A DNA stretch of 64,000 nucleotides from an uncultured Alphaproteobacteria bacterium (GTDB taxonomy: Bacteria; Pseudomonadota; Alphaproteobacteria; HIMB59; GCA-002718135), in assembly GCA_902595425.1 (NCBI GenBank), contig CACJPV010000003.1:5227-69226 (forward strand), given 5' to 3'. Below the pieces are notes generated by a model that worked only from the letters and a program-made list of their open reading frames with translations, did not search any database and was not told the DNA's origin. The position numbers and the translations under genes are program-made. The first letter of the stretch is position 1. Every line of letters starts with the position of its first letter. Below, piece by piece: positions 1 to 64,000 of the stretch.

Positions 1-63
1 GTTATGACAAAAGTAATTGAGATTGGCTGTAAAGCAGCAATCGCAATTTCAAAAAAAATCTAA
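1..63 (+). CDS. 3' end of a gene entering from outside the window (…VMTKVIEIGCKAAIAISKKI*), product unknown
   Basis: Open frame 1-60 ending in TAA at 61-63, overlapping the convergent HNH stop codon; too short to identify. Confidence 0.4.
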   Translation, partial: VMTKVIEIGCKAAIAISKKI

Positions 64-632
64 TTTTCTAACTCAGTATCCCAATACAAGTAATCTCGCC
101 AACTATCATGTAAATAGTTTGGGGGGAAGTTGCGTCCATTGTTTTGCAGTTGTATCGAGTTTGGTTGAATAGGTTTTTTTAATAATTTCATATCGGTATT
201 CTGTAACAATTTACGACCCTTTTTTAAATTACAAGTTGTGCATGCTGATACTACATTTTGCCAAGTTGTTTTTCCATACAAGCATCTTGGCACCAAGTGA
301 TCGAAAGTAAGATCATTTGCAGGAAATTTTTTTGCACAATACTGGCAAGTAAAATTATCACGAAGAAAAACATTAAATCTTGTAAAAGCAGGTTTGCGTT
401 GTGGCATAACATAATCTTTTAATGCTATTACACTTGGTAATTTAAAAGATATAGTTGGTGAACTAACTGATTGTTCATATCGCTCAATAACAGATACACG
501 ATTTAAAAATACCGATTTGACAGCATCTTGCCATGAACATAAAGAAAGTGGGTAATAGGAAAGAGGTCGAAAATCTGCATTTAATACTAGTGCTGGATTT
601 CCAATAGCACTCATTTTTTTATACTTACCCAA
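60..632 (-). CDS. HNH endonuclease family protein (McrA-like); start may be the ATG at 614
   Basis: ALVLNADFRPLSYYPLS N-terminus, RDNFTCQYC, TFDHLVPR…WQNVVSACTTCNLKKG HNH/zinc motif. Confidence 0.85.
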   Translation of the reverse strand: MGKYKKMSAIGNPALVLNADFRPLSYYPLSLCSWQDAVKSVFLNRVSVIERYEQSVSSPTISFKLPSVIALKDYVMPQRKPAFTRFNVFLRDNFTCQYCAKKFPANDLTFDHLVPRCLYGKTTWQNVVSACTTCNLKKGRKLLQNTDMKLLKKPIQPNSIQLQNNGRNFPPNYLHDSWRDYLYWDTELEN

Positions 633-673
633 GTCATATTATAAGATTGATATAATATGAAGATTCGAATCCA

Positions 674-1348
674 TCATAGTATTTTTTTTATAAAATTTTG
701 TAATAAACTTATTGCCTCAGGAGAAATATTATGCCCATCTGAGGGTATTGCATGTGACTCAAAATTGCATTTATTAGCTTTTAAATATTCTATAGATTTA
801 TAATAGCTTTGTATTGGAATAACTTCATCTTGCTCACCATGCAAAATAAAAATTGGGGTTTTTTTTAAAATAGAATTTTTAATAGGGCCCTCTTTCATTA
901 TACGACCAGAAAGAATTATTAACCCTCCTATCTTTTCTGATAATTGATTTCCAACTTCAAATGTCATCATCCCGCCTTGTGAAAAACCCATCAATATGCA
1001 ATCAGCTAGTGTTAAATCAAGCGAGTCACAGTATTGTTCCATGGTGTAAATAATTTTATTAACAACTTCATCAATTTCCTTTTGAATTTGTTCAAATTCT
1101 TTTGGACCAGCTTGTGCAATATAGATACCGTTAGGGTATAAATCAAACCATTGATAGCCCATTAAATTACCTGGTATATAGCCAGGTCCATTTAGAGCGA
1201 CATACTGTGCCTCCCAATCATCCAAGTCAATTGGGTGAGCAAGATGCATGAAATTTGCTGCATTATCTCCATATCCGTGGAGCATAAAAATTAGTTTTTT
1301 TGGATTATCATGCTTGGAAATTGATGGTCCATTTAGAATTTCAGACAT
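674..1348 (-). CDS. Phospholipase/carboxylesterase (alpha/beta hydrolase)
   Basis: LHGYG oxyanion motif, GFSQG nucleophile elbow, HGEQDEVI Asp, GHNI His. Confidence 0.85.
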   Translation of the reverse strand: MSEILNGPSISKHDNPKKLIFMLHGYGDNAANFMHLAHPIDLDDWEAQYVALNGPGYIPGNLMGYQWFDLYPNGIYIAQAGPKEFEQIQKEIDEVVNKIIYTMEQYCDSLDLTLADCILMGFSQGGMMTFEVGNQLSEKIGGLIILSGRIMKEGPIKNSILKKTPIFILHGEQDEVIPIQSYYKSIEYLKANKCNFESHAIPSDGHNISPEAISLLQNFIKKIL

Positions 1349-1409
1349 ACCTTAATATATGCGACAATTCATGGTTCGTTCAAGAGAAGATTTGCACTAT
1401 ATGATTATT

Positions 1410-1604
1410 ATGGATGTTTTACAAATTGTATTAGTTGTATTTATGGCAGGAGCACTTGGTGCAGTTGTGATTGGTGTTATTGCGATGGCTGTAAATGGAA
1501 AACTTAATAAAAATCATAGTAATAAACTAATGCGTCTTCGTGTATTGTTTCAGGCGATTGCAGTTCTAGTTTTTGTAATTATTATTTGGCTTTCAAGGAA
1601 TTAA
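1410..1604 (+). CDS. HIG1-like twin-transmembrane-helix small protein (start 1401 or 1410)
   Basis: Two hydrophobic helices flanking the SNKLMRLRVLFQAIA motif typical of the family. Confidence 0.8.
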   Translation: MDVLQIVLVVFMAGALGAVVIGVIAMAVNGKLNKNHSNKLMRLRVLFQAIAVLVFVIIIWLSRN

Positions 1605-1664
1605 GCCAAATTTACCTACTAGAAAAAAATATTTTTTTTTAGTATAAGGCAAATAGAGGTTGTT

Positions 1665-1844
1665 ATGGGTATTCATTTTAATCATAAATCAAAAGCGGGA
1701 GACCGCAAAATGCAAAAAGAATTAAAGCTAAAAATGAAAGCTGAAGAGCGTAAAAAAAAACGTGAAGAGCAAGAACGTCTTAAACAAGAAGAAGAAATGA
1801 AAAAATTAGAAGAACTCACAAGACCCGACAAAACTGCTGATTAA
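1665..1844 (+). CDS. Unannotated 59-aa highly charged small protein
   Basis: ATG 1665 preceded by GAGGT (1656-1660); MGIHFNHKSKAGDRKMQKELKLKMKAEERKKKREEQERLKQEEEMKKLEELTRPDKTAD, TAA 1842-1844; fills the intergenic gap. Confidence 0.7.
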   Translation: MGIHFNHKSKAGDRKMQKELKLKMKAEERKKKREEQERLKQEEEMKKLEELTRPDKTAD

Positions 1845-1860
1845 TAAAAATTTATATTTT

Positions 1861-2670
1861 TTATACTGGATGATTTTTTCTAATAAATTTCTTCAATATT
1901 TCTAGAGATTTACCTGCTTCCTCCAATAAGATCATATGCCCACAATTTTCAATTATTTCTACTTCTGAATTTTCAATATTTTCTGCTAATTTTTTACCAG
2001 CTTTAACTGGACACATTCTATCTCTGTCACCAAGTATATTGATAGCTGGACATTTAATTTTTTTTGCTGCCTCGAAACCATTTTTATAATTGTCACATGC
2101 TCTAAAATCTACTCCAAGGGCATTTTTTACAGAACCATTCACTACAATTGAACCGCCGAGATTCATATGATGAAGCCCAGGAACTGGATGACCTCCAAAG
2201 TGCCCTGCTGGACCATGAGCCCAATCCATCATAAGATCTACTGCTTTTGAATCTCCTTTTTCTGCCAAATCTAATAATTCTGGATTCATTGGTATTGCTC
2301 CTGCTCCACCCATTAATCCAATTGATTTAACTTTTTCAGGAAATTGTGATGCGCATTCTAAAACAATTAAGCATCCTTGTGAATGACCAACTAAAGATGC
2401 TTCTTTCATTTCTACTGAGTCAATAACATCAGATATCCATTTACCCTGTTCTTCAATAGATTCTAAGGCAGGCCCTTCAGAATAGCCATGTCCAGGAAGG
2501 TCAATTGCAAGAATACTATAGCCATGAAAAGCAAAATAACGGGTTTGTAAAACCCAAGTAATATGACTTAACCCACTGCCATGAATAAAAATAATAAGAG
2601 GTTTTTTTTTATCAAAAGGCCTTCCACCAGTTGAAGCAAAAACCTCTTTATTATTTACTTTAAACTTCAT
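1861..2670 (-). CDS. Alpha/beta hydrolase, translationally coupled to metY
   Basis: FIHGSG, DLPGHG, GHSQG nucleophile, CGHM His; ATGA overlap with the metY stop. Confidence 0.85.
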   Translation of the reverse strand: MKFKVNNKEVFASTGGRPFDKKKPLIIFIHGSGLSHITWVLQTRYFAFHGYSILAIDLPGHGYSEGPALESIEEQGKWISDVIDSVEMKEASLVGHSQGCLIVLECASQFPEKVKSIGLMGGAGAIPMNPELLDLAEKGDSKAVDLMMDWAHGPAGHFGGHPVPGLHHMNLGGSIVVNGSVKNALGVDFRACDNYKNGFEAAKKIKCPAINILGDRDRMCPVKAGKKLAENIENSEVEIIENCGHMILLEEAGKSLEILKKFIRKNHPV

Positions 2671-3977
2671 TTATTTGATACAAGTCTTGGTTTTTTTGCT
2701 GCTCTAAAACCATCCTCAAAATCATTAATGATATCTTCAATATCTTCTATTCCAACTGAAAGTCTAATCATGTCATGAGACATATTTGCTAATTTTAAAG
2801 TGGCTTCATCCATTTGAGAATGAGTAGCAGAGGCAGGATGGATAACTAATGTTCTAGTATCACCGACATTTGCTAAATGAGACGCTAGTTTAACATTGTC
2901 AATAAATGCAGCTCCAGCTTCTTTTCCTCCTTTAATACCAAAAGCAATCATTGATCCAGTACCTTTAGGTAATAACTTTTTTGCTAATTCATAATCTGGA
3001 TTATCTTTAAGACTTGCATGAGAAACCCAAGCGACACTTTCATGGTTACTCAAATACTCAACCATTTTTAGAGCATTTGAACAATGTTTTTCCATTCGGA
3101 CTGATAGAGTTTCAATACCTTGCAAAACATTCCAAGCGTTTTGAGGACTTAAACAAGGTCCCATGTCTCTCATTCCTTCAGCTCTTGCTTTCATCGTAAA
3201 AGCTACCGGACCAAATTCTTCAGCAAAAGACAAGCCATGATAACCTTCATAGGGCTCAGTCATAGTAGGAAATTTATCTGTTTTTAAAAAATCAAATTTC
3301 CCTCCCTCTACCAAAATTCCTGCCATTGATGATCCATGTCCCGCCATCCATTTAGTTAAAGAATGAACCACAAAGTCCGCACCATGTTCCAATGGTTTAA
3401 ATAAATATGGAGTTTGATAAGTGCTATCAATTATAACAGGAATACCAGCCTTATGAGCAATGTTTGATATTTCGGGTAAGTTCATTAATTCATTTCCAGG
3501 ATTTCCAACTAATTCTCCAAAAATACATTTAGTATTTTCTTGGATCGCTTTTTTGAAACCTTCTGTGTCCCTAGGCTTCACAAAAGTTGCTTTTATCCCA
3601 AATTTTGGAAGAGTTAATCTAAATAAATTTACCGTTCCACCATATAATTGAGAAGACACAACCACATGATCGCCCGCATTACATAATGTCATAATAGTTA
3701 AAAAAATTGCACTCATGCCTGATGCTGTTGCTAAAGCTGCAGTTCCACCCTCTAATGCTGCAACACGTTCTTCTAAAACCTGAACTGTTGGATTTGAAAT
3801 TCTACTATATATATGACCACCTCGCTCCAAGTTAAATAATGCTGCAGCGTGATCAACATCATCAAACATGTAAGATGTTGTTTGATAAATTGGTACTTGT
3901 CTTGAGCCTGCATTTTTACTTGGCATATATCCTGCATGTAAACTTAAAGTATCAAATTTATAAGTTTTTGGATCCAT
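2667..3977 (-). CDS. metY: O-acetylhomoserine aminocarboxypropyltransferase (sulfhydrylase)
   Basis: PIYQTTSY, YSRISNPT, HSLTKW PLP-lysine, HLANVGDTRTLVIHPASATHSQ, IRLSVGIED. Confidence 0.85.
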   Translation of the reverse strand: MDPKTYKFDTLSLHAGYMPSKNAGSRQVPIYQTTSYMFDDVDHAAALFNLERGGHIYSRISNPTVQVLEERVAALEGGTAALATASGMSAIFLTIMTLCNAGDHVVVSSQLYGGTVNLFRLTLPKFGIKATFVKPRDTEGFKKAIQENTKCIFGELVGNPGNELMNLPEISNIAHKAGIPVIIDSTYQTPYLFKPLEHGADFVVHSLTKWMAGHGSSMAGILVEGGKFDFLKTDKFPTMTEPYEGYHGLSFAEEFGPVAFTMKARAEGMRDMGPCLSPQNAWNVLQGIETLSVRMEKHCSNALKMVEYLSNHESVAWVSHASLKDNPDYELAKKLLPKGTGSMIAFGIKGGKEAGAAFIDNVKLASHLANVGDTRTLVIHPASATHSQMDEATLKLANMSHDMIRLSVGIEDIEDIINDFEDGFRAAKKPRLVSNK

Positions 3978-3978
3978 A

Positions 3979-5610
3979 TTAAATCTCCTTTGCGTTTTTC
4001 CTTAGTTCAAATTTTTGTATCTTGCCTGTAGATGTTTTCGGTAATTCACCAAAGATTACATTTTTTGGCCTCTTAAATCCAGCCATATTTTCTTTACAAA
4101 ACTTAATAATTTCCTCTTCTGTAGAATTTTGTCCAGGCGCTAGTTCTACAAAGGCGCATGGTGTTTCACCCCATTTTTCATCTGGCTTGGCTACAACTGC
4201 AACTAATGAGACTGCTGGGTGCTTTGCTATTACATTTTCTACTTCTACTGATGAGATATTTTCCCCACCAGAAATTATAATATCTTTAGATCGATCTTTT
4301 ATTTGAATATATCCATCAGGGTAAACAACTGCTAAATCACCAGAATGAAACCAACCATTTCTCATTGAAGTTTCAGTTGCCTCTTTGTTTTTATAATATC
4401 CTTTCATTACAACATTTCCACGCATTAAAATTTCACCCATAGTTTTTCCATCTCTTGGAACAGGAATATATGTCTCGGGATCAACAACTATAGCTTCTTC
4501 AAGATTTGGATAGCGCACGCCTTGTCTTGCATTTAAATCTGCTTTTTCACTATTAGATAAATTATTCCATTCTTCATTCCATGCACATTGTAATACATGC
4601 CCATATGTTTCGGTTAGTCCATAAACATGCATTACTTCAAATCCTAAGTTATCCATTTTTTCTAAAATTGCACTTGTTGGTGGCGCTCCTGCTGTTAACA
4701 CATAAATTTTATGTTTAATTTCTTTTTTGTCTTTATCTTCAGCGTTTGCAATTAAATTCAATACAATTGGTGCTCCACCAAAATGTGTTACTTTATGTTT
4801 ATCAATTAAATTATAAATATCTTTAGCAACAATATATCTACAACACACCACTTTGGCATGAACTAATGCAGCTGTCCATGGATACCCCCATCCATTACAA
4901 TGAAACATGGGTACTGTTGCAAGAAAAGTTAGTTTGTTTGTCATGTTCCAGGCTGTGACACTACCTGTTGACATAAGATATGAACCCCTGTGATGATAAA
5001 CAACTCCTTTAGGTTTTCCTGTTGTGCCTGAAGTATAACTAAGTGATATTGCTTGCCATTCATCTTCTGGAAAGGACCAATTAAAATTATCCTCGCCTGT
5101 ATTTAAAAATTCTTCGTAAGTCCAATCACCAATTTTTTCTCCTTCACCTTCTTTAAAAATTGCCTGATCATCATGAATATCAATAATGGGGATTTTTTTT
5201 CCATAAATGCTCAAGGCTTTTTTGATAGTTGGTGAAAATTGTGTATCAGTGATTAATAATTTAGCATCACTATGCTCTAAAATGTAAGCAATTGTCTGAG
5301 CGTCCAGACGTGTATTGATTGTATTAACTACACCTCCTGTCATTGGAATTGAATAATGAGCCTCTAAAAGTTCAGGTGTATTTGCGGCAATTATAGAAAC
5401 AGTGCTTCCAAGGCCAATACCTTTTTTTGTTAGAGCACTAGCAAATTTTGTACAACGATTATAAGTTTGTAACCATGTATAACTTCTATTTCCATAAACA
5501 ACTGACTCATAATTAGGATAAATATCTTTAACTCGAGTAATAAAACTTAAAGGAGTTAAAGGTACATAATTTGCTTTATTCTTATTAAGATCTGTTGAGA
5601 ATTGATTCAT
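3979..5610 (-). CDS. dmdB: Acyl-CoA synthetase, probably 3-methylmercaptopropionate-CoA ligase (DmdB-like)
   Basis: YTSGTTGKPKG AMP-binding loop, YGLTE, RSKDIIISGGENISS; ANYVPLTPLSF N-terminus and HHRGSYLM…GSVTAWNM resemble SAR11 DmdB as I recall it. Confidence 0.7.
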   Translation of the reverse strand: MNQFSTDLNKNKANYVPLTPLSFITRVKDIYPNYESVVYGNRSYTWLQTYNRCTKFASALTKKGIGLGSTVSIIAANTPELLEAHYSIPMTGGVVNTINTRLDAQTIAYILEHSDAKLLITDTQFSPTIKKALSIYGKKIPIIDIHDDQAIFKEGEGEKIGDWTYEEFLNTGEDNFNWSFPEDEWQAISLSYTSGTTGKPKGVVYHHRGSYLMSTGSVTAWNMTNKLTFLATVPMFHCNGWGYPWTAALVHAKVVCCRYIVAKDIYNLIDKHKVTHFGGAPIVLNLIANAEDKDKKEIKHKIYVLTAGAPPTSAILEKMDNLGFEVMHVYGLTETYGHVLQCAWNEEWNNLSNSEKADLNARQGVRYPNLEEAIVVDPETYIPVPRDGKTMGEILMRGNVVMKGYYKNKEATETSMRNGWFHSGDLAVVYPDGYIQIKDRSKDIIISGGENISSVEVENVIAKHPAVSLVAVVAKPDEKWGETPCAFVELAPGQNSTEEEIIKFCKENMAGFKRPKNVIFGELPKTSTGKIQKFELRKNAKEI

Positions 5611-5664
5611 GGGATTGTTTATAGCATTAAAAAAAATAATTAAAATCCCTAGTCAAAAGAAGAA

Positions 5665-7968
5665 TTAATTAAATAGAGGTTTTCCTGTATCAAGGGTATG
5701 TCTAATACGATCTTGTGTAGGTTTTTGCTTTATTAAATCAATAAAAATTTCTCTTTCAAGGTCATATAGGTTTTGCTCAGTTAAAACTGATGATGAATTA
5801 GTCTCACCACCACTTAGCATGTAACCTAATTTTTTTCCAACTTCGACACCATGCTGACCTATTATTTTTTTGTCTTTTAATTGATTTAAAATATCAATCA
5901 TTTCAGACATTACTGTTGCTCCAGGCAAAACAAATGAAGTACTTTCTAATGATTTGTAATTTTGTTTCTTGGAAAAAATTATTTTATCAGCCTCTTCTAT
6001 TAATCTGTCCTTACTCATAACAATTGTATCTTGCTCACCTAGGAATTTGTGAAACTTTGCTTTTATTGGTGAGTCAGCAGTAGTTGCATAGCCAATTAAA
6101 TTAAAAACTTTTAGCGATAATAATTTTGGATCATTTTTTATTTCAGAATTATTAGCCCAACGTCTTAACATTTCTTTGCAACCACCTCCTGCGGGTATTA
6201 AACCTACTAGGGATTCCACTAAACCAAGTACAGAATTGGAGTGTGCTGCTATAAAACTCGTTTGTGAAATAACTTCATATCCACCTCCAATAGCTAAGCC
6301 TGAGGGACAAGACACAACTGGAAATTCTGCATGTTGGAGTTGGTAAAGTGACTGTTGGAAATTATTAAGAAATTTATCTATCTCAATGAATTGTTTATTT
6401 ATAGCTTTATCAAAAAAATAATTTAAATTAACCCCTGCAGAAAATTGCATAGCATCATTAGCAATAATTATCCCATCATACTTTTTGCTAGTTAACTCAT
6501 AAGCTTTCATTAAACAGTCATTAGTTAAGCCATCTAGAGCGTTTGCTTTTGTATGAAACTCAACACAGAGAGATCTTGATTTTCCTAATATTTCCCAAAT
6601 AGAAGCTGAAGAATTTGAATAAATAGGATTTGAAGATTTCTTTATATCCGATAAAGATATTACACCGTCTGGCCTCGACATTGGAGTATAAGATTTTTTT
6701 GGATGAAAATATTCTAGTGAATTATTGGACAGACTGAACAAAGAATTATTTTGATCCCGAAGTTGTTTTAAAAAAGAGGGAATATGATCATCATTGTTTA
6801 ACTTTGAAATAAAATTTTCAATTCCAATTTCATTAAGTATTTCAAAAGGACCTTTAGACCAATTAAATCCACATTTCATAGCATCATCAATGTCATTAAA
6901 GTTTTCAGTTACATTTGGAACTAGACTTGAAGCATATAAAATTGTTTTTTTCAAAATTGACCATGCGTATTCTGCATAAACATCTTTTCTATTAAGAACT
7001 TTGGCAATGTCCATTACATCTGGAAGTTTTAAATCTACTTTTTTAGACTCATTATAGGTATTGTTTATATAATTTAGTGACTCTAAAACTTTTACACCTG
7101 AAGATTTATTCATTCTAAAAAAACCACCCTTGCCTTTTCTACCAGTGTATCCATCTTTAATAAGCTGATTAATTATAGGAAGCTCCTTACCTACGTCATG
7201 AAAAGGATCACTCTCAGGTAGCTCTTTAATAAAGCTTTTCAAAACATCAGCCATAAGATCAATGCCTATTAAATCATACAAGCCAAATATTCCTGTTTTA
7301 GGAATGCCAAGAGGTCTACCAAAGACAGCATCCGCTTCTTCAACACTTAATCCAAGATTAAAGGCTTCCGTCATTGCGACTTGCATCGCATAGACTCCAA
7401 CACGGTTACCTAAAAATCCTGGGGAGTCGTTACAAACAACAACTGTTTTGCCTAATACTTTATCACCAAATGCCACTAGATCATTTATTTTTTCTTTATT
7501 GTTTTCTTTTCCAATTACCAGTTCGAGCAACCTCATATATCGAACAGGATTAAAGAAATGTGTGATGCAAAAAACTTCTTTCATCTTTTCAGACATATCT
7601 TCAGTTAAAACACTGAGAGGAATTGAAGATGTGTTTGATGAAACAAAAGCACCTGGTTTGCGCAAAGAATCAATTTGTGAGTAGAGAGTTTTTTTTATAT
7701 CTATTCTTTCAACAACAGCTTCAACAACCCAGTCAGCTTCTTTTAAACATTCAAGGTCATTCTCAATACTTCCAGGAGTAATCAAACTTATGCTATTCTC
7801 TTCCATTAATAGAGGTGGTCTAGATTTTTTTATTCGTTCGCAAGCATTGCTAGCAATCTCTTTAGTCAAATCAAGTAATTGAACATTGATTCCAGCATTT
7901 GCAACTTGTGCCGCAATACCGCTTCCCATCGTTCCAGAGCCAATAACTACAACTTTTGAAATTTTCAT
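5665..7968 (-). CDS. 3-hydroxyacyl-CoA dehydrogenase/enoyl-CoA hydratase family protein (FadN-like)
   Basis: VIGSGTMGSGIA NAD fold, EAVVER, SNTSSIP, HFFNPVRYMRLLE; C-terminal crotonase motifs FSAGVNL and AIGGGYE. Confidence 0.85.
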   Translation of the reverse strand: MKISKVVVIGSGTMGSGIAAQVANAGINVQLLDLTKEIASNACERIKKSRPPLLMEENSISLITPGSIENDLECLKEADWVVEAVVERIDIKKTLYSQIDSLRKPGAFVSSNTSSIPLSVLTEDMSEKMKEVFCITHFFNPVRYMRLLELVIGKENNKEKINDLVAFGDKVLGKTVVVCNDSPGFLGNRVGVYAMQVAMTEAFNLGLSVEEADAVFGRPLGIPKTGIFGLYDLIGIDLMADVLKSFIKELPESDPFHDVGKELPIINQLIKDGYTGRKGKGGFFRMNKSSGVKVLESLNYINNTYNESKKVDLKLPDVMDIAKVLNRKDVYAEYAWSILKKTILYASSLVPNVTENFNDIDDAMKCGFNWSKGPFEILNEIGIENFISKLNNDDHIPSFLKQLRDQNNSLFSLSNNSLEYFHPKKSYTPMSRPDGVISLSDIKKSSNPIYSNSSASIWEILGKSRSLCVEFHTKANALDGLTNDCLMKAYELTSKKYDGIIIANDAMQFSAGVNLNYFFDKAINKQFIEIDKFLNNFQQSLYQLQHAEFPVVSCPSGLAIGGGYEVISQTSFIAAHSNSVLGLVESLVGLIPAGGGCKEMLRRWANNSEIKNDPKLLSLKVFNLIGYATTADSPIKAKFHKFLGEQDTIVMSKDRLIEEADKIIFSKKQNYKSLESTSFVLPGATVMSEMIDILNQLKDKKIIGQHGVEVGKKLGYMLSGGETNSSSVLTEQNLYDLEREIFIDLIKQKPTQDRIRHTLDTGKPLFN

Positions 7969-8073
7969 TTTTTAAGAGTTTATATAGATAATTTAGTAAA
8001 TCTCACTAAAAGAAATATAAAAAAATCACGTATTTGGATGAAAATTATTGTAAATAGCTTTATAGCCCACGCG

Positions 8074-9456
8074 ATGAAAAAAAACCCATCTAGAAATAAC
8101 CATTTAAATAAAGGTCCTTCTAAATTACTTGAGGCTATTAATAGCTCAATTGATGTAGATCAAAGAATGTACAAAGAAGATATTGAGGGCTCAATAGCAC
8201 ATGCTAAAATGCTGGGTAGACAAAAAATTATCACCAAAAAAGATGAAGTAAAAATAGTCAATGGCCTTAAAGTAATATTAACTAATATTCAAAAAGGTAA
8301 AGTAAAATTCAAAAAAGAGTTGGAAGATATTCATATGAATGTTGAGTCTATGCTTTTTCAGCATATTGGAGCAACGGCCGGCAAATTACATACTGCTCGA
8401 TCAAGAAATGATCAAGTGGTGACTGATTTCAAACTTTGGATAAGAAATAATAGTGCTGATCTAGATAAAATGCTTCAGAAATTACAAAAGGTTTTAATTA
8501 ATATTGCAAAAAAACATACTGACACAATCTTACCTGGCTACACACACTTACAAGTTGCTCAGCCTATTTCATTAGCACATTATTCTCTTGCTTATGTTGA
8601 GATGGTGGGTCGAGATAGACAAAGGTTAAAGAATTGTATTGAAATATTAAATGAAAATCCGCTTGGCTCTGGTGCTTTAGCAGGAACATCATTTCCTATT
8701 GATAGAAATTATACTTCAAGTTTATTAAAATTTAAAAAACCAACGGTTAACGCACTCGACAGTGTTTCTGACAGAGATTTTGCTGTTGAGTTTTTATTTA
8801 TTTTATCTCTAATTAGTATTCACCTATCAAGAATGGCTGATGAAGTTATTCTTTGGGCTAATCAACAATTTAACTTTGTAAAATTACCTGATGAGTTAGC
8901 CATGGGTAGCTCCATCATGCCACAGAAAAAAAACCCAGATGGTGCTGAATTAGTAAGAGGTAATTCTGGAAAAGTAATAAGTAATTTGAATGCTTTGTTA
9001 ATAATTCTTAAAGGATTGCCTTTAGCCTACAGTAAAGATTTGCAAGATGATAAAAAAATTATTTTTTCTTCATTTGATAATGTTTCTCTAGCCTTAGAAG
9101 TAATGACTGAAATGTGGTCGAGTATTACCTTCAATACTCATGTAATGAAAGAAGCTGTAAAAAATTCTAACGCAACAGCAACAGATTTTGCTAATTGGCT
9201 TGTTCAACACCTGAATTTTTCTTTTAGAGAAGCATACCATTTGACTGGAAAAATAGTTGCTTATGCTAATAAAAAAAATAGAAATTTAGATCAGTTAAGC
9301 TTAGAAGAATTACAAAAATTTAATAAAAAAATAAGCATTGACGCAAAAAATACTTTTTCAGTTGAAGAAAGTGTTAAAAATAAAAAAAGTTTTGGAGGGA
9401 CATCTCCACAAAGTGTTAAACAAACAATCAAATATGCTATAAAAAAATATCTCTAA
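8074..9456 (+). CDS. argH: Argininosuccinate lyase (start likely ATG 8074)
   Basis: EDIHMNVE, LHTARSRNDQV, PGYTHLQ, GSSIMPQKKNPD signature. Confidence 0.95.
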   Translation: MKKNPSRNNHLNKGPSKLLEAINSSIDVDQRMYKEDIEGSIAHAKMLGRQKIITKKDEVKIVNGLKVILTNIQKGKVKFKKELEDIHMNVESMLFQHIGATAGKLHTARSRNDQVVTDFKLWIRNNSADLDKMLQKLQKVLINIAKKHTDTILPGYTHLQVAQPISLAHYSLAYVEMVGRDRQRLKNCIEILNENPLGSGALAGTSFPIDRNYTSSLLKFKKPTVNALDSVSDRDFAVEFLFILSLISIHLSRMADEVILWANQQFNFVKLPDELAMGSSIMPQKKNPDGAELVRGNSGKVISNLNALLIILKGLPLAYSKDLQDDKKIIFSSFDNVSLALEVMTEMWSSITFNTHVMKEAVKNSNATATDFANWLVQHLNFSFREAYHLTGKIVAYANKKNRNLDQLSLEELQKFNKKISIDAKNTFSVEESVKNKKSFGGTSPQSVKQTIKYAIKKYL

Positions 9457-9644
9457 TGAAAAATTATCTATATATTTTAATATTCTCACTTTTTCTAATT
9501 AGTTGTGGCAAGGTGGGTCCTTTAAGTTTGCCTGAAGATAAATTGGATAAATCTGTAATTACCTACCCATGTGATGAAGCATGCATGGAAAAGTTTGAAG
9601 CTGAGAAAGAACGTCAGCAATCAGTTATTATTCAAACAGAGTAA
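9456..9644 (+). CDS. Small lipoprotein, LppL/LptM(YifL)-like
   Basis: Lipobox LISC followed by GKVGPLSLP; usual position between argH and lysA. Confidence 0.8.
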   Translation: MKNYLYILIFSLFLISCGKVGPLSLPEDKLDKSVITYPCDEACMEKFEAEKERQQSVIIQTE

Positions 9645-9645
9645 A

Positions 9646-10890
9646 ATGATTAACTATCAAAATAATAAACCCTTCGTGGAGGGAGTTGCCATAGAAGATA
9701 TTGCATCATCTCACGTAACACCGCTGTATGTATATTCTCAAAAAAAAATTGAAGAAAAATATAATAACTTAAAGAAAGCTCTAAATGCTGAAATTTTCTA
9801 TGCAGTAAAAGCTAACTCTAATCAAGCAATCATTAAGTTAATGTCTACATTAGGTGCAGGGGCTGATGTTGTTTCGGTTGGTGAGTTAGAAAGAGCCATA
9901 ACGGCTGGTATCAACCCTAAGAAAATTATTTTTGAGGGAATTGGAAAATCTAAAGAAGACATAAGTTTTGCGATAAGCAATAATATACGTCTAATCAATG
10001 TGGAGTCTATTGATGAAATTCAAAGAATAAATAATGTTGCGGAGGCACATAATAAATGCGTAGACATAGGTATAAGACTTAATCCAAATATTGATGGTCA
10101 AACAATTGATAAAATTTCTACTGGAAAAAAAACTGATAAGTTTGGAATAGATACTGATAAATTGCAGGACATGTTCCAATCTTTAGAAAATGCAAAAAAT
10201 ATTAATCTTATAAGTATTAGTTGTCATGTAGGCAGTCAAATATTTAACATAAAAGTTTTTTCTGAAATTTTTATGAAAATGAAAGCAAATGCACAGCTCT
10301 TTTTGGATAAAGGTTATTCTATCAAACATGTTGATTTGGGCGGAGGCCTTGGAGTAACGTATCAAAACAAAGATAATGAGGTAGATTTAGAGCTTATTAA
10401 AGATGAAATAGATAAGTGTTTTGAGAATGTACCATATCAATTATCTTTTGAGCCTGGAAGATATCTTGTTGCAAATGCAGGAATTTTAATAACTTCTGTA
10501 ATGACCATAAAAAATAATGGAGGTATAAATTATTTAATAACAGATGCTGGAATGCATTCATTGATAAGACCAGCTTTATACCAAGCTCATCATGACATCG
10601 AGGTGGTAGATAAAAGTAATAGTGAATTAGTTACATACTCCGTTGCAGGACCTATATGTGAAAGCTCAGATATTTTGAATAAAAATATCACGTTACCAAA
10701 ACAAAAAGTTGGAAACTTGTTGATTATTAAAGATACTGGAGCGTATGGAAAAGTGATGGCATCTAATTACAACTCAAGAGGTTTACCAATAGAAATTTTA
10801 GTTAATAATAATATTTTTCAAAAAATTCATGAGCCATTAACTTCGAGGGAATTTATTAACCAAGATATTATTCCTGAGTGGTTAGATTAA
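9646..10890 (+). CDS. lysA: Diaminopimelate decarboxylase (start ATG 9646)
   Basis: TPLYVYS, YAVKANSN PLP-lysine, HVGSQ, DLGGGLG, EPGRYLV, GPICESSD, GAYG…MASNYN. Confidence 0.95.
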   Translation: MINYQNNKPFVEGVAIEDIASSHVTPLYVYSQKKIEEKYNNLKKALNAEIFYAVKANSNQAIIKLMSTLGAGADVVSVGELERAITAGINPKKIIFEGIGKSKEDISFAISNNIRLINVESIDEIQRINNVAEAHNKCVDIGIRLNPNIDGQTIDKISTGKKTDKFGIDTDKLQDMFQSLENAKNINLISISCHVGSQIFNIKVFSEIFMKMKANAQLFLDKGYSIKHVDLGGGLGVTYQNKDNEVDLELIKDEIDKCFENVPYQLSFEPGRYLVANAGILITSVMTIKNNGGINYLITDAGMHSLIRPALYQAHHDIEVVDKSNSELVTYSVAGPICESSDILNKNITLPKQKVGNLLIIKDTGAYGKVMASNYNSRGLPIEILVNNNIFQKIHEPLTSREFINQDIIPEWLD

Positions 10891-11339
10891 TTTAAAATTT
10901 GATAAATAATTTTAGCCAAATCATCGATTATTAATCTTAAATTAAAAAAAAATTCATTAATGTAGAAAGTCAGTAAAACAAAAATATTTGTTCCATATGA
11001 CCGAAAAGCCCAAAATAGAAAAAATAAAAATACTAACATAAAGATGACTAAAAAGGTGTTAAGCACACTTACTTTTTTTTCTTTAACTAAAGTGCTTGGT
11101 AAATTTTTAATCTCTTCATTAACGTTTACTTCATTCTCATCTAAGTTATTTTTTACTCTACTATCTTGATCACCTTTAGGAACATGAGGCACAGAAGATG
11201 ATAAAAGTTCCTCAGCTTGAAGTGGCTCTTGATACCATCGATGATTACAATTAGCACACTCAACCATTCTTCCATCTGGTTTTAAATCCGCAGAATTTAC
11301 AATATATTTATAATCACAATCTGAACACTGTATGAACAT
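10887..11339 (-). CDS. Zinc-ribbon (MJ0042-type) membrane protein, ZitP-like
   Basis: CSDC…GRMVECANCNHRWYQ zinc finger, linker, C-terminal TM helix. Confidence 0.8.
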   Translation of the reverse strand: MFIQCSDCDYKYIVNSADLKPDGRMVECANCNHRWYQEPLQAEELLSSSVPHVPKGDQDSRVKNNLDENEVNVNEEIKNLPSTLVKEKKVSVLNTFLVIFMLVFLFFLFWAFRSYGTNIFVLLTFYINEFFFNLRLIIDDLAKIIYQILN

Positions 11340-11388
11340 AAGCTATATATAGAGTAGAGAGGTTAGTATATAAAACAAAATTTATTGT

Positions 11389-12090
11389 ATGTTATTACTT
11401 ACTATTATTTTTTATTGTGCTTTGGCTCTGTGGACAATCTTAATGGGTATTTTAAGCATTCCCTTTATTGTTTTACCTAGCAAATTTATCCGTTTTCCTG
11501 CTAAAGCATGGATAAAAGGTATATTTATTTTATTGAAATATATTTGTGGGGTTACTCATGAAGTTAGAGGACTTGATGACTTAACTAAGGAGCCCCTTAT
11601 TATTGTGTCTAAACATCAATCTGCATTTGAGACTTTTGCGCTTTATTATTATTTAGAAAGTAGTTTTTTTATTCATAAAAAACAACTTTTTTATATTCCA
11701 ATTTTTGGACAGTATTTATTGAAAAGCAACATGGTTTCTATTGATAGAGCAGGACAAGCGAAAGCAATGCGGAAAATGATATCAGATGTGAAAAAAAAAT
11801 TAGATGAAGGCTCTACAATCATTATCTTTCCTGAAGGAACAAGAAAGAAACCTGGTGAAAAAACTGATTACAAGTCTGGTTTTGTTGGCATTTACAATGC
11901 GGCTAAACGAAAGCTAAAACCTGTTGCATTAAACTCAGGATTATTTTGGCAGAAAGGAATCAAAATAATCAAAAAAGGACATATCATCATTGAGTTTTTA
12001 CCTGAAATAGAAGTAGGGTTAGATAAAAAAGAAGTTCTTGAACAAGTTAAAAATTCTATAGAGTCAGCAACAAACAAATTGCTTGGCTAG
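11389..12090 (+). CDS. plsC: 1-acyl-sn-glycerol-3-phosphate acyltransferase
   Basis: KHQSAFET and IFPEGTR motifs, PVALNSGLFW. Confidence 0.9.
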   Translation: MLLLTIIFYCALALWTILMGILSIPFIVLPSKFIRFPAKAWIKGIFILLKYICGVTHEVRGLDDLTKEPLIIVSKHQSAFETFALYYYLESSFFIHKKQLFYIPIFGQYLLKSNMVSIDRAGQAKAMRKMISDVKKKLDEGSTIIIFPEGTRKKPGEKTDYKSGFVGIYNAAKRKLKPVALNSGLFWQKGIKIIKKGHIIIEFLPEIEVGLDKKEVLEQVKNSIESATNKLLG

Positions 12091-12998
12091 TTCTTCTTTT
12101 CTGTAGGATCAAAACTGCCTGCCTGTCCAATATCTTCAATTTCTTTACGAATTTTTTTAGATTGGTTAAATTTATTTTCTAAAAATTCTAAATCACCATT
12201 TCTAATTGCTTTTTGATATGTTGATAAATCTTCACTAAATCTACCCAACATCTCAAGAACAGCATTTTTATTTTTTTGGTATACATCCCGCCACATAATA
12301 GGATCGCTACCAGCTAATCTTGTAAAGTCTCTAAAACCTGCTGCTGAGTACTTGATTACTTCATCGCGCATATGTGACTCTAGCTCAGTTGCGGTACCAA
12401 CAACAGAATAAGCAATTAACTGAGGAATATGTGAAGTCATTGCAAGAACCCTATCGTGTCGTTCAGCATCCATGATTTCAATTGTCATGCCTATTGATTT
12501 CCACATGTCACTAATTGACTCTATAGCTTTGTCATCTTGTTGAAATGGAGTAAGTATACAATATCGATTTTCAAACAGTTTACTAAAGCCAAATTCTGGA
12601 CCACTCTTTTCAAGACCAGCAATGGGATGGGAGGGTACAAAAAATATATTTTGGACAGGATTTATTTTATTAAAATCACTTATTGTACTCATTTTCGTTG
12701 AGCCTACATCAGTTACAAGAGTAGGTTGCGATATAAATTTATTTAACTCAATAAAGATTTTTTCATAAGTGCTAACAGGTGTACAGATGATAACTAAATC
12801 AAACTGAAGATCAAAATTACTTAAATCAGTTGCTCCCTGAACTAATATGTTTAATTCTTGGCATTTTTTAATCACCTTATCATCTACATCTAAACCATAA
12901 ATGTTATTAGCAACTTGATATTCACTCAAAGCTCTTGATATTGATGAGCCTATTAGCCCCATACCAATTATTAAAACTGAATTAAATTTTTTTGTCAT
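12087..12998 (-). CDS. tyrC: Prephenate/arogenate (cyclohexadienyl) dehydrogenase (start ATG 12998)
   Basis: IIGMGLIGSS, TDVGSTK, HPIAGLEKSG, HDRVLAMTSHIPQ, AAGFRDFTRLAGSDPIMWRD. Confidence 0.9.
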   Translation of the reverse strand: MTKKFNSVLIIGMGLIGSSISRALSEYQVANNIYGLDVDDKVIKKCQELNILVQGATDLSNFDLQFDLVIICTPVSTYEKIFIELNKFISQPTLVTDVGSTKMSTISDFNKINPVQNIFFVPSHPIAGLEKSGPEFGFSKLFENRYCILTPFQQDDKAIESISDMWKSIGMTIEIMDAERHDRVLAMTSHIPQLIAYSVVGTATELESHMRDEVIKYSAAGFRDFTRLAGSDPIMWRDVYQKNKNAVLEMLGRFSEDLSTYQKAIRNGDLEFLENKFNQSKKIRKEIEDIGQAGSFDPTEKKN

Positions 12999-13000
12999 AA

Positions 13001-14347
13001 TTAAATTTGTTTGAGAGCATGAATGGTTGCTTCCATTTCTTTTTTTGTTCCTACGGTAATTCGAAGGCAATTAGGTAATCCATAACTGTCTAATTCTCGA
13101 ACAATAATTCCCATATTAGCAAGATGCGTAGATATATTTTTTGCTTCTTCCTTAGTCATTTCAACAAAAGTAAAATTACCTTCAGATGGATTAGTTTTGA
13201 TATTGATTTTTTTAAGTTCACTTTCAAACCAATCTTTAACCTCTTGGTTATTTTTAACGATTTGATCTAAATATTCCTTATCTTCAAGCGCAATAATAGC
13301 CATTTCTTGTGATAAACTTTGAGTATTAAAGGGGCCTTTAACTTTATTTAAAATCGTAGCTACCTTTTTGCTAGTATAACACCACCCTAATCGTAATCCT
13401 GCAAGCCCATAAGCTTTTGAGAAAGTCCTGGTTAATATTATATTTTCAAATTGATCTACTAAAGAAAAACCATTGTCGTAGTCTTCTTTTGTCACATATT
13501 CTGCATACGCTCCATCTAAAACCATTATAATATTTTTAGGCAATTTATTTAAAATTTCATTAATCTCAGAGCGTGCCAAATATGTGCCAGTAGGATTATT
13601 AGGGTTAGCTAAATAAATTATCTTTGTTGATGGAGATACTTGATCTAAAATTGAGTTAACTGTCACTTTATAATTTTGATCTTCTTTAATTAACTTTGAA
13701 GTTGCGCCTACTATTTTAGCAATTATGGAATACATTTCAAAACCATGCTCTGCATGAATTATTTCATCACCATCTTGGCAAAAGGCTAAAGCTGCAAATA
13801 AAAGTGTTTCATCTGATCCGCAACCAAGCACAATCTGATTTGCGTTGATATTATGTACACTAGCTAATTTATCTCTTAATTGAGCACCATCAATATTTGG
13901 ATAGCGATGAGAGTTTGAGAGCGCCTCTTTAATATTTTTTTTTTCTAATACCTTTGGTGATGGACCATACGAATTTTCATTAGAAGATAATTTAATAACA
14001 TTATCTTTGCCCTTAAGAGAAGACTTACCACCCTTATAAATGTTTATTAAATTGATTGATCTTTTTGTGTCTATAGTTGGCCTATCAATTTCTTGTAATT
14101 TTGTGGATGCCTGAAAAATTTCTCTCCAAATCCTAACGATGGAGTCTTTTGAATATTTTGCTTTTGTATTTTGAAGTATTCTATCTAGAACTTTTTGCTC
14201 TCTATCATAATCAACAATATTGGATATAGATTTTTTTTGTTTACCAATTTCAGTTACTATTTCAGCTCTTTCTCTGAGTAAATCCAGTATTTTATCATCA
14301 AGATCATTAACATTGTTCCTGAGTACATCTAATTGTTTAATATCCAT
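13001..14347 (-). CDS. hisC: Fusion of an AroQ chorismate mutase and histidinol-phosphate/aromatic aminotransferase
   Basis: aa 1-86 LRNNVNDLDDKILDLLRERAE…DREQKVL…IWREIFQAS (chorismate mutase type II); then KLSSNEN, ANPNNPTG, DGAYAEY, RTFSKAYGLAGLRLGW. Confidence 0.85.
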   Translation of the reverse strand: MDIKQLDVLRNNVNDLDDKILDLLRERAEIVTEIGKQKKSISNIVDYDREQKVLDRILQNTKAKYSKDSIVRIWREIFQASTKLQEIDRPTIDTKRSINLINIYKGGKSSLKGKDNVIKLSSNENSYGPSPKVLEKKNIKEALSNSHRYPNIDGAQLRDKLASVHNINANQIVLGCGSDETLLFAALAFCQDGDEIIHAEHGFEMYSIIAKIVGATSKLIKEDQNYKVTVNSILDQVSPSTKIIYLANPNNPTGTYLARSEINEILNKLPKNIIMVLDGAYAEYVTKEDYDNGFSLVDQFENIILTRTFSKAYGLAGLRLGWCYTSKKVATILNKVKGPFNTQSLSQEMAIIALEDKEYLDQIVKNNQEVKDWFESELKKINIKTNPSEGNFTFVEMTKEEAKNISTHLANMGIIVRELDSYGLPNCLRITVGTKKEMEATIHALKQI

Positions 14348-14454
14348 AATATTTGTGTGTCTTTACAAACAATATTAGAATAAATCAAAATAAACAGTAA
14401 TTTATTGACCAAAATGAACAAATATTGACAAAAAAAGCATATAAATTAAATAGC

Positions 14455-14510
14455 CCTCTACACCGATTTGAAACAGCTTGCGGGTGTGTATCGAAACAGC
14501 TAAAGCGTGA
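14455..14510 (+). ncRNA. SAM-II (SAM-alpha) riboswitch in the metX leader
   Basis: P1 TACACC(14459-64)/GGTGTG(14483-88), conserved GATTT, CTTGC and 3' GCTAAAG; directly upstream of metX. Confidence 0.85.
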
Positions 14511-14553
14511 TACTCTCCCCCTGAAGCAATACTTCATTTTGGTTATAAAATTT

Positions 14554-15705
14554 ATGAGTAATATTGAATTAATAGATGATAATAATTTAAAATGTCGCTT
14601 TGCCATTTTTAAAAATGCAAACTTAAAACTTGCATCCGGTGAAGTTTTAAAAAATTTTAAATTAGCTTTTAATACATTTGGAACGCTGAATGAAAATAAA
14701 TCAAATGCAATATTAATTTGTCATGCCTTAACAGGAGATCAATATGTTACAGGAAATAACCCGATAACTGGAAAAGATGGTTGGTGGGCAAGAATGGTTG
14801 GGCCAGATAAGCCTATTGATACAAATAAGTTTTTTGTGATTTGTTCAAATGTACTTGGGGGTTGTGCAGGTTCAACAGGCCCAAAAGAAAAAAATGACTC
14901 TGGGCAAGATATTTATGGAGCAGATTTTCCATCAGTGACCATACAGGATATGGTTAATGCTCAGTCAAAATTGTTGGATGCATTAAAAATTGATCAATTA
15001 TGTAGTGTTGTTGGAGGATCAATGGGGGCAATGCAAGCATTACAATGGTCAATTGATTTTCCTGATAAGATTAAATCAGTTATTCATATTGCTGGTGCTC
15101 TTAAGCACTCTGCACAAAATATTGCTTTTCATGAAGTGGGGAGACAAGCCATAATGAACGACCTGAATTGGCATAAAGGAAATTATGCATCAAATAATTC
15201 AATTCCTGAAAGAGGTTTAGCCGTGGCTAGAATGATAGCACATATTACTTACTTATCTGAAGATGCTATGCATAGAAAGTTTGGAAGGAGACTTCAATCA
15301 AGAGATATTATTTCATTTGGTTTTGATGCAGATTTTCAAATAGAAAGCTACTTACGACATCAGGGCAGATCATTTGTAGAGAGATTTGATGCTAATTCAT
15401 ATTTGTATTTAACAAGAGCTATGGATTATTTTGATCATTCTGAAAGTTTTAAAAAGACACTCGAATTTATTAATAATTCTAATGAACATCTTAAATATCT
15501 TGTCATATCTTTCACATCAGATTGGTTATTTCCAACCAGAGAAAACAAAGAAATAGTTGAAATTTTAAATAGTTTATCAAAAAATGTAAGTTTTTTAGAA
15601 ATAGAAACAGATAAAGGACATGATAGTTTCTTATTAGACGAACCTGATCTTGATTTTGCTATTAAAGGTTTCCTTGAGAGTAATTATCGAAATGAGTATG
15701 AATAA
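14554..15705 (+). CDS. metX: Homoserine O-acyltransferase MetX (start ATG 14554)
   Basis: ICHALTGD, SNVLGGCAGSTGP, GGSMG nucleophile, FDANSYLY, SDWLFP, GHDSFL. Confidence 0.95.
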   Translation: MSNIELIDDNNLKCRFAIFKNANLKLASGEVLKNFKLAFNTFGTLNENKSNAILICHALTGDQYVTGNNPITGKDGWWARMVGPDKPIDTNKFFVICSNVLGGCAGSTGPKEKNDSGQDIYGADFPSVTIQDMVNAQSKLLDALKIDQLCSVVGGSMGAMQALQWSIDFPDKIKSVIHIAGALKHSAQNIAFHEVGRQAIMNDLNWHKGNYASNNSIPERGLAVARMIAHITYLSEDAMHRKFGRRLQSRDIISFGFDADFQIESYLRHQGRSFVERFDANSYLYLTRAMDYFDHSESFKKTLEFINNSNEHLKYLVISFTSDWLFPTRENKEIVEILNSLSKNVSFLEIETDKGHDSFLLDEPDLDFAIKGFLESNYRNEYE

Positions 15706-16381
15706 AATTCAGAGCATAAGAAAAGATTGGAATCTAATAGAGTCTTTAATAAGAGATAATTCCCGTGTTTTAGATATAGGTTGTGGAGAGGGTGATTTGA
15801 TTCAACAGCTTGAAAAAAATATCAGTGCCAAAGTTCATGGAATTGAAAAAAATCAAGAATTGGCTCTGAAAGCGATTGCAAGAGGCTTAAGCGTCACCCA
15901 CGGAGATGCAGAAAAAGATCTTTCACAATACTCAAATCAAAGTTTTGATTATGTGATACTCAGCCAAACACTTCAAGCTATGGTTGAGCCAAAAAAAATT
16001 CTTAGCGAATTATTAAGAGTTGGATCTAAGGCTATTGTGTCATTCCCAAACTTTGGTCATTGGAAAATTAGATTACAATTACTTTTAAAAGGCAAAATGC
16101 CGATTACAGAAGGTCTTCCTTACTCATGGTATGATACTCCTAATATTCATTTTTTTACTTTAAAAGACTTTCAAAATCTATGTAATGAAATGAATATTGT
16201 TATTGAAAACAGTATTGGTCTTACAAGTAAAGGAAAGCAATTTCCAATTGATAGCTCATTACTTTCAGCTAATATAATAACAAGTGAAGCAATCTTTCTT
16301 CTTAGTTATAAGGATTTCGAACCAATAAAGATTAAATTATCAAATAAAATCTTTGCTAAAAACTCAGCCATTGTTAATTGA
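15692..16381 (+). CDS. metW: Methionine biosynthesis protein MetW
   Basis: VLDIGCGEG, ILSQTLQA, VSFPNFGHW, WYDTPNIH; directly follows metX. Confidence 0.92.
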   Translation: MSMNKIQSIRKDWNLIESLIRDNSRVLDIGCGEGDLIQQLEKNISAKVHGIEKNQELALKAIARGLSVTHGDAEKDLSQYSNQSFDYVILSQTLQAMVEPKKILSELLRVGSKAIVSFPNFGHWKIRLQLLLKGKMPITEGLPYSWYDTPNIHFFTLKDFQNLCNEMNIVIENSIGLTSKGKQFPIDSSLLSANIITSEAIFLLSYKDFEPIKIKLSNKIFAKNSAIVN

Positions 16382-17142
16382 TGGTTGATATAAAAATAGA
16401 AATTATCAATCAGCTTAAAGATAATTATTCTTATTTATTACATCATGAAAATTCCCAAGCCATTTTAATAGATCCAGCAGATGATGAGAAAATTATTGAT
16501 GTTTTAGAGTCAAAAAAACTTAAACTTGAATCTATTTTTATTACCCATCATCATAGTGACCATACCTCGGGAGTTTTAGGCTTGATCAAAAAATTTCCTC
16601 ATATACAAATTTACTCTCCCTCAGAATTGTATTCTCTTCAAATTAACAACATTTCAAATAACACCAAAGTCACAACATCATTAAATGAATTCAAAATTTT
16701 TTCTGCGCCAGGGCACACCCTTGATCATGTTGTGCTTTGCGATTTTAAAAATAAATTATTATTTGTAGGTGATGTGCTTTTTCGTTTAGGTTGCGGGCGT
16801 GTCTTTGAAGGAACACTTGATCAAATGCATGATTCGCTAAATAAAATTTTAAATTTATCAGATGACATGAAAGTTTATTGTGGTCATGAATATACTTTAA
16901 ATAATTTTAATTTCTTAGAAGATGTTTTCAGAGAAAATATCGATTTAGAAAAGGTTAAAAAACAAATTCTACAGGATCTAGAAACTAATAATAGAACAAT
17001 ACCTTTTATTCTAGGCGATGAAAAAAAAGTAAACCCATTCCTGAATCCAAATTGTCAAATGAGCTTCAAATTCAAAAAGGATAACAACTTTTCAAATTTA
17101 GAATTTTTTAGATACCTAAGAGAGAAAAAGGACAATTTTTAG
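16381..17142 (+). CDS. gloB: Hydroxyacylglutathione hydrolase (glyoxalase II)
   Basis: DNYSY, THHHSDH, PGHTLDH, GDVLF…GCGRVFEG, CGHEYT, NPFL. Confidence 0.92.
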   Translation: MVDIKIEIINQLKDNYSYLLHHENSQAILIDPADDEKIIDVLESKKLKLESIFITHHHSDHTSGVLGLIKKFPHIQIYSPSELYSLQINNISNNTKVTTSLNEFKIFSAPGHTLDHVVLCDFKNKLLFVGDVLFRLGCGRVFEGTLDQMHDSLNKILNLSDDMKVYCGHEYTLNNFNFLEDVFRENIDLEKVKKQILQDLETNNRTIPFILGDEKKVNPFLNPNCQMSFKFKKDNNFSNLEFFRYLREKKDNF

Positions 17143-17183
17143 CTAATTTTAGGCAAAAATTGCTTGAATCTGAGTATTTTCAT

Positions 17184-17212
17184 TTGACTATTATATACCT
17201 TCGCTGTAAACG
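17184..17212 (+). promoter_or_regulatory. Probable sigma70 promoter of rplU-rpmA
   Basis: TTGACT(17184-89)-17 nt-TAAACG(17207-12) followed by a GC-rich discriminator. Confidence 0.55.
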
Positions 17213-17232
17213 CCCTTTCATTGAAAGATCTT

Positions 17233-17706
17233 ATGTTAGCAGTATTTAAAACAGGTGGTAAGCAATATTCTGTAAAGGCTGGTCAAATACTTAAAGTTGA
17301 AAAACTTGAAGGTAAGAAGGGTGATAATGTTTCTTTCAAAGATGTCCTTGCCGTTTCAGAAAATACCCAAAATACAATAGGAGCTCCTTTAGTTGATGGA
17401 GCTATTGTTGAGGCTAAAATTCTAGATCAAATTAGAGATAAAAAAATTATTGTTTTTAAAAAAAGAAAAAGACAAAATTATCGATCAACTCAAGGTCATA
17501 GACAATACTTAACTGTCTTAAAAATTGAGTCTATATCTCTTGGTGGAAAAAAATCTGCTACTACTAAAAAGAAAGCAGAAACTGTTGAATCTACAAAAAA
17601 AGCTGCACCTAAGAAAAAAGCTGCACCTAAGAAAGCAGTAACAAAGAAAACAACTGTTAAGAAAACAGTTAAGAAAAAAACTACAACACCAAAGGAAAAT
17701 AAATAA
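17233..17706 (+). CDS. rplU: 50S ribosomal protein L21 with Lys/Ala/Thr-rich C-terminal extension
   Basis: [10 protein letters not shown]…[17 protein letters not shown]; tail [23 protein letters not shown]. Confidence 0.95.
17596..17631 (+). repeat. Two tandem copies of 18 bp AAAAAAGCTGCACCTAAG (KKAAPK) within the rplU tail
   Basis: Exact direct duplication 17596-17613 / 17614-17631. Confidence 0.85.
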
Positions 17707-17957
17707 TGGCTACAAAAAAAGCAGGTGGTAGTTCACGTAACGGTCGCGACTCGATAGGTCGTCGTTTAGGTGTAAAAAAATTTGGTGGTGAAAAAGTTAT
17801 TTCTGGGAATATTATAGTACGTCAGAGAGGTACTAAATTTCATCCTGGAGATAATGTAGGTATAGGAAAAGATCATACTATTTTCGCTACAATTGATGGT
17901 AAGGTTGCATTTAAAAAGACTCGTATTAGAACTTACGTTTCAGTAGTACCCGCATAA
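17706..17957 (+). CDS. rpmA: 50S ribosomal protein L27
   Basis: [16 protein letters not shown]…[10 protein letters not shown]. Confidence 0.98.
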
Positions 17958-17972
17958 TTAATAGAAAATTAA

Positions 17973-20075
<2,103 letters not shown>

Positions 20076-20079
<4 letters not shown>

Positions 20080-21329
20080 ATTTTAAAGAAACAATAAATG
20101 AAATCGGCATTAAGGCCAAAAAAGCATCTATAAAATTAAGAGCGCTCAATGCTGATAAGAAAAAATTGGCTTATGAGTGTCTTGAAGAGAATATTAAAGA
20201 TAAAGCAAAGGATATTTTAAAGGCTAACCAAATTGATATTGAAAATGCAGTTAATAATAATCTAGCAAAACCTCTAATAAATAGATTGAAACTTAATGAA
20301 GAGTCAATTTTAGGTATTATTAAAAGTATTGCTGAAATAAAAAATCAGCCGGATCCTATAGGTAAGATTTTAGAAGAATGGTCGCAGCCAAATGGTTTAA
20401 AGTTTTCAAAAATATCAGTTCCACTCGGAGTATTGGGAGTAATATATGAGTCTAGACCAAATGTAACCATTGATGCATCATGTCTAGCTTTAAAATCAAA
20501 TAATGCTCTAATTCTAAGAGGTGGTAGTGATAGTTTTCAAACATCTAATGAGTTAATTAATATTATAACAATGTCTTTTAAAGAAGCACAACTTCCTGAT
20601 GACATAATTCAGATGATTCCTACAACAGATAGAGAGGCGGTTGATTGTTTATTAGCGATGGATAACTACGTGAATGTTATCATTCCAAGAGGTGGAAAAA
20701 GGTTAATAAAAAAAATAAATGAAAAAAGTAGAATACCTGTGATCAAACATTTAGAAGGTCTTTGTCATATCTATGTAGATAAGGAGGCTAATCTAGACAT
20801 TGCTAAAAAAATTATTTTTAATAGTAAATTAAGAAGGCCAGAAATATGTGGTGCTGCTGAAACACTACTAATAGATAACGCTCTTAAAGATAACGCTCTT
20901 GAATTAATTAAACCTGTATATGACGCAGGATGCATAATTAAAGGAGATAAGTTTATTAAATCTCTTGATCCTAATTTTGAAATGGCGAGTGATACAGATT
21001 GGTCAACAGAGTATTTAGACAAGGTAATAAGTGTAAAAATTGTTAAAGGCGTGATGGGCGCTATAGAACATATAAATAATTATTCTTCTAATCATACGGA
21101 ATCAATTATTACAGAGAATGAAAAAACTTTTTCTGATTTTTATAATAACATTGATAGTGCAATAATATTAAAAAATGCTTCAACACAATTTGCTGATGGT
21201 GGAGAGTTTGGATTTGGGGCTGAAATTGGTATTTCAACAGATAAACTTCATGTACGTGGCCCTGTTGGAGCTAAACATTTGACAACATTCAAATATATTG
21301 TTCATGGTAACGGACAATCAAGAGATTAA
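20076..21329 (+). CDS. proA: Gamma-glutamyl phosphate reductase
   Basis: IYESRPNVT, IPRGG, STQFADGGEFGFGAEIGIST…HVRGPVG. Confidence 0.95.
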
Positions 21330-21911
21330 ATGAAAAATATTGGTCTCCTTGGTGGCTCTTTTGATCCTCCTCATAAAGGGCACCTTTACATATCTTTAGA
21401 GGCAAAAAAAATATTAAAGCTTGATGAAATTTGGTGGCTCGTTACACCACAAAACCCTCTTAAAATTAATCAACCTGCCAGCTACTCAGAACGAGTTAAA
21501 AATTGTAAAATAATAACGAAAAATAAACCAATTAAAATTAAAGAAATAGAAAAAAAAATAAACTCTCAATTTTCTTATCAAACAATCAAATATTTAAATA
21601 ACCATTATAAAAATATCAATTTTTTTTGGTTGATGGGAGCTGATAATTTAATTAATTTTCATCAATGGCAAAACGCTCATAGAATTTTTAATGAAATCCC
21701 TATTGTAGTATTTAGAAGATATGGTTATAATCAACAAGCATTGAAAAGTTACATATCAAATTTGTATAAAAACTTCAGAATCAAAAACAAAAAAATTCAT
21801 ATAGATAATTTCAACCAACTCCCTGCTTGGACTATTATTCAAAATAAAGAAATCAGAATATCCTCTACTGAAATTAGAAAACAAAGAGAATTATTGAGGC
21901 CTAAAGATTAA
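21330..21911 (+). CDS. nadD: Nicotinate-nucleotide adenylyltransferase
   Basis: GGSFDPPHKGH, WLMGADNL, ISSTEIR. Confidence 0.92.
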   Translation: MKNIGLLGGSFDPPHKGHLYISLEAKKILKLDEIWWLVTPQNPLKINQPASYSERVKNCKIITKNKPIKIKEIEKKINSQFSYQTIKYLNNHYKNINFFWLMGADNLINFHQWQNAHRIFNEIPIVVFRRYGYNQQALKSYISNLYKNFRIKNKKIHIDNFNQLPAWTIIQNKEIRISSTEIRKQRELLRPKD

Positions 21912-22263
21912 TACTTCATCAAAATTAACAGATACAATTTATGGCATTCTTGATGATGCAAAAACTGAAGATATAAAAATTATTAATTTAAGAGAAAAAT
22001 CTTCTGTGGCAGACTATTTTATTATTTCTACATGCCGCTCTACAAGACATGCAGAAGCAACAGCTGATGAACTATCAAAAAAATTAAAAAAATTAGGAAT
22101 TAAAATTCCAACACCAGAGGGTAGACCTAAATGTGATTGGGTGATTGTTGATGCTGGTTCTGTTATTGTGCATTTATTTAAAAAGGAAACTCGGGAAATA
22201 TATAATTTAGAACAATTGTGGGAAATTAACTTTGAATCTGAAAAAAATAAACTAGCTAATTAA
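21907..22263 (+). CDS. rsfS: Ribosome silencing factor RsfS (Iojap), probably starting at ATT 21907
   Basis: ILDDAKTEDIKIINL…ADYFII…DWVIVDAGSVIVHLF…RE.YNLEQLW; the conserved N-terminus lies upstream of the ORF-track GTG at 22006. Confidence 0.88.
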   Translation: MNTSSKLTDTIYGILDDAKTEDIKIINLREKSSVADYFIISTCRSTRHAEATADELSKKLKKLGIKIPTPEGRPKCDWVIVDAGSVIVHLFKKETREIYNLEQLWEINFESEKNKLAN

Positions 22264-22275
22264 AAGGTAAAACAG

Positions 22276-23565
22276 ATGAGACTTATTATAAGCAATTTAT
22301 TATTTCTATCCATTCTATTTGGATCTACTACATCTTTTAGCGTTTCTAAAAATAAAGAAACATATGAATACCTTGATCTATTTGGAAAAGTATTTGATAG
22401 AGTTCGTTCTGAGTATGTCGAAGAAGTAACTGATCAAGAATTAATTGAAAAGGCAATAGATGGCATGTTGACTGGTCTTGACCCTCATTCCGGATACATG
22501 AATGAAGAAGTATGGCAAGAAATGCAAATGGATACTCAGGGAAAATTTGGTGGTTTAGGAATTGAAATAACTATGGAAGAAGGTTTCGTGAAAGTTATTT
22601 CACCTATTGAAGATAGCCCGGCATACGAAGCAGGAATTTTAGCAGGAGATTTTATTGTTCAAATTGATGATACGCCTGTCTTTGGTTTAACACTAAATGA
22701 ATCAGTTGAATTAATGCGCGGTGAAAAAGGCAAAGCAGTAAAGTTGACAATTTCAAGGGAAGGTATGGAGCTTTTTGAGGTTACTGTTGTAAGAGACATC
22801 ATAAAAATACAATCTGTTAAACACGACATATACAATAATATTGGGTATCTAAGAATTACCTCTTTTACTGAGCAAACAGAAGAGGGATTGTTAAAATCTA
22901 TAAATACAATTCAAGAAGAATATAAAGATATAAAGGGCTATGTTCTCGATTTGCGATCAAATCCAGGAGGTTTACTTAATCAGGCTGTAAAAGTTACGGA
23001 TATTTTCTTAAAGCGTGGTGAAATAGTCTCAACAAGAGGTCGAGAAACAAAAGATATAAAAAGATACAGAGCAAAAAATAAAGATCTTACTAATGGTAAG
23101 CCAATTGTAGTTATCATAAATGGTGGTTCTGCATCTGCCTCTGAAATAGTTGCAGGAGCACTACAAGATCATAAGCGAGCAATAGTAATAGGCACACAAT
23201 CATTTGGTAAAGGATCAGTTCAAACAATTATACCATTTCAAAGATCTAACTCTGATAATATTTCTGGAATAAGATTAACAACTGCAAGGTATTACACACC
23301 TTCTGGTGAATCAATTCAAGGTAAAGGAATTACTCCTGACATAATTATAGAGCAAGGTGAATTTGAGTCATTTGACTTTAAGAGATATTCTGAGTCTGAT
23401 TTAAAAGACTCATTAGATAAAGAAGAAAATAATTTTAATAATAAAGAAGAAGACAATGTCGAATTAAGTGAGAAAGAAGAGAGATTGGCAAGGGATTATC
23501 AGCTTAGAAGAGCATTAGACTTAATTCGAGGTTTAAATATATTCGAAGAGTCAATTGAAGAGTAA
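22276..23565 (+). CDS. ctpA: Carboxy-terminal processing protease (S41)
   Basis: Signal peptide, LDPHS, PDZ GGLGIE, LDLRSNPGG, SASASEIVAGAL, SFGKGSVQ, TTARYYTPSG. Confidence 0.93.
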   Translation: MRLIISNLLFLSILFGSTTSFSVSKNKETYEYLDLFGKVFDRVRSEYVEEVTDQELIEKAIDGMLTGLDPHSGYMNEEVWQEMQMDTQGKFGGLGIEITMEEGFVKVISPIEDSPAYEAGILAGDFIVQIDDTPVFGLTLNESVELMRGEKGKAVKLTISREGMELFEVTVVRDIIKIQSVKHDIYNNIGYLRITSFTEQTEEGLLKSINTIQEEYKDIKGYVLDLRSNPGGLLNQAVKVTDIFLKRGEIVSTRGRETKDIKRYRAKNKDLTNGKPIVVIINGGSASASEIVAGALQDHKRAIVIGTQSFGKGSVQTIIPFQRSNSDNISGIRLTTARYYTPSGESIQGKGITPDIIIEQGEFESFDFKRYSESDLKDSLDKEENNFNNKEEDNVELSEKEERLARDYQLRRALDLIRGLNIFEESIEE

Positions 23566-23566
23566 T

Positions 23567-24031
23567 ATGACAAAACAGTATAGAAAATGTGTTGGCATGA
23601 TGATTTTAAATTCTGAAAACAAGATACTTGTTGGAAGACGTTTAGATCATCCAAGTGGTTATTGGCAAATGCCACAGGGTGGTATTGATGATAACGAAAA
23701 GCCTGAAGAAGCTGTTTGGCGAGAAATGATGGAAGAGATTGGGACAAATAATGCTGACTTACATAAAATTTCTTCACAATGGATTAATTATGAAATTCCA
23801 GAGGAGACCTTAAAACACCTTCCATGGGGGAAAACTTACATTGGTCAAACTCAAAAATGGTTTATTTTTAATTTTACTGGAAATGATGAAGACATCAATG
23901 TTGAAACACAAAATCCAGAATTTAGTGAATGGAAGTGGATAGAACATTTAGAACTTATTGAAAATGCAGTCCCTTTTAAAAGAAAAGTTTACGAGACTGT
24001 ATTAACTGAATTTGAAGAAACTTTTAAATAA
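23567..24031 (+). CDS. rppH: RNA pyrophosphohydrolase
   Basis: WQMPQGGID…REMMEEIG Nudix box, GQTQKWF, PEFSEWKW, VPFKR. Confidence 0.92.
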   Translation: MTKQYRKCVGMMILNSENKILVGRRLDHPSGYWQMPQGGIDDNEKPEEAVWREMMEEIGTNNADLHKISSQWINYEIPEETLKHLPWGKTYIGQTQKWFIFNFTGNDEDINVETQNPEFSEWKWIEHLELIENAVPFKRKVYETVLTEFEETFK

Positions 24032-24429
24032 CTAAATTTTTTCGTAAAAACTAGAGTCAAGTGCCACAATTTTTGCTTTAGCAATTGCTAATTGTTCTTT
24101 AGCTGCATCTGTTTCTTGACCACTTAGCTCCTCAATTTCTTTTTCAATAGATGGCTTTTCAATTGTATTTATTTCATCAACACTCTCTGCCAAAACAATA
24201 CATTTTTCTGGGTTAACTTCAGCAAAACCTCCAGAAACAAAGAAAGCCTTGAGTAAGTTCTTATCTTCACCATAAACCATTACTCTTCCAGGTCTTAATG
24301 AAGACATTACTTTGCTATGTCCAGGAAGAACACCAAAATCGCCATCCTTTCCTGGAACAATAATCATACCAACCTCATCATTAAAAATAAGATTTTCCGG
24401 TGAAACTAAATCAAAAGAAATTGTTGCCA

Positions 24430-24430
<1 letters not shown>
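24032..24430 (-). CDS. atpC: ATP synthase F1 epsilon subunit
   Basis: LVSPE, GDFGVLPGH, VSGGFAEV. Confidence 0.95.
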
Positions 24431-26759
<2,329 letters not shown>

Positions 26760-26762
26760 TAA

Positions 26763-28298
26763 TTAGTTACTCGTAAATTTTTCAACAAGATTATCTAAGA
26801 TTGATTTTAGTTTATCATCATTTTCTTGAGATAATTCTTTTTCATTTGCGATAGCATCTAATAAGTCTGTATGATTAGTTCTAATTTCGCTTAAGATTTC
26901 TAACTCAAAACGTACTACATCACCTACTGCTACTTTATCCAAATATCCTCGAACACCCGCATAAATAGAGACAACTTGCTCAGAAACTGTTAGTGGTGAA
27001 TACTGACCCTGTTTTAAAATTTCAACAAGTCTTGCACCTCTATCAAGTAGTTGTTTTGTGGATGCATCAAGATCTGATGCAAACTGAGCAAATGCAGCCA
27101 TCTCACGATACTGAGCAAGTTCCAGTTTTACTGGACCAGCAATTTTTTTCATTGCTTTTGTTTGTGCAGCAGATCCGACACGACTAACCGACAAACCAAC
27201 GTTAATGGCAGGTCGAATACCAGCAAAGAATAGGTTAGTTTCCAAGAATATTTGTCCATCAGTAATGGATATAACATTCGTTGGAATATAAGCAGACAAG
27301 TCACCAGCTTGAGTTTCAATAATTGGCAGGGCAGTTAAACTTCCGCCACCATGCTCATCACTCATCTTTGCTGCTCTTTCGAGTAGACGACTATGAATAT
27401 AAAATACGTCACCTGGATATGCTTCACGCCCTGGAGGTCTTCTTAATAAAAGTGACATTTGTCTGTATGCAACAGCTTGTTTTGATAAATCATCATAAAC
27501 AATTAATGCATGCATTCCATTGTCTCTAAAATATTCACCCATTGTACAACCAGTGTAAGCAGATAGGAATTGTAAAGGCGCAGGTTCTGATGCAGTTGCA
27601 GATACAACGATTGTGTATTCCATTGCTCCGTTGTCTTCTAAAGTTTTAACAATTTGTGCAACTGTTGATCTTTTTTGACCAATAGCAACATAAATACAGT
27701 AGAGTTTTTCTTTTTCATTATTTGATTGGTTAACTGACTTTTGGTTAAGAATAGTATCAATAGCTACTGCTGTCTTTCCTGTTTGTCTATCACCAATAAT
27801 AAGTTCACGCTGACCTCTACCAACAGGAACAAGAGCATCAAGAGCTTTGATACCAGTCTGCATTGGCTCGGATACACTTTGACGAGGAATAATTCCTGGA
27901 GCTTTTAATTCAATTCTTCTTTTTTCAGATGATTGAATTGGACCTTTTCCATCAATTGGATTTCCTAAACCATCAACTACACGACCTAATAATTCTTTAC
28001 CAACAGGGACATCAACGATTTCACCTGTTCTTTTAACTGTATCACCTTCTTTAATACCTGTATCATCGCCGAAGATTGAAACACCTACGTTATCCATTTC
28101 AAGGTTGAGGGCCATACCTTTGATACCACCTGGGAATTCCACCATCTCACCAGCTTGTACTTGATCGAGACCATACACACGTGCAATACCATCTCCTACA
28201 CTTAATACAGTTCCAACCTCAGCAACATCTGCTTTGGTTTCAAAATTGGCAATCTGATCTTTAATTACTGATGAAATTTCAGCTGCTTTAATTTCCAT
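26763..28298 (-). CDS. atpA: ATP synthase F1 alpha subunit
   Basis: [33 protein letters not shown]. Confidence 0.99.
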
Positions 28299-28855
28299 TA
28301 CGCCCCCTTCATTGCGATTTTTAGTTTGTTTATTTTATTAGCAAGTGATGTATCAATCATTTTTGATCCCACTTTAACAATTAATCCACCCATAATATTT
28401 TTATCAACATCAAATGACAGCGACAGCTTATCACCTAAGATGCTCTTTAATTGATTTGTAATATTATTTTTTTGATCATCGTTTAACTCATCAGCTGAAG
28501 TTATATCAGCAATTACATCACCTCTCTTTTGAGAATTAATATTGATAAATTGAGTTATGATTGATGCAAGGTTAGAAAATCTTTTATTTTTTTCAATAAC
28601 TTTAATGAATGTATTAGTTAGTTCATTTGCATTTATTTTTTTCAATAAAGTTTCAAATATATTTTGTTTGTCCGACGAAGATATAAGAGGGCTTTTTACA
28701 ACTAAACTTAATTCTTTGTTATCCTTCAAAATATTTTTTAAATTAGAAAGATCATTTAAAACAGAATCAACGAGTTTTTTTTCTGCAGCCAATTCATATA
28801 GTGCAGACGCATATCGATCTGATACTAGGTTTCCAGATGCAAGTTGTGATGCCAT
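28298..28855 (-). CDS. atpH: ATP synthase F1 delta subunit (start ATG 28855)
   Basis: [28 protein letters not shown]; GGAGAG SD upstream. Confidence 0.95.
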
Positions 28856-28975
28856 TAAAATACTCTCCGTAAGGAATTGGTGACAGGCTATTAGCACATC
28901 AGAAAAAGCAGGTAAACTCCCAGTTTATGCGTCAAATATGCTATTTTTTATATTTTAACTCAAATTGTGAATAAA

Positions 28976-30928
28976 TTACATGAATGTGTAGGGGTCAACG
29001 TCAATTACAACCCTCACAGTAGAGGGTATTTTGTTAGAATTGATCATTTTTTTGGTAAAAATATTCAATTTTTTCCTGCTGTTACCCTTTAGTAAAATTC
29101 TGTATCGATACTTACCTTTAAGTAAATTGATAGGAGCCTCTACTGGACCTAAAACAGTTATCTTATCTGAATTTTTTCTTGAATAAACTAATTGTTGAGC
29201 ACTTTTCTCAACATTTGCTTTTGATGAACCTGAAATTATAACAGCAGTCATATATCCAAAAGGAGGAATGTTGAATTGCTCTCTTTCTGCAAGAGCTTGA
29301 TTAATAAAGGAGGAACGATCTCTTTTTTGTAATGATTGAATTATAGGTTGCTCAGGATAATAGGTTTGAATAATTACCTTACCTGACTGCTGAGATCTTC
29401 CAGCTCTGCCGCTTACTTGTTGCAATATATTGTATGTCTTTTCAATAGCACGCATATCACCTCCAAATAAACCTGCATCTGCATCAATAACGCCAACCAA
29501 AGATAGATTTGCAAAATCATATCCTTTAGCCATAATTTGTGTGGCAACAATAATGTCAATTTCTTTGTTAGAAAATTTAATTACTAATTCTTTTATCTTT
29601 TTTGGAGAATTTATAATATCACTTGACATTACACTCACTACCTTATCAGGATAAGTTTGACTAAGCTCTTCAGCAACTCGCTCAACACCTGGTCCAATGA
29701 ATTTGATTGAGTCTTTTGCTAAGCATGTAGGACAGTCTAAACTCATTTCTTTTATGCTACCGCATTGATGGCAAAGTAATCTTGTTTTTTGCTGGTGCAT
29801 TACTAACCAAGAAGAGCATTGATTGCATTGGTGTCTATAGCCACACTCAACACATAAACTTAAAGGCGAATATCCTCTTCTATTTAAAAATATTAAAGCT
29901 TGCTCTTTGTTCTTTAAACACTGATCTATTTCAGACTTAAGTAAATTGGATATCCATTGATTTTTTTCTAATTTATTTTTTGATAAATCAACTAAAGTAA
30001 TTTTAGGAAGCGGAAGCCCTGAGTATTGTTTGGATAAAAAAACATGATGGTATTTTTTGTTATTAATATTATTTACTGTTTCTAAAGATGGAGTGGCTGA
30101 AGCTAGAATTAATTTGCTTTTTTCAAAATTAGATTTTACCACTGCTAAATCTCTTGCTTGGTAACGAATGTTATCTTCTTGCTTATATGAAGGGTCGTGT
30201 TCTTCATCAATGACTGTTAAAGTTAAATTCTTGAATGGAAGAAAAAGACTTGATCGTGCTCCGATGATAACACAGGGCTCACCTTCAAAACATTTGTGCC
30301 AAATTTCCTTTCGTTTTTTAGGCGTAATTTTTGAATGCCATACATCAATATCTATTCCAAATCTTTCTTTAAATCTGTTTTCTAATTGAGGAGTTAAACT
30401 TATTTCTGGAACCATTATAAGCACTTGCTTTGATCTTTTAATGTCGAGTTCAATAAGTTCAAAATACACTTCTGTTTTTCCAGAGCCTGTCACCCCCTCC
30501 AACACAATTGGCTTGTGAGATGTTTCTTGAATCTGAATAATTTTTTCTTTTGCTTGATATTGTTCTTTATTTAATTTGACTGATTTAAAAACTGGTTCAT
30601 GTAAAATTTGATTAGTGTGCTCGTAACTAACAATGTCTTTATTAATGATAAATAATTTCAAAACTGATCCGATAGGCGCTAGAGTATATTCGCTCACCCA
30701 CTTTAAAAATTTTATATTTATGTCACTGAGTTGTAAGCCTTCTAAAACTGTATTAATTTTTTTAATTGTATACTCAGGTTTTACAACATCGCCTTCCATA
30801 ATCATCCCCACTTCCATGGTTTTTCCAAAAGGAACAATTACAATTTGACCTATTTTTAATGTAGGATCATCCGCCTCATACGTAAAGACTCGATCAAAGG
30901 GCCTAGCTACAACAATGTTATAATACAT
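28976..30928 (-). CDS. priA: Primosomal protein N'
   Basis: GVTGSGKTEVY, DEEHD, LNRRGY, four CxxC zinc motifs, QVSGRAGR, IDVDP. Confidence 0.95.
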   Translation of the reverse strand: MYYNIVVARPFDRVFTYEADDPTLKIGQIVIVPFGKTMEVGMIMEGDVVKPEYTIKKINTVLEGLQLSDINIKFLKWVSEYTLAPIGSVLKLFIINKDIVSYEHTNQILHEPVFKSVKLNKEQYQAKEKIIQIQETSHKPIVLEGVTGSGKTEVYFELIELDIKRSKQVLIMVPEISLTPQLENRFKERFGIDIDVWHSKITPKKRKEIWHKCFEGEPCVIIGARSSLFLPFKNLTLTVIDEEHDPSYKQEDNIRYQARDLAVVKSNFEKSKLILASATPSLETVNNINNKKYHHVFLSKQYSGLPLPKITLVDLSKNKLEKNQWISNLLKSEIDQCLKNKEQALIFLNRRGYSPLSLCVECGYRHQCNQCSSWLVMHQQKTRLLCHQCGSIKEMSLDCPTCLAKDSIKFIGPGVERVAEELSQTYPDKVVSVMSSDIINSPKKIKELVIKFSNKEIDIIVATQIMAKGYDFANLSLVGVIDADAGLFGGDMRAIEKTYNILQQVSGRAGRSQQSGKVIIQTYYPEQPIIQSLQKRDRSSFINQALAEREQFNIPPFGYMTAVIISGSSKANVEKSAQQLVYSRKNSDKITVLGPVEAPINLLKGKYRYRILLKGNSRKKLNIFTKKMINSNKIPSTVRVVIDVDPYTFM

Positions 30929-30991
30929 ATACGATAATAATTTTTATATTCTTAACTTTTTAAATATCACTTATATGATATACAGCAATCA

Positions 30992-31651
30992 ATGAAATTT
31001 TTTGTAGATACAGCAGATATAAAACAAATTGAAGAACTTATCCCAACTGGATTCGTAAATGGTGTTACAACAAATCCATCACTTATTGCAAAAAATGGTG
31101 ATGATATGGCAAAAACTATCAAAGCAATTTGTTCTATAGTTGATGGTCCAGTTAGCGCAGAGGTTACTGCTACTGATTTTGATACGATGTTACAAGAAGG
31201 AGAGTACCTAGCTTCTCTTGCTAAAAATGTTGCAGTAAAGGTTCCGTTGACACCAAATGGTCTTCGAACCTGTAAAACCCTGCGAGAGAAAAATATCATG
31301 GTTAATGTGACTTTGTGTTTCACTGCATCACAAGCATTATTAGCTGCAAAAGCAGGCGCTTCATTTATATCTCCCTTTGTGGGCAGACTTGATGATCTAG
31401 GAGAAAACGGAATGGATCTTATAGAAGACATCGTGGATATATATGATAACTACAATTTTGATACAGAAGTGCTAGTTGCATCAGTGCGATCTACCCAGCA
31501 CATCATTGATGCGGCAGTTATAGGAGCTGATGTTGCAACATTACCACCAAAAGTTATCCATGAATTATATAACCACCCTTTAACAGAAAAGGGTTTAAAC
31601 GCCTTTTTGGATGATTGGAAAAAAACAGGACAATCTATCCTTCCCAAATAA
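30992..31651 (+). CDS. tal: Transaldolase (FSA/TalC family, transaldolase-type residues)
   Basis: FFVDTA, GVTTNPSLI, VSAEV (Glu), VKVP Schiff-base Lys, SPFVGRLDD (Phe). Confidence 0.9.
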   Translation: MKFFVDTADIKQIEELIPTGFVNGVTTNPSLIAKNGDDMAKTIKAICSIVDGPVSAEVTATDFDTMLQEGEYLASLAKNVAVKVPLTPNGLRTCKTLREKNIMVNVTLCFTASQALLAAKAGASFISPFVGRLDDLGENGMDLIEDIVDIYDNYNFDTEVLVASVRSTQHIIDAAVIGADVATLPPKVIHELYNHPLTEKGLNAFLDDWKKTGQSILPK

Positions 31652-32311
31652 ATGACAAAAAAAAATGATAACAGTTCTAATGAAGAGCTTGTTAAGAATT
31701 TTTTAAAAAAAAATAAAAACTTTTTCATCAAATATCCTGAACTTTTAAAAGAAATTCAATTTCCGCTAAGGGATGAAGAATCAAACAAAGTAATTGATCT
31801 GCAGGTATATCGTTACAAAAAAATTAATCAAGAAAACATCAATTTACAAAATCAAATGACCCAGATTTTGCTTGCTGGCAAAAGTCATATGCAATCTCAA
31901 AAAAGAATTTTGAAATCATCACTTAAAATTCTTAATAGCAAATCATTAGCAAAGGTATTTGGTGTTATTTTATCAGACTTTAAAACTCTCCTCGGATGTG
32001 ACTATATTAATTGTTTTAGTACAAATAATAATATTGGCATCAATGAAGTTCAAAAATTAGATACACGCGTAGCAAAAAGTTATTTTCGTGACAAAGCAAT
32101 GACAAACTTAAATCAAAATCCAAAAGGTGTCTTGTTATTTTTTCCCAATAAATCAGCACAAATCAAATCCTATATTTTATTAAAAATTAATTATCAGGAA
32201 GATATGTTTGTTGTTGCTATGGGATCAAAAAATATCAATAAATTTAATCCTGATCAACAAGTTGATCTCATTGAATACTTAATTAAGATTATTGAAATAA
32301 AAATTAATTGA
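31652..32311 (+). CDS. DUF484-family (YigA-like) protein
   Basis: VKNFLKKNKNFFIKYPELL…VIDLQ N-terminus, C-terminal GS…F…Q…DLIEYL; position after transaldolase. Confidence 0.65.
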   Translation: MTKKNDNSSNEELVKNFLKKNKNFFIKYPELLKEIQFPLRDEESNKVIDLQVYRYKKINQENINLQNQMTQILLAGKSHMQSQKRILKSSLKILNSKSLAKVFGVILSDFKTLLGCDYINCFSTNNNIGINEVQKLDTRVAKSYFRDKAMTNLNQNPKGVLLFFPNKSAQIKSYILLKINYQEDMFVVAMGSKNINKFNPDQQVDLIEYLIKIIEIKIN

Positions 32312-32327
32312 TAAAAAAGGAGCATAC

Positions 32328-32534
32328 ATGAAAGGTTATAGATTTATTACAGATGATGATACTTCAGAATTTTGTCACCGCGTAACAGAAGCATTATCTA
32401 ATGGATGGAAGTTGCACGGTGAACCACAAATGATATTTGATAAAAAAAGAGGAGTAATGCGATGTGGTCAAGCAGTGATAAAAAATGCTCCTAGAAAAAA
32501 ATATTCAAAAAAAATGTCACTGAGCTCTATTTAA
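32328..32534 (+). CDS. DUF1737-family small protein
   Basis: YRFIT.DDTSEFCHRVTEALSNGWKLHGEP…RCGQAVIK; AGGAG SD. Confidence 0.75.
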   Translation: MKGYRFITDDDTSEFCHRVTEALSNGWKLHGEPQMIFDKKRGVMRCGQAVIKNAPRKKYSKKMSLSSI

Positions 32535-32566
32535 TTTTTTAGAAATATAAAAATTGAATTATAAAA

Positions 32567-33880
32567 ATGTCTAATAGAGCTTCCATTGGCAATATTGTAA
32601 AATTATCAATTCCAATTTTTTTTGCTAATCTTGTCATTCCGTTAGTAGCCATTGTAGACACAGGCTTAATGGGAAATCTAGATAATGCTAGTTATCTAAC
32701 CGCTACAAGCATTGCCACCAGTGTATTTTCACTAATCTTTTGGAGTTTTGGTTTTCTTAGAATGGGCACTGTTGGTTTGGTAGCCCAGGCTTATGGCTCT
32801 GAGAAATACGAAGAGATTGTTAATTTAGTTTTTCGAAATATTTCTTTTGTCATTTTTATTTCGCTGCTTTTAATTTTATGTCAGAAATACATTTTTATAA
32901 TTGCATTAAGTATTTTTGAATTATCAGATGAAACTACAAAATATTTTAAAGAATATTTTGAATTACGTATCTACTCTTCTTTTGGTGAACTAAGTATCTT
33001 TATAATAACAGGAGTATTTATTGGTTTACAAAGAACAACCGTATCAAGCATAGCAGTAGGTTTTTTTTCAATCACTAATATTTTATTCAGTGTAATATTT
33101 GTTATTTACTTTAACTTAGATGTTAAAGGTGTTGCTCTTGGAACAGTAATATCATCGACACTGACCGCTATAATTTTTTTGACTTATACATTCTATGAAT
33201 TACAAAAATTTACATCAATAAAAATTGATGTAGCAAATATATTTAATTTAAAAGAAATTCAAAAATTATTTAGCATCAATTTAGATATATTTATTAGATC
33301 AGCTCTTCTCACATTTTCGTTTATTTTTTTTACCTACTTAGGAAATAAGATTAGTGAAGATGTGGTGGCAGCCAATACAATTTTACTAAATCTCATTATG
33401 CTATCTGCATTTATTTTAGATGCGTATGCATTTTCAACAGAAGGAATTGTTGGCTATTCTATTGGCTCCAAAAATAAAACATTACTAGCAAATGTAATTA
33501 AAAATTCATTTATCTTAAGCGCAACAACGGGGTTGTTGATTTCTATCATATATCTCTTGGGTAAAAATCAATTTATATCCATCATGACTGATCTACCTGA
33601 TATTAAAAATTTAAGCCTAGCACATTCTTATTGGGTCATATTCATTCCTTTTGTTTCCTCTTTTTGTTTTCAATTTGATGGTATTTTTATTGGGGCGTCA
33701 CAAACAAAAGAATTGCGGAATGCGATGATTGTATCTGTCACTATATATATAGTTTGTGCTATCTTCTTGGCAGATTCTTTTAGTAATACAGGCTTATGGA
33801 TATCACTTTGTATCTTTTTTATATTGAGAGCGTTATCTTTATTCTATTTCTTACCAAGAATTTATCAGCGGCTTCCATAA
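32567..33880 (+). CDS. MATE family efflux transporter (DinF-like)
   Basis: PLVAIVDTGLMG, FGFLRMGTVGLVAQ, DIFIRS, FQFDGIFIGA; about 12 TM segments. Confidence 0.88.
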   Translation: MSNRASIGNIVKLSIPIFFANLVIPLVAIVDTGLMGNLDNASYLTATSIATSVFSLIFWSFGFLRMGTVGLVAQAYGSEKYEEIVNLVFRNISFVIFISLLLILCQKYIFIIALSIFELSDETTKYFKEYFELRIYSSFGELSIFIITGVFIGLQRTTVSSIAVGFFSITNILFSVIFVIYFNLDVKGVALGTVISSTLTAIIFLTYTFYELQKFTSIKIDVANIFNLKEIQKLFSINLDIFIRSALLTFSFIFFTYLGNKISEDVVAANTILLNLIMLSAFILDAYAFSTEGIVGYSIGSKNKTLLANVIKNSFILSATTGLLISIIYLLGKNQFISIMTDLPDIKNLSLAHSYWVIFIPFVSSFCFQFDGIFIGASQTKELRNAMIVSVTIYIVCAIFLADSFSNTGLWISLCIFFILRALSLFYFLPRIYQRLP

Positions 33881-34029
33881 AGTTGCAAAAAACCAAATCA
33901 AGAGGCTGAATTAATGCTTACCTATAATTTTTAGATTTTCCATTTAGAAGATTAAATTGGTTTATCTTTTTTAAAATATAAAAAAAGAATTAATTTAAAT
34001 AAAGTATTGTTTAAATTTTATTTTAATAA

Positions 34030-35457
34030 TTACTCAATATTCACCATCACATGTCTTATGTTGGTATAATCTTCCAAGGCAAAAGAAGATAAATCTTTTC
34101 CATAACCAGAAGATTTTACTCCTCCATGAGGCATTTCAGTTGTTAGCATAAAGTGAGTGTTTACCCATGTACACCCATATTGTAACTGTGCAGCAGTTTT
34201 CATTCCTTTTTTAATATCTTTTGTCCAAACAGATGATGCCAAACCATACTTCGTATCATTTGCCCAATTAACTGCATCATCAACATTACTAAACGGTGTT
34301 AAGGATACAACAGGACCAAATACTTCATTTTTAGCAATGTCATCATCATGTTTTGCACCGGCAATTACAGTTGGTTTATAAAAGTTTCCTTTCTCACCCA
34401 GTTGAGATCCTCCAGTAGTAATCTCAATGTGCTTTAAAGACTTTGCTTTCTCAACAAAATTGGAAACTCTGTTTAAATGCTCTTGAGTAATAAGTGGTGG
34501 TATTTCGTTTTTTTCATCTTCATCATTTGCTAAACCAATTGAGGATACTGCAGAAGACAAATCAGCAACAACATTGTCATAAACTTTTTTATCAGCAAAT
34601 ATTCGGCAGGCAGCCGTACAATCTTGACCTGCATTATAATATCCAAATGCTCTTATTCCCTCAATTAATTGATCAATATCCGCATCATCATAAACTATAA
34701 CAGGTGCCTTACCACCTAATTCTAAATGTGTTTTTTTAATACTGTTACTAGCTGCCTCTAAAACTTTAGATCCTGTTGCGATATCTCCTGTTAAGGAAAT
34801 CATATTAACATCTTGATGATTAATTAGAGATGATCCAACAGTCTCTCCAATTCCATAAACAATATTCACAACTCCTTCAGGAAATACTTCTGCTAATAAT
34901 TCACTAATAAAAAAAGTTGTAAGCGGGGTCTGTTCAGATGGTTTAAGGACAACTGTATTTCCTGCTGCTAAAGCAGGTCCTAATTTCCAAGCAGCCATCA
35001 TTAAAGGATAATTCCACGGGGCAATTGAAGCTATAACTCCAACTGGATCTCGTCTTATCATACTTGTAAATCCTGCCATGTACTCACCTGCGGCAGCACC
35101 TGGCATATTTCTACAAGCTCCAGCATAGAATCTAAATACATCTGATATGGCAGGTAATTCATCATTTAATGCCAAGTGAAAAGGCTTACCTGTATTAAGA
35201 GATTCTAATTTTGCAATCTCTTCTGCTTTACTATCAATTAAGTCGGCAAGCTTTAGTAACATTCCCGAACGATCTGCTGGGGTAGTCTTTGACCATGTTG
35301 AAAATGCTTTTTTTGCTGCAGACACAGCTTTATTTACCTGCTCTTCACTTGATTGAGGAACCTCAACAATTAATTCTGAATTGACCGGATTAATAATTTT
35401 TTCTGGAGTAGAATCTCCTTGAATTAATTCGTTATTAATTAAAATATTTGTTTTCAT
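34030..35457 (-). CDS. patD: Gamma-aminobutyraldehyde dehydrogenase (YdcW/PatD-like)
   Basis: [46 protein letters not shown]; last gene of a ydcSTUV-like operon. Confidence 0.85.
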
Positions 35458-35469
35458 TATTCCTCCTTA

Positions 35470-36294
35470 TTATTTTGATGAACCATCTGTGTCTGTCGTA
35501 TTCCTTGTCATATAACTTGCATATAAAATTGGTATAAAGGTAATACAAATTATAAAAACTGCAACAACATTCGTTATTGGTCTTTGTCTTGGTCTTATTA
35601 ATTCCGATAACATCCATATTGGTAAAGTTGTTTGTTGACCTGCAGTAAATGTAGTAACAATAACCTCATCAAATGATAAAGCAAACGCTAGCATTCCTCC
35701 TGCCAAAATTGCTGTGCCTAAATTTGGTAAAATAACATAAAAAAAAGTTTGGATATTATTTGCGCCTAGATCCATTGAGGCTTGTATGAGATTAGGTGAA
35801 CTTCGTCTCAAACGAGCAACAACATTATTGTACACAACAACCATACAAAAAGTTGCATGACCAATTATAATTGTCCACGTACTAAATGGAATACCCGCAA
35901 CACCAAAAGCGCTGCGAAGTGAAATGCCTGTTATGATTCCAGGTAGTGCAATAGGTAAAATTATTAAAAGAGTGATATAATCTCTTCCAAAAAAACTTGC
36001 TTTAAATAGTGCTGCTGCTGCTAAAGTTCCAAGTACTATCGCTGATAGGGTTGAGATAAGAGCCACTTGTAATGATAGTCCAACAGCATTCCATATATCT
36101 TCTCTTCCTAAAACAATTGAGAACCATTTCAGAGTATAACCAGGCGGTGGAAATTGGTAGGATTTATCTTCAGTTGTAAATGCATATAAAATAATGAAAA
36201 AAAGAGGAACATGTAAAAATAAAATTCCAAAGATAGCTCCAATTTTTAGGCCTAAAGATGCTTCATTTAAATTTTTCTTTTTTCTAAAGAGCAT
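35470..36294 (-). CDS. Polyamine-type ABC transporter permease (YdcV/PotC-like)
   Basis: ILPIALPGIITG, ASMDLGA EAA loop, LAFALSFDEVIVTTFTAG. Confidence 0.88.
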   Translation of the reverse strand: MLFRKKKNLNEASLGLKIGAIFGILFLHVPLFFIILYAFTTEDKSYQFPPPGYTLKWFSIVLGREDIWNAVGLSLQVALISTLSAIVLGTLAAAALFKASFFGRDYITLLIILPIALPGIITGISLRSAFGVAGIPFSTWTIIIGHATFCMVVVYNNVVARLRRSSPNLIQASMDLGANNIQTFFYVILPNLGTAILAGGMLAFALSFDEVIVTTFTAGQQTTLPIWMLSELIRPRQRPITNVVAVFIICITFIPILYASYMTRNTTDTDGSSK

Positions 36295-37201
36295 TGAACG
36301 CCCCTAATTTTTTTGCAAAATATATATAGACTGCCATTACTGCTATTGGAACAAGTGAGAAAGCTGCTGCTAATGGAATATTACCAGCTGTTCCTTGATG
36401 TGTGTATACGGCTTGACCAATAAAAAATTTAGAAGTCCCAATGATGTATGGAATAATATAATCTCCTAATGTAAGTGAAAATGTAAAAATTGATCCAGCT
36501 GCAATTCCTGGTAAAGCAAGAGGAAGTATAACTTTATAGAATGTTTGCCTTTTAGTTGCCCCAAGATCATAGCTTGCATTGATAAGTGAATTTGGCACTC
36601 TCTCTAAAGAAGCTTGTATAGGTAAAATCATAAATGGTAACCATATGTACGTAAAAACTAAAAACATACCAAGATATGAAATAGATAGTGAAGGACCACC
36701 GATGACTGGCAGAGCTAGTATTGCTTCAAGCAACCAAGTTAAATGCAGCTTTGCTAAAAACCAACTTATAATGCCTTCTTTGGCCAAAATTAATTTCCAT
36801 GAATAAACACGTACTAAATAGCTAGACCATAATGGAAGCATTATAGCTAAATAAAAGAAAACTTTAATTTTCGGAGTTGTATATTTTGCCATGTAATAAG
36901 CAATTGGAAAACCAATTATAGCAGCACCTAACGAAACAACTGATGCTAACACAACAGTTCTTATCAAAATATCAATATTGGCAGGGGAACTAAATAACTC
37001 AATAATTGTGCTTAGAGATATTTTATAAACTACTTTTCCAGTAAATCCATCAAGATAAAAAAAAGAATGAAATAAAAAAACTATCAAAGAACCAAGATAT
37101 ATTATTCCAAGCCATAGCAGTGGTGGAAGTAAAAATAACAAAAGTAATATATGCTTATTACGATATAAATAGTTTGAGAAATCTTCTAATGCACTAGTCA
37201 T
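36284..37201 (-). CDS. Polyamine-type ABC transporter permease (YdcU/PotB-like)
   Basis: LPLWSSYLVRVYSW, ASYDLGA, FSLTLGDYIIP. Confidence 0.88.
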   Translation of the reverse strand: MTSALEDFSNYLYRNKHILLLLFLLPPLLWLGIIYLGSLIVFLFHSFFYLDGFTGKVVYKISLSTIIELFSSPANIDILIRTVVLASVVSLGAAIIGFPIAYYMAKYTTPKIKVFFYLAIMLPLWSSYLVRVYSWKLILAKEGIISWFLAKLHLTWLLEAILALPVIGGPSLSISYLGMFLVFTYIWLPFMILPIQASLERVPNSLINASYDLGATKRQTFYKVILPLALPGIAAGSIFTFSLTLGDYIIPYIIGTSKFFIGQAVYTHQGTAGNIPLAAAFSLVPIAVMAVYIYFAKKLGAFNAL

Positions 37202-38204
37202 TGATATTTGTAATATCTATTTTATTCCAAGATAATTCAAGACTATCACCAAGGTTAATTTTAAATGTTTTTTGTTTATCAACATAGTGTAAAGTTGTTA
37301 GTGTTAGATCATTCGCTTTACATAGAATTTTATAATAAGATCCTTGAAATTGTATATCAGTAACAACAACCTTTGCATTAAATTCACTTTTAGAATCTTG
37401 TTCATTATTAATTTTAATATTTTCTGGTCTGATTGAAAAAGCAGAATTATAATTAAACAGCTTAGCTGCTAATTGTTTTGAAACTAATGAAGTGGTTCCT
37501 ATAAAATCTGCTACAAAAGCAGTTTTAGGATTCTTATAAATATTATCAGGTGTATCTACTTGTTCTATTTTTCCGTCATTAAAGATTGCTATTCTATCAC
37601 TCATACTTAATGCTTCTTGTTGATCATGCGTTACATATATGAAAGTAATTTGGAATTGACGCTGAAGGTTTTTTAGCTCAATTTGCATTTGTTCTCGCAA
37701 TTTTAGATCCAATGCACCCAATGGCTCATCCAATAGCAAAATCTTTGGCTTATTAATCAAAGATCTTGCTAATGCTACTCTTTGACGTTGACCACCTGAG
37801 AGCTCACTTGGCTTTCTTTTTTCATAGCCTGTTAGTTTTACTGTGGAGAGAATTTCCTCAACCTGAGATTCTTGTTCTATTTTTGGTATTTTTTTTATCT
37901 TTAAACTATAGCAAACATTTTCCTCCACATTCATATGAGGAAAAAGAGCATAATCTTGAAATACAGTATTAACATTTCTTTTAAATGGTGGAATGTCTGT
38001 TACGTTTTCATTAAATAGGCTTACGTTTCCTGAGTCAGGCTGCTCAAACCCACCAATTACTTTTAAGCAGGTCGTTTTTCCTGAGCCAGACGGTCCTAAT
38101 AATGAAAAAAATTCTCCATCATTAATTTCCAAATGTATTTTGTCTAAAGCAACAGTTTCATTGAACTTTTTATTAATATTTTTTAACTCGAGAGCTTTAA
38201 TCAT
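37194..38204 (-). CDS. Polyamine-type ABC transporter ATPase (YdcT/PotA-like)
   Basis: GPSGSGKT, FQDYALFPHM, LSGGQRQR, LLDEPLGALD. Confidence 0.92.
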   Translation of the reverse strand: MIKALELKNINKKFNETVALDKIHLEINDGEFFSLLGPSGSGKTTCLKVIGGFEQPDSGNVSLFNENVTDIPPFKRNVNTVFQDYALFPHMNVEENVCYSLKIKKIPKIEQESQVEEILSTVKLTGYEKRKPSELSGGQRQRVALARSLINKPKILLLDEPLGALDLKLREQMQIELKNLQRQFQITFIYVTHDQQEALSMSDRIAIFNDGKIEQVDTPDNIYKNPKTAFVADFIGTTSLVSKQLAAKLFNYNSAFSIRPENIKINNEQDSKSEFNAKVVVTDIQFQGSYYKILCKANDLTLTTLHYVDKQKTFKINLGDSLELSWNKIDITNIND

Positions 38205-38223
38205 AAACTTATAAGGAACTTAA

Positions 38224-38246
38224 GGCGGGATAATTTACATCCCGCC
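38224..38246 (-). terminator. GC-rich stem-loop between the binding-protein gene and the ATPase gene (mRNA stabiliser or partial terminator)
   Basis: GGCGGGAT-7 nt-ATCCCGCC, a perfect 8-bp stem. Confidence 0.7.
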
Positions 38247-38257
38247 AAAATTATATT

Positions 38258-39427
38258 TTAACGACCACCTAGAACAGCAATATAGTCAGTTACCCACTTA
38301 TAGTATGGGATACAACTATCTTGCGTATCACATTTAGATACTGGAGTTTTCCAGAAATAAATTTTATCAAAATTGTCCATACCATTTATCTGGCATGCAT
38401 CTTGACCTTCTTGGTAAATACCTGCTGCTGGATCCATTAAACCAGTTCCACATTTTGATGGAACTGATGGAACCGCACCAAACCAAACACCTAAGTCACT
38501 TTGTAGATTTGAACTTAATTGATGTTCCATCCACATATAAGCACAGTTAACGTTTTTAGACTCTGAATGAACCATAGTAGTATCAGCCCAACCTGTAGCT
38601 CCCTCTTGAGGTATAACACTTGCAATAGGTTGTTCAGCACCAACTAAAAGGTTTACTTGAAATGGCCATGAACCAGATGCTACAAATCCTTCATTTGTAA
38701 AATCATCAATTTGCATAAATGCATCATGCCAGTAACGACCTACCAATTCTCTTTGTTGTCTTAATAAATCCAAAGAAGCTTGGTACTGATCATTAGTTAA
38801 CTCGTAGGGATCTTTAATGCCAAGCTCTGGTTGATGGTACATTAAATACATTGCTGCATCTGCGATATGTATTGGTCCGTCAAAAGCTTGCACTCTGCCT
38901 TTATTAGATTTACCATCTGATAAAGTTTGCTCTTCAAATACTAAACTCCAGCTAGTAGGTGCCTCAGAAATAGCATTTGTATTATACATTAATACATTTG
39001 ATCCCCACATGTATGGAGTACCATAATGTTTTCCATCAACTGTATGCCATTCTGCATTTTGTAATCTAGGATCAATGGTGTCCCAACTTGGGATTAAATC
39101 TGTATTGATTTCTTGAACTGTTCCTCCTGCAATCAAACGCAAGCTAGCATCACCTGATGCTGTAACAATATCGAAACCTCCTTCATTCATTAGAGCAACC
39201 ATCTCGTCTGATGTTCCAGCAGTTTTAATATTAACCTTACATCCTGTATTGTTCTCATATCCAGTGACCCAATCAAAAGCTTCCATTGTTTCACCTCTTT
39301 CTAAATAACCAGCCCAGGCTACAACATTTAATTCACCCTCTCCATCTCCAAGAGATTGAAGTGGGGCTGCATAAGCTGAGAAAGAAAATAAAGAAATTAT
39401 TAGACTTACAAAACTTAATTGTTTCAT
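38258..39427 (-). CDS. ydcS: ABC substrate-binding protein, YdcS-like
   Basis: Signal peptide; AWAGYLERG, TSDEMV, TASGDASLRLI, DGKSNKGRVQAFDGPI.IADAA, GWADTTM, DYIA.LGGR match E. coli YdcS as I recall it. Confidence 0.8.
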   Translation of the reverse strand: MKQLSFVSLIISLFSFSAYAAPLQSLGDGEGELNVVAWAGYLERGETMEAFDWVTGYENNTGCKVNIKTAGTSDEMVALMNEGGFDIVTASGDASLRLIAGGTVQEINTDLIPSWDTIDPRLQNAEWHTVDGKHYGTPYMWGSNVLMYNTNAISEAPTSWSLVFEEQTLSDGKSNKGRVQAFDGPIHIADAAMYLMYHQPELGIKDPYELTNDQYQASLDLLRQQRELVGRYWHDAFMQIDDFTNEGFVASGSWPFQVNLLVGAEQPIASVIPQEGATGWADTTMVHSESKNVNCAYMWMEHQLSSNLQSDLGVWFGAVPSVPSKCGTGLMDPAAGIYQEGQDACQINGMDNFDKIYFWKTPVSKCDTQDSCIPYYKWVTDYIAVLGGR

Positions 39428-39539
39428 ATTTCCTCCTTGTATAAATATAATGTATTATTAATATTTTATATAAATTTACCAGTAATAAATACTAATAAAA
39501 TATATAAATAATGAATTATTCAGATCTTTAAAATGATAG

Positions 39540-40937
39540 CTATATATGTATAGCTTTACCCTCAATATTCATTGCCGCTTCTTTCACCGCTTCACTTGTT
39601 GTAGGATGTGCATGACATATACGGGCAATATCTTCTGAGCTTCCACCAAATTCCATTGTCGTTACTACTTCTGCAATGAGTTGTCCTGCATCATGACCGA
39701 TTATATGTGCGCCTAGGATTGTATCAGTCTTTGTATCCGCCAATATCTTTACAAAACCCTCTGTAGAAGATGTGGTTAATGCTCTTCCGTTTGCAATAAA
39801 TGGAAACTTACCAACTTTGTAATTTACTTTTGCCTCTTTAAGTTCAGTCTCTGTTTTTCCAACAGAGGCTACTTCAGGATTTGTATAGACTATTGCAGGA
39901 ATCATTTCATAATTAATGTGAGGCTTTTGACCACTTATTAATTCCACGCATGCCACACCTTCTTCTTCCGCTTTATGCGCAAGCATTGGTCCTGGCACAA
40001 CATCGCCAATAGCATAAATACCATCTACACTAGTTTTAAATTTACTATTTATTTCAATTGATTTTTTTTCATTCAATTTTACGCCAATTGCCTCTAAGTT
40101 GAGACCTTCTGTGTTTGGCTTACGCCCAATCGACATAAGTACTACATCATATTTTTCTGTAACTGTTTCGTTAACTGAAGACTTCATAATTACATCAACG
40201 CCGTCTTTACCAACTTTTGTAGAAGTAACTTTATGTGAAAGTTTAAAATCTAAACCTTGCTTTTTAAGTGACTTCATAAACTCTTTAGCAATTTCTTCAT
40301 CCATCGTTGGTACAATTCTATCCAGAGCTTCGACAACCGTTACTTTAGATCCAAGTCTACTCCACACAGATCCCATCTCCAAACCAATGTACCCACCACC
40401 GATCACAAGAAATGATTTTGGTACTGACTCTAAAGAAAGAGCACCAGTTGAAGTAACAATTTGTTTTTCATCAACAGGAATTGCATCTATAGAAATTGAA
40501 GAAGATCCTGTTGCTATAATAAAATTTTTTGCTGAATAATTTTTTTCACTATCAAATGAAGAAACTTTAATTGTGTTCTTGTCTGTAAAGCTAGCTAATC
40601 CTTGAATATGAGTAACTTTATTTTTTTTAAAAAGAAAACCAATTCCAGATGTAAGTTGTTTTACAATTTTATTTTTACGCTTCATGAGTTTAGATAAATC
40701 AAGCTCAACTTTTCCTGTGCTGATACCGTGCTCTTCACTATGTTTAGAAATTTCAGTAAATTTTCCAGACGAATTTAATAGAGCTTTGGAGGGGATACAG
40801 CCAATATTCAAACAGGTACCACCGAGTGTTTGTTCTTTTTCAACACATGCGACTTTCATGCCCAGTTGCGCAGCTCTAATTGCTGCAACATAACCGCCTG
40901 GACCTGCTCCAATTACAATTAAATCAAAATCTGCCAT
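39540..40937 (-). CDS. lpdA: Dihydrolipoamide dehydrogenase
   Basis: GAGPGGYVAAIRAAQLG, GGTCLNIGCIPSKALL, HAHPT. Confidence 0.97.
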   Translation of the reverse strand: MADFDLIVIGAGPGGYVAAIRAAQLGMKVACVEKEQTLGGTCLNIGCIPSKALLNSSGKFTEISKHSEEHGISTGKVELDLSKLMKRKNKIVKQLTSGIGFLFKKNKVTHIQGLASFTDKNTIKVSSFDSEKNYSAKNFIIATGSSSISIDAIPVDEKQIVTSTGALSLESVPKSFLVIGGGYIGLEMGSVWSRLGSKVTVVEALDRIVPTMDEEIAKEFMKSLKKQGLDFKLSHKVTSTKVGKDGVDVIMKSSVNETVTEKYDVVLMSIGRKPNTEGLNLEAIGVKLNEKKSIEINSKFKTSVDGIYAIGDVVPGPMLAHKAEEEGVACVELISGQKPHINYEMIPAIVYTNPEVASVGKTETELKEAKVNYKVGKFPFIANGRALTTSSTEGFVKILADTKTDTILGAHIIGHDAGQLIAEVVTTMEFGGSSEDIARICHAHPTTSEAVKEAAMNIEGKAIHI

Positions 40938-42125
40938 CTACACTCCTAAAATTAATTTTGATGGATTTTCAAGTAGGCTTTTAATACTCACTAAAAATCC
41001 AACACTCTCTTTCCCATCAATGATACGGTGATCGTAGCTAAATGCTAGATACATCATTGGGCGAATAACTATTTCATCATCAACCACAACTGCTCTTTTT
41101 TGAATATTATGCATACCCAAAATTCCAGATTGAGGTCTATTAATAATAGGCGTACTTAACATAGAGCCGTAAACACCTCCGTTGGAGATTGTAAAAGTAC
41201 CGCCTGTTAAATCATCCATAGTCAAGCTACCCTCTTTTGCTTTTGTACTAAGTTCAACAATGTTCTGTTCGATATCACCAAAAGTCATTGCATCAGCTTC
41301 TTTTAGAACAGGTACAACCAATCCCTTTTCTGTTCCAACAGCAATGCCAATATCAAAATGATTTTTATAAATAATATTTTCATCACGTATCTCAGCATTT
41401 ACTGCAGGGAATTCTTGAAGACTTGATACAACTGCTTTTACAAAGAAAGACATAAAGCCAAGTTTTACTCCATAGCGCTCCATGAAGTCTTCTTTTTTAG
41501 ATTCACGGACTTTCATTATCTCTGACATATCTACTTCGTTGAATGTTGTTAGGATAGCAGCAGTATTTTGTGATTCTTTTAATCGTGTAGCGATAGTTTT
41601 TCTTATCTTTGACATCTTCACTACTTCTTCCCGTTTTTTTGAAGATGTTGATTTTGCTGATGTATTTTTCATAAAATTAAACACATCTTCTTTAGTTAAT
41701 CGTCCATCCGATCTTGAAGAAGAAATTTTATCAGCACTCAAATTATTTTCATCAACAAGTTTTTGAACTGAGGGAGATAATTTTGTTTTATCTTGATTAA
41801 CAGTAGTAGATATTTCTTTTTGAACTTCAGTTTCCACTTTTAGCGGTTCTTTTGTTTGAGCTTTCTCAGGTTGTGTAGATGCATTTGTTAATTTTTTATC
41901 ACCTAAAAGTGCCAGAACACCCCCAATATTTACATCTGCACCCTCTTCAACCTTGATTTCTGATATAGATCCAGCACTGGGAGCAGGGACTTCCACCGTT
42001 ATCTTATCCGTTTCTATTTCAACTAATGGCTCATCTGCTTCAAATGAGTCTCCAACTTTTTTTAACCATTTAGAGACTGTTGCTTCAGTAATAGACTCTC
42101 CAAGTGTAGGTACGATCAATTCCAT
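40938..42125 (-). CDS. sucB: 2-oxoglutarate dehydrogenase E2
   Basis: Lipoyl ETDK motif, [17 protein letters not shown]. Confidence 0.97.
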
Positions 42126-42159
42126 TATATTTTATTTATTATTTAACATGTTAAGTGCT

Positions 42160-45057
42160 TTATTCAATTGGCAGTTTATATTTCACCAAAGAAACTCCTG
42201 ATTTTTCTTTTTTTATTTCTTCTAGATTTGCCTCAATAGCTAATCGAATAATATTTTTTTGATTAGATAAGTGTCTGTCAAAAACTCCTGTTGCAGGAGA
42301 TGCAGCTGCTCTTCTACCTATAAAATATAATTCATCCTTGGAACCAATATAATTAAATACTGATTTAAGTCTCTTTTCAACGAATTCCCAAGTGCCCATA
42401 TTTTTTGGCTCTTCTTGACACCAAATCATCTCACATTGATTAAATTTCTTTATTCCTTGCTTCAAAGCCTCATAAGGGAAAGGATATAATTGCTCTAGTC
42501 TTATTATATAAATATTACTTAATTTAAGCTCATTGATACGATCTTGCAATTCATAATAAATTTTGCCTGAACAAAAAATAATACGATTAATATTTTTTAT
42601 ATCATCTTCATTAATAGAATTACTTAGTACACGATGGAAAGTTGATCCATTAACAAAGTCATCTAAAGGAGATGTATTAGCTTTATGGCGAAGAGTTGAT
42701 TTTGGAGTCATGAGAATAAGCGGTTTGCGAAAATCTCTCATCATTTGTCGACGTAAGATGTGAAAATAGTTTGCAGGACTAGTACAGTTAGCAACTTGTA
42801 TATTATCTTCGGCACACATTTGTAAAAAACGCTCTACCCGTGAACTAGTATGCTCTGGACCTTGTCCTTCATGACCATGAGGAAGTAGTAAGGTTAATCC
42901 TGACATACGTAACCATTTTCTCTCACCAGTGGTAATAAACTGATCAATAATTGTTTGAGCACCATTAGAGAAATCTCCAAACTGAGCCTCCCAAATAACT
43001 AATGTTTTCGGATCAGCTTGAGAGTAACCATACTCAAAGCCAAGAACACCAAATTCAGATAAAAAACTATCTACGATTTCAAATAAAGCTTGGTCTTTTC
43101 TAAAATGTCTAAGAGGGACAAAACGTTTTTCATTTTCTTGATCATATAAAACTGCGTGGCGATGACTAAAAGTTCCCCTACCTACATCCTGACCCGATAA
43201 GCGAACACCGTAACCATCTTTAAGCAATGTTGCAAATGCTAAGGCTTCAGCTGTTGCCCAATCAATATTTTTTCCATCCATAATTGACTGTTGCCTATCA
43301 TTATAGATTTTTTTTATTCGTTTATGAGGGTTGAAATCTTCAGGCAAAGTATGAATTTCTTTTGCTAAGGTCTTAATTTCATCTTCTGTAGAAGATGTTT
43401 TTCCTCTTCTTGCATCAATGGATGCAATTTTAATTCCCGTCCATGTTCCATCTAACCAATCAGCTTTATTTGGTTTGTAAGATTTAGATAATTCAAATTC
43501 ATTATCTAAAAATTTTTTAAAATCTGATAGTTTAGTTTTTACCTCATCTTCAGTTAGTATTCCTTCTTTGATAAGCTGGTCTTTATATAATTTTAGAGTT
43601 GTTTGATGTTGTTTAATTTTTTTGTACATTAAGGGTTGAGTGAACATTGGTTCATCAGCCTCGTTATGACCAGACCTTCTGTAACAAAACATATCCACAA
43701 CAACATCCTCTTTAAATAAATTTCTGTACTCTGCAGCAAGTCGGCAAACATGAACTACTGCTTCAGGATCATCACCGTTAACATGAAAGATTGGGGCTTG
43801 AACCATTTTAGCTATTTCTGTGCAATAAGGTGCAGACCGACCATAATGAGGTGTCGTAGTAAAACCTATTTGATTATTAATAACAAAATGAATTGTTCCA
43901 CCAGTACGAAAACCACGAAGTTGTGACATAGCAAATGTTTCTGCTACTATTCCTTGCCCTGCCATAGCAGCATCTCCATGAATAAGAATACCAAAAACTT
44001 TATCCGTTGTTTTATCTTGTAATAAGGTTTGCTTAGCTCTTACCTTTCCAACAACTACAGGATCAACTGCCTCTAGATGAGATGGATTAGGTGTTAATGA
44101 TAAATGAATACTTTTGCCATCAAACTCCCTGTCACTTGATACTCCTAGATGATATTTAACATCACCAGATCCTAATACTTCATTGGGATCATTTAGACTT
44201 CCTTGAAATTTTGATAAAATTCCTCTGTAAGGCATTCCAAGAACTGTTGCAAGCAAAGTGAGTCTTCCTCGGTGTGCAGTCCCAAAATAAATATCTTGCA
44301 CTCCAGCTAAACACGATTGTTTTACAATTTGCTCAATACCTGGAATCATTGATTCACCACCTTCAACACCATATCTTTTTGTTCCAAGAAACTTTTTATC
44401 TAAATACTGTTCAAATAATTCAGATTCCACCAATCGTTGGAAAATTGCTTTCTTCCCTTGTGTAGTAAAATTTGTTTTATTATGGACTTCTTCTATTCTT
44501 TCTTGGACCCATTGTTTTTGCTCGACAGATTGAATATGCAAAAACTCTACTCCGATAGATGATGCATAAGTTTTGTTTAGTATTTGTATAATTTCATTTA
44601 GTGTTGCTGTTTCTAATCCAAGACTTCCATCAATAAAAATTTCTCTATCAAGATCACTGTCTACAAAACCATATGATTTATAATCTAACTCTGGGTGATA
44701 ATTTTTTTTATGTAAATTAAGAGGGTCTAGGTTAGCTATTAAATGGCCATTAATACGATATGCTCGAATTAATCGAAGCGCTCTAATTGAATCCAAGGTT
44801 GATGTTTTAAAACTATTAAAATCTAAAGCTGTTGTTGACCGAACAACTTTATCGAATGAAATATCGTCGATAACATTTGTATTTCTTTTTTTCCATTCTG
44901 GCCCACCAAAATCAGAAATAATGGAAAGTTCATCTTCATTTAATGAAGAAAAAAAACTCTTCCAACTGTTGTCAATACTTGAAGGATTCTGAGTAAATTT
45001 AAAGTATAGTTCAGCAACATAAGGTGCGTTGGCACTATTTAGAAAGCTATCGTTCAT
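42160..45057 (-). CDS. sucA: 2-oxoglutarate dehydrogenase E1
   Basis: AHRGRL, GDVKYHLG, HGDAAMAGQG, WEAQFGDF, GQGPEH. Confidence 0.97.
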   Translation of the reverse strand: MNDSFLNSANAPYVAELYFKFTQNPSSIDNSWKSFFSSLNEDELSIISDFGGPEWKKRNTNVIDDISFDKVVRSTTALDFNSFKTSTLDSIRALRLIRAYRINGHLIANLDPLNLHKKNYHPELDYKSYGFVDSDLDREIFIDGSLGLETATLNEIIQILNKTYASSIGVEFLHIQSVEQKQWVQERIEEVHNKTNFTTQGKKAIFQRLVESELFEQYLDKKFLGTKRYGVEGGESMIPGIEQIVKQSCLAGVQDIYFGTAHRGRLTLLATVLGMPYRGILSKFQGSLNDPNEVLGSGDVKYHLGVSSDREFDGKSIHLSLTPNPSHLEAVDPVVVGKVRAKQTLLQDKTTDKVFGILIHGDAAMAGQGIVAETFAMSQLRGFRTGGTIHFVINNQIGFTTTPHYGRSAPYCTEIAKMVQAPIFHVNGDDPEAVVHVCRLAAEYRNLFKEDVVVDMFCYRRSGHNEADEPMFTQPLMYKKIKQHQTTLKLYKDQLIKEGILTEDEVKTKLSDFKKFLDNEFELSKSYKPNKADWLDGTWTGIKIASIDARRGKTSSTEDEIKTLAKEIHTLPEDFNPHKRIKKIYNDRQQSIMDGKNIDWATAEALAFATLLKDGYGVRLSGQDVGRGTFSHRHAVLYDQENEKRFVPLRHFRKDQALFEIVDSFLSEFGVLGFEYGYSQADPKTLVIWEAQFGDFSNGAQTIIDQFITTGERKWLRMSGLTLLLPHGHEGQGPEHTSSRVERFLQMCAEDNIQVANCTSPANYFHILRRQMMRDFRKPLILMTPKSTLRHKANTSPLDDFVNGSTFHRVLSNSINEDDIKNINRIIFCSGKIYYELQDRINELKLSNIYIIRLEQLYPFPYEALKQGIKKFNQCEMIWCQEEPKNMGTWEFVEKRLKSVFNYIGSKDELYFIGRRAAASPATGVFDRHLSNQKNIIRLAIEANLEEIKKEKSGVSLVKYKLPIE

Positions 45058-45108
45058 TTTTGTTCTTATACACAGATTATTTTTATAAAATATTAGTAGA
45101 TTTTAAAT

Positions 45109-45993
45109 TTAATTATACCCTTTTTGCATTTCAGCTAGCATTGTTTCACCCATTTTGGCAGGTGATGGAGATACAGCAATATTTGCCGACTCCAAAGCAT
45201 CAATTTTTGATTGTGCTGTGCCTTTATTACCAGAAATTATGGCACCAGCATGACCCATTCTCTTTCCTTTAGGCGCAGATACTCCAGCAATAAATGCTGA
45301 CATTGGTTTTTTGATACTTGATTTTGATATAAATTCAGCAGCATCCTCTTCTGCAGTTCCTCCTATTTCACCAATCATCAGTATTCCTTTTGTTGCCTCA
45401 TCTTTTAAAAACAAATCGAGGCAATCAATAAAGTTCATGCCATGAACAGGGTCACCTCCAATACCAACACATGTTGTTTGACCTAAACCTACTTGGGAAG
45501 TTTGCCAAACCGCTTCATACGTTAAAGTTCCAGACCTACTAACTATTCCAATTTTGCCAGGTTGATGAATAAAGCCTGGCATAATTCCAATCTTGCATTC
45601 ACCTGGTGTTACTAAACCTGGACAATTAGGACCTATGAAGTGAGTTTTTTGTTCAATAATTCTTTTTTTAATTTCCACCATATCAAGAACAGGAATACCT
45701 TCAGTAATGCAGGTGATAATTTTTATGTCTGCATCAAGTGCTTCATGTATGGCTTTAGTTGCAAACTTAGCTGGAACATAAATGACGGTTGCGTCTGCTT
45801 GTGTATGATCTTTTGCCTCCTTAACAGTATTAAATACTGGTAAGTCTAAATGAGTTGTTCCTCCTTTTCCTGGAGTCACACCCCCAACCATCTTAGTACC
45901 ATAATCAATTGCTTGTTGAGAATGGTAAGAGCCTTGTGATCCAGTAAAACCTTGGCAAATTACTTTAGTATTTTTATCTATAATAATTGACAT
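45109..45993 (-). CDS. sucD: Succinyl-CoA synthetase alpha subunit
   Basis: [29 protein letters not shown]. Confidence 0.97.
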
Positions 45994-45995
45994 CT

Positions 45996-47183
45996 TTATT
46001 CTCTAGAAAGCTCCACTACTTTTTTTGCTGCTTCTGTAAAATCATCAATAGAAATTAGACCAAGTGATGAGTTATTAATTACATCTCTACCTTGACTAGC
46101 ATTAGTTCCTTGAAATCGAACCACAATTGGAAGTTTAAAATTAAGTTCTTTTACAGCTTCCACAATGCCATTGGCAATCATGTCACAATGAATAATACCT
46201 CCAAAGATATTTATTAAAATTGATTTTACATTTGAATCAGATTGAATTGTTTTAAAACCCATAATAACTCTCTCTTTGTTAGCTGTTCCCCCTAAATCTA
46301 GAAAGTTTGCAGGCTCTTCTCCAAATTGCTTGATGATATCCATGGTCGCCATAGCCAGTCCTGCTCCATTAACCATACATCCAATTGATCCATCAAGCTT
46401 AACGTAATTCATGTCATGTTCTGCCGCTTGAAGCTCTAAAGGATCTTCCTCTGTTAGATCTTTTAACTCTAATAAATCTGGATGTCTAAATAATGCGTTA
46501 TCATCTAAGCTTATTTTTGCATCCAATAACACAAAAGAGCCTTTTTTATTTAAAACCAAAGGGTTAATTTCAATTGTTGAGGCATCTATAGAGCTAAAAA
46601 CAAGTAATAATTTTTTAGTAATTGTATTTAATTCATCAAATTGACTTTGATTAATCGCAAGTGTTGATTGAAGATTGGAGTCTAAAGCAACATTTTTGAA
46701 GTTATCAAAATGAATATTTATAATTTTTTCAGGATTAGTAGCAGCTACTTCCTCAATATCCATGCCACCAGCAGCAGAGATCATCATCATTACTTTTGAA
46801 GTATTTCTATCAACAATTAGGCTTAGATAAAACTCCCTTTCAATTTCACATCCTTCTTCAATAAATATACGATTGACAGTTTTTCCAATCTTGCCAGTTT
46901 GCTTTGTAACAAGAACATTACCCATCATTGAGGAAGCTATTTTGTTTATTTGATCTTTCTCAAAAATTACTTGAACGCCACCCTTATCATTAAATGAATT
47001 TTTAAAGTAACCAGCTCCTCTTCCGCCTGCATGAATTTGAGATTTAACTACCCACGGAGGACCTTTTAAATCATTTAATTCAGTATCAAGTAAATCAAGA
47101 TTTTTTTCGTATGATTTACCATTAAGAATTGGCAAACCAAATTTTTTTAATATTTCTTTAGCTTGGTATTCGTGAATATTCAT
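45996..47183 (-). CDS. sucC: Succinyl-CoA synthetase beta subunit
   Basis: [37 protein letters not shown]. Confidence 0.97.
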
Positions 47184-47238
47184 TTAAATTTGTATAAGTT
47201 TTAATTCTTTCATTAGACTGACGTTGTTCAAGTCTGAA

Positions 47239-48213
<975 letters not shown>

Positions 48214-49008
48214 TTATAATTCTGTAACAATAGCCTTCTTTAAATCAGCAATAGCTTTTGCTGGATTGAGTCCTTTAGGACATGAGCGTGTACAATTCAT
48301 AATGGAATGGCATCGATATAATTTCATTGAATCGTTAACTGCTTTCAATCTGCTCTTTCTTTCTACATCTCTTGAGTCATTCACCCATCTTGCTGCCTGC
48401 ATTAAAACGGCTGGACCTAAATATTCATCACTGTTCCACCAATAACTGGGACATGAAGTAGTACAGCAAAAACATAGAACACATTCCCATTGTCCATCTA
48501 ATTTTTCTCTATCTTTTGGCATTTGTTTTTTTTCTTCATTATCTATTTTATTAGCACTTTTATTTTCATCTGATCTTTGTAACCAGGGTTTTATAGAAGC
48601 TAATTGATCATAAGCTTTACTTAAATCTGGCACTAAGTCTTTGACAACAGGCATGTGCGGTAAAGGATAAATTCTAATCTCACCTTTAACTTCTTCTATT
48701 GGTTTTAGGCATGCTAGTGTGTTTACCCCATCAATGTTCATTGCGCATGAACCACAAACACCTTCACGGCACGATCTTCGAAAAGTTAAGGAAGAGTCAA
48801 TTTCATTTTTTATTTTCATAAGTGCATCAAGAACCATAGGTCCACATTTTTTTAAATCAATTTCGTAACTATCTAATCTTGGATTTTGATTGTCTTCAGG
48901 ATTCCATCGATAAATGATAATTTTTTTTGGTTTTTCAGAAATATCTTTTACAGGATGTTCAATTCCTTTTTTTACTTTTGAATTTACAGGTAATGTGAAT
49001 TGCACCAT
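48214..49008 (-). CDS. sdhB: Succinate dehydrogenase iron-sulfur subunit
   Basis: [42 protein letters not shown]. Confidence 0.97.
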
Positions 49009-50802
49009 CTAATAAACTCTTTTCTTTGGAGGTATAGGCTGTACATGGTTCGTTAATGTGTTCATGTGAACTGGGCGACTTCCCATTTTTATCTTACCAT
49101 CATTATCAATCCAAGACAGTGAATGAACTAACCAGTTTGTGTCATCTCTCTCTTTAAAGTCTTCCCTTGCATGAGCCCCTCTGCTCTCTGTTCTAGTTAA
49201 AGCAGAGTGTAAAGTAACCTTAGATTGTGCCATAAGATTATGAAGCTCAAGAGACTCTGTTAAATCGGTATTAAAAATCATTGATTTATCTTTAACATCT
49301 ATATTGTCCATAGAACTCTCAATTTGATTAAACTCTTCAATACCCCTGGATATTAAATCATTGTTTCTGAACACCGCACATTTTTCTTGCATCACTTTTT
49401 GCATAGAGGTTCTTACCTCTCCAGTAGAGCTATCACCTTTATTAAATCGAATTTTATCAAAACGGTCTAATATTGGATCTAGTGAACCTCTATCAATTTC
49501 TATATTTTTACTATTAATTTTTACTTTCTCTTTTGCTGTAATACTAGATGCTTTCCCAAAAACTACTAAATCAATAAGAGAGTTAGTACCTAATCTATTT
49601 GCTCCATGAACCGATACACACGCAGCTTCACCTACTGCCAATAACCCTTCACATATGTTATCTGGATTGTCTTCAGTTGGACGTAGAACTTCCGTTCTAT
49701 GATTAGTTGGAATGCCGCCCATATTATAATGTACTGTTGGAAGTACTGGAATTGGCTCTTTAGTTAAATCAACTCCAGCAAAAATCTTTGCTGTTTCAGA
49801 TATTCCAGGTAATCTTTTATGTAGTGTAGAAGTATCAATGTGCTCAAGATGTAAAAGAACATGATCTGCATTTTCACCACAACCTCTTTTTTCATTAATT
49901 TCTATAGTCATTGCTCTACTTACTACATCTCTTGAAGCTAGATCTTTAGCATTTGGAGCATATCGCTCCATAAATCTTTCACCATCACTATTAGTTAAAT
50001 AACCACCTTCACCTCTAGCGCCTTCAGTGATGAGCACACCAGCACCATAAACTCCTGTTGGATGAAATTGAATAAATTCCATATCAGATAAAGGAAGATT
50101 TTGCCTAAGAGCCATGGCACTTCCATCGCCTGTGCAAATGTGAGCACTTGTTGAAGAAAAATATGCACGCCCATAACCGCCTGTAGCTAAAATTGTTTGA
50201 TGAGACAGAAAACGATGAATTGTGCCATCTTCTAAACACCATGCAACCACCCCTTTACAGTTACCAACTTTATCCATTACTAAATCGAGAACAAAATACT
50301 CAATATAAAACTCAACTTTATGTTTCAGTGACTGCTGGTAAAGTGTGTGAAGAAGAGCATGCCCTGTTCTATCTGCTGCTGCGCAAGCTCGCATTGCAGG
50401 TGCGCCTTCACCATTATTAGTTAAATGACCGCCAAAAGGTCTTTGGTATATTCGGCCATCCTTTGTTCTACTAAATGGCATTCCGTATTCTTCTAATTCT
50501 ATTACAGCTTCAGGAGCATTAGTGCAAAGATACTCTATGGCATCTTGATCTCCTAGCCAGTCGGATCCTTTTACAGTATCATACATATGCCATTTCCAAT
50601 TATCATCTCCCATATTGCCTAATGCTGCACCAATTCCACCCTGAGCTGCAACTGTGTGACTTCTTGTTGGGAAAACTTTTGAGATACATGCTGTTTTCAA
50701 ACCTGACTCAGCACATCCAAGTGTTGCTCGCAGTCCTGATCCTCCAGCTCCTACAACAACAACATCATAATGATGATCAGTAATATTATATGAAGTATTC
50801 AT
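49009..50802 (-). CDS. sdhA: Succinate dehydrogenase flavoprotein subunit
   Basis: [35 protein letters not shown]. Confidence 0.98.
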
Positions 50803-51131
50803 GCTTTTATCAGTGAGAAGATAGAGAAAGATACTATAATCATAAGAATGTATGTTAATGAGCTTATAAATAATTTAGTTATGTATTTTAATTTTTGTGA
50901 TGTGACATAATCATCTGCAATTGTTTCACAGCCTAATTTTGCATGATAAAGCATTGAAATTATTAAAATAAAGTAAAGTAAAGAATTCAATTTTGAGAAG
51001 AAAAATGCTTTGGTCTCTTCATAATTAAAAGATGCTAAAAGTAAGCAATTATAAACAAACCAAAAAGTAAGTGGAATTAAAATCAATGCAGTTATTCGTT
51101 GCATAATCCATTTTGTTGAATAGTTTTTCAT
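50799..51131 (-). CDS. sdhD: Succinate dehydrogenase hydrophobic anchor subunit (start ATG 51131)
   Basis: [13 protein letters not shown]…DDY; position between sdhC and sdhA. Confidence 0.9.
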
Positions 51132-51499
51132 AATAAAGTCCAAACAAAAATTGAAGATAATATTGATAAAAAGACTACGGCATAGCCACTTTTATAAACA
51201 ATACTTAGCTCCATCATTTTTCCATAACTCCAGAATAAATAACGGATACCATTAAAAAGATGATAAAAAATGGCTAATGTCCAAAGAAATAAGAGTATTT
51301 TAAAAGCAAAATATGAACTTATAGTTTTAAAAATTAAAAAATAGTTCTCTCCCAGTGCTATTAGGGCAATCCATATCGTTAATAACACCGCCCCTAAACT
51401 TAGAGCTATTCCAGTAAATCTATGAAAAATAGAGAAAACTGCTGTTAAAACATACTTATGAATAGACAAATGTGGGGATAAAGGTCGTTTGAATTCCAT
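51128..51499 (-). CDS. sdhC: Succinate dehydrogenase cytochrome b556 subunit (start ATG 51499)
   Basis: RPLSPHL, SIFHRFTG, YHLFNGIR. Confidence 0.92.
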   Translation of the reverse strand: MEFKRPLSPHLSIHKYVLTAVFSIFHRFTGIALSLGAVLLTIWIALIALGENYFLIFKTISSYFAFKILLFLWTLAIFYHLFNGIRYLFWSYGKMMELSIVYKSGYAVVFLSILSSIFVWTLL

Positions 51500-51602
51500 T
51501 TTTAAATAAAAAATAAGTACTTTATTTGTTCTAACTATATTTTTTTTGCAGAATTTCAAAAAAAATTAATGATTTCTTATATAGAAACTAAAATTTACAA
51601 AA

Positions 51603-51623
51603 TGTGTATAAGCCTGTGGATAG
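51603..51623 (-). promoter_or_regulatory. Tandem DnaA-box-like pair
   Basis: Minus strand reads CTATCCACA-ggc-TTATACACA; one perfect TTATNCACA box and one with a single mismatch. Confidence 0.5.
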
Positions 51624-51725
51624 AATAAATTTCAATAATATTTATTAAAGGGAAAAAAGGAAAAAAAATCAATAAAAAAAGCCGAAAATGTTGAAATCAG
51701 TAACTTTTAGATATAGTCCTAATTT

Positions 51726-51869
51726 AGTCGGATTGTAACTCAATTTCTTTGCTTCGGAGGAACGCCTAGAAATTTTTCATCTTACCCGCCGTTTGATGAT
51801 TTAAGAGTTTTCTTTTACTAGAGAAGTGTCTGCCAAGGTACAAACTAGAAGAGAGAGTCCGACTTTTTT
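51726..51869 (+). ncRNA. Structured rod-shaped ncRNA candidate (6S-like / IMES-like)
   Basis: Ends pair (AGTCGGATT 51726-34 with AGTCCGACT 51856-64), 40% GC by hand count versus AT-rich flanks, T-run after the 3' end, TATAGT -10-like hexamer at 51712-17, no ORF. Confidence 0.65.
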
Positions 51870-52857
51870 ATTTTAAATTATCTTCAAAAAAATTTTTCAT
51901 TTTTTCTGCATATAAATCTGGATACTTAAACATTCCATCCACATGATATGAATTTTCAGCTAACCAAAACTCAGATTTAATATTATTTTCCTCAGCATAT
52001 TTCTTAAAATATTCGTAGTGCCTGATCAACATCCTTTGATCTTTATCGCCATGAGTAAAAAAATAATTTTGATCATTGTTTAATTTCTTAGCTGGATTTA
52101 AATTAATAGGGTCAACACCAGATAATAATTTTCCAAAGAAACTTACTGCAGGTCCAAACTCAATGGACAAACCATAACGGGCAATTTCATCTTGAAGAAC
52201 CATATTAAACTCTGCCAGCGAACTATCTGCCCATATAGCTTTAATATCTCTTTCTTTATTAGCTGCAAAAATTACTGGTACTGCGCCTAAGGAAATACCG
52301 TGAAGACCAATGCTATTACTTTCAAAACCAATTTTTTTTAGAAAATCATAAGCTCCTAAAACATCATTATAAGATTTTAAACCTAGATCTTCATAATCAC
52401 TTACAATATCACTTTGACCATAATTACGTAAATCAATAGTTAAAGCATTAATACGTTCTTGAATTAATAAACTAGCAATTAAGTTTGACTCAGGTTTACA
52501 TTTACCATTTGGATAAATCCCATGAACTACTACTACAATTGGACGTTCTGGATAATAATTAAATAGCCACCCATTAAGCTGAATATCTTTTTCTCTAGAG
52601 GGAAAATACACATTTTGCCATTTCTCAAGATGATATTCACTTGAAGGAAAATTATCTCTCAATCTACTTCTTGATAAATTTGAATATTCATGGGCATCAA
52701 TTTTAGTGTTCCATGAATTAGGTTTTGAATTTTCATGCCAACCACATGTGTGATCTATTTTTAGAATGCTATATGCTACATAGAATCCCGCAACACCATA
52801 AATAAGAAAACCTAAAAACATTATAGATGACAATATAATTAATAATTTTTTTTTCAT
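51868..52857 (-). CDS. Membrane-anchored alpha/beta hydrolase
   Basis: N-terminal TM helix, VVHG, IDLRNYGQS, GISLG nucleophile, HGDKD, H at YHVD. Confidence 0.8.
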   Translation of the reverse strand: MKKKLLIILSSIMFLGFLIYGVAGFYVAYSILKIDHTCGWHENSKPNSWNTKIDAHEYSNLSRSRLRDNFPSSEYHLEKWQNVYFPSREKDIQLNGWLFNYYPERPIVVVVHGIYPNGKCKPESNLIASLLIQERINALTIDLRNYGQSDIVSDYEDLGLKSYNDVLGAYDFLKKIGFESNSIGLHGISLGAVPVIFAANKERDIKAIWADSSLAEFNMVLQDEIARYGLSIEFGPAVSFFGKLLSGVDPINLNPAKKLNNDQNYFFTHGDKDQRMLIRHYEYFKKYAEENNIKSEFWLAENSYHVDGMFKYPDLYAEKMKNFFEDNLK

Positions 52858-53891
52858 GAAGGCTGAATGATGGTCATTTCATATAATCTACTTGCAGTTC
52901 TATTAAACTCTTTAGATAAATTTGCAATTTGACATAAGGTAGAAATTGGACTTTCAGCAAGGATGACAACAGAACACTTATTATCATAAAGCATATCAAT
53001 TAAACTTATAAATCTTCTACACTGATCAGAATAATCATTTGTCATTTTTGGAACATTTTCAATAAAAATAAGATTAAACTCTTTTGCAATATTGGCATAA
53101 TCTTCATGTGCAAGATTAGCATTGCAAATAAAATCAAAGGTGCAATAAGCTACATTAGCGGAACATTTTGTAAAATGTATTTCTCTACTTTTAATTTCTA
53201 CTTTCTTAGTTGTTAAATTATTTGCATCAACCAATCTATCAAAAAGCGAATTAAATTCCTCTTCAGTATCTTTATTTATTGGTGTGAAATAAGTCTTAGA
53301 TTGATTCAATCTAATTCTTCTATAATCTGTTTGACTAGCAACATTGATAACATCGTAACTTTCTTTTATGTGCTCAATAAAAGGTAAAAAATCTGCTCTT
53401 TGCAAACCATTTTTATAAAGATCACTTGGTTGAAAATTAGAAGATGTCATGATAAAAATATTATTTTCTTCAAGTAAATGAAAAATTTTTTTAATTAAAA
53501 GAGCATCGACTATATTAAAAATATGTAATTCATCGATAAAAAGTATTTTAATTTCTTTACAGAAATCCTTTATAAATAGTTCTAATGTGTTATGCTTATT
53601 TTTATTTGAATTAATAGTGTCATGAATTCTGTTCATCAAGTGATTGAAATGAATTTTTTTTCCTTCCTTGCTGTATTGTGAGAATAAACTTAGTAAAAAT
53701 GTCTTGCCTGTACCTACAGAGCCATAAACATAGATTCCTATTTTTTTCTTTTTAGAAAAAAATAAATTACTTTTGTTATAATAATCCCAAACAGAAGAAA
53801 TTTTATTTAATAAATCAATTTGATTAGTGTCTTTTTTAATAAAGTTATTTAATACAAAACCATTATAGTGATCAAGAACTGAAAAGTTCAT
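52854..53891 (-). CDS. zapE: Cell division ATPase ZapE (AFG1 family)
   Basis: GIYVYGSVGTGKT, FIDELH, TSSNFQPSDLYKNGLQR, DYR, RRFISLIDMLYD, FNRTASRLYEM. Confidence 0.9.
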   Translation of the reverse strand: MNFSVLDHYNGFVLNNFIKKDTNQIDLLNKISSVWDYYNKSNLFFSKKKKIGIYVYGSVGTGKTFLLSLFSQYSKEGKKIHFNHLMNRIHDTINSNKNKHNTLELFIKDFCKEIKILFIDELHIFNIVDALLIKKIFHLLEENNIFIMTSSNFQPSDLYKNGLQRADFLPFIEHIKESYDVINVASQTDYRRIRLNQSKTYFTPINKDTEEEFNSLFDRLVDANNLTTKKVEIKSREIHFTKCSANVAYCTFDFICNANLAHEDYANIAKEFNLIFIENVPKMTNDYSDQCRRFISLIDMLYDNKCSVVILAESPISTLCQIANLSKEFNRTASRLYEMTIIQPS

Positions 53892-54031
53892 TATTTTTTT
53901 CCTAAAAAATCTTTTAAACTATTTAGTGTTTCTAATTCAGATTTAGATAAGTTCCCATCTTTTTGTTTTTTTTTCAAACGTTCATATTGTAACATTAGAA
54001 ACTTTATACTATTCGCAACTTTTTCTGTCAT
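53891..54031 (-). CDS. Unannotated 46-aa protein coupled to the MFS gene and zapE
   Basis: MTEKVANSIKFLMLQYERLKKKQKDGNLSKSELETLNSLKDFLGKK; ATGA overlap with the MFS stop and TAATG overlap with the zapE start. Confidence 0.75.
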   Translation of the reverse strand: MTEKVANSIKFLMLQYERLKKKQKDGNLSKSELETLNSLKDFLGKK

Positions 54032-55221
54032 GGTAGTTTATTATAAATAGGAAGAAGAGTTGAAACAATTATAATTATAATACTGATTATAGCAATACTA
54101 GTAATTCCGAGCCCCCAATCAATTAAATATCCAAAAACCAAAGGAGAAAGTGCACTAGCAAATACTGCCCCTGAATGTAACAAAGCTTTAACAGTCCCTA
54201 AACTTTCAAGATTATATAATTCAGCCCACAGTGAGCCAATAAATGGTCTGCCAATTCCCATGTTTAGTCCATATAGAGACATGTAAACAATTAAAGAAAA
54301 CACACTATCAAATAAAAGTAAAATAATCACTGATAGTAATAAAGGAACTAATGCAGTAATTGCTGTTTTTTTAGTATCCAATTTATCAACTAAAGGTCCT
54401 CCGAATAAAAGACCTACTATCGAAAAGAAACCTAATAAAATGTAACCATTTCCTAACATTTCTAGTGACCATCCTTTTTGATCAAAAATATAAATTTGAT
54501 GAAACATCAAACCTGTAGATATAAATGATGATGTTATTGATAGAGGAAAATATATATAAAATTTATTATCTTTTAGAATATCTCTTGTAAGTAATTTTTT
54601 ATTAATAGAGTTTTCTTGAAAATTAACTTTAAAATTTTGATGTCTTTTTTTCTGATCCGATAATGCAAAAAATACAAAAGGAATAAAAAAAACGATTGAA
54701 AAAGATGCAAAAAACCATAGTTGACTTACTTTCAGATCTTTAAAAATATTTAGAGCTAGATACGGCAGAAACATTACGCCAAACATTCCTCCCAAGGTGG
54801 CAATTGACAAAGCTTTACCTCTATCATTTCCAAAATACCTGGCCATAGTAGTTGCTCCTGCATGATCCATTGCTCCTTGACCAAAAAAACGCAGCATAAA
54901 AATTATTAGAAAAAGATAGAAAATATTATTTATTAATATAGCCATCCCCATACATGCTAAAAAAAGTCCTAAAGAAATTATAAATGAGTAAATTCTTAGA
55001 TCTATATAATCTATTAATTTTGCAAAACTGATTAAAATGAATGAGCTAGATAATGTAGCTATAGCATAAACAAAACCAAATTCTCCATCAGATAATCCAT
55101 AAAAGACTCTTATCTCTGTATTAAAAAGAGAAATAAAAAAAGTTTGGCCATAACTTGCAAAAAAAACAATTAGGAATCCAAAAAGTAGTAGCTTTGGGTC
55201 ATATAAAAAAAAATTTTTCAT
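54028..55221 (-). CDS. MFS transporter
   Basis: About 12 TM segments, GQTFFISLF, LRFFGQG, RYF…RGKALS, LWAELY…LG. Confidence 0.88.
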   Translation of the reverse strand: MKNFFLYDPKLLLFGFLIVFFASYGQTFFISLFNTEIRVFYGLSDGEFGFVYAIATLSSSFILISFAKLIDYIDLRIYSFIISLGLFLACMGMAILINNIFYLFLIIFMLRFFGQGAMDHAGATTMARYFGNDRGKALSIATLGGMFGVMFLPYLALNIFKDLKVSQLWFFASFSIVFFIPFVFFALSDQKKRHQNFKVNFQENSINKKLLTRDILKDNKFYIYFPLSITSSFISTGLMFHQIYIFDQKGWSLEMLGNGYILLGFFSIVGLLFGGPLVDKLDTKKTAITALVPLLLSVIILLLFDSVFSLIVYMSLYGLNMGIGRPFIGSLWAELYNLESLGTVKALLHSGAVFASALSPLVFGYLIDWGLGITSIAIISIIIIIVSTLLPIYNKLP

Positions 55222-55425
55222 TTAAGATAACCTGACCACAGCAAAAAAAACTGGATTTTTTTTAATAATTTTTTTTATTCTAAATTTTTTACAAAGGTTT
55301 GTTAGGCGTTTTCTTTTTGGAAAATTTACTGTTTTAAACTGAAGATTATCATGGCCAAATAACAACTCCTGACCAATGCTTTCATAATATTTTATATTTA
55401 TACTGGATTTTCTTCTAATAGGCAT
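55222..55425 (-). CDS. Hypothetical basic 67-aa protein
   Basis: TAATG overlap with the udg stop; its own stop abuts the MFS ATG. Confidence 0.6.
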   Translation of the reverse strand: MPIRRKSSINIKYYESIGQELLFGHDNLQFKTVNFPKRKRLTNLCKKFRIKKIIKKNPVFFAVVRLS

Positions 55426-56102
55426 TATCGGTTAATAACTTTCTTAACTTTTTTTAATAATTTAAGCATTTTATTTTCATTTATTCTACCAGTATTTACA
55501 TTTCGAGGACTAGGATGATATGAGCCAATTAATATTTTTTTATCAGGTAGAAGATACTCTATTCCATGCTGAAAAATGAAATCTTTTCTTTTAATATCAT
55601 AATCTTGCATATAAAAATTCAAACAAGCATCAAATGCAATTTTGCCCAGAGCTACTATTGTATTTATTTTTGATAAATAACTTATTTCTTCCTTGAGAAA
55701 TTTAAAACATGTTTTAAGCTCATCAGGCTTTGGCTTATCTTCAGGTGGAACACATTTTAATGCAGTTGTTAAATAGAGATTTTTAAGTTGTAACCCATCA
55801 TCTCTTGAAATAGAAATACCCTGATTAGCAAAACCTGACTTATAAAGACACTTAAAAAGAAAATCTGCAGATTTATCTCCGGTGAATACCCTTCCAGTTC
55901 TATTCCCTCCGTGAGCTGCTGGAGCAAGACCTATCATGAGTAACTGTGCATCAGTATCTCCATAACCAGTAATTGGTTTTCCCCAATAATTATGATCAAT
56001 ATACTGACGTCTTTTTTCAGTAGCAACTTTTTCTCTAAAATTTACAAGTCTATCACAATTTCTGCACTTAGTTATTTTGTTGTTTAATTTAATTAATGTC
56101 AT
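55425..56102 (-). CDS. Uracil-DNA glycosylase, family 5 (UdgB-type, Fe-S)
   Basis: CRNC.RL, GLAPAAHGGNRTGRVFTGD, KCVPP.DKP, SYHPSPRN. Confidence 0.9.
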   Translation of the reverse strand: MTLIKLNNKITKCRNCDRLVNFREKVATEKRRQYIDHNYWGKPITGYGDTDAQLLMIGLAPAAHGGNRTGRVFTGDKSADFLFKCLYKSGFANQGISISRDDGLQLKNLYLTTALKCVPPEDKPKPDELKTCFKFLKEEISYLSKINTIVALGKIAFDACLNFYMQDYDIKRKDFIFQHGIEYLLPDKKILIGSYHPSPRNVNTGRINENKMLKLLKKVKKVINR

Positions 56103-56133
56103 GAAGATAAATCTTCTATATTATACCTAATCA

Positions 56134-56694
56134 GTGAATAAAAGAGCAAAAGCAATATTAGATTTTTGGTTTGTGCAATCAGGAATGGAAGACTGGTTTA
56201 AAAAAGATAGTAAATTTGATGCAAAAATTAAAAAATTTTTTTTAAAAGATTTAGAAAAAGCAATCAATAATGAATATGAGGGATGGCAAGATACAGCTGA
56301 AGAATGTGTAGCTCTTGTGATATTACTAGATCAATTCTCAAGAAATCTTTTTAGAGATAATCCAAAAGCTTTTGATCAAGACTACAGAACGAGATTAATT
56401 GTTAATGAGGCAGTTGATAGGGGTTATTTAGAGGAATTAAGTCAAATAAAAATACATTTTCTTTTAATGCCACTGATTCATAGCGAAGATCTGAGTGATC
56501 ATGTTTTTGGTCATAATCTTATAGATACATATTTAAAAACTTATGAACACTATGATAAAATAAAAACATCATGGAATAATCATACTGTTCCAATCAAAAA
56601 ATTTGCAAGATATCCTCATAGAAATATTATATTAGGCAGAACATCAACTCTTGAAGAAAAAAATTTTTTAAAACAACCAAATAGCTCTTGGTAG
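56134..56694 (+). CDS. DUF924 family protein
   Basis: ILDFWF…WF, ILLDQFSRNLFR, PLIHSE, RYPHRN.ILGRTST.EE. Confidence 0.88.
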   Translation: MNKRAKAILDFWFVQSGMEDWFKKDSKFDAKIKKFFLKDLEKAINNEYEGWQDTAEECVALVILLDQFSRNLFRDNPKAFDQDYRTRLIVNEAVDRGYLEELSQIKIHFLLMPLIHSEDLSDHVFGHNLIDTYLKTYEHYDKIKTSWNNHTVPIKKFARYPHRNIILGRTSTLEEKNFLKQPNSSW

Positions 56695-57534
56695 TTATTT
56701 TTGTTCTACTCCTGTTAGAGCGCTAACAAATTGTTTCTGAAACATATATATAAATATAAGTGGTAAAAGACCAGCGATAGTAGATGCAGCAAATTGCTGA
56801 TTCCAAATTGGTGCATATTCAGTAGAAAATCTTGCTAACACTACTTGTATCAAGTGAAGATCTGGTGATGGAGCTGCAATTAATGGCCATAAAAAAGATT
56901 CCCATTGAAAAACAAACAACAATAAACCTGCTCCTAAAGTGACAGGTCTTGATAAAGGCATGCATATTTTCCAATAAACACCAAACCACGATAAACCATC
57001 AACTCTTGCTGCCTCCATTAATTCTTTTGGAATTCCCATAAAGAACTGTCTAAATAAAAATATTATTATGCCATTAGCAAGCATTGGAATTATCAAAGCA
57101 TAATAAGTGTCAAACCAACCAATTTGTCTCATCATTTTAAATAATGGAATTGCAATGGCATCTGCAGGTACAGCAAAAGATAATAAAATAAATCCAAACA
57201 TAATATTATCTCCCTTAAATCGAAACTGAGCGAAAGCAAATCCGGCCATTGAATTTATTACAATACCTCCTATAACTGACACAACAGACACAAAGAATGT
57301 ATTAATCATTGCTTTTCCAAATCCTTTTTGAAAAATACCATAATAAGGATCTAAAGATGTGCCTGGCACCATTGACCAAAAAGAAAAAGGGGCAACCTCT
57401 GCAAAAATTGTTACGTTATCTTTGAAAGAACTAGAAAGAGCCCACCAAAAAGGTGCTATTGTAATAATCAACCCTATTACAATTATTAAATACCATGCAT
57501 AAATACTCCAATTCTTGTTAATGTGTGTAATCAT
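56695..57534 (-). CDS. Carbohydrate ABC transporter permease (MalG-like)
   Basis: FLFRQFF.GIPKELMEAARVDG EAA loop, WESFLWPL, FQKQFV. Confidence 0.9.
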   Translation of the reverse strand: MITHINKNWSIYAWYLIIVIGLIITIAPFWWALSSSFKDNVTIFAEVAPFSFWSMVPGTSLDPYYGIFQKGFGKAMINTFFVSVVSVIGGIVINSMAGFAFAQFRFKGDNIMFGFILLSFAVPADAIAIPLFKMMRQIGWFDTYYALIIPMLANGIIIFLFRQFFMGIPKELMEAARVDGLSWFGVYWKICMPLSRPVTLGAGLLLFVFQWESFLWPLIAAPSPDLHLIQVVLARFSTEYAPIWNQQFAASTIAGLLPLIFIYMFQKQFVSALTGVEQK

Positions 57535-58430
57535 TATTTGACCTTGTCCTCTTTATTTTCACCTAAAAATAATAATTGTAGTCCAATAACAATTAAAGAA
57601 ATAATTGTTAAAATACTTATGATTGAAAGAGACCTTCCCCAATCCTGATAATAAAAACCACTTCGATAAGCCTCAAAAGCCAATACATTTGTTGATTGCA
57701 TCGGCCCACCTTTTGTAAGAATGATCATAGGAACCATTAGAACAAAATTTGTAGCTGTATCTGCAACAAAAACAAAAAGTATTGTTCTTTTTAATAATGG
57801 TAAAGTAATAAATCGAAATTTTTCAAAAGTTCTTGCACCATCAATTTTAGCTGCTTCATAATACTGAGTAGGAATCTCTTCCATACCTGCAAGCAAAAAC
57901 AGCATCCAAAAAGCAACCCCCTTCCATGTCGCTATTGCTATAATTGACCATAAAGCCTGATGTTCACTTATTAAAAAAGGCTGAGGGGGTATTCCAAAGA
58001 GTCCAAGAAAACCATTAGCTAAACCTTGGTAAGGATCAAGCATTAAGCCCCACACAACTGTTGCTATTGGTAAAGCTACCCCTATTGGTAATAAATATAA
58101 AGATCTTATTACTCTTATAAATCTAGATTTACGCATTAAAAGCAAAGCCAAGCCCAAAGAGAGAGAAATTTGAAAAGGATTAATAATTACAGTTAGAATA
58201 GATGTTATTTTTAAAGATTGCCAAAATAATGGATCATCAAAAAGATATTGATAATTCTCAAACCATACAAACAATCTTTTTTCAACACCACCTCCAAAAC
58301 TAGTATAAATTAAACTTTCCCATAAGCCTATAAAGATAGGGTAAAGTTTAAAGGCTATTGTTGCTAATAATGCTGGAGCTAAAAACAAATAAGGAACTAT
58401 CCATTGTCTTTTAAAAAAATTATTCTTCAT
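57534..58430 (-). CDS. Carbohydrate ABC transporter permease (MalF/UgpA-like)
   Basis: YLFLAPA, ENYQYLF.DPLFW, YEAAKIDGA…FRFITLPLL, TKGGP. Confidence 0.9.
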   Translation of the reverse strand: MKNNFFKRQWIVPYLFLAPALLATIAFKLYPIFIGLWESLIYTSFGGGVEKRLFVWFENYQYLFDDPLFWQSLKITSILTVIINPFQISLSLGLALLLMRKSRFIRVIRSLYLLPIGVALPIATVVWGLMLDPYQGLANGFLGLFGIPPQPFLISEHQALWSIIAIATWKGVAFWMLFLLAGMEEIPTQYYEAAKIDGARTFEKFRFITLPLLKRTILFVFVADTATNFVLMVPMIILTKGGPMQSTNVLAFEAYRSGFYYQDWGRSLSIISILTIISLIVIGLQLLFLGENKEDKVK

Positions 58431-58450
58431 AAATTTTTATATCAGAAAAT

Positions 58451-58480
58451 TAATTACGCAGAGTATACTCTGCGTAATTA
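58451..58480 (-). terminator. Perfect 30-bp palindrome (stem-loop) after the binding-protein gene
   Basis: TAATTACGCAGAGTATACTCTGCGTAATTA is its own reverse complement. Confidence 0.75.
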
Positions 58481-58498
58481 TAAATGAAAAGTTAGTAA

Positions 58499-59767
58499 TT
58501 ATTTATAGCGTCTCATTGCTTGTTCAATTCTAGACTCAGCAGACTGCATGACTGATGCAGGATCTCCACCGTTTCTAATATCTTCAAAGCTTGTGTTTAC
58601 AATCTCTTCAAATTCTAAGAAACCAGGTGTTCTACCTCTTGTAGCACAATGATTTGCAGATTCATAAGTTGCTAATTTCATAGCTGTATCTGGAAAGTTG
58701 TTAAACTTTGGATCTTCTGCAACATGAAGAACCCCAGACATATGCGCAGGTAAAGAATTATGTTTATCCACGTATGCAAGTGCAACTTCAGGGCTTGCTG
58801 TTAAATATCTAACAAGCTTTGCAGAAGCATCTTTGTGTTTGGAATAATTCCAAACTCCCATATGCCAACTGTTACAACCTGTGACTACATCACCACCGTC
58901 AAAATAAGGATGTAAAGCTAAACCAAAGCTCAAATCAGAGTCTTTCCAACGTCCAACATTCCAAGAACCTCCAATAAACATACCTATTTTGCCAGCACCA
59001 AACATTTCATGAGTTTGATCTGGATTAGCTCCTTTAGGTGCTACATTCCAAGTATTATGAATATCATAATACCATTGAGCTGCTTTCATCCATCCATCGT
59101 TTGTAAGACAACCTTTAACAGATAATCCACCTTCACAAACACCAGATCCACCACCTAGAGATTCTGGCAAAGCTTGAAGTTGATAATATCGACTGATTTG
59201 ATCAAATATCATACCCCAAGTTCCGCTTCCTTCATCATTGATTTTTTTTGCACAATCAACAACTTCAGCCCAAGTAATTCTCTCTGATTCTATTGCAGAT
59301 GGTTCAGCACAACCTGCTTTAGCAAGAAGATCTTTGTTATAATATAAAATTTGTCCTGAGTTGTTTAAAGGTGGTGCATACATTTCACCATTCCAGGATG
59401 CAGCAGCTATACCTGCTGGTGCAAAAATTTCATTAACATTTGTATCAGAAAAGTATGAGTCCATAGATGCTATCATACCTCTTACAGCATATGATGGCAC
59501 TAATGGAGCATCAACAAAGACAACATCGACATCATCAGCCTTCGCATTTCCTCTAACTTCTAAAGTTGCTAGAAGATCTCTAAAGGGGAAAGTTTGTATA
59601 TCGACTTCAATTCCAGTTTCTGCTGTAAATTTTTCAACAAAAGGTGTTAAGGGCTCCTCTGCCCAAGTTCCAATTACTAAAGCAATTTTTTCTGCTGCCT
59701 TTGCAGAAAATGAAACACTCGCAAATAGCAAAAAGACACTAAAAAAAGAAATGATTTTTTTTATCAT
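58499..59767 (-). CDS. Carbohydrate ABC transporter substrate-binding protein
   Basis: Signal peptide, GGAGG SD, KFTAETGIEV, LYYNKDLL.KAG, F..GKIGM.IGGSW. Confidence 0.88.
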   Translation of the reverse strand: MIKKIISFFSVFLLFASVSFSAKAAEKIALVIGTWAEEPLTPFVEKFTAETGIEVDIQTFPFRDLLATLEVRGNAKADDVDVVFVDAPLVPSYAVRGMIASMDSYFSDTNVNEIFAPAGIAAASWNGEMYAPPLNNSGQILYYNKDLLAKAGCAEPSAIESERITWAEVVDCAKKINDEGSGTWGMIFDQISRYYQLQALPESLGGGSGVCEGGLSVKGCLTNDGWMKAAQWYYDIHNTWNVAPKGANPDQTHEMFGAGKIGMFIGGSWNVGRWKDSDLSFGLALHPYFDGGDVVTGCNSWHMGVWNYSKHKDASAKLVRYLTASPEVALAYVDKHNSLPAHMSGVLHVAEDPKFNNFPDTAMKLATYESANHCATRGRTPGFLEFEEIVNTSFEDIRNGGDPASVMQSAESRIEQAMRRYK

Positions 59768-59917
59768 TATACCTCCTAATTATTATTTTAATTAGGATAA
59801 AAATAAAACAATACATTACTATAGATAAAATATCATTTGTGTGATGACTTAAAATCACTGGATGAGATAAAATATTAATTTATTGTGAATTTAATATCAA
59901 ACAAATATATTTTTTTT

Positions 59918-60865
59918 ATGGCATATTTTGAAAAAGGTTTTCATGTATCAAAAGATGATACAAAAATTCTAAATTTACTAAAACCTAGGAACGGTGTTGT
60001 GAGAGCCGTACTAGATACTGATACTTATAATGAAATTGATGATCAGTTCGCATTAGTGCAAATGATGTTATCAAAAGAAAGAATTAAAGTAGAAGGTATT
60101 TACGCAGCGCCATTTTCTATGAATGAAAGAGCAGATAATCCAGAAAAAGGAATGGAATTAAGCTATGATGAAATTTTACGACTTTTAGAAAGAATAAATG
60201 TTTCTCATGAAAACTTTGTATTTAAAGGCGTCAGAGAATACATAGGATCAAATAAAAAAGTTGTCGAAGCCCCAGCGGTTGATGAATTAATAAAGAAAGC
60301 TCACGAGGGTTCTGAGAACAATCCTTTATATGTCATTGCGATTGGTGCAATTAGTAATGTTGCTTCAGCTTTAATAAAAGATCCAACTATAAAAGAAAAA
60401 ATAGTAGTTATCTGGTTAGGTGGAAATGCACTTTATTGGCCACACTCATATGATTTTAATTTAAAACAAGATGTTGGAGGTGCACAAATATTATTTGATT
60501 GTGGCGTGCCTCTTGTAATGGTGCCTTGTGCGGGAGTCACTACACATCTCACAACTACTGTTCCTGAAGTTGAAAAATATATTGAGCCACATGGTGAAAT
60601 TGGAAAATTTTTGGCAATGCGTTTTAAAGAATATAGTGATGATCACAAAGGCTGGTCAAAAGAGTTATGGGATATGGCTGCTGTTGCTTGGTTAATAAAT
60701 GAAGAATGGACACCAACTAACATAATTCCATCACCAATTTTATCTGATAATATGACATGGAGTGTTGATCATCGAAGACATTCAATAAAAATTGTTACTA
60801 TGTTAAATCGCGATGAAATTATAAAAGATTTTATTTTTAAATTAGAAGAATTTAATAAAAATTAA
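59918..60865 (+). CDS. Nucleoside hydrolase (IUNH family; start likely ATG 59918)
   Basis: DTDTYNEIDDQFAL Ca-binding motif, AIGAISNVA, WLGG, FNLKQD, LWDMAAVA. Confidence 0.88.
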   Translation: MAYFEKGFHVSKDDTKILNLLKPRNGVVRAVLDTDTYNEIDDQFALVQMMLSKERIKVEGIYAAPFSMNERADNPEKGMELSYDEILRLLERINVSHENFVFKGVREYIGSNKKVVEAPAVDELIKKAHEGSENNPLYVIAIGAISNVASALIKDPTIKEKIVVIWLGGNALYWPHSYDFNLKQDVGGAQILFDCGVPLVMVPCAGVTTHLTTTVPEVEKYIEPHGEIGKFLAMRFKEYSDDHKGWSKELWDMAAVAWLINEEWTPTNIIPSPILSDNMTWSVDHRRHSIKIVTMLNRDEIIKDFIFKLEEFNKN

Positions 60866-62133
60866 AAATTTACGTTCTCACTATCTAGTTTAATTGCAGT
60901 TTCAATTAAATTTGAAATATTTTTGAATTTATGAAAATTGGTTTGCATTTCTATCCCAAGATTAGTGCATTTATGTTCACAAATTGCTCTATCTTTTGGA
61001 TCTTTTATCCAGTCAAAATCTATATTATGAGCAAAACCAAAAATTCTTCTAATAATTTTTGCACCAGCAAAACCTAATGAATCGTTATAAATATTTTGTA
61101 AATAATTTATTTGTTCATTTTTGATAATATTTTTATTATCAAACATTTTAAAGGGATAAGCATCCCCTTGAGGGTATTCATCCCATAAATTAGAAAATTT
61201 ATTTTCAAATTTATTCCAAATCTCAATAATCAAATTCAAAATCCATTTTTTAAAATATTTTCTGTCACCTGGATTTTTCTCATGGCCATTTTGAGAGAAA
61301 TAATTCATCAATAAATTTGCTATTAGTGCACCTATATCAAAGCCCATTGGCCCATAAAAAGCAAATTCTGGATCTATAACTTTAGTATCATTTTCTGAAA
61401 CCATTATAGATCCAGTGTGAAGATCCCCATGAAGCAATGACTGAGTTTCAGTCATAAACTTTATTTTCAATCGACTTACTGCAATTTTAAGATCATTATT
61501 ATTCTCTATTTCTTTTTTTTGCTTATCAAGGTATGGAGAAGTCCATCTGTTATTTTTGTTGTACATATATGGATCAGTAAAAATTAAATCTTCAGTAATT
61601 TTACAGAGCTCTGTGTTCAGAATAAATTTAGTATTTAGTTCTTTTTTTTGATGAGCTTTTAAATATAAATCTGAAGTAAAAAATAATGTTTTAGCCATAA
61701 AAGTTGATATATCCTCAGCAAACTTTTCATATGTAATTCCATTAATGAGTCCATGACGCATAATTATATGCGGAGACAATTTTTCCATAGTTATAGTGCA
61801 TAACTCAGAGTCAAAATCATAAATTTTTGGCATCAATTCTGAGACATGTTCTGAATGAGTTTTCATATACTCTGCTTCATAATAAGATCTTTTTAGAGTT
61901 AATGGCCAATCCTTAAGCACTCTAAGATATGGAAGTGGTTGCTTAATACAAATTGAATTTTTTTTAGATTCTACAAAAAATACTAAATTCAAATTTCCAT
62001 CACCAACTTCTTTAACTTCTATTTCATTAGTATCTCCAATTATATTTTTGATTTTTTCACTTTTTTCAATAAAATTTTTTATTGTTGAGACCTCTAGAGG
62101 TGTATAGTTTTTTGGCCTGAAGTTAGAACTCAT
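60862..62133 (-). CDS. mtnK: S-methyl-5-thioribose kinase
   Basis: EVGDGNLNLVF, KQPLPYLR, ELCKITEDLIFTDPY, LLHGDLHTGSIMV, IDPEFAFYGPMGFDIG. Confidence 0.92.
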   Translation of the reverse strand: MSSNFRPKNYTPLEVSTIKNFIEKSEKIKNIIGDTNEIEVKEVGDGNLNLVFFVESKKNSICIKQPLPYLRVLKDWPLTLKRSYYEAEYMKTHSEHVSELMPKIYDFDSELCTITMEKLSPHIIMRHGLINGITYEKFAEDISTFMAKTLFFTSDLYLKAHQKKELNTKFILNTELCKITEDLIFTDPYMYNKNNRWTSPYLDKQKKEIENNNDLKIAVSRLKIKFMTETQSLLHGDLHTGSIMVSENDTKVIDPEFAFYGPMGFDIGALIANLLMNYFSQNGHEKNPGDRKYFKKWILNLIIEIWNKFENKFSNLWDEYPQGDAYPFKMFDNKNIIKNEQINYLQNIYNDSLGFAGAKIIRRIFGFAHNIDFDWIKDPKDRAICEHKCTNLGIEMQTNFHKFKNISNLIETAIKLDSENVNF

Positions 62134-62191
62134 ACTTTTTTTTTAAACTATACTTTAATCTTTTCAACTTTTAGCATAAAAAAAGAAAATC

Positions 62192-62266
62192 GGTCTCGTG
62201 GTGAAATGGATATCACACGTGTCTTCGGAACATGGATTTGGGGTTCGAGTCCCTACGAGACCACCA
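62192..62266 (+). tRNA. tRNA-Arg, anticodon UCG
   Basis: Acceptor GGTCTCG/CGAGACC + ACCA, D stem GTGA/TCAC with A20, anticodon stem CGTGT/ACATG with loop CT-TCG-GA, T loop TTCGAGT. Confidence 0.95.
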
Positions 62267-62273
62267 AAAAATT

Positions 62274-62699
62274 ATGAATAGCGCAATATTTAGAAAATTT
62301 GAAAAAAAAGACACAGATGCAATAATTGACTTATGGTCTGTCTGTAACTTAATAGTTCCTTGGAATAATCCAAAAAAAGACATTAATAGAAAGTTATCAA
62401 TTAAAGACGATCTTTTTATTATTGGAGAAGTAAATACTAAGATAATAGCTTCTGCCATGGCGGGCTATGATGGTCATAGGGGGTATATCTATTATTTAGC
62501 AGTTCTTCCAGAATATCAAAAAAAAGGAATAGGCACTTCATTGTTGTCTTTAGTAGAAAAGAAACTCTATAAATTTGGGTGTCCTAAAATTAATTTATTT
62601 GTAAGAAACACAAATATTAAAGTAAAAACTTTTTACAAAATGAATAAATATGAAATGCAAGACTCAGAAATTTATGGAAAAAGATTAATTACTGACTAA
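62274..62699 (+). CDS. GNAT acetyltransferase (YpeA-like); start ATG 62274
   Basis: PWNNP..DI.RK, MAGYDGHRG.IYYLAV.PEYQKKGIG, GCPKINL.VR..N. Confidence 0.88.
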   Translation: MNSAIFRKFEKKDTDAIIDLWSVCNLIVPWNNPKKDINRKLSIKDDLFIIGEVNTKIIASAMAGYDGHRGYIYYLAVLPEYQKKGIGTSLLSLVEKKLYKFGCPKINLFVRNTNIKVKTFYKMNKYEMQDSEIYGKRLITD

Positions 62700-63491
62700 T
62701 TAGTAATTAAATTTAGTTATTATTTTTTTACAATAATTATTTATTAAAGATGTTTCTTCGCTAGACAGTTCCCTTTTATATGATCCAATTTTAATCGAAG
62801 ATGGTTTTTGGTTCCATAAATCTGAGTGAAAAGGATTTTTAGATGGCTCTAAAAATTTTGGAGCTCTATCCCATAAATTTTCTATATCTTTAAAAGTGTA
62901 ATCAAGGCTCAGATTTTTGAAAACTGAATTAAGAACTTCTAATGTGTTTAATATTAAGTCTTCATATTTAATGAAAATGATGTTTGAATGCTCTTGAGAG
63001 CTTTCATTTTGAAGGACAAATTCATAATGAGAATTTATAAATGCGCATAAAGAATTCATATCTCTTGGATAATTAGGTCTAATACCTAAATTAATTTGTT
63101 TTTTTGAAACATTGAGCATTGAAGATATAATATCCTTCGGATCTCTGACAATGAATATCAAATGTGCTGAGGGGAGTATTTTTAAAATATAATTAGTTTC
63201 ACTAGAAAACATAATACTTTTTAAACATAGATTCTTTACATGATAACGATTAAATAATTTTTTTAAATATTCGTTAATTATATTTGTATAAAAATTAATT
63301 GCGTCTTCATTATCCTGAAAATGCATAAAGTTTTCTTTTTGATTTCTAAATAATTGTTTTTTTAATAGTTTGATAACATTTGGAATAAAATGATTTTCCG
63401 TCAATGCCTCATTAAATATTTTTGATGAACAAATAGAATTGTAAAGTAAAGTTGATCCAGATCTTGGTGCGCCACATACTAAAGTTAACAT
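62700..63491 (-). CDS. Sulfotransferase family protein
   Basis: 5'-PSB motif GAPRSGSTLL, 3'-PB motif IVRDPKDIISS, IKYEDL. Confidence 0.8.
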   Translation of the reverse strand: MLTLVCGAPRSGSTLLYNSICSSKIFNEALTENHFIPNVIKLLKKQLFRNQKENFMHFQDNEDAINFYTNIINEYLKKLFNRYHVKNLCLKSIMFSSETNYILKILPSAHLIFIVRDPKDIISSMLNVSKKQINLGIRPNYPRDMNSLCAFINSHYEFVLQNESSQEHSNIIFIKYEDLILNTLEVLNSVFKNLSLDYTFKDIENLWDRAPKFLEPSKNPFHSDLWNQKPSSIKIGSYKRELSSEETSLINNYCKKIITKFNY

Positions 63492-63528
63492 TTTGTTGTA
63501 ACCAATTTAAATTATAAATTTTTTCTTA

Positions 63529-64000
63529 TTATAAATAAGAATGATATTTCTGCACTAAAATTTCAGCTATTTGGACGGCATTAAGTGCTGCTCCTTTTCT
63601 AAGATTATCTGCCACAACCCAAATATTTAAACCATTTTCGACTGAATAGTCATTACGAATTCTGCTAACATACACCTTGTCTTCTCCAGCTATCTCAACA
63701 GGAGTAATATATCCTTCATCTTTTCTATAGTCTATTACAGAAACTCCATCAAAATTTTTCAAAAGTTCAGTTGCATCTTTGTCACTTAATGGCGAATCAA
63801 ACTCAATATTAATTGACTCTGCATGACCTATAAATACAGGCACTCTAACACATGTAGCTGACAATTTAATTCCCTCATCTATAATTTTTTTTGTTTCATT
63901 AACCATCTTCTCTTCTTCTTTTGTATTTCCATTTTCAACAAAACTATCAATATGCGGTATGACATTAAATGCTATTTGTTTGGTAAATTTATTTTTTTCA
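63529..64000 (-). CDS. asd: Aspartate-semialdehyde dehydrogenase, C-terminal part (5' end outside the window)
   Basis: Frame open to the window edge: QIAFNVIPHID…TKEEEKMVNETKKI, ATCVRVPVFIGHAES, WVVADNLRKGAALNAVQIAE. Confidence 0.95.
   Translation of the reverse strand, partial: EKNKFTKQIAFNVIPHIDSFVENGNTKEEEKMVNETKKIIDEGIKLSATCVRVPVFIGHAESINIEFDSPLSDKDATELLKNFDGVSVIDYRKDEGYITPVEIAGEDKVYVSRIRNDYSVENGLNIWVVADNLRKGAALNAVQIAEILVQKYHSYL

Follow-up and report, generated by a model that had tools for sequence, protein, structure and literature searches.

A separately encoded branched small RNA beside sdhC in the HIMB59 order, with arms predicted to pair with marR, ftsZ and rsmH messages

Introduction

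Several small RNAs that act on the bacterial cell cycle have been described. EcpR1 of Sinorhizobium meliloti is an alphaproteobacterial, trans-acting RNA of two stem-loops that is encoded downstream of divK-pleD in Rhizobiales, uses a GC-rich loop as its seed, targets the cell-cycle genes dnaA and gcrA, and is reported to be Hfq-independent (PMC4414408); a pairing between EcpR1 and ftsZ was also predicted in Sinorhizobium and reported not to regulate (PMC4414408). StsR of Rhodobacter sphaeroides binds the 5' UTR before mraZ (UpsM), where the dcw-cluster message is structured, and changes the processing of that message (PMC8266604), while the prophage-encoded and patchily distributed DicF of Escherichia coli regulates ftsZ (PMC5069750). 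CcnA of Caulobacter crescentus, encoded at the replication origin, acts at the ribosome-binding sites of ctrA and gcrA, which regulate the cell cycle, and has been proposed to free one such site and sequester another (PMC8959179). Lastly, the sRNA-1 and PBC-3 pair of SAR11 bacteria includes an orphan small RNA of two hairpins. The G-rich loop of this RNA, GAGGGAG, complements, as judged by sequence comparison, a conserved element in an mRNA, and the partner lies next to cytochrome c biogenesis genes (PMC6429828).

Little regulation is generally ascribed to streamlined marine alphaproteobacteria, which are also regarded as lacking Hfq. The HIMB59/AEGEAN-169 order is described as consisting of abundant, streamlined marine bacteria (PMC10308909). 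Here we analyse a structured RNA gene of this order, located in a stretch of 64,000 nucleotides (the window) of one genome (G000; its other contigs are given as C1, C4 and so on, and other genomes and loci by G and L numbers). The RNA would work like EcpR1, StsR, DicF and CcnA, and is a member of none of these families.

Results

A structured RNA gene divergent from sdhC

The locus comprises the following genes:

51726..51864, + strand: small RNA gene of 139 nt with a branched fold of five helices (P1-P5), indicated by conservation, pair covariation and RNA-library contigs
51128..51499, − strand: sdhC (PF01127), head of the divergent sdhCDAB-mdh-sucCDA string
51868..52857, − strand: alpha/beta hydrolase gene, convergent with the RNA and not a fixed neighbour across the order

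A preliminary description of this DNA had proposed a stand-alone structured RNA on the + strand, divergent from sdhC and with its own promoter, and our analysis bears this out. The 139 nt form the G+C island described there (56 G+C, or 40%, where the spacer upstream has 20% and the window as a whole 32%), and the spacer that holds them (51500-51867) is, by our own ORF calls, narrowly the longest in the window (368 vs 364 nt). The + strand has a folding z-score of −2.39, with 3 of 200 shuffled sequences folding equally well. The U-run noted after the 3' end is present at 51864-51869; together with the 3' strand of P1 (51856..51869) it shares bases with the hydrolase stop codon, which the RNA abuts, and 226 nt separate the RNA from the sdhC start. 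sdhC adjoined the RNA in every locus inspected (22 + 10 loci). Two genes from the RNA in most loci of its own family lies a ZapE-like AFG1-family ATPase gene (window 52854-53891); ZapE is an ATPase associated with division. Elsewhere in the window, the 364-nt spacer at 21911-22275 is near an Rfam match to Rp_sR47 (22951-23255, − strand, 84.9 bits) whose aligned sequence resembles the antisense of a coding gene, and a tRNA gene lies at 62192-62263 (+ strand, Rfam 57.9 bits).

The preliminary description had suggested a comparison with Rfam covariance models. Neither the 6S model (RF00013) nor any other family of Rfam 15, which we take to include the IMES and SAR11 motifs, matched the RNA at its gathering score, and at E-values up to 10 the region 51500-51950 returned only five chance-level matches. 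RNase P, SRP and tmRNA were each found elsewhere in the source genome, which excludes these identities, and a weak group I intron match (15.5 bits vs a threshold of 50) was rejected as arising from short S-element-like words with no core fold. No description of this RNA was found in a literature search of mainly openly accessible texts, which leaves room for an earlier unnamed listing.

The RNA adopts a closed, branched fold

The fold that best accounts for the homologous sequences consists of a closing stem and three hairpin arms, two of which are enclosed by a further helix:

51726..51734, + strand: 5' strand of P1, which closes the whole RNA and pairs with 51856-51864; 6 of 9 pairs changed on both sides
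51738..51741, + strand: 5' strand of P2 (ACUC), which pairs with GAGU at 51805-51808 and encloses P3 and P4; 125/125 cells paired, one-sided changes only
51744..51772, + strand: P3 hairpin; GGAGGAACGCC (51756-51766) complements a hairpin-loop site in rsmH (G000:C4:55832-55842)
51777..51799, + strand: P4 hairpin; CCGCCGUUU (51786-51794) complements the ftsZ ribosome-binding site (G000:C4:70547-70555)
51818..51848, + strand: P5 hairpin; AGAGAAGUGUCUGCCA (51820-51835) complements positions +2 to +17 of a gene of the MarR family (G000:C9:23765-23780) perfectly over 16 nt
51856..51869, + strand: 3' strand of P1 and U-run, with adapter-joined contig ends nearby

Across 35 homologues, 96.7% of cells in the branched fold are paired (125/125 for P2, 335/343 for P3, 233/243 for P4 and 348/350 for P5), and 10 of 40 pairs have changes on both sides; this covariation exceeds that of all 500 shuffles and all slid controls, though its extent is inflated by related sequences. 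The inner stem of P5 is invariant among homologues. One-sided changes are mostly from U-A to U-G or from G-C to G-U, which are wobble-type on the + strand and would break the corresponding pairs on the − strand. The loops of the arms are unpaired in the predicted fold.

Of the helices read by eye in the preliminary description, the 9-bp closing stem and the CAUC/GAUG helix both recur in this fold, but the 6S-like rod with a central bubble does not. Helices specific to the rod have a base-pair probability of 0.00, and there is no central bubble. The rod fold reaches −16.8 kcal/mol (−30.0 when completed in the best way) compared with −38.7 for the branched fold, and is thus 9 to 22 kcal/mol worse. 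Paired cells in the four rod-only helices amount to only 58/87, 114/174, 116/140 and 161/225 (66 to 83%) in the same 35 homologues.

Promoter, DnaA-box-like words and expression

Two features lie upstream of the RNA:

51691..51719, + strand: predicted sigma70-type promoter TTGAAA-17-TAGTCC, with a predicted start at 51726
51603..51623, + strand: two tandem DnaA-box-like 9-mers; at least one box is present in 65 of 69 upstream regions, compared with 2.8% of shuffles

The −10-like TATAGT previously placed 8 nt upstream of the RNA is indeed present (51712-51717), but the register that is conserved is TAGTCC (51714-51719), which sits 17 nt after TTGAAA. The spacing TTGnnn-17-TA was found in 65 of 69 distinct upstream regions and in 4.6% of shuffles; a consensus scanner detected neither a promoter nor a terminator-like site at the RNA. 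The 9-mers, which resemble the DnaA-box consensus, form one of only two such tandem pairs in the source genome. We considered whether the spacer might be a replication origin and rejected this possibility: skew along contig C3 has no clear turn, the complete genome G037 has its sole tandem box pair at the end of the contig, with about 246 kb between it and sdhC, and the second tandem pair of G000 sits on a contig with mnmE/mnmG-like genes.

Ten sequencing runs contained part of the stretch, all at a small share, and eight of these were compared. Contigs spanning 51714-51866 were present in four metatranscriptomes, three of which held almost nothing else of the region while one also held the hydrolase at lower depth. 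All 7 RNA or possible-RNA runs had contigs covering the element, at high depth in some RNA libraries. In 4 of the 8 runs, contigs ended in presumed Illumina adapter. The joint lies at 51863 in X3 and falls 1-3 nt short of the P1 end in X1, X2 and X9, whereas the contig of the probable-DNA run X8 continues through from 51675 to 51933. The 5' adapter joints fall at 51739-51746, away from the predicted start at 51726, and low-depth contigs of two of the eight runs (X4 and X6) extend about 100 nt upstream past the 5' end. Because contigs cannot show strand, start or level, these data are only a hint of a discrete transcript. The lack of read cover on the flanks was left out of the evidence, as the flanks are more diverged and the runs had been chosen for containing the stretch.

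Distribution and diverged versions across the order

BLAST recovered the RNA in 21 of 36 genomes of the same genus and in none of 24 genomes of the sister family, the other family of the order. A covariance model of the RNA (R1) detected it in 60 of 79 own-family genomes, most of them incomplete, spanning six genera, with sdhC as its neighbour. R1 gave no match in 71 sister-family genomes or in 150 genomes of other alphaproteobacteria (one per family), and the latter result is weak evidence on wider distribution because R1 also misses the sister-family RNA, which can be recognised by eye. Matches of a 16-nt pattern to Brevundimonas and other bacteria outside the family scored at most 14.8 bits with R1 among those listed and were taken as chance; two Brevundimonas genomes (L025, L057) have 19 of 22 nt in common with the P5 arm, at 14.8 bits. 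A loose pattern matched at least 121 stretches in viruses, and none of the 80 retrieved scored with R1.

Versions missed by R1 were recognised by eye in the same sdhC spacer. The RNA of G072 and G132 keeps P1, P3 and P4 and lacks P5; these two loci (L266:4252-4399 and L265, respectively) share a 5' hairpin with a DnaA-box-like word, and that of G132 also has a different, G+C-rich 3' hairpin. One genus carries a hairpin of ~27 nt inserted between P1 and P2 (L230 / L023). The sister-family RNA, found in 50 of 61 genomes, is ~95 nt long, is closed by a stem and has a loop, CACCCCGCA, that does not vary; 4 of its 17 predicted pairs covary, and its position, closing stem and loop suggest that it is homologous to the own-family RNA. 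Five divergent homologous loci had no match in Rfam. Length and arms vary across the order, from about 95 to over 200 nt.

The P5 arm complements the start of a MarR-family gene

When the source genome was searched for sequence complementary to the RNA's three invariant stretches, three sites emerged. The strongest is that of P5, whose target belongs to the MarR family by PF01047 and is named likewise in the source annotation. Its duplex ranks first among 1455 start regions (−30.6 vs −20.6 kcal/mol for the next), and none of 2000 shuffled P5 arms reached a 16-nt match in start regions; when the whole 139 nt were shuffled, 16 nt were reached by 5 of 500 in start regions and by 65 of 500 anywhere in sense sequence. 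The net cofold energy is −15.5, a value that none of 60 shuffles equalled.

This site is kept at the nucleotide level in 46 of 48 loci, with protein identity falling to 42%. Between genera, nucleotide conservation of marR ends at codon 7, and 28/28 same-genus loci use one and the same codon at each of the fourfold positions 2, 4 and 5, compared with a single codon at 4 of 27 invariant residues further on. At least 16 bp are kept in 31 of 32 genomes with both P5 and marR, the exception being G079 with 12 bp. Changes within the pairing are from GAC to GAT in marR (5 loci) and from A to G in the RNA, both of which yield G-U pairs. The two marR loci without the site belong to G072 and G132, in which the RNA has no P5. 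The marR site is present in G128, where the sdh region is unassembled. The sister family, which also lacks P5, had no match to this marR gene (0/12) and no PF01047 hit over the cut-off (0/3). Long antisense arms were also sought for the sister-family RNA, and nothing above 12 AT-rich nt was found in the 1391 start regions of G037. An additional 9-bp pairing of UACAAACUA with the marR leader, present in G000, was discounted, as this part of P5 varies among homologues.

Immediately before its ATG, marR has tandem TTTGTATACAAA repeats and no Shine-Dalgarno sequence, and its predicted leader is very short. These repeats (L144:4735-4764; G000:C9:23734-23763) overlap the −10 and start in all genera, G072 and G132 included, and are likely the autoregulatory operator of marR. 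Another perfect TTTGTATACAAA copy occurs at C4:80030, before a further gene. Operator-like TTGTATACAA words with at most one mismatch were found in 18 non-coding places, none of them in the promoter of the RNA, and we therefore do not claim a MarR feedback loop.

The P4 arm and the ftsZ ribosome-binding site change together

ACGGCGGAG lies upstream of ftsZ in 23 of 23 own-family loci (one further locus without the gene start was excluded). The sister family instead has TTTGCGGGGA at this site in 6 of 6 loci, and the RNA loop at the same place reads CCCCGCA. Duplexes formed across families weaken from −16.8/−15.1 to about −10.7/−9 kcal/mol, a loss of ~6. Each seed complement is also selective: among all start regions, that of ftsZ is the only one to contain CGGCGG in G000 (1 of 1455) and TGCGGGG in G037 (1 of 1391). 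Within single genomes the pairing is unremarkable, ranking 5 of 1455 (G000) and 8 of 1391 (G037) by duplex energy, with its 9-nt match equalled by 1241 of 2000 shuffles and a net cofold of only −2.4, so that the case rests on the matched change between families. Several genera have an uninterrupted duplex of only 6 bp. The ftsZ site and the Shine-Dalgarno sequence overlap. Separately, ftsZ has a conserved, family-wide promoter-like block of its own (TTGACG ... AATCGTTA; L145:~4505-4535), with an inverted repeat ACGATT/AATCGT across the family.

The P3 arm and a codon-frozen element in rsmH

The 11-nt site of P3 lies in rsmH about 145 nt before ftsL. Its codons TGG CGT TCC TCC CGC are identical in 23 of 23 own-family loci (two partial loci short of the site were left out), despite a GC3 of 17% for the gene, and the block is absent in 4 of 4 sister-family loci, where the RNA has no P3. 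From residue 244 onward, a codon alignment of 21 rsmH sequences has 14 of 32 invariant residues encoded by one codon only, compared with 1 of 60 before. The block has its own fold, with 9 of 35 pairs covarying, whose hairpin loop UUCCUCC complements GGAGGAA, and the P3 variants of G062, G072, G132 and L022 are still able to pair with it. Taken alone, the 11-nt match was reached by 231 of 2000 shuffles, and its net cofold of −3.7 was equalled by 5 of 60 in a nested model that excludes kissing. Since both the ftsZ site and P3 are Shine-Dalgarno overlapping or -like, part of their conservation has other causes.

The codon-frozen, covarying structure occupies the 3' third of rsmH (G000:C4:~55770-55983; L142:3090-3325) in 23 of 23 family loci. 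It is far larger than the P3 site, with a long-range stem that closes beside the ftsL start, and appears to be an undescribed element in its own right.

Taken by lineage, all three arms agree with their sites in the core family, P3 and P4 in G072 and G132, and P4 with its changed seed in the sister family. This concordance is limited to three lineages, whose kin are not independent, and two-sided compensation was not seen for marR and rsmH, which have only wobble-compatible changes.

Discussion

Sequence comparison establishes the gene and its fold, the three complementarities with their conservation, and the way in which arms and sites are gained, lost or altered in concert. We consider it probable that this separately encoded branched small RNA is trans-acting and Hfq-independent, and that each of its three arms would pair with a different mRNA site to control division. 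As is characteristic of trans-acting small RNAs, it has its own promoter, its targets are unlinked (contigs C4 and C9), and its conserved seeds complement conserved mRNA sites. DicF is Hfq-dependent. The features of an Hfq-dependent RNA (a host with Hfq, an intrinsic terminator with U tail) were not found here: Hfq (PF17209) was detected in none of six genomes, five of them at least 90% complete, and the scan gave no terminator-like site. We propose that the RNA would nucleate pairing through its open loops; P5 would pair over the marR start codon and P4 at the ftsZ ribosome-binding site, in each case blocking initiation, and P3 would pair with the hairpin loop in the 3' end of rsmH just before ftsL and alter handling of the division-cluster message. 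We infer the sign of each effect, control by DnaA and the link to the TCA operon.

The preliminary description had read the element as a divergent 6S or other RNA-polymerase-binding RNA. The lineage does seem to lack 6S: RF00013 had no match in 51500-51950 at E-values up to 10, in G000 at E-values up to 1, or in five of five other genomes, giving none in six genomes of the order, in a search that was not fully sensitive, finding 6S in only 5 of 14 control genomes. 6S usually, but not obligatorily, lies between zapA and ygfA. As the preliminary description had observed, these genes do not flank the RNA; a zapA-like ORF overlaps ygfA by 4 nt on contig C1 (G000:C1:209248-210242), with no spacer for 6S. 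A polymerase-binding RNA replacing the missing 6S would fit these absences, the closed ends and the high contig depth in some RNA libraries, but the fold is branched rather than rod-shaped, with no central bubble, its invariant stretches each complement an mRNA site, which explains them, and its length and arms vary across the order, so we regard this role, including that of a polymerase decoy, as very improbable. Still harder to credit is a cis-acting element, whether it served the convergent gene as terminator or 3' UTR, or sdhC as a leader or riboswitch on the − strand. The contact with the hydrolase stop codon and the fixed sdhC neighbour, 226 nt away, are what such an element would predict; against this, the + strand promoter is conserved, the one-sided changes are mostly such as preserve pairing on the + strand only, and the downstream gene changes identity and direction, with no terminator-like site found. 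The preliminary description had itself named a hydrolase terminator as the alternative, and because the downstream gene differs in two genera and the sister family, the RNA is not one.

Two further alternatives accept at least part of the pairing. It could be that only marR is regulated, and that the ftsZ and rsmH matches reflect Shine-Dalgarno-like bias, with the P3 and P4 loops binding protein or ribosome. GGAGG is complementary to the 16S anti-Shine-Dalgarno, and the P3 and P4 matches are insignificant within a single genome. However, the sister-family ftsZ site and loop have changed together, each seed selects only ftsZ among ~1400 starts, P3 is found where the frozen rsmH block is and missing where it is not, and G072 and G132 retain the RNA without P5, which shows that P5 is not its core function; we judge this restricted role improbable. 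Somewhat less probable again is that the pairings are real with a reversed or activating direction, such that the rsmH block or marR 5' end acts as a sponge or decay trigger, or pairing opens a site. Pairing over a start codon or Shine-Dalgarno sequence normally represses, and P5 covers the start codon of a message that has no Shine-Dalgarno and whose predicted leader is very short, and P4 covers the ftsZ Shine-Dalgarno; a change of sign is also easier to accept for one arm than for all three. In favour of reversal, the fold of the rsmH block far exceeds the 11-nt site and could mark a fragment that is cut out and stable, and in E. coli the same operon is reported to yield excised fragments that are stable (PMC6156199); CcnA likewise offers a precedent, in its proposed freeing of one site and sequestering of another (PMC8959179). 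Against the reading that we prefer, a three-armed trans-acting RNA, stands the EcpR1-ftsZ pairing, which was predicted in Sinorhizobium and reported without regulation (PMC4414408).

A broader interpretation, which we hold tentatively and with slightly less than even confidence, is that the RNA is a modular, chaperone-free cell-cycle riboregulator: a closed scaffold with exchangeable arms, transcribed from a DnaA-boxed promoter head-to-head with the TCA operon, that would hit the division cluster at both ends (the structured rsmH element and the ftsZ ribosome-binding site), have acquired arms against other regulators in particular lineages and replace protein regulators in a streamlined genome. 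The RNA shows a small RNA evolving by gain and loss of whole arms. For a gene found across an abundant order, it offers three target predictions at the level of sequence that are directly testable with reporters: in all three, arm and site agree in presence and absence, and one also has intermolecular compensation.

Among the described systems, EcpR1 is likewise alphaproteobacterial and trans-acting, with a GC-rich loop seed, cell-cycle targets and reported independence from Hfq, but it differs in its two stem-loops, its dnaA and gcrA targets and its place downstream of divK-pleD (PMC4414408), and neither the Rfam scan nor R1 connects the two. StsR likewise has its binding site in a structured part of the dcw-cluster message; this site is in the 5' UTR before mraZ (PMC8266604), whereas that of our RNA is inside the rsmH coding sequence, and our RNA has separate arms for ftsZ and the MarR gene. 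DicF shares the regulation of ftsZ by a small RNA, but is prophage-encoded and patchy (PMC5069750), whereas our RNA belongs to the single-copy core genes, has a closed branched fold and occurs in genomes that lack Hfq. Like CcnA, the RNA would be a cell-cycle non-coding RNA acting at the ribosome-binding sites of regulators, though CcnA is located at the origin and targets ctrA and gcrA (PMC8959179), and the locus of our RNA is not origin-like in G037. The small RNA of the SAR11 sRNA-1 and PBC-3 pair is similarly an orphan whose G-rich loop complements a conserved mRNA element by comparison, and it belongs to another lineage, with other flanks, two hairpins and a partner beside cytochrome c biogenesis genes (PMC6429828). 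6S (RF00013), lastly, resembles the RNA in standing alone, in its closed ends and in its size class, and differs from it in fold, sequence and gene neighbourhood alike.
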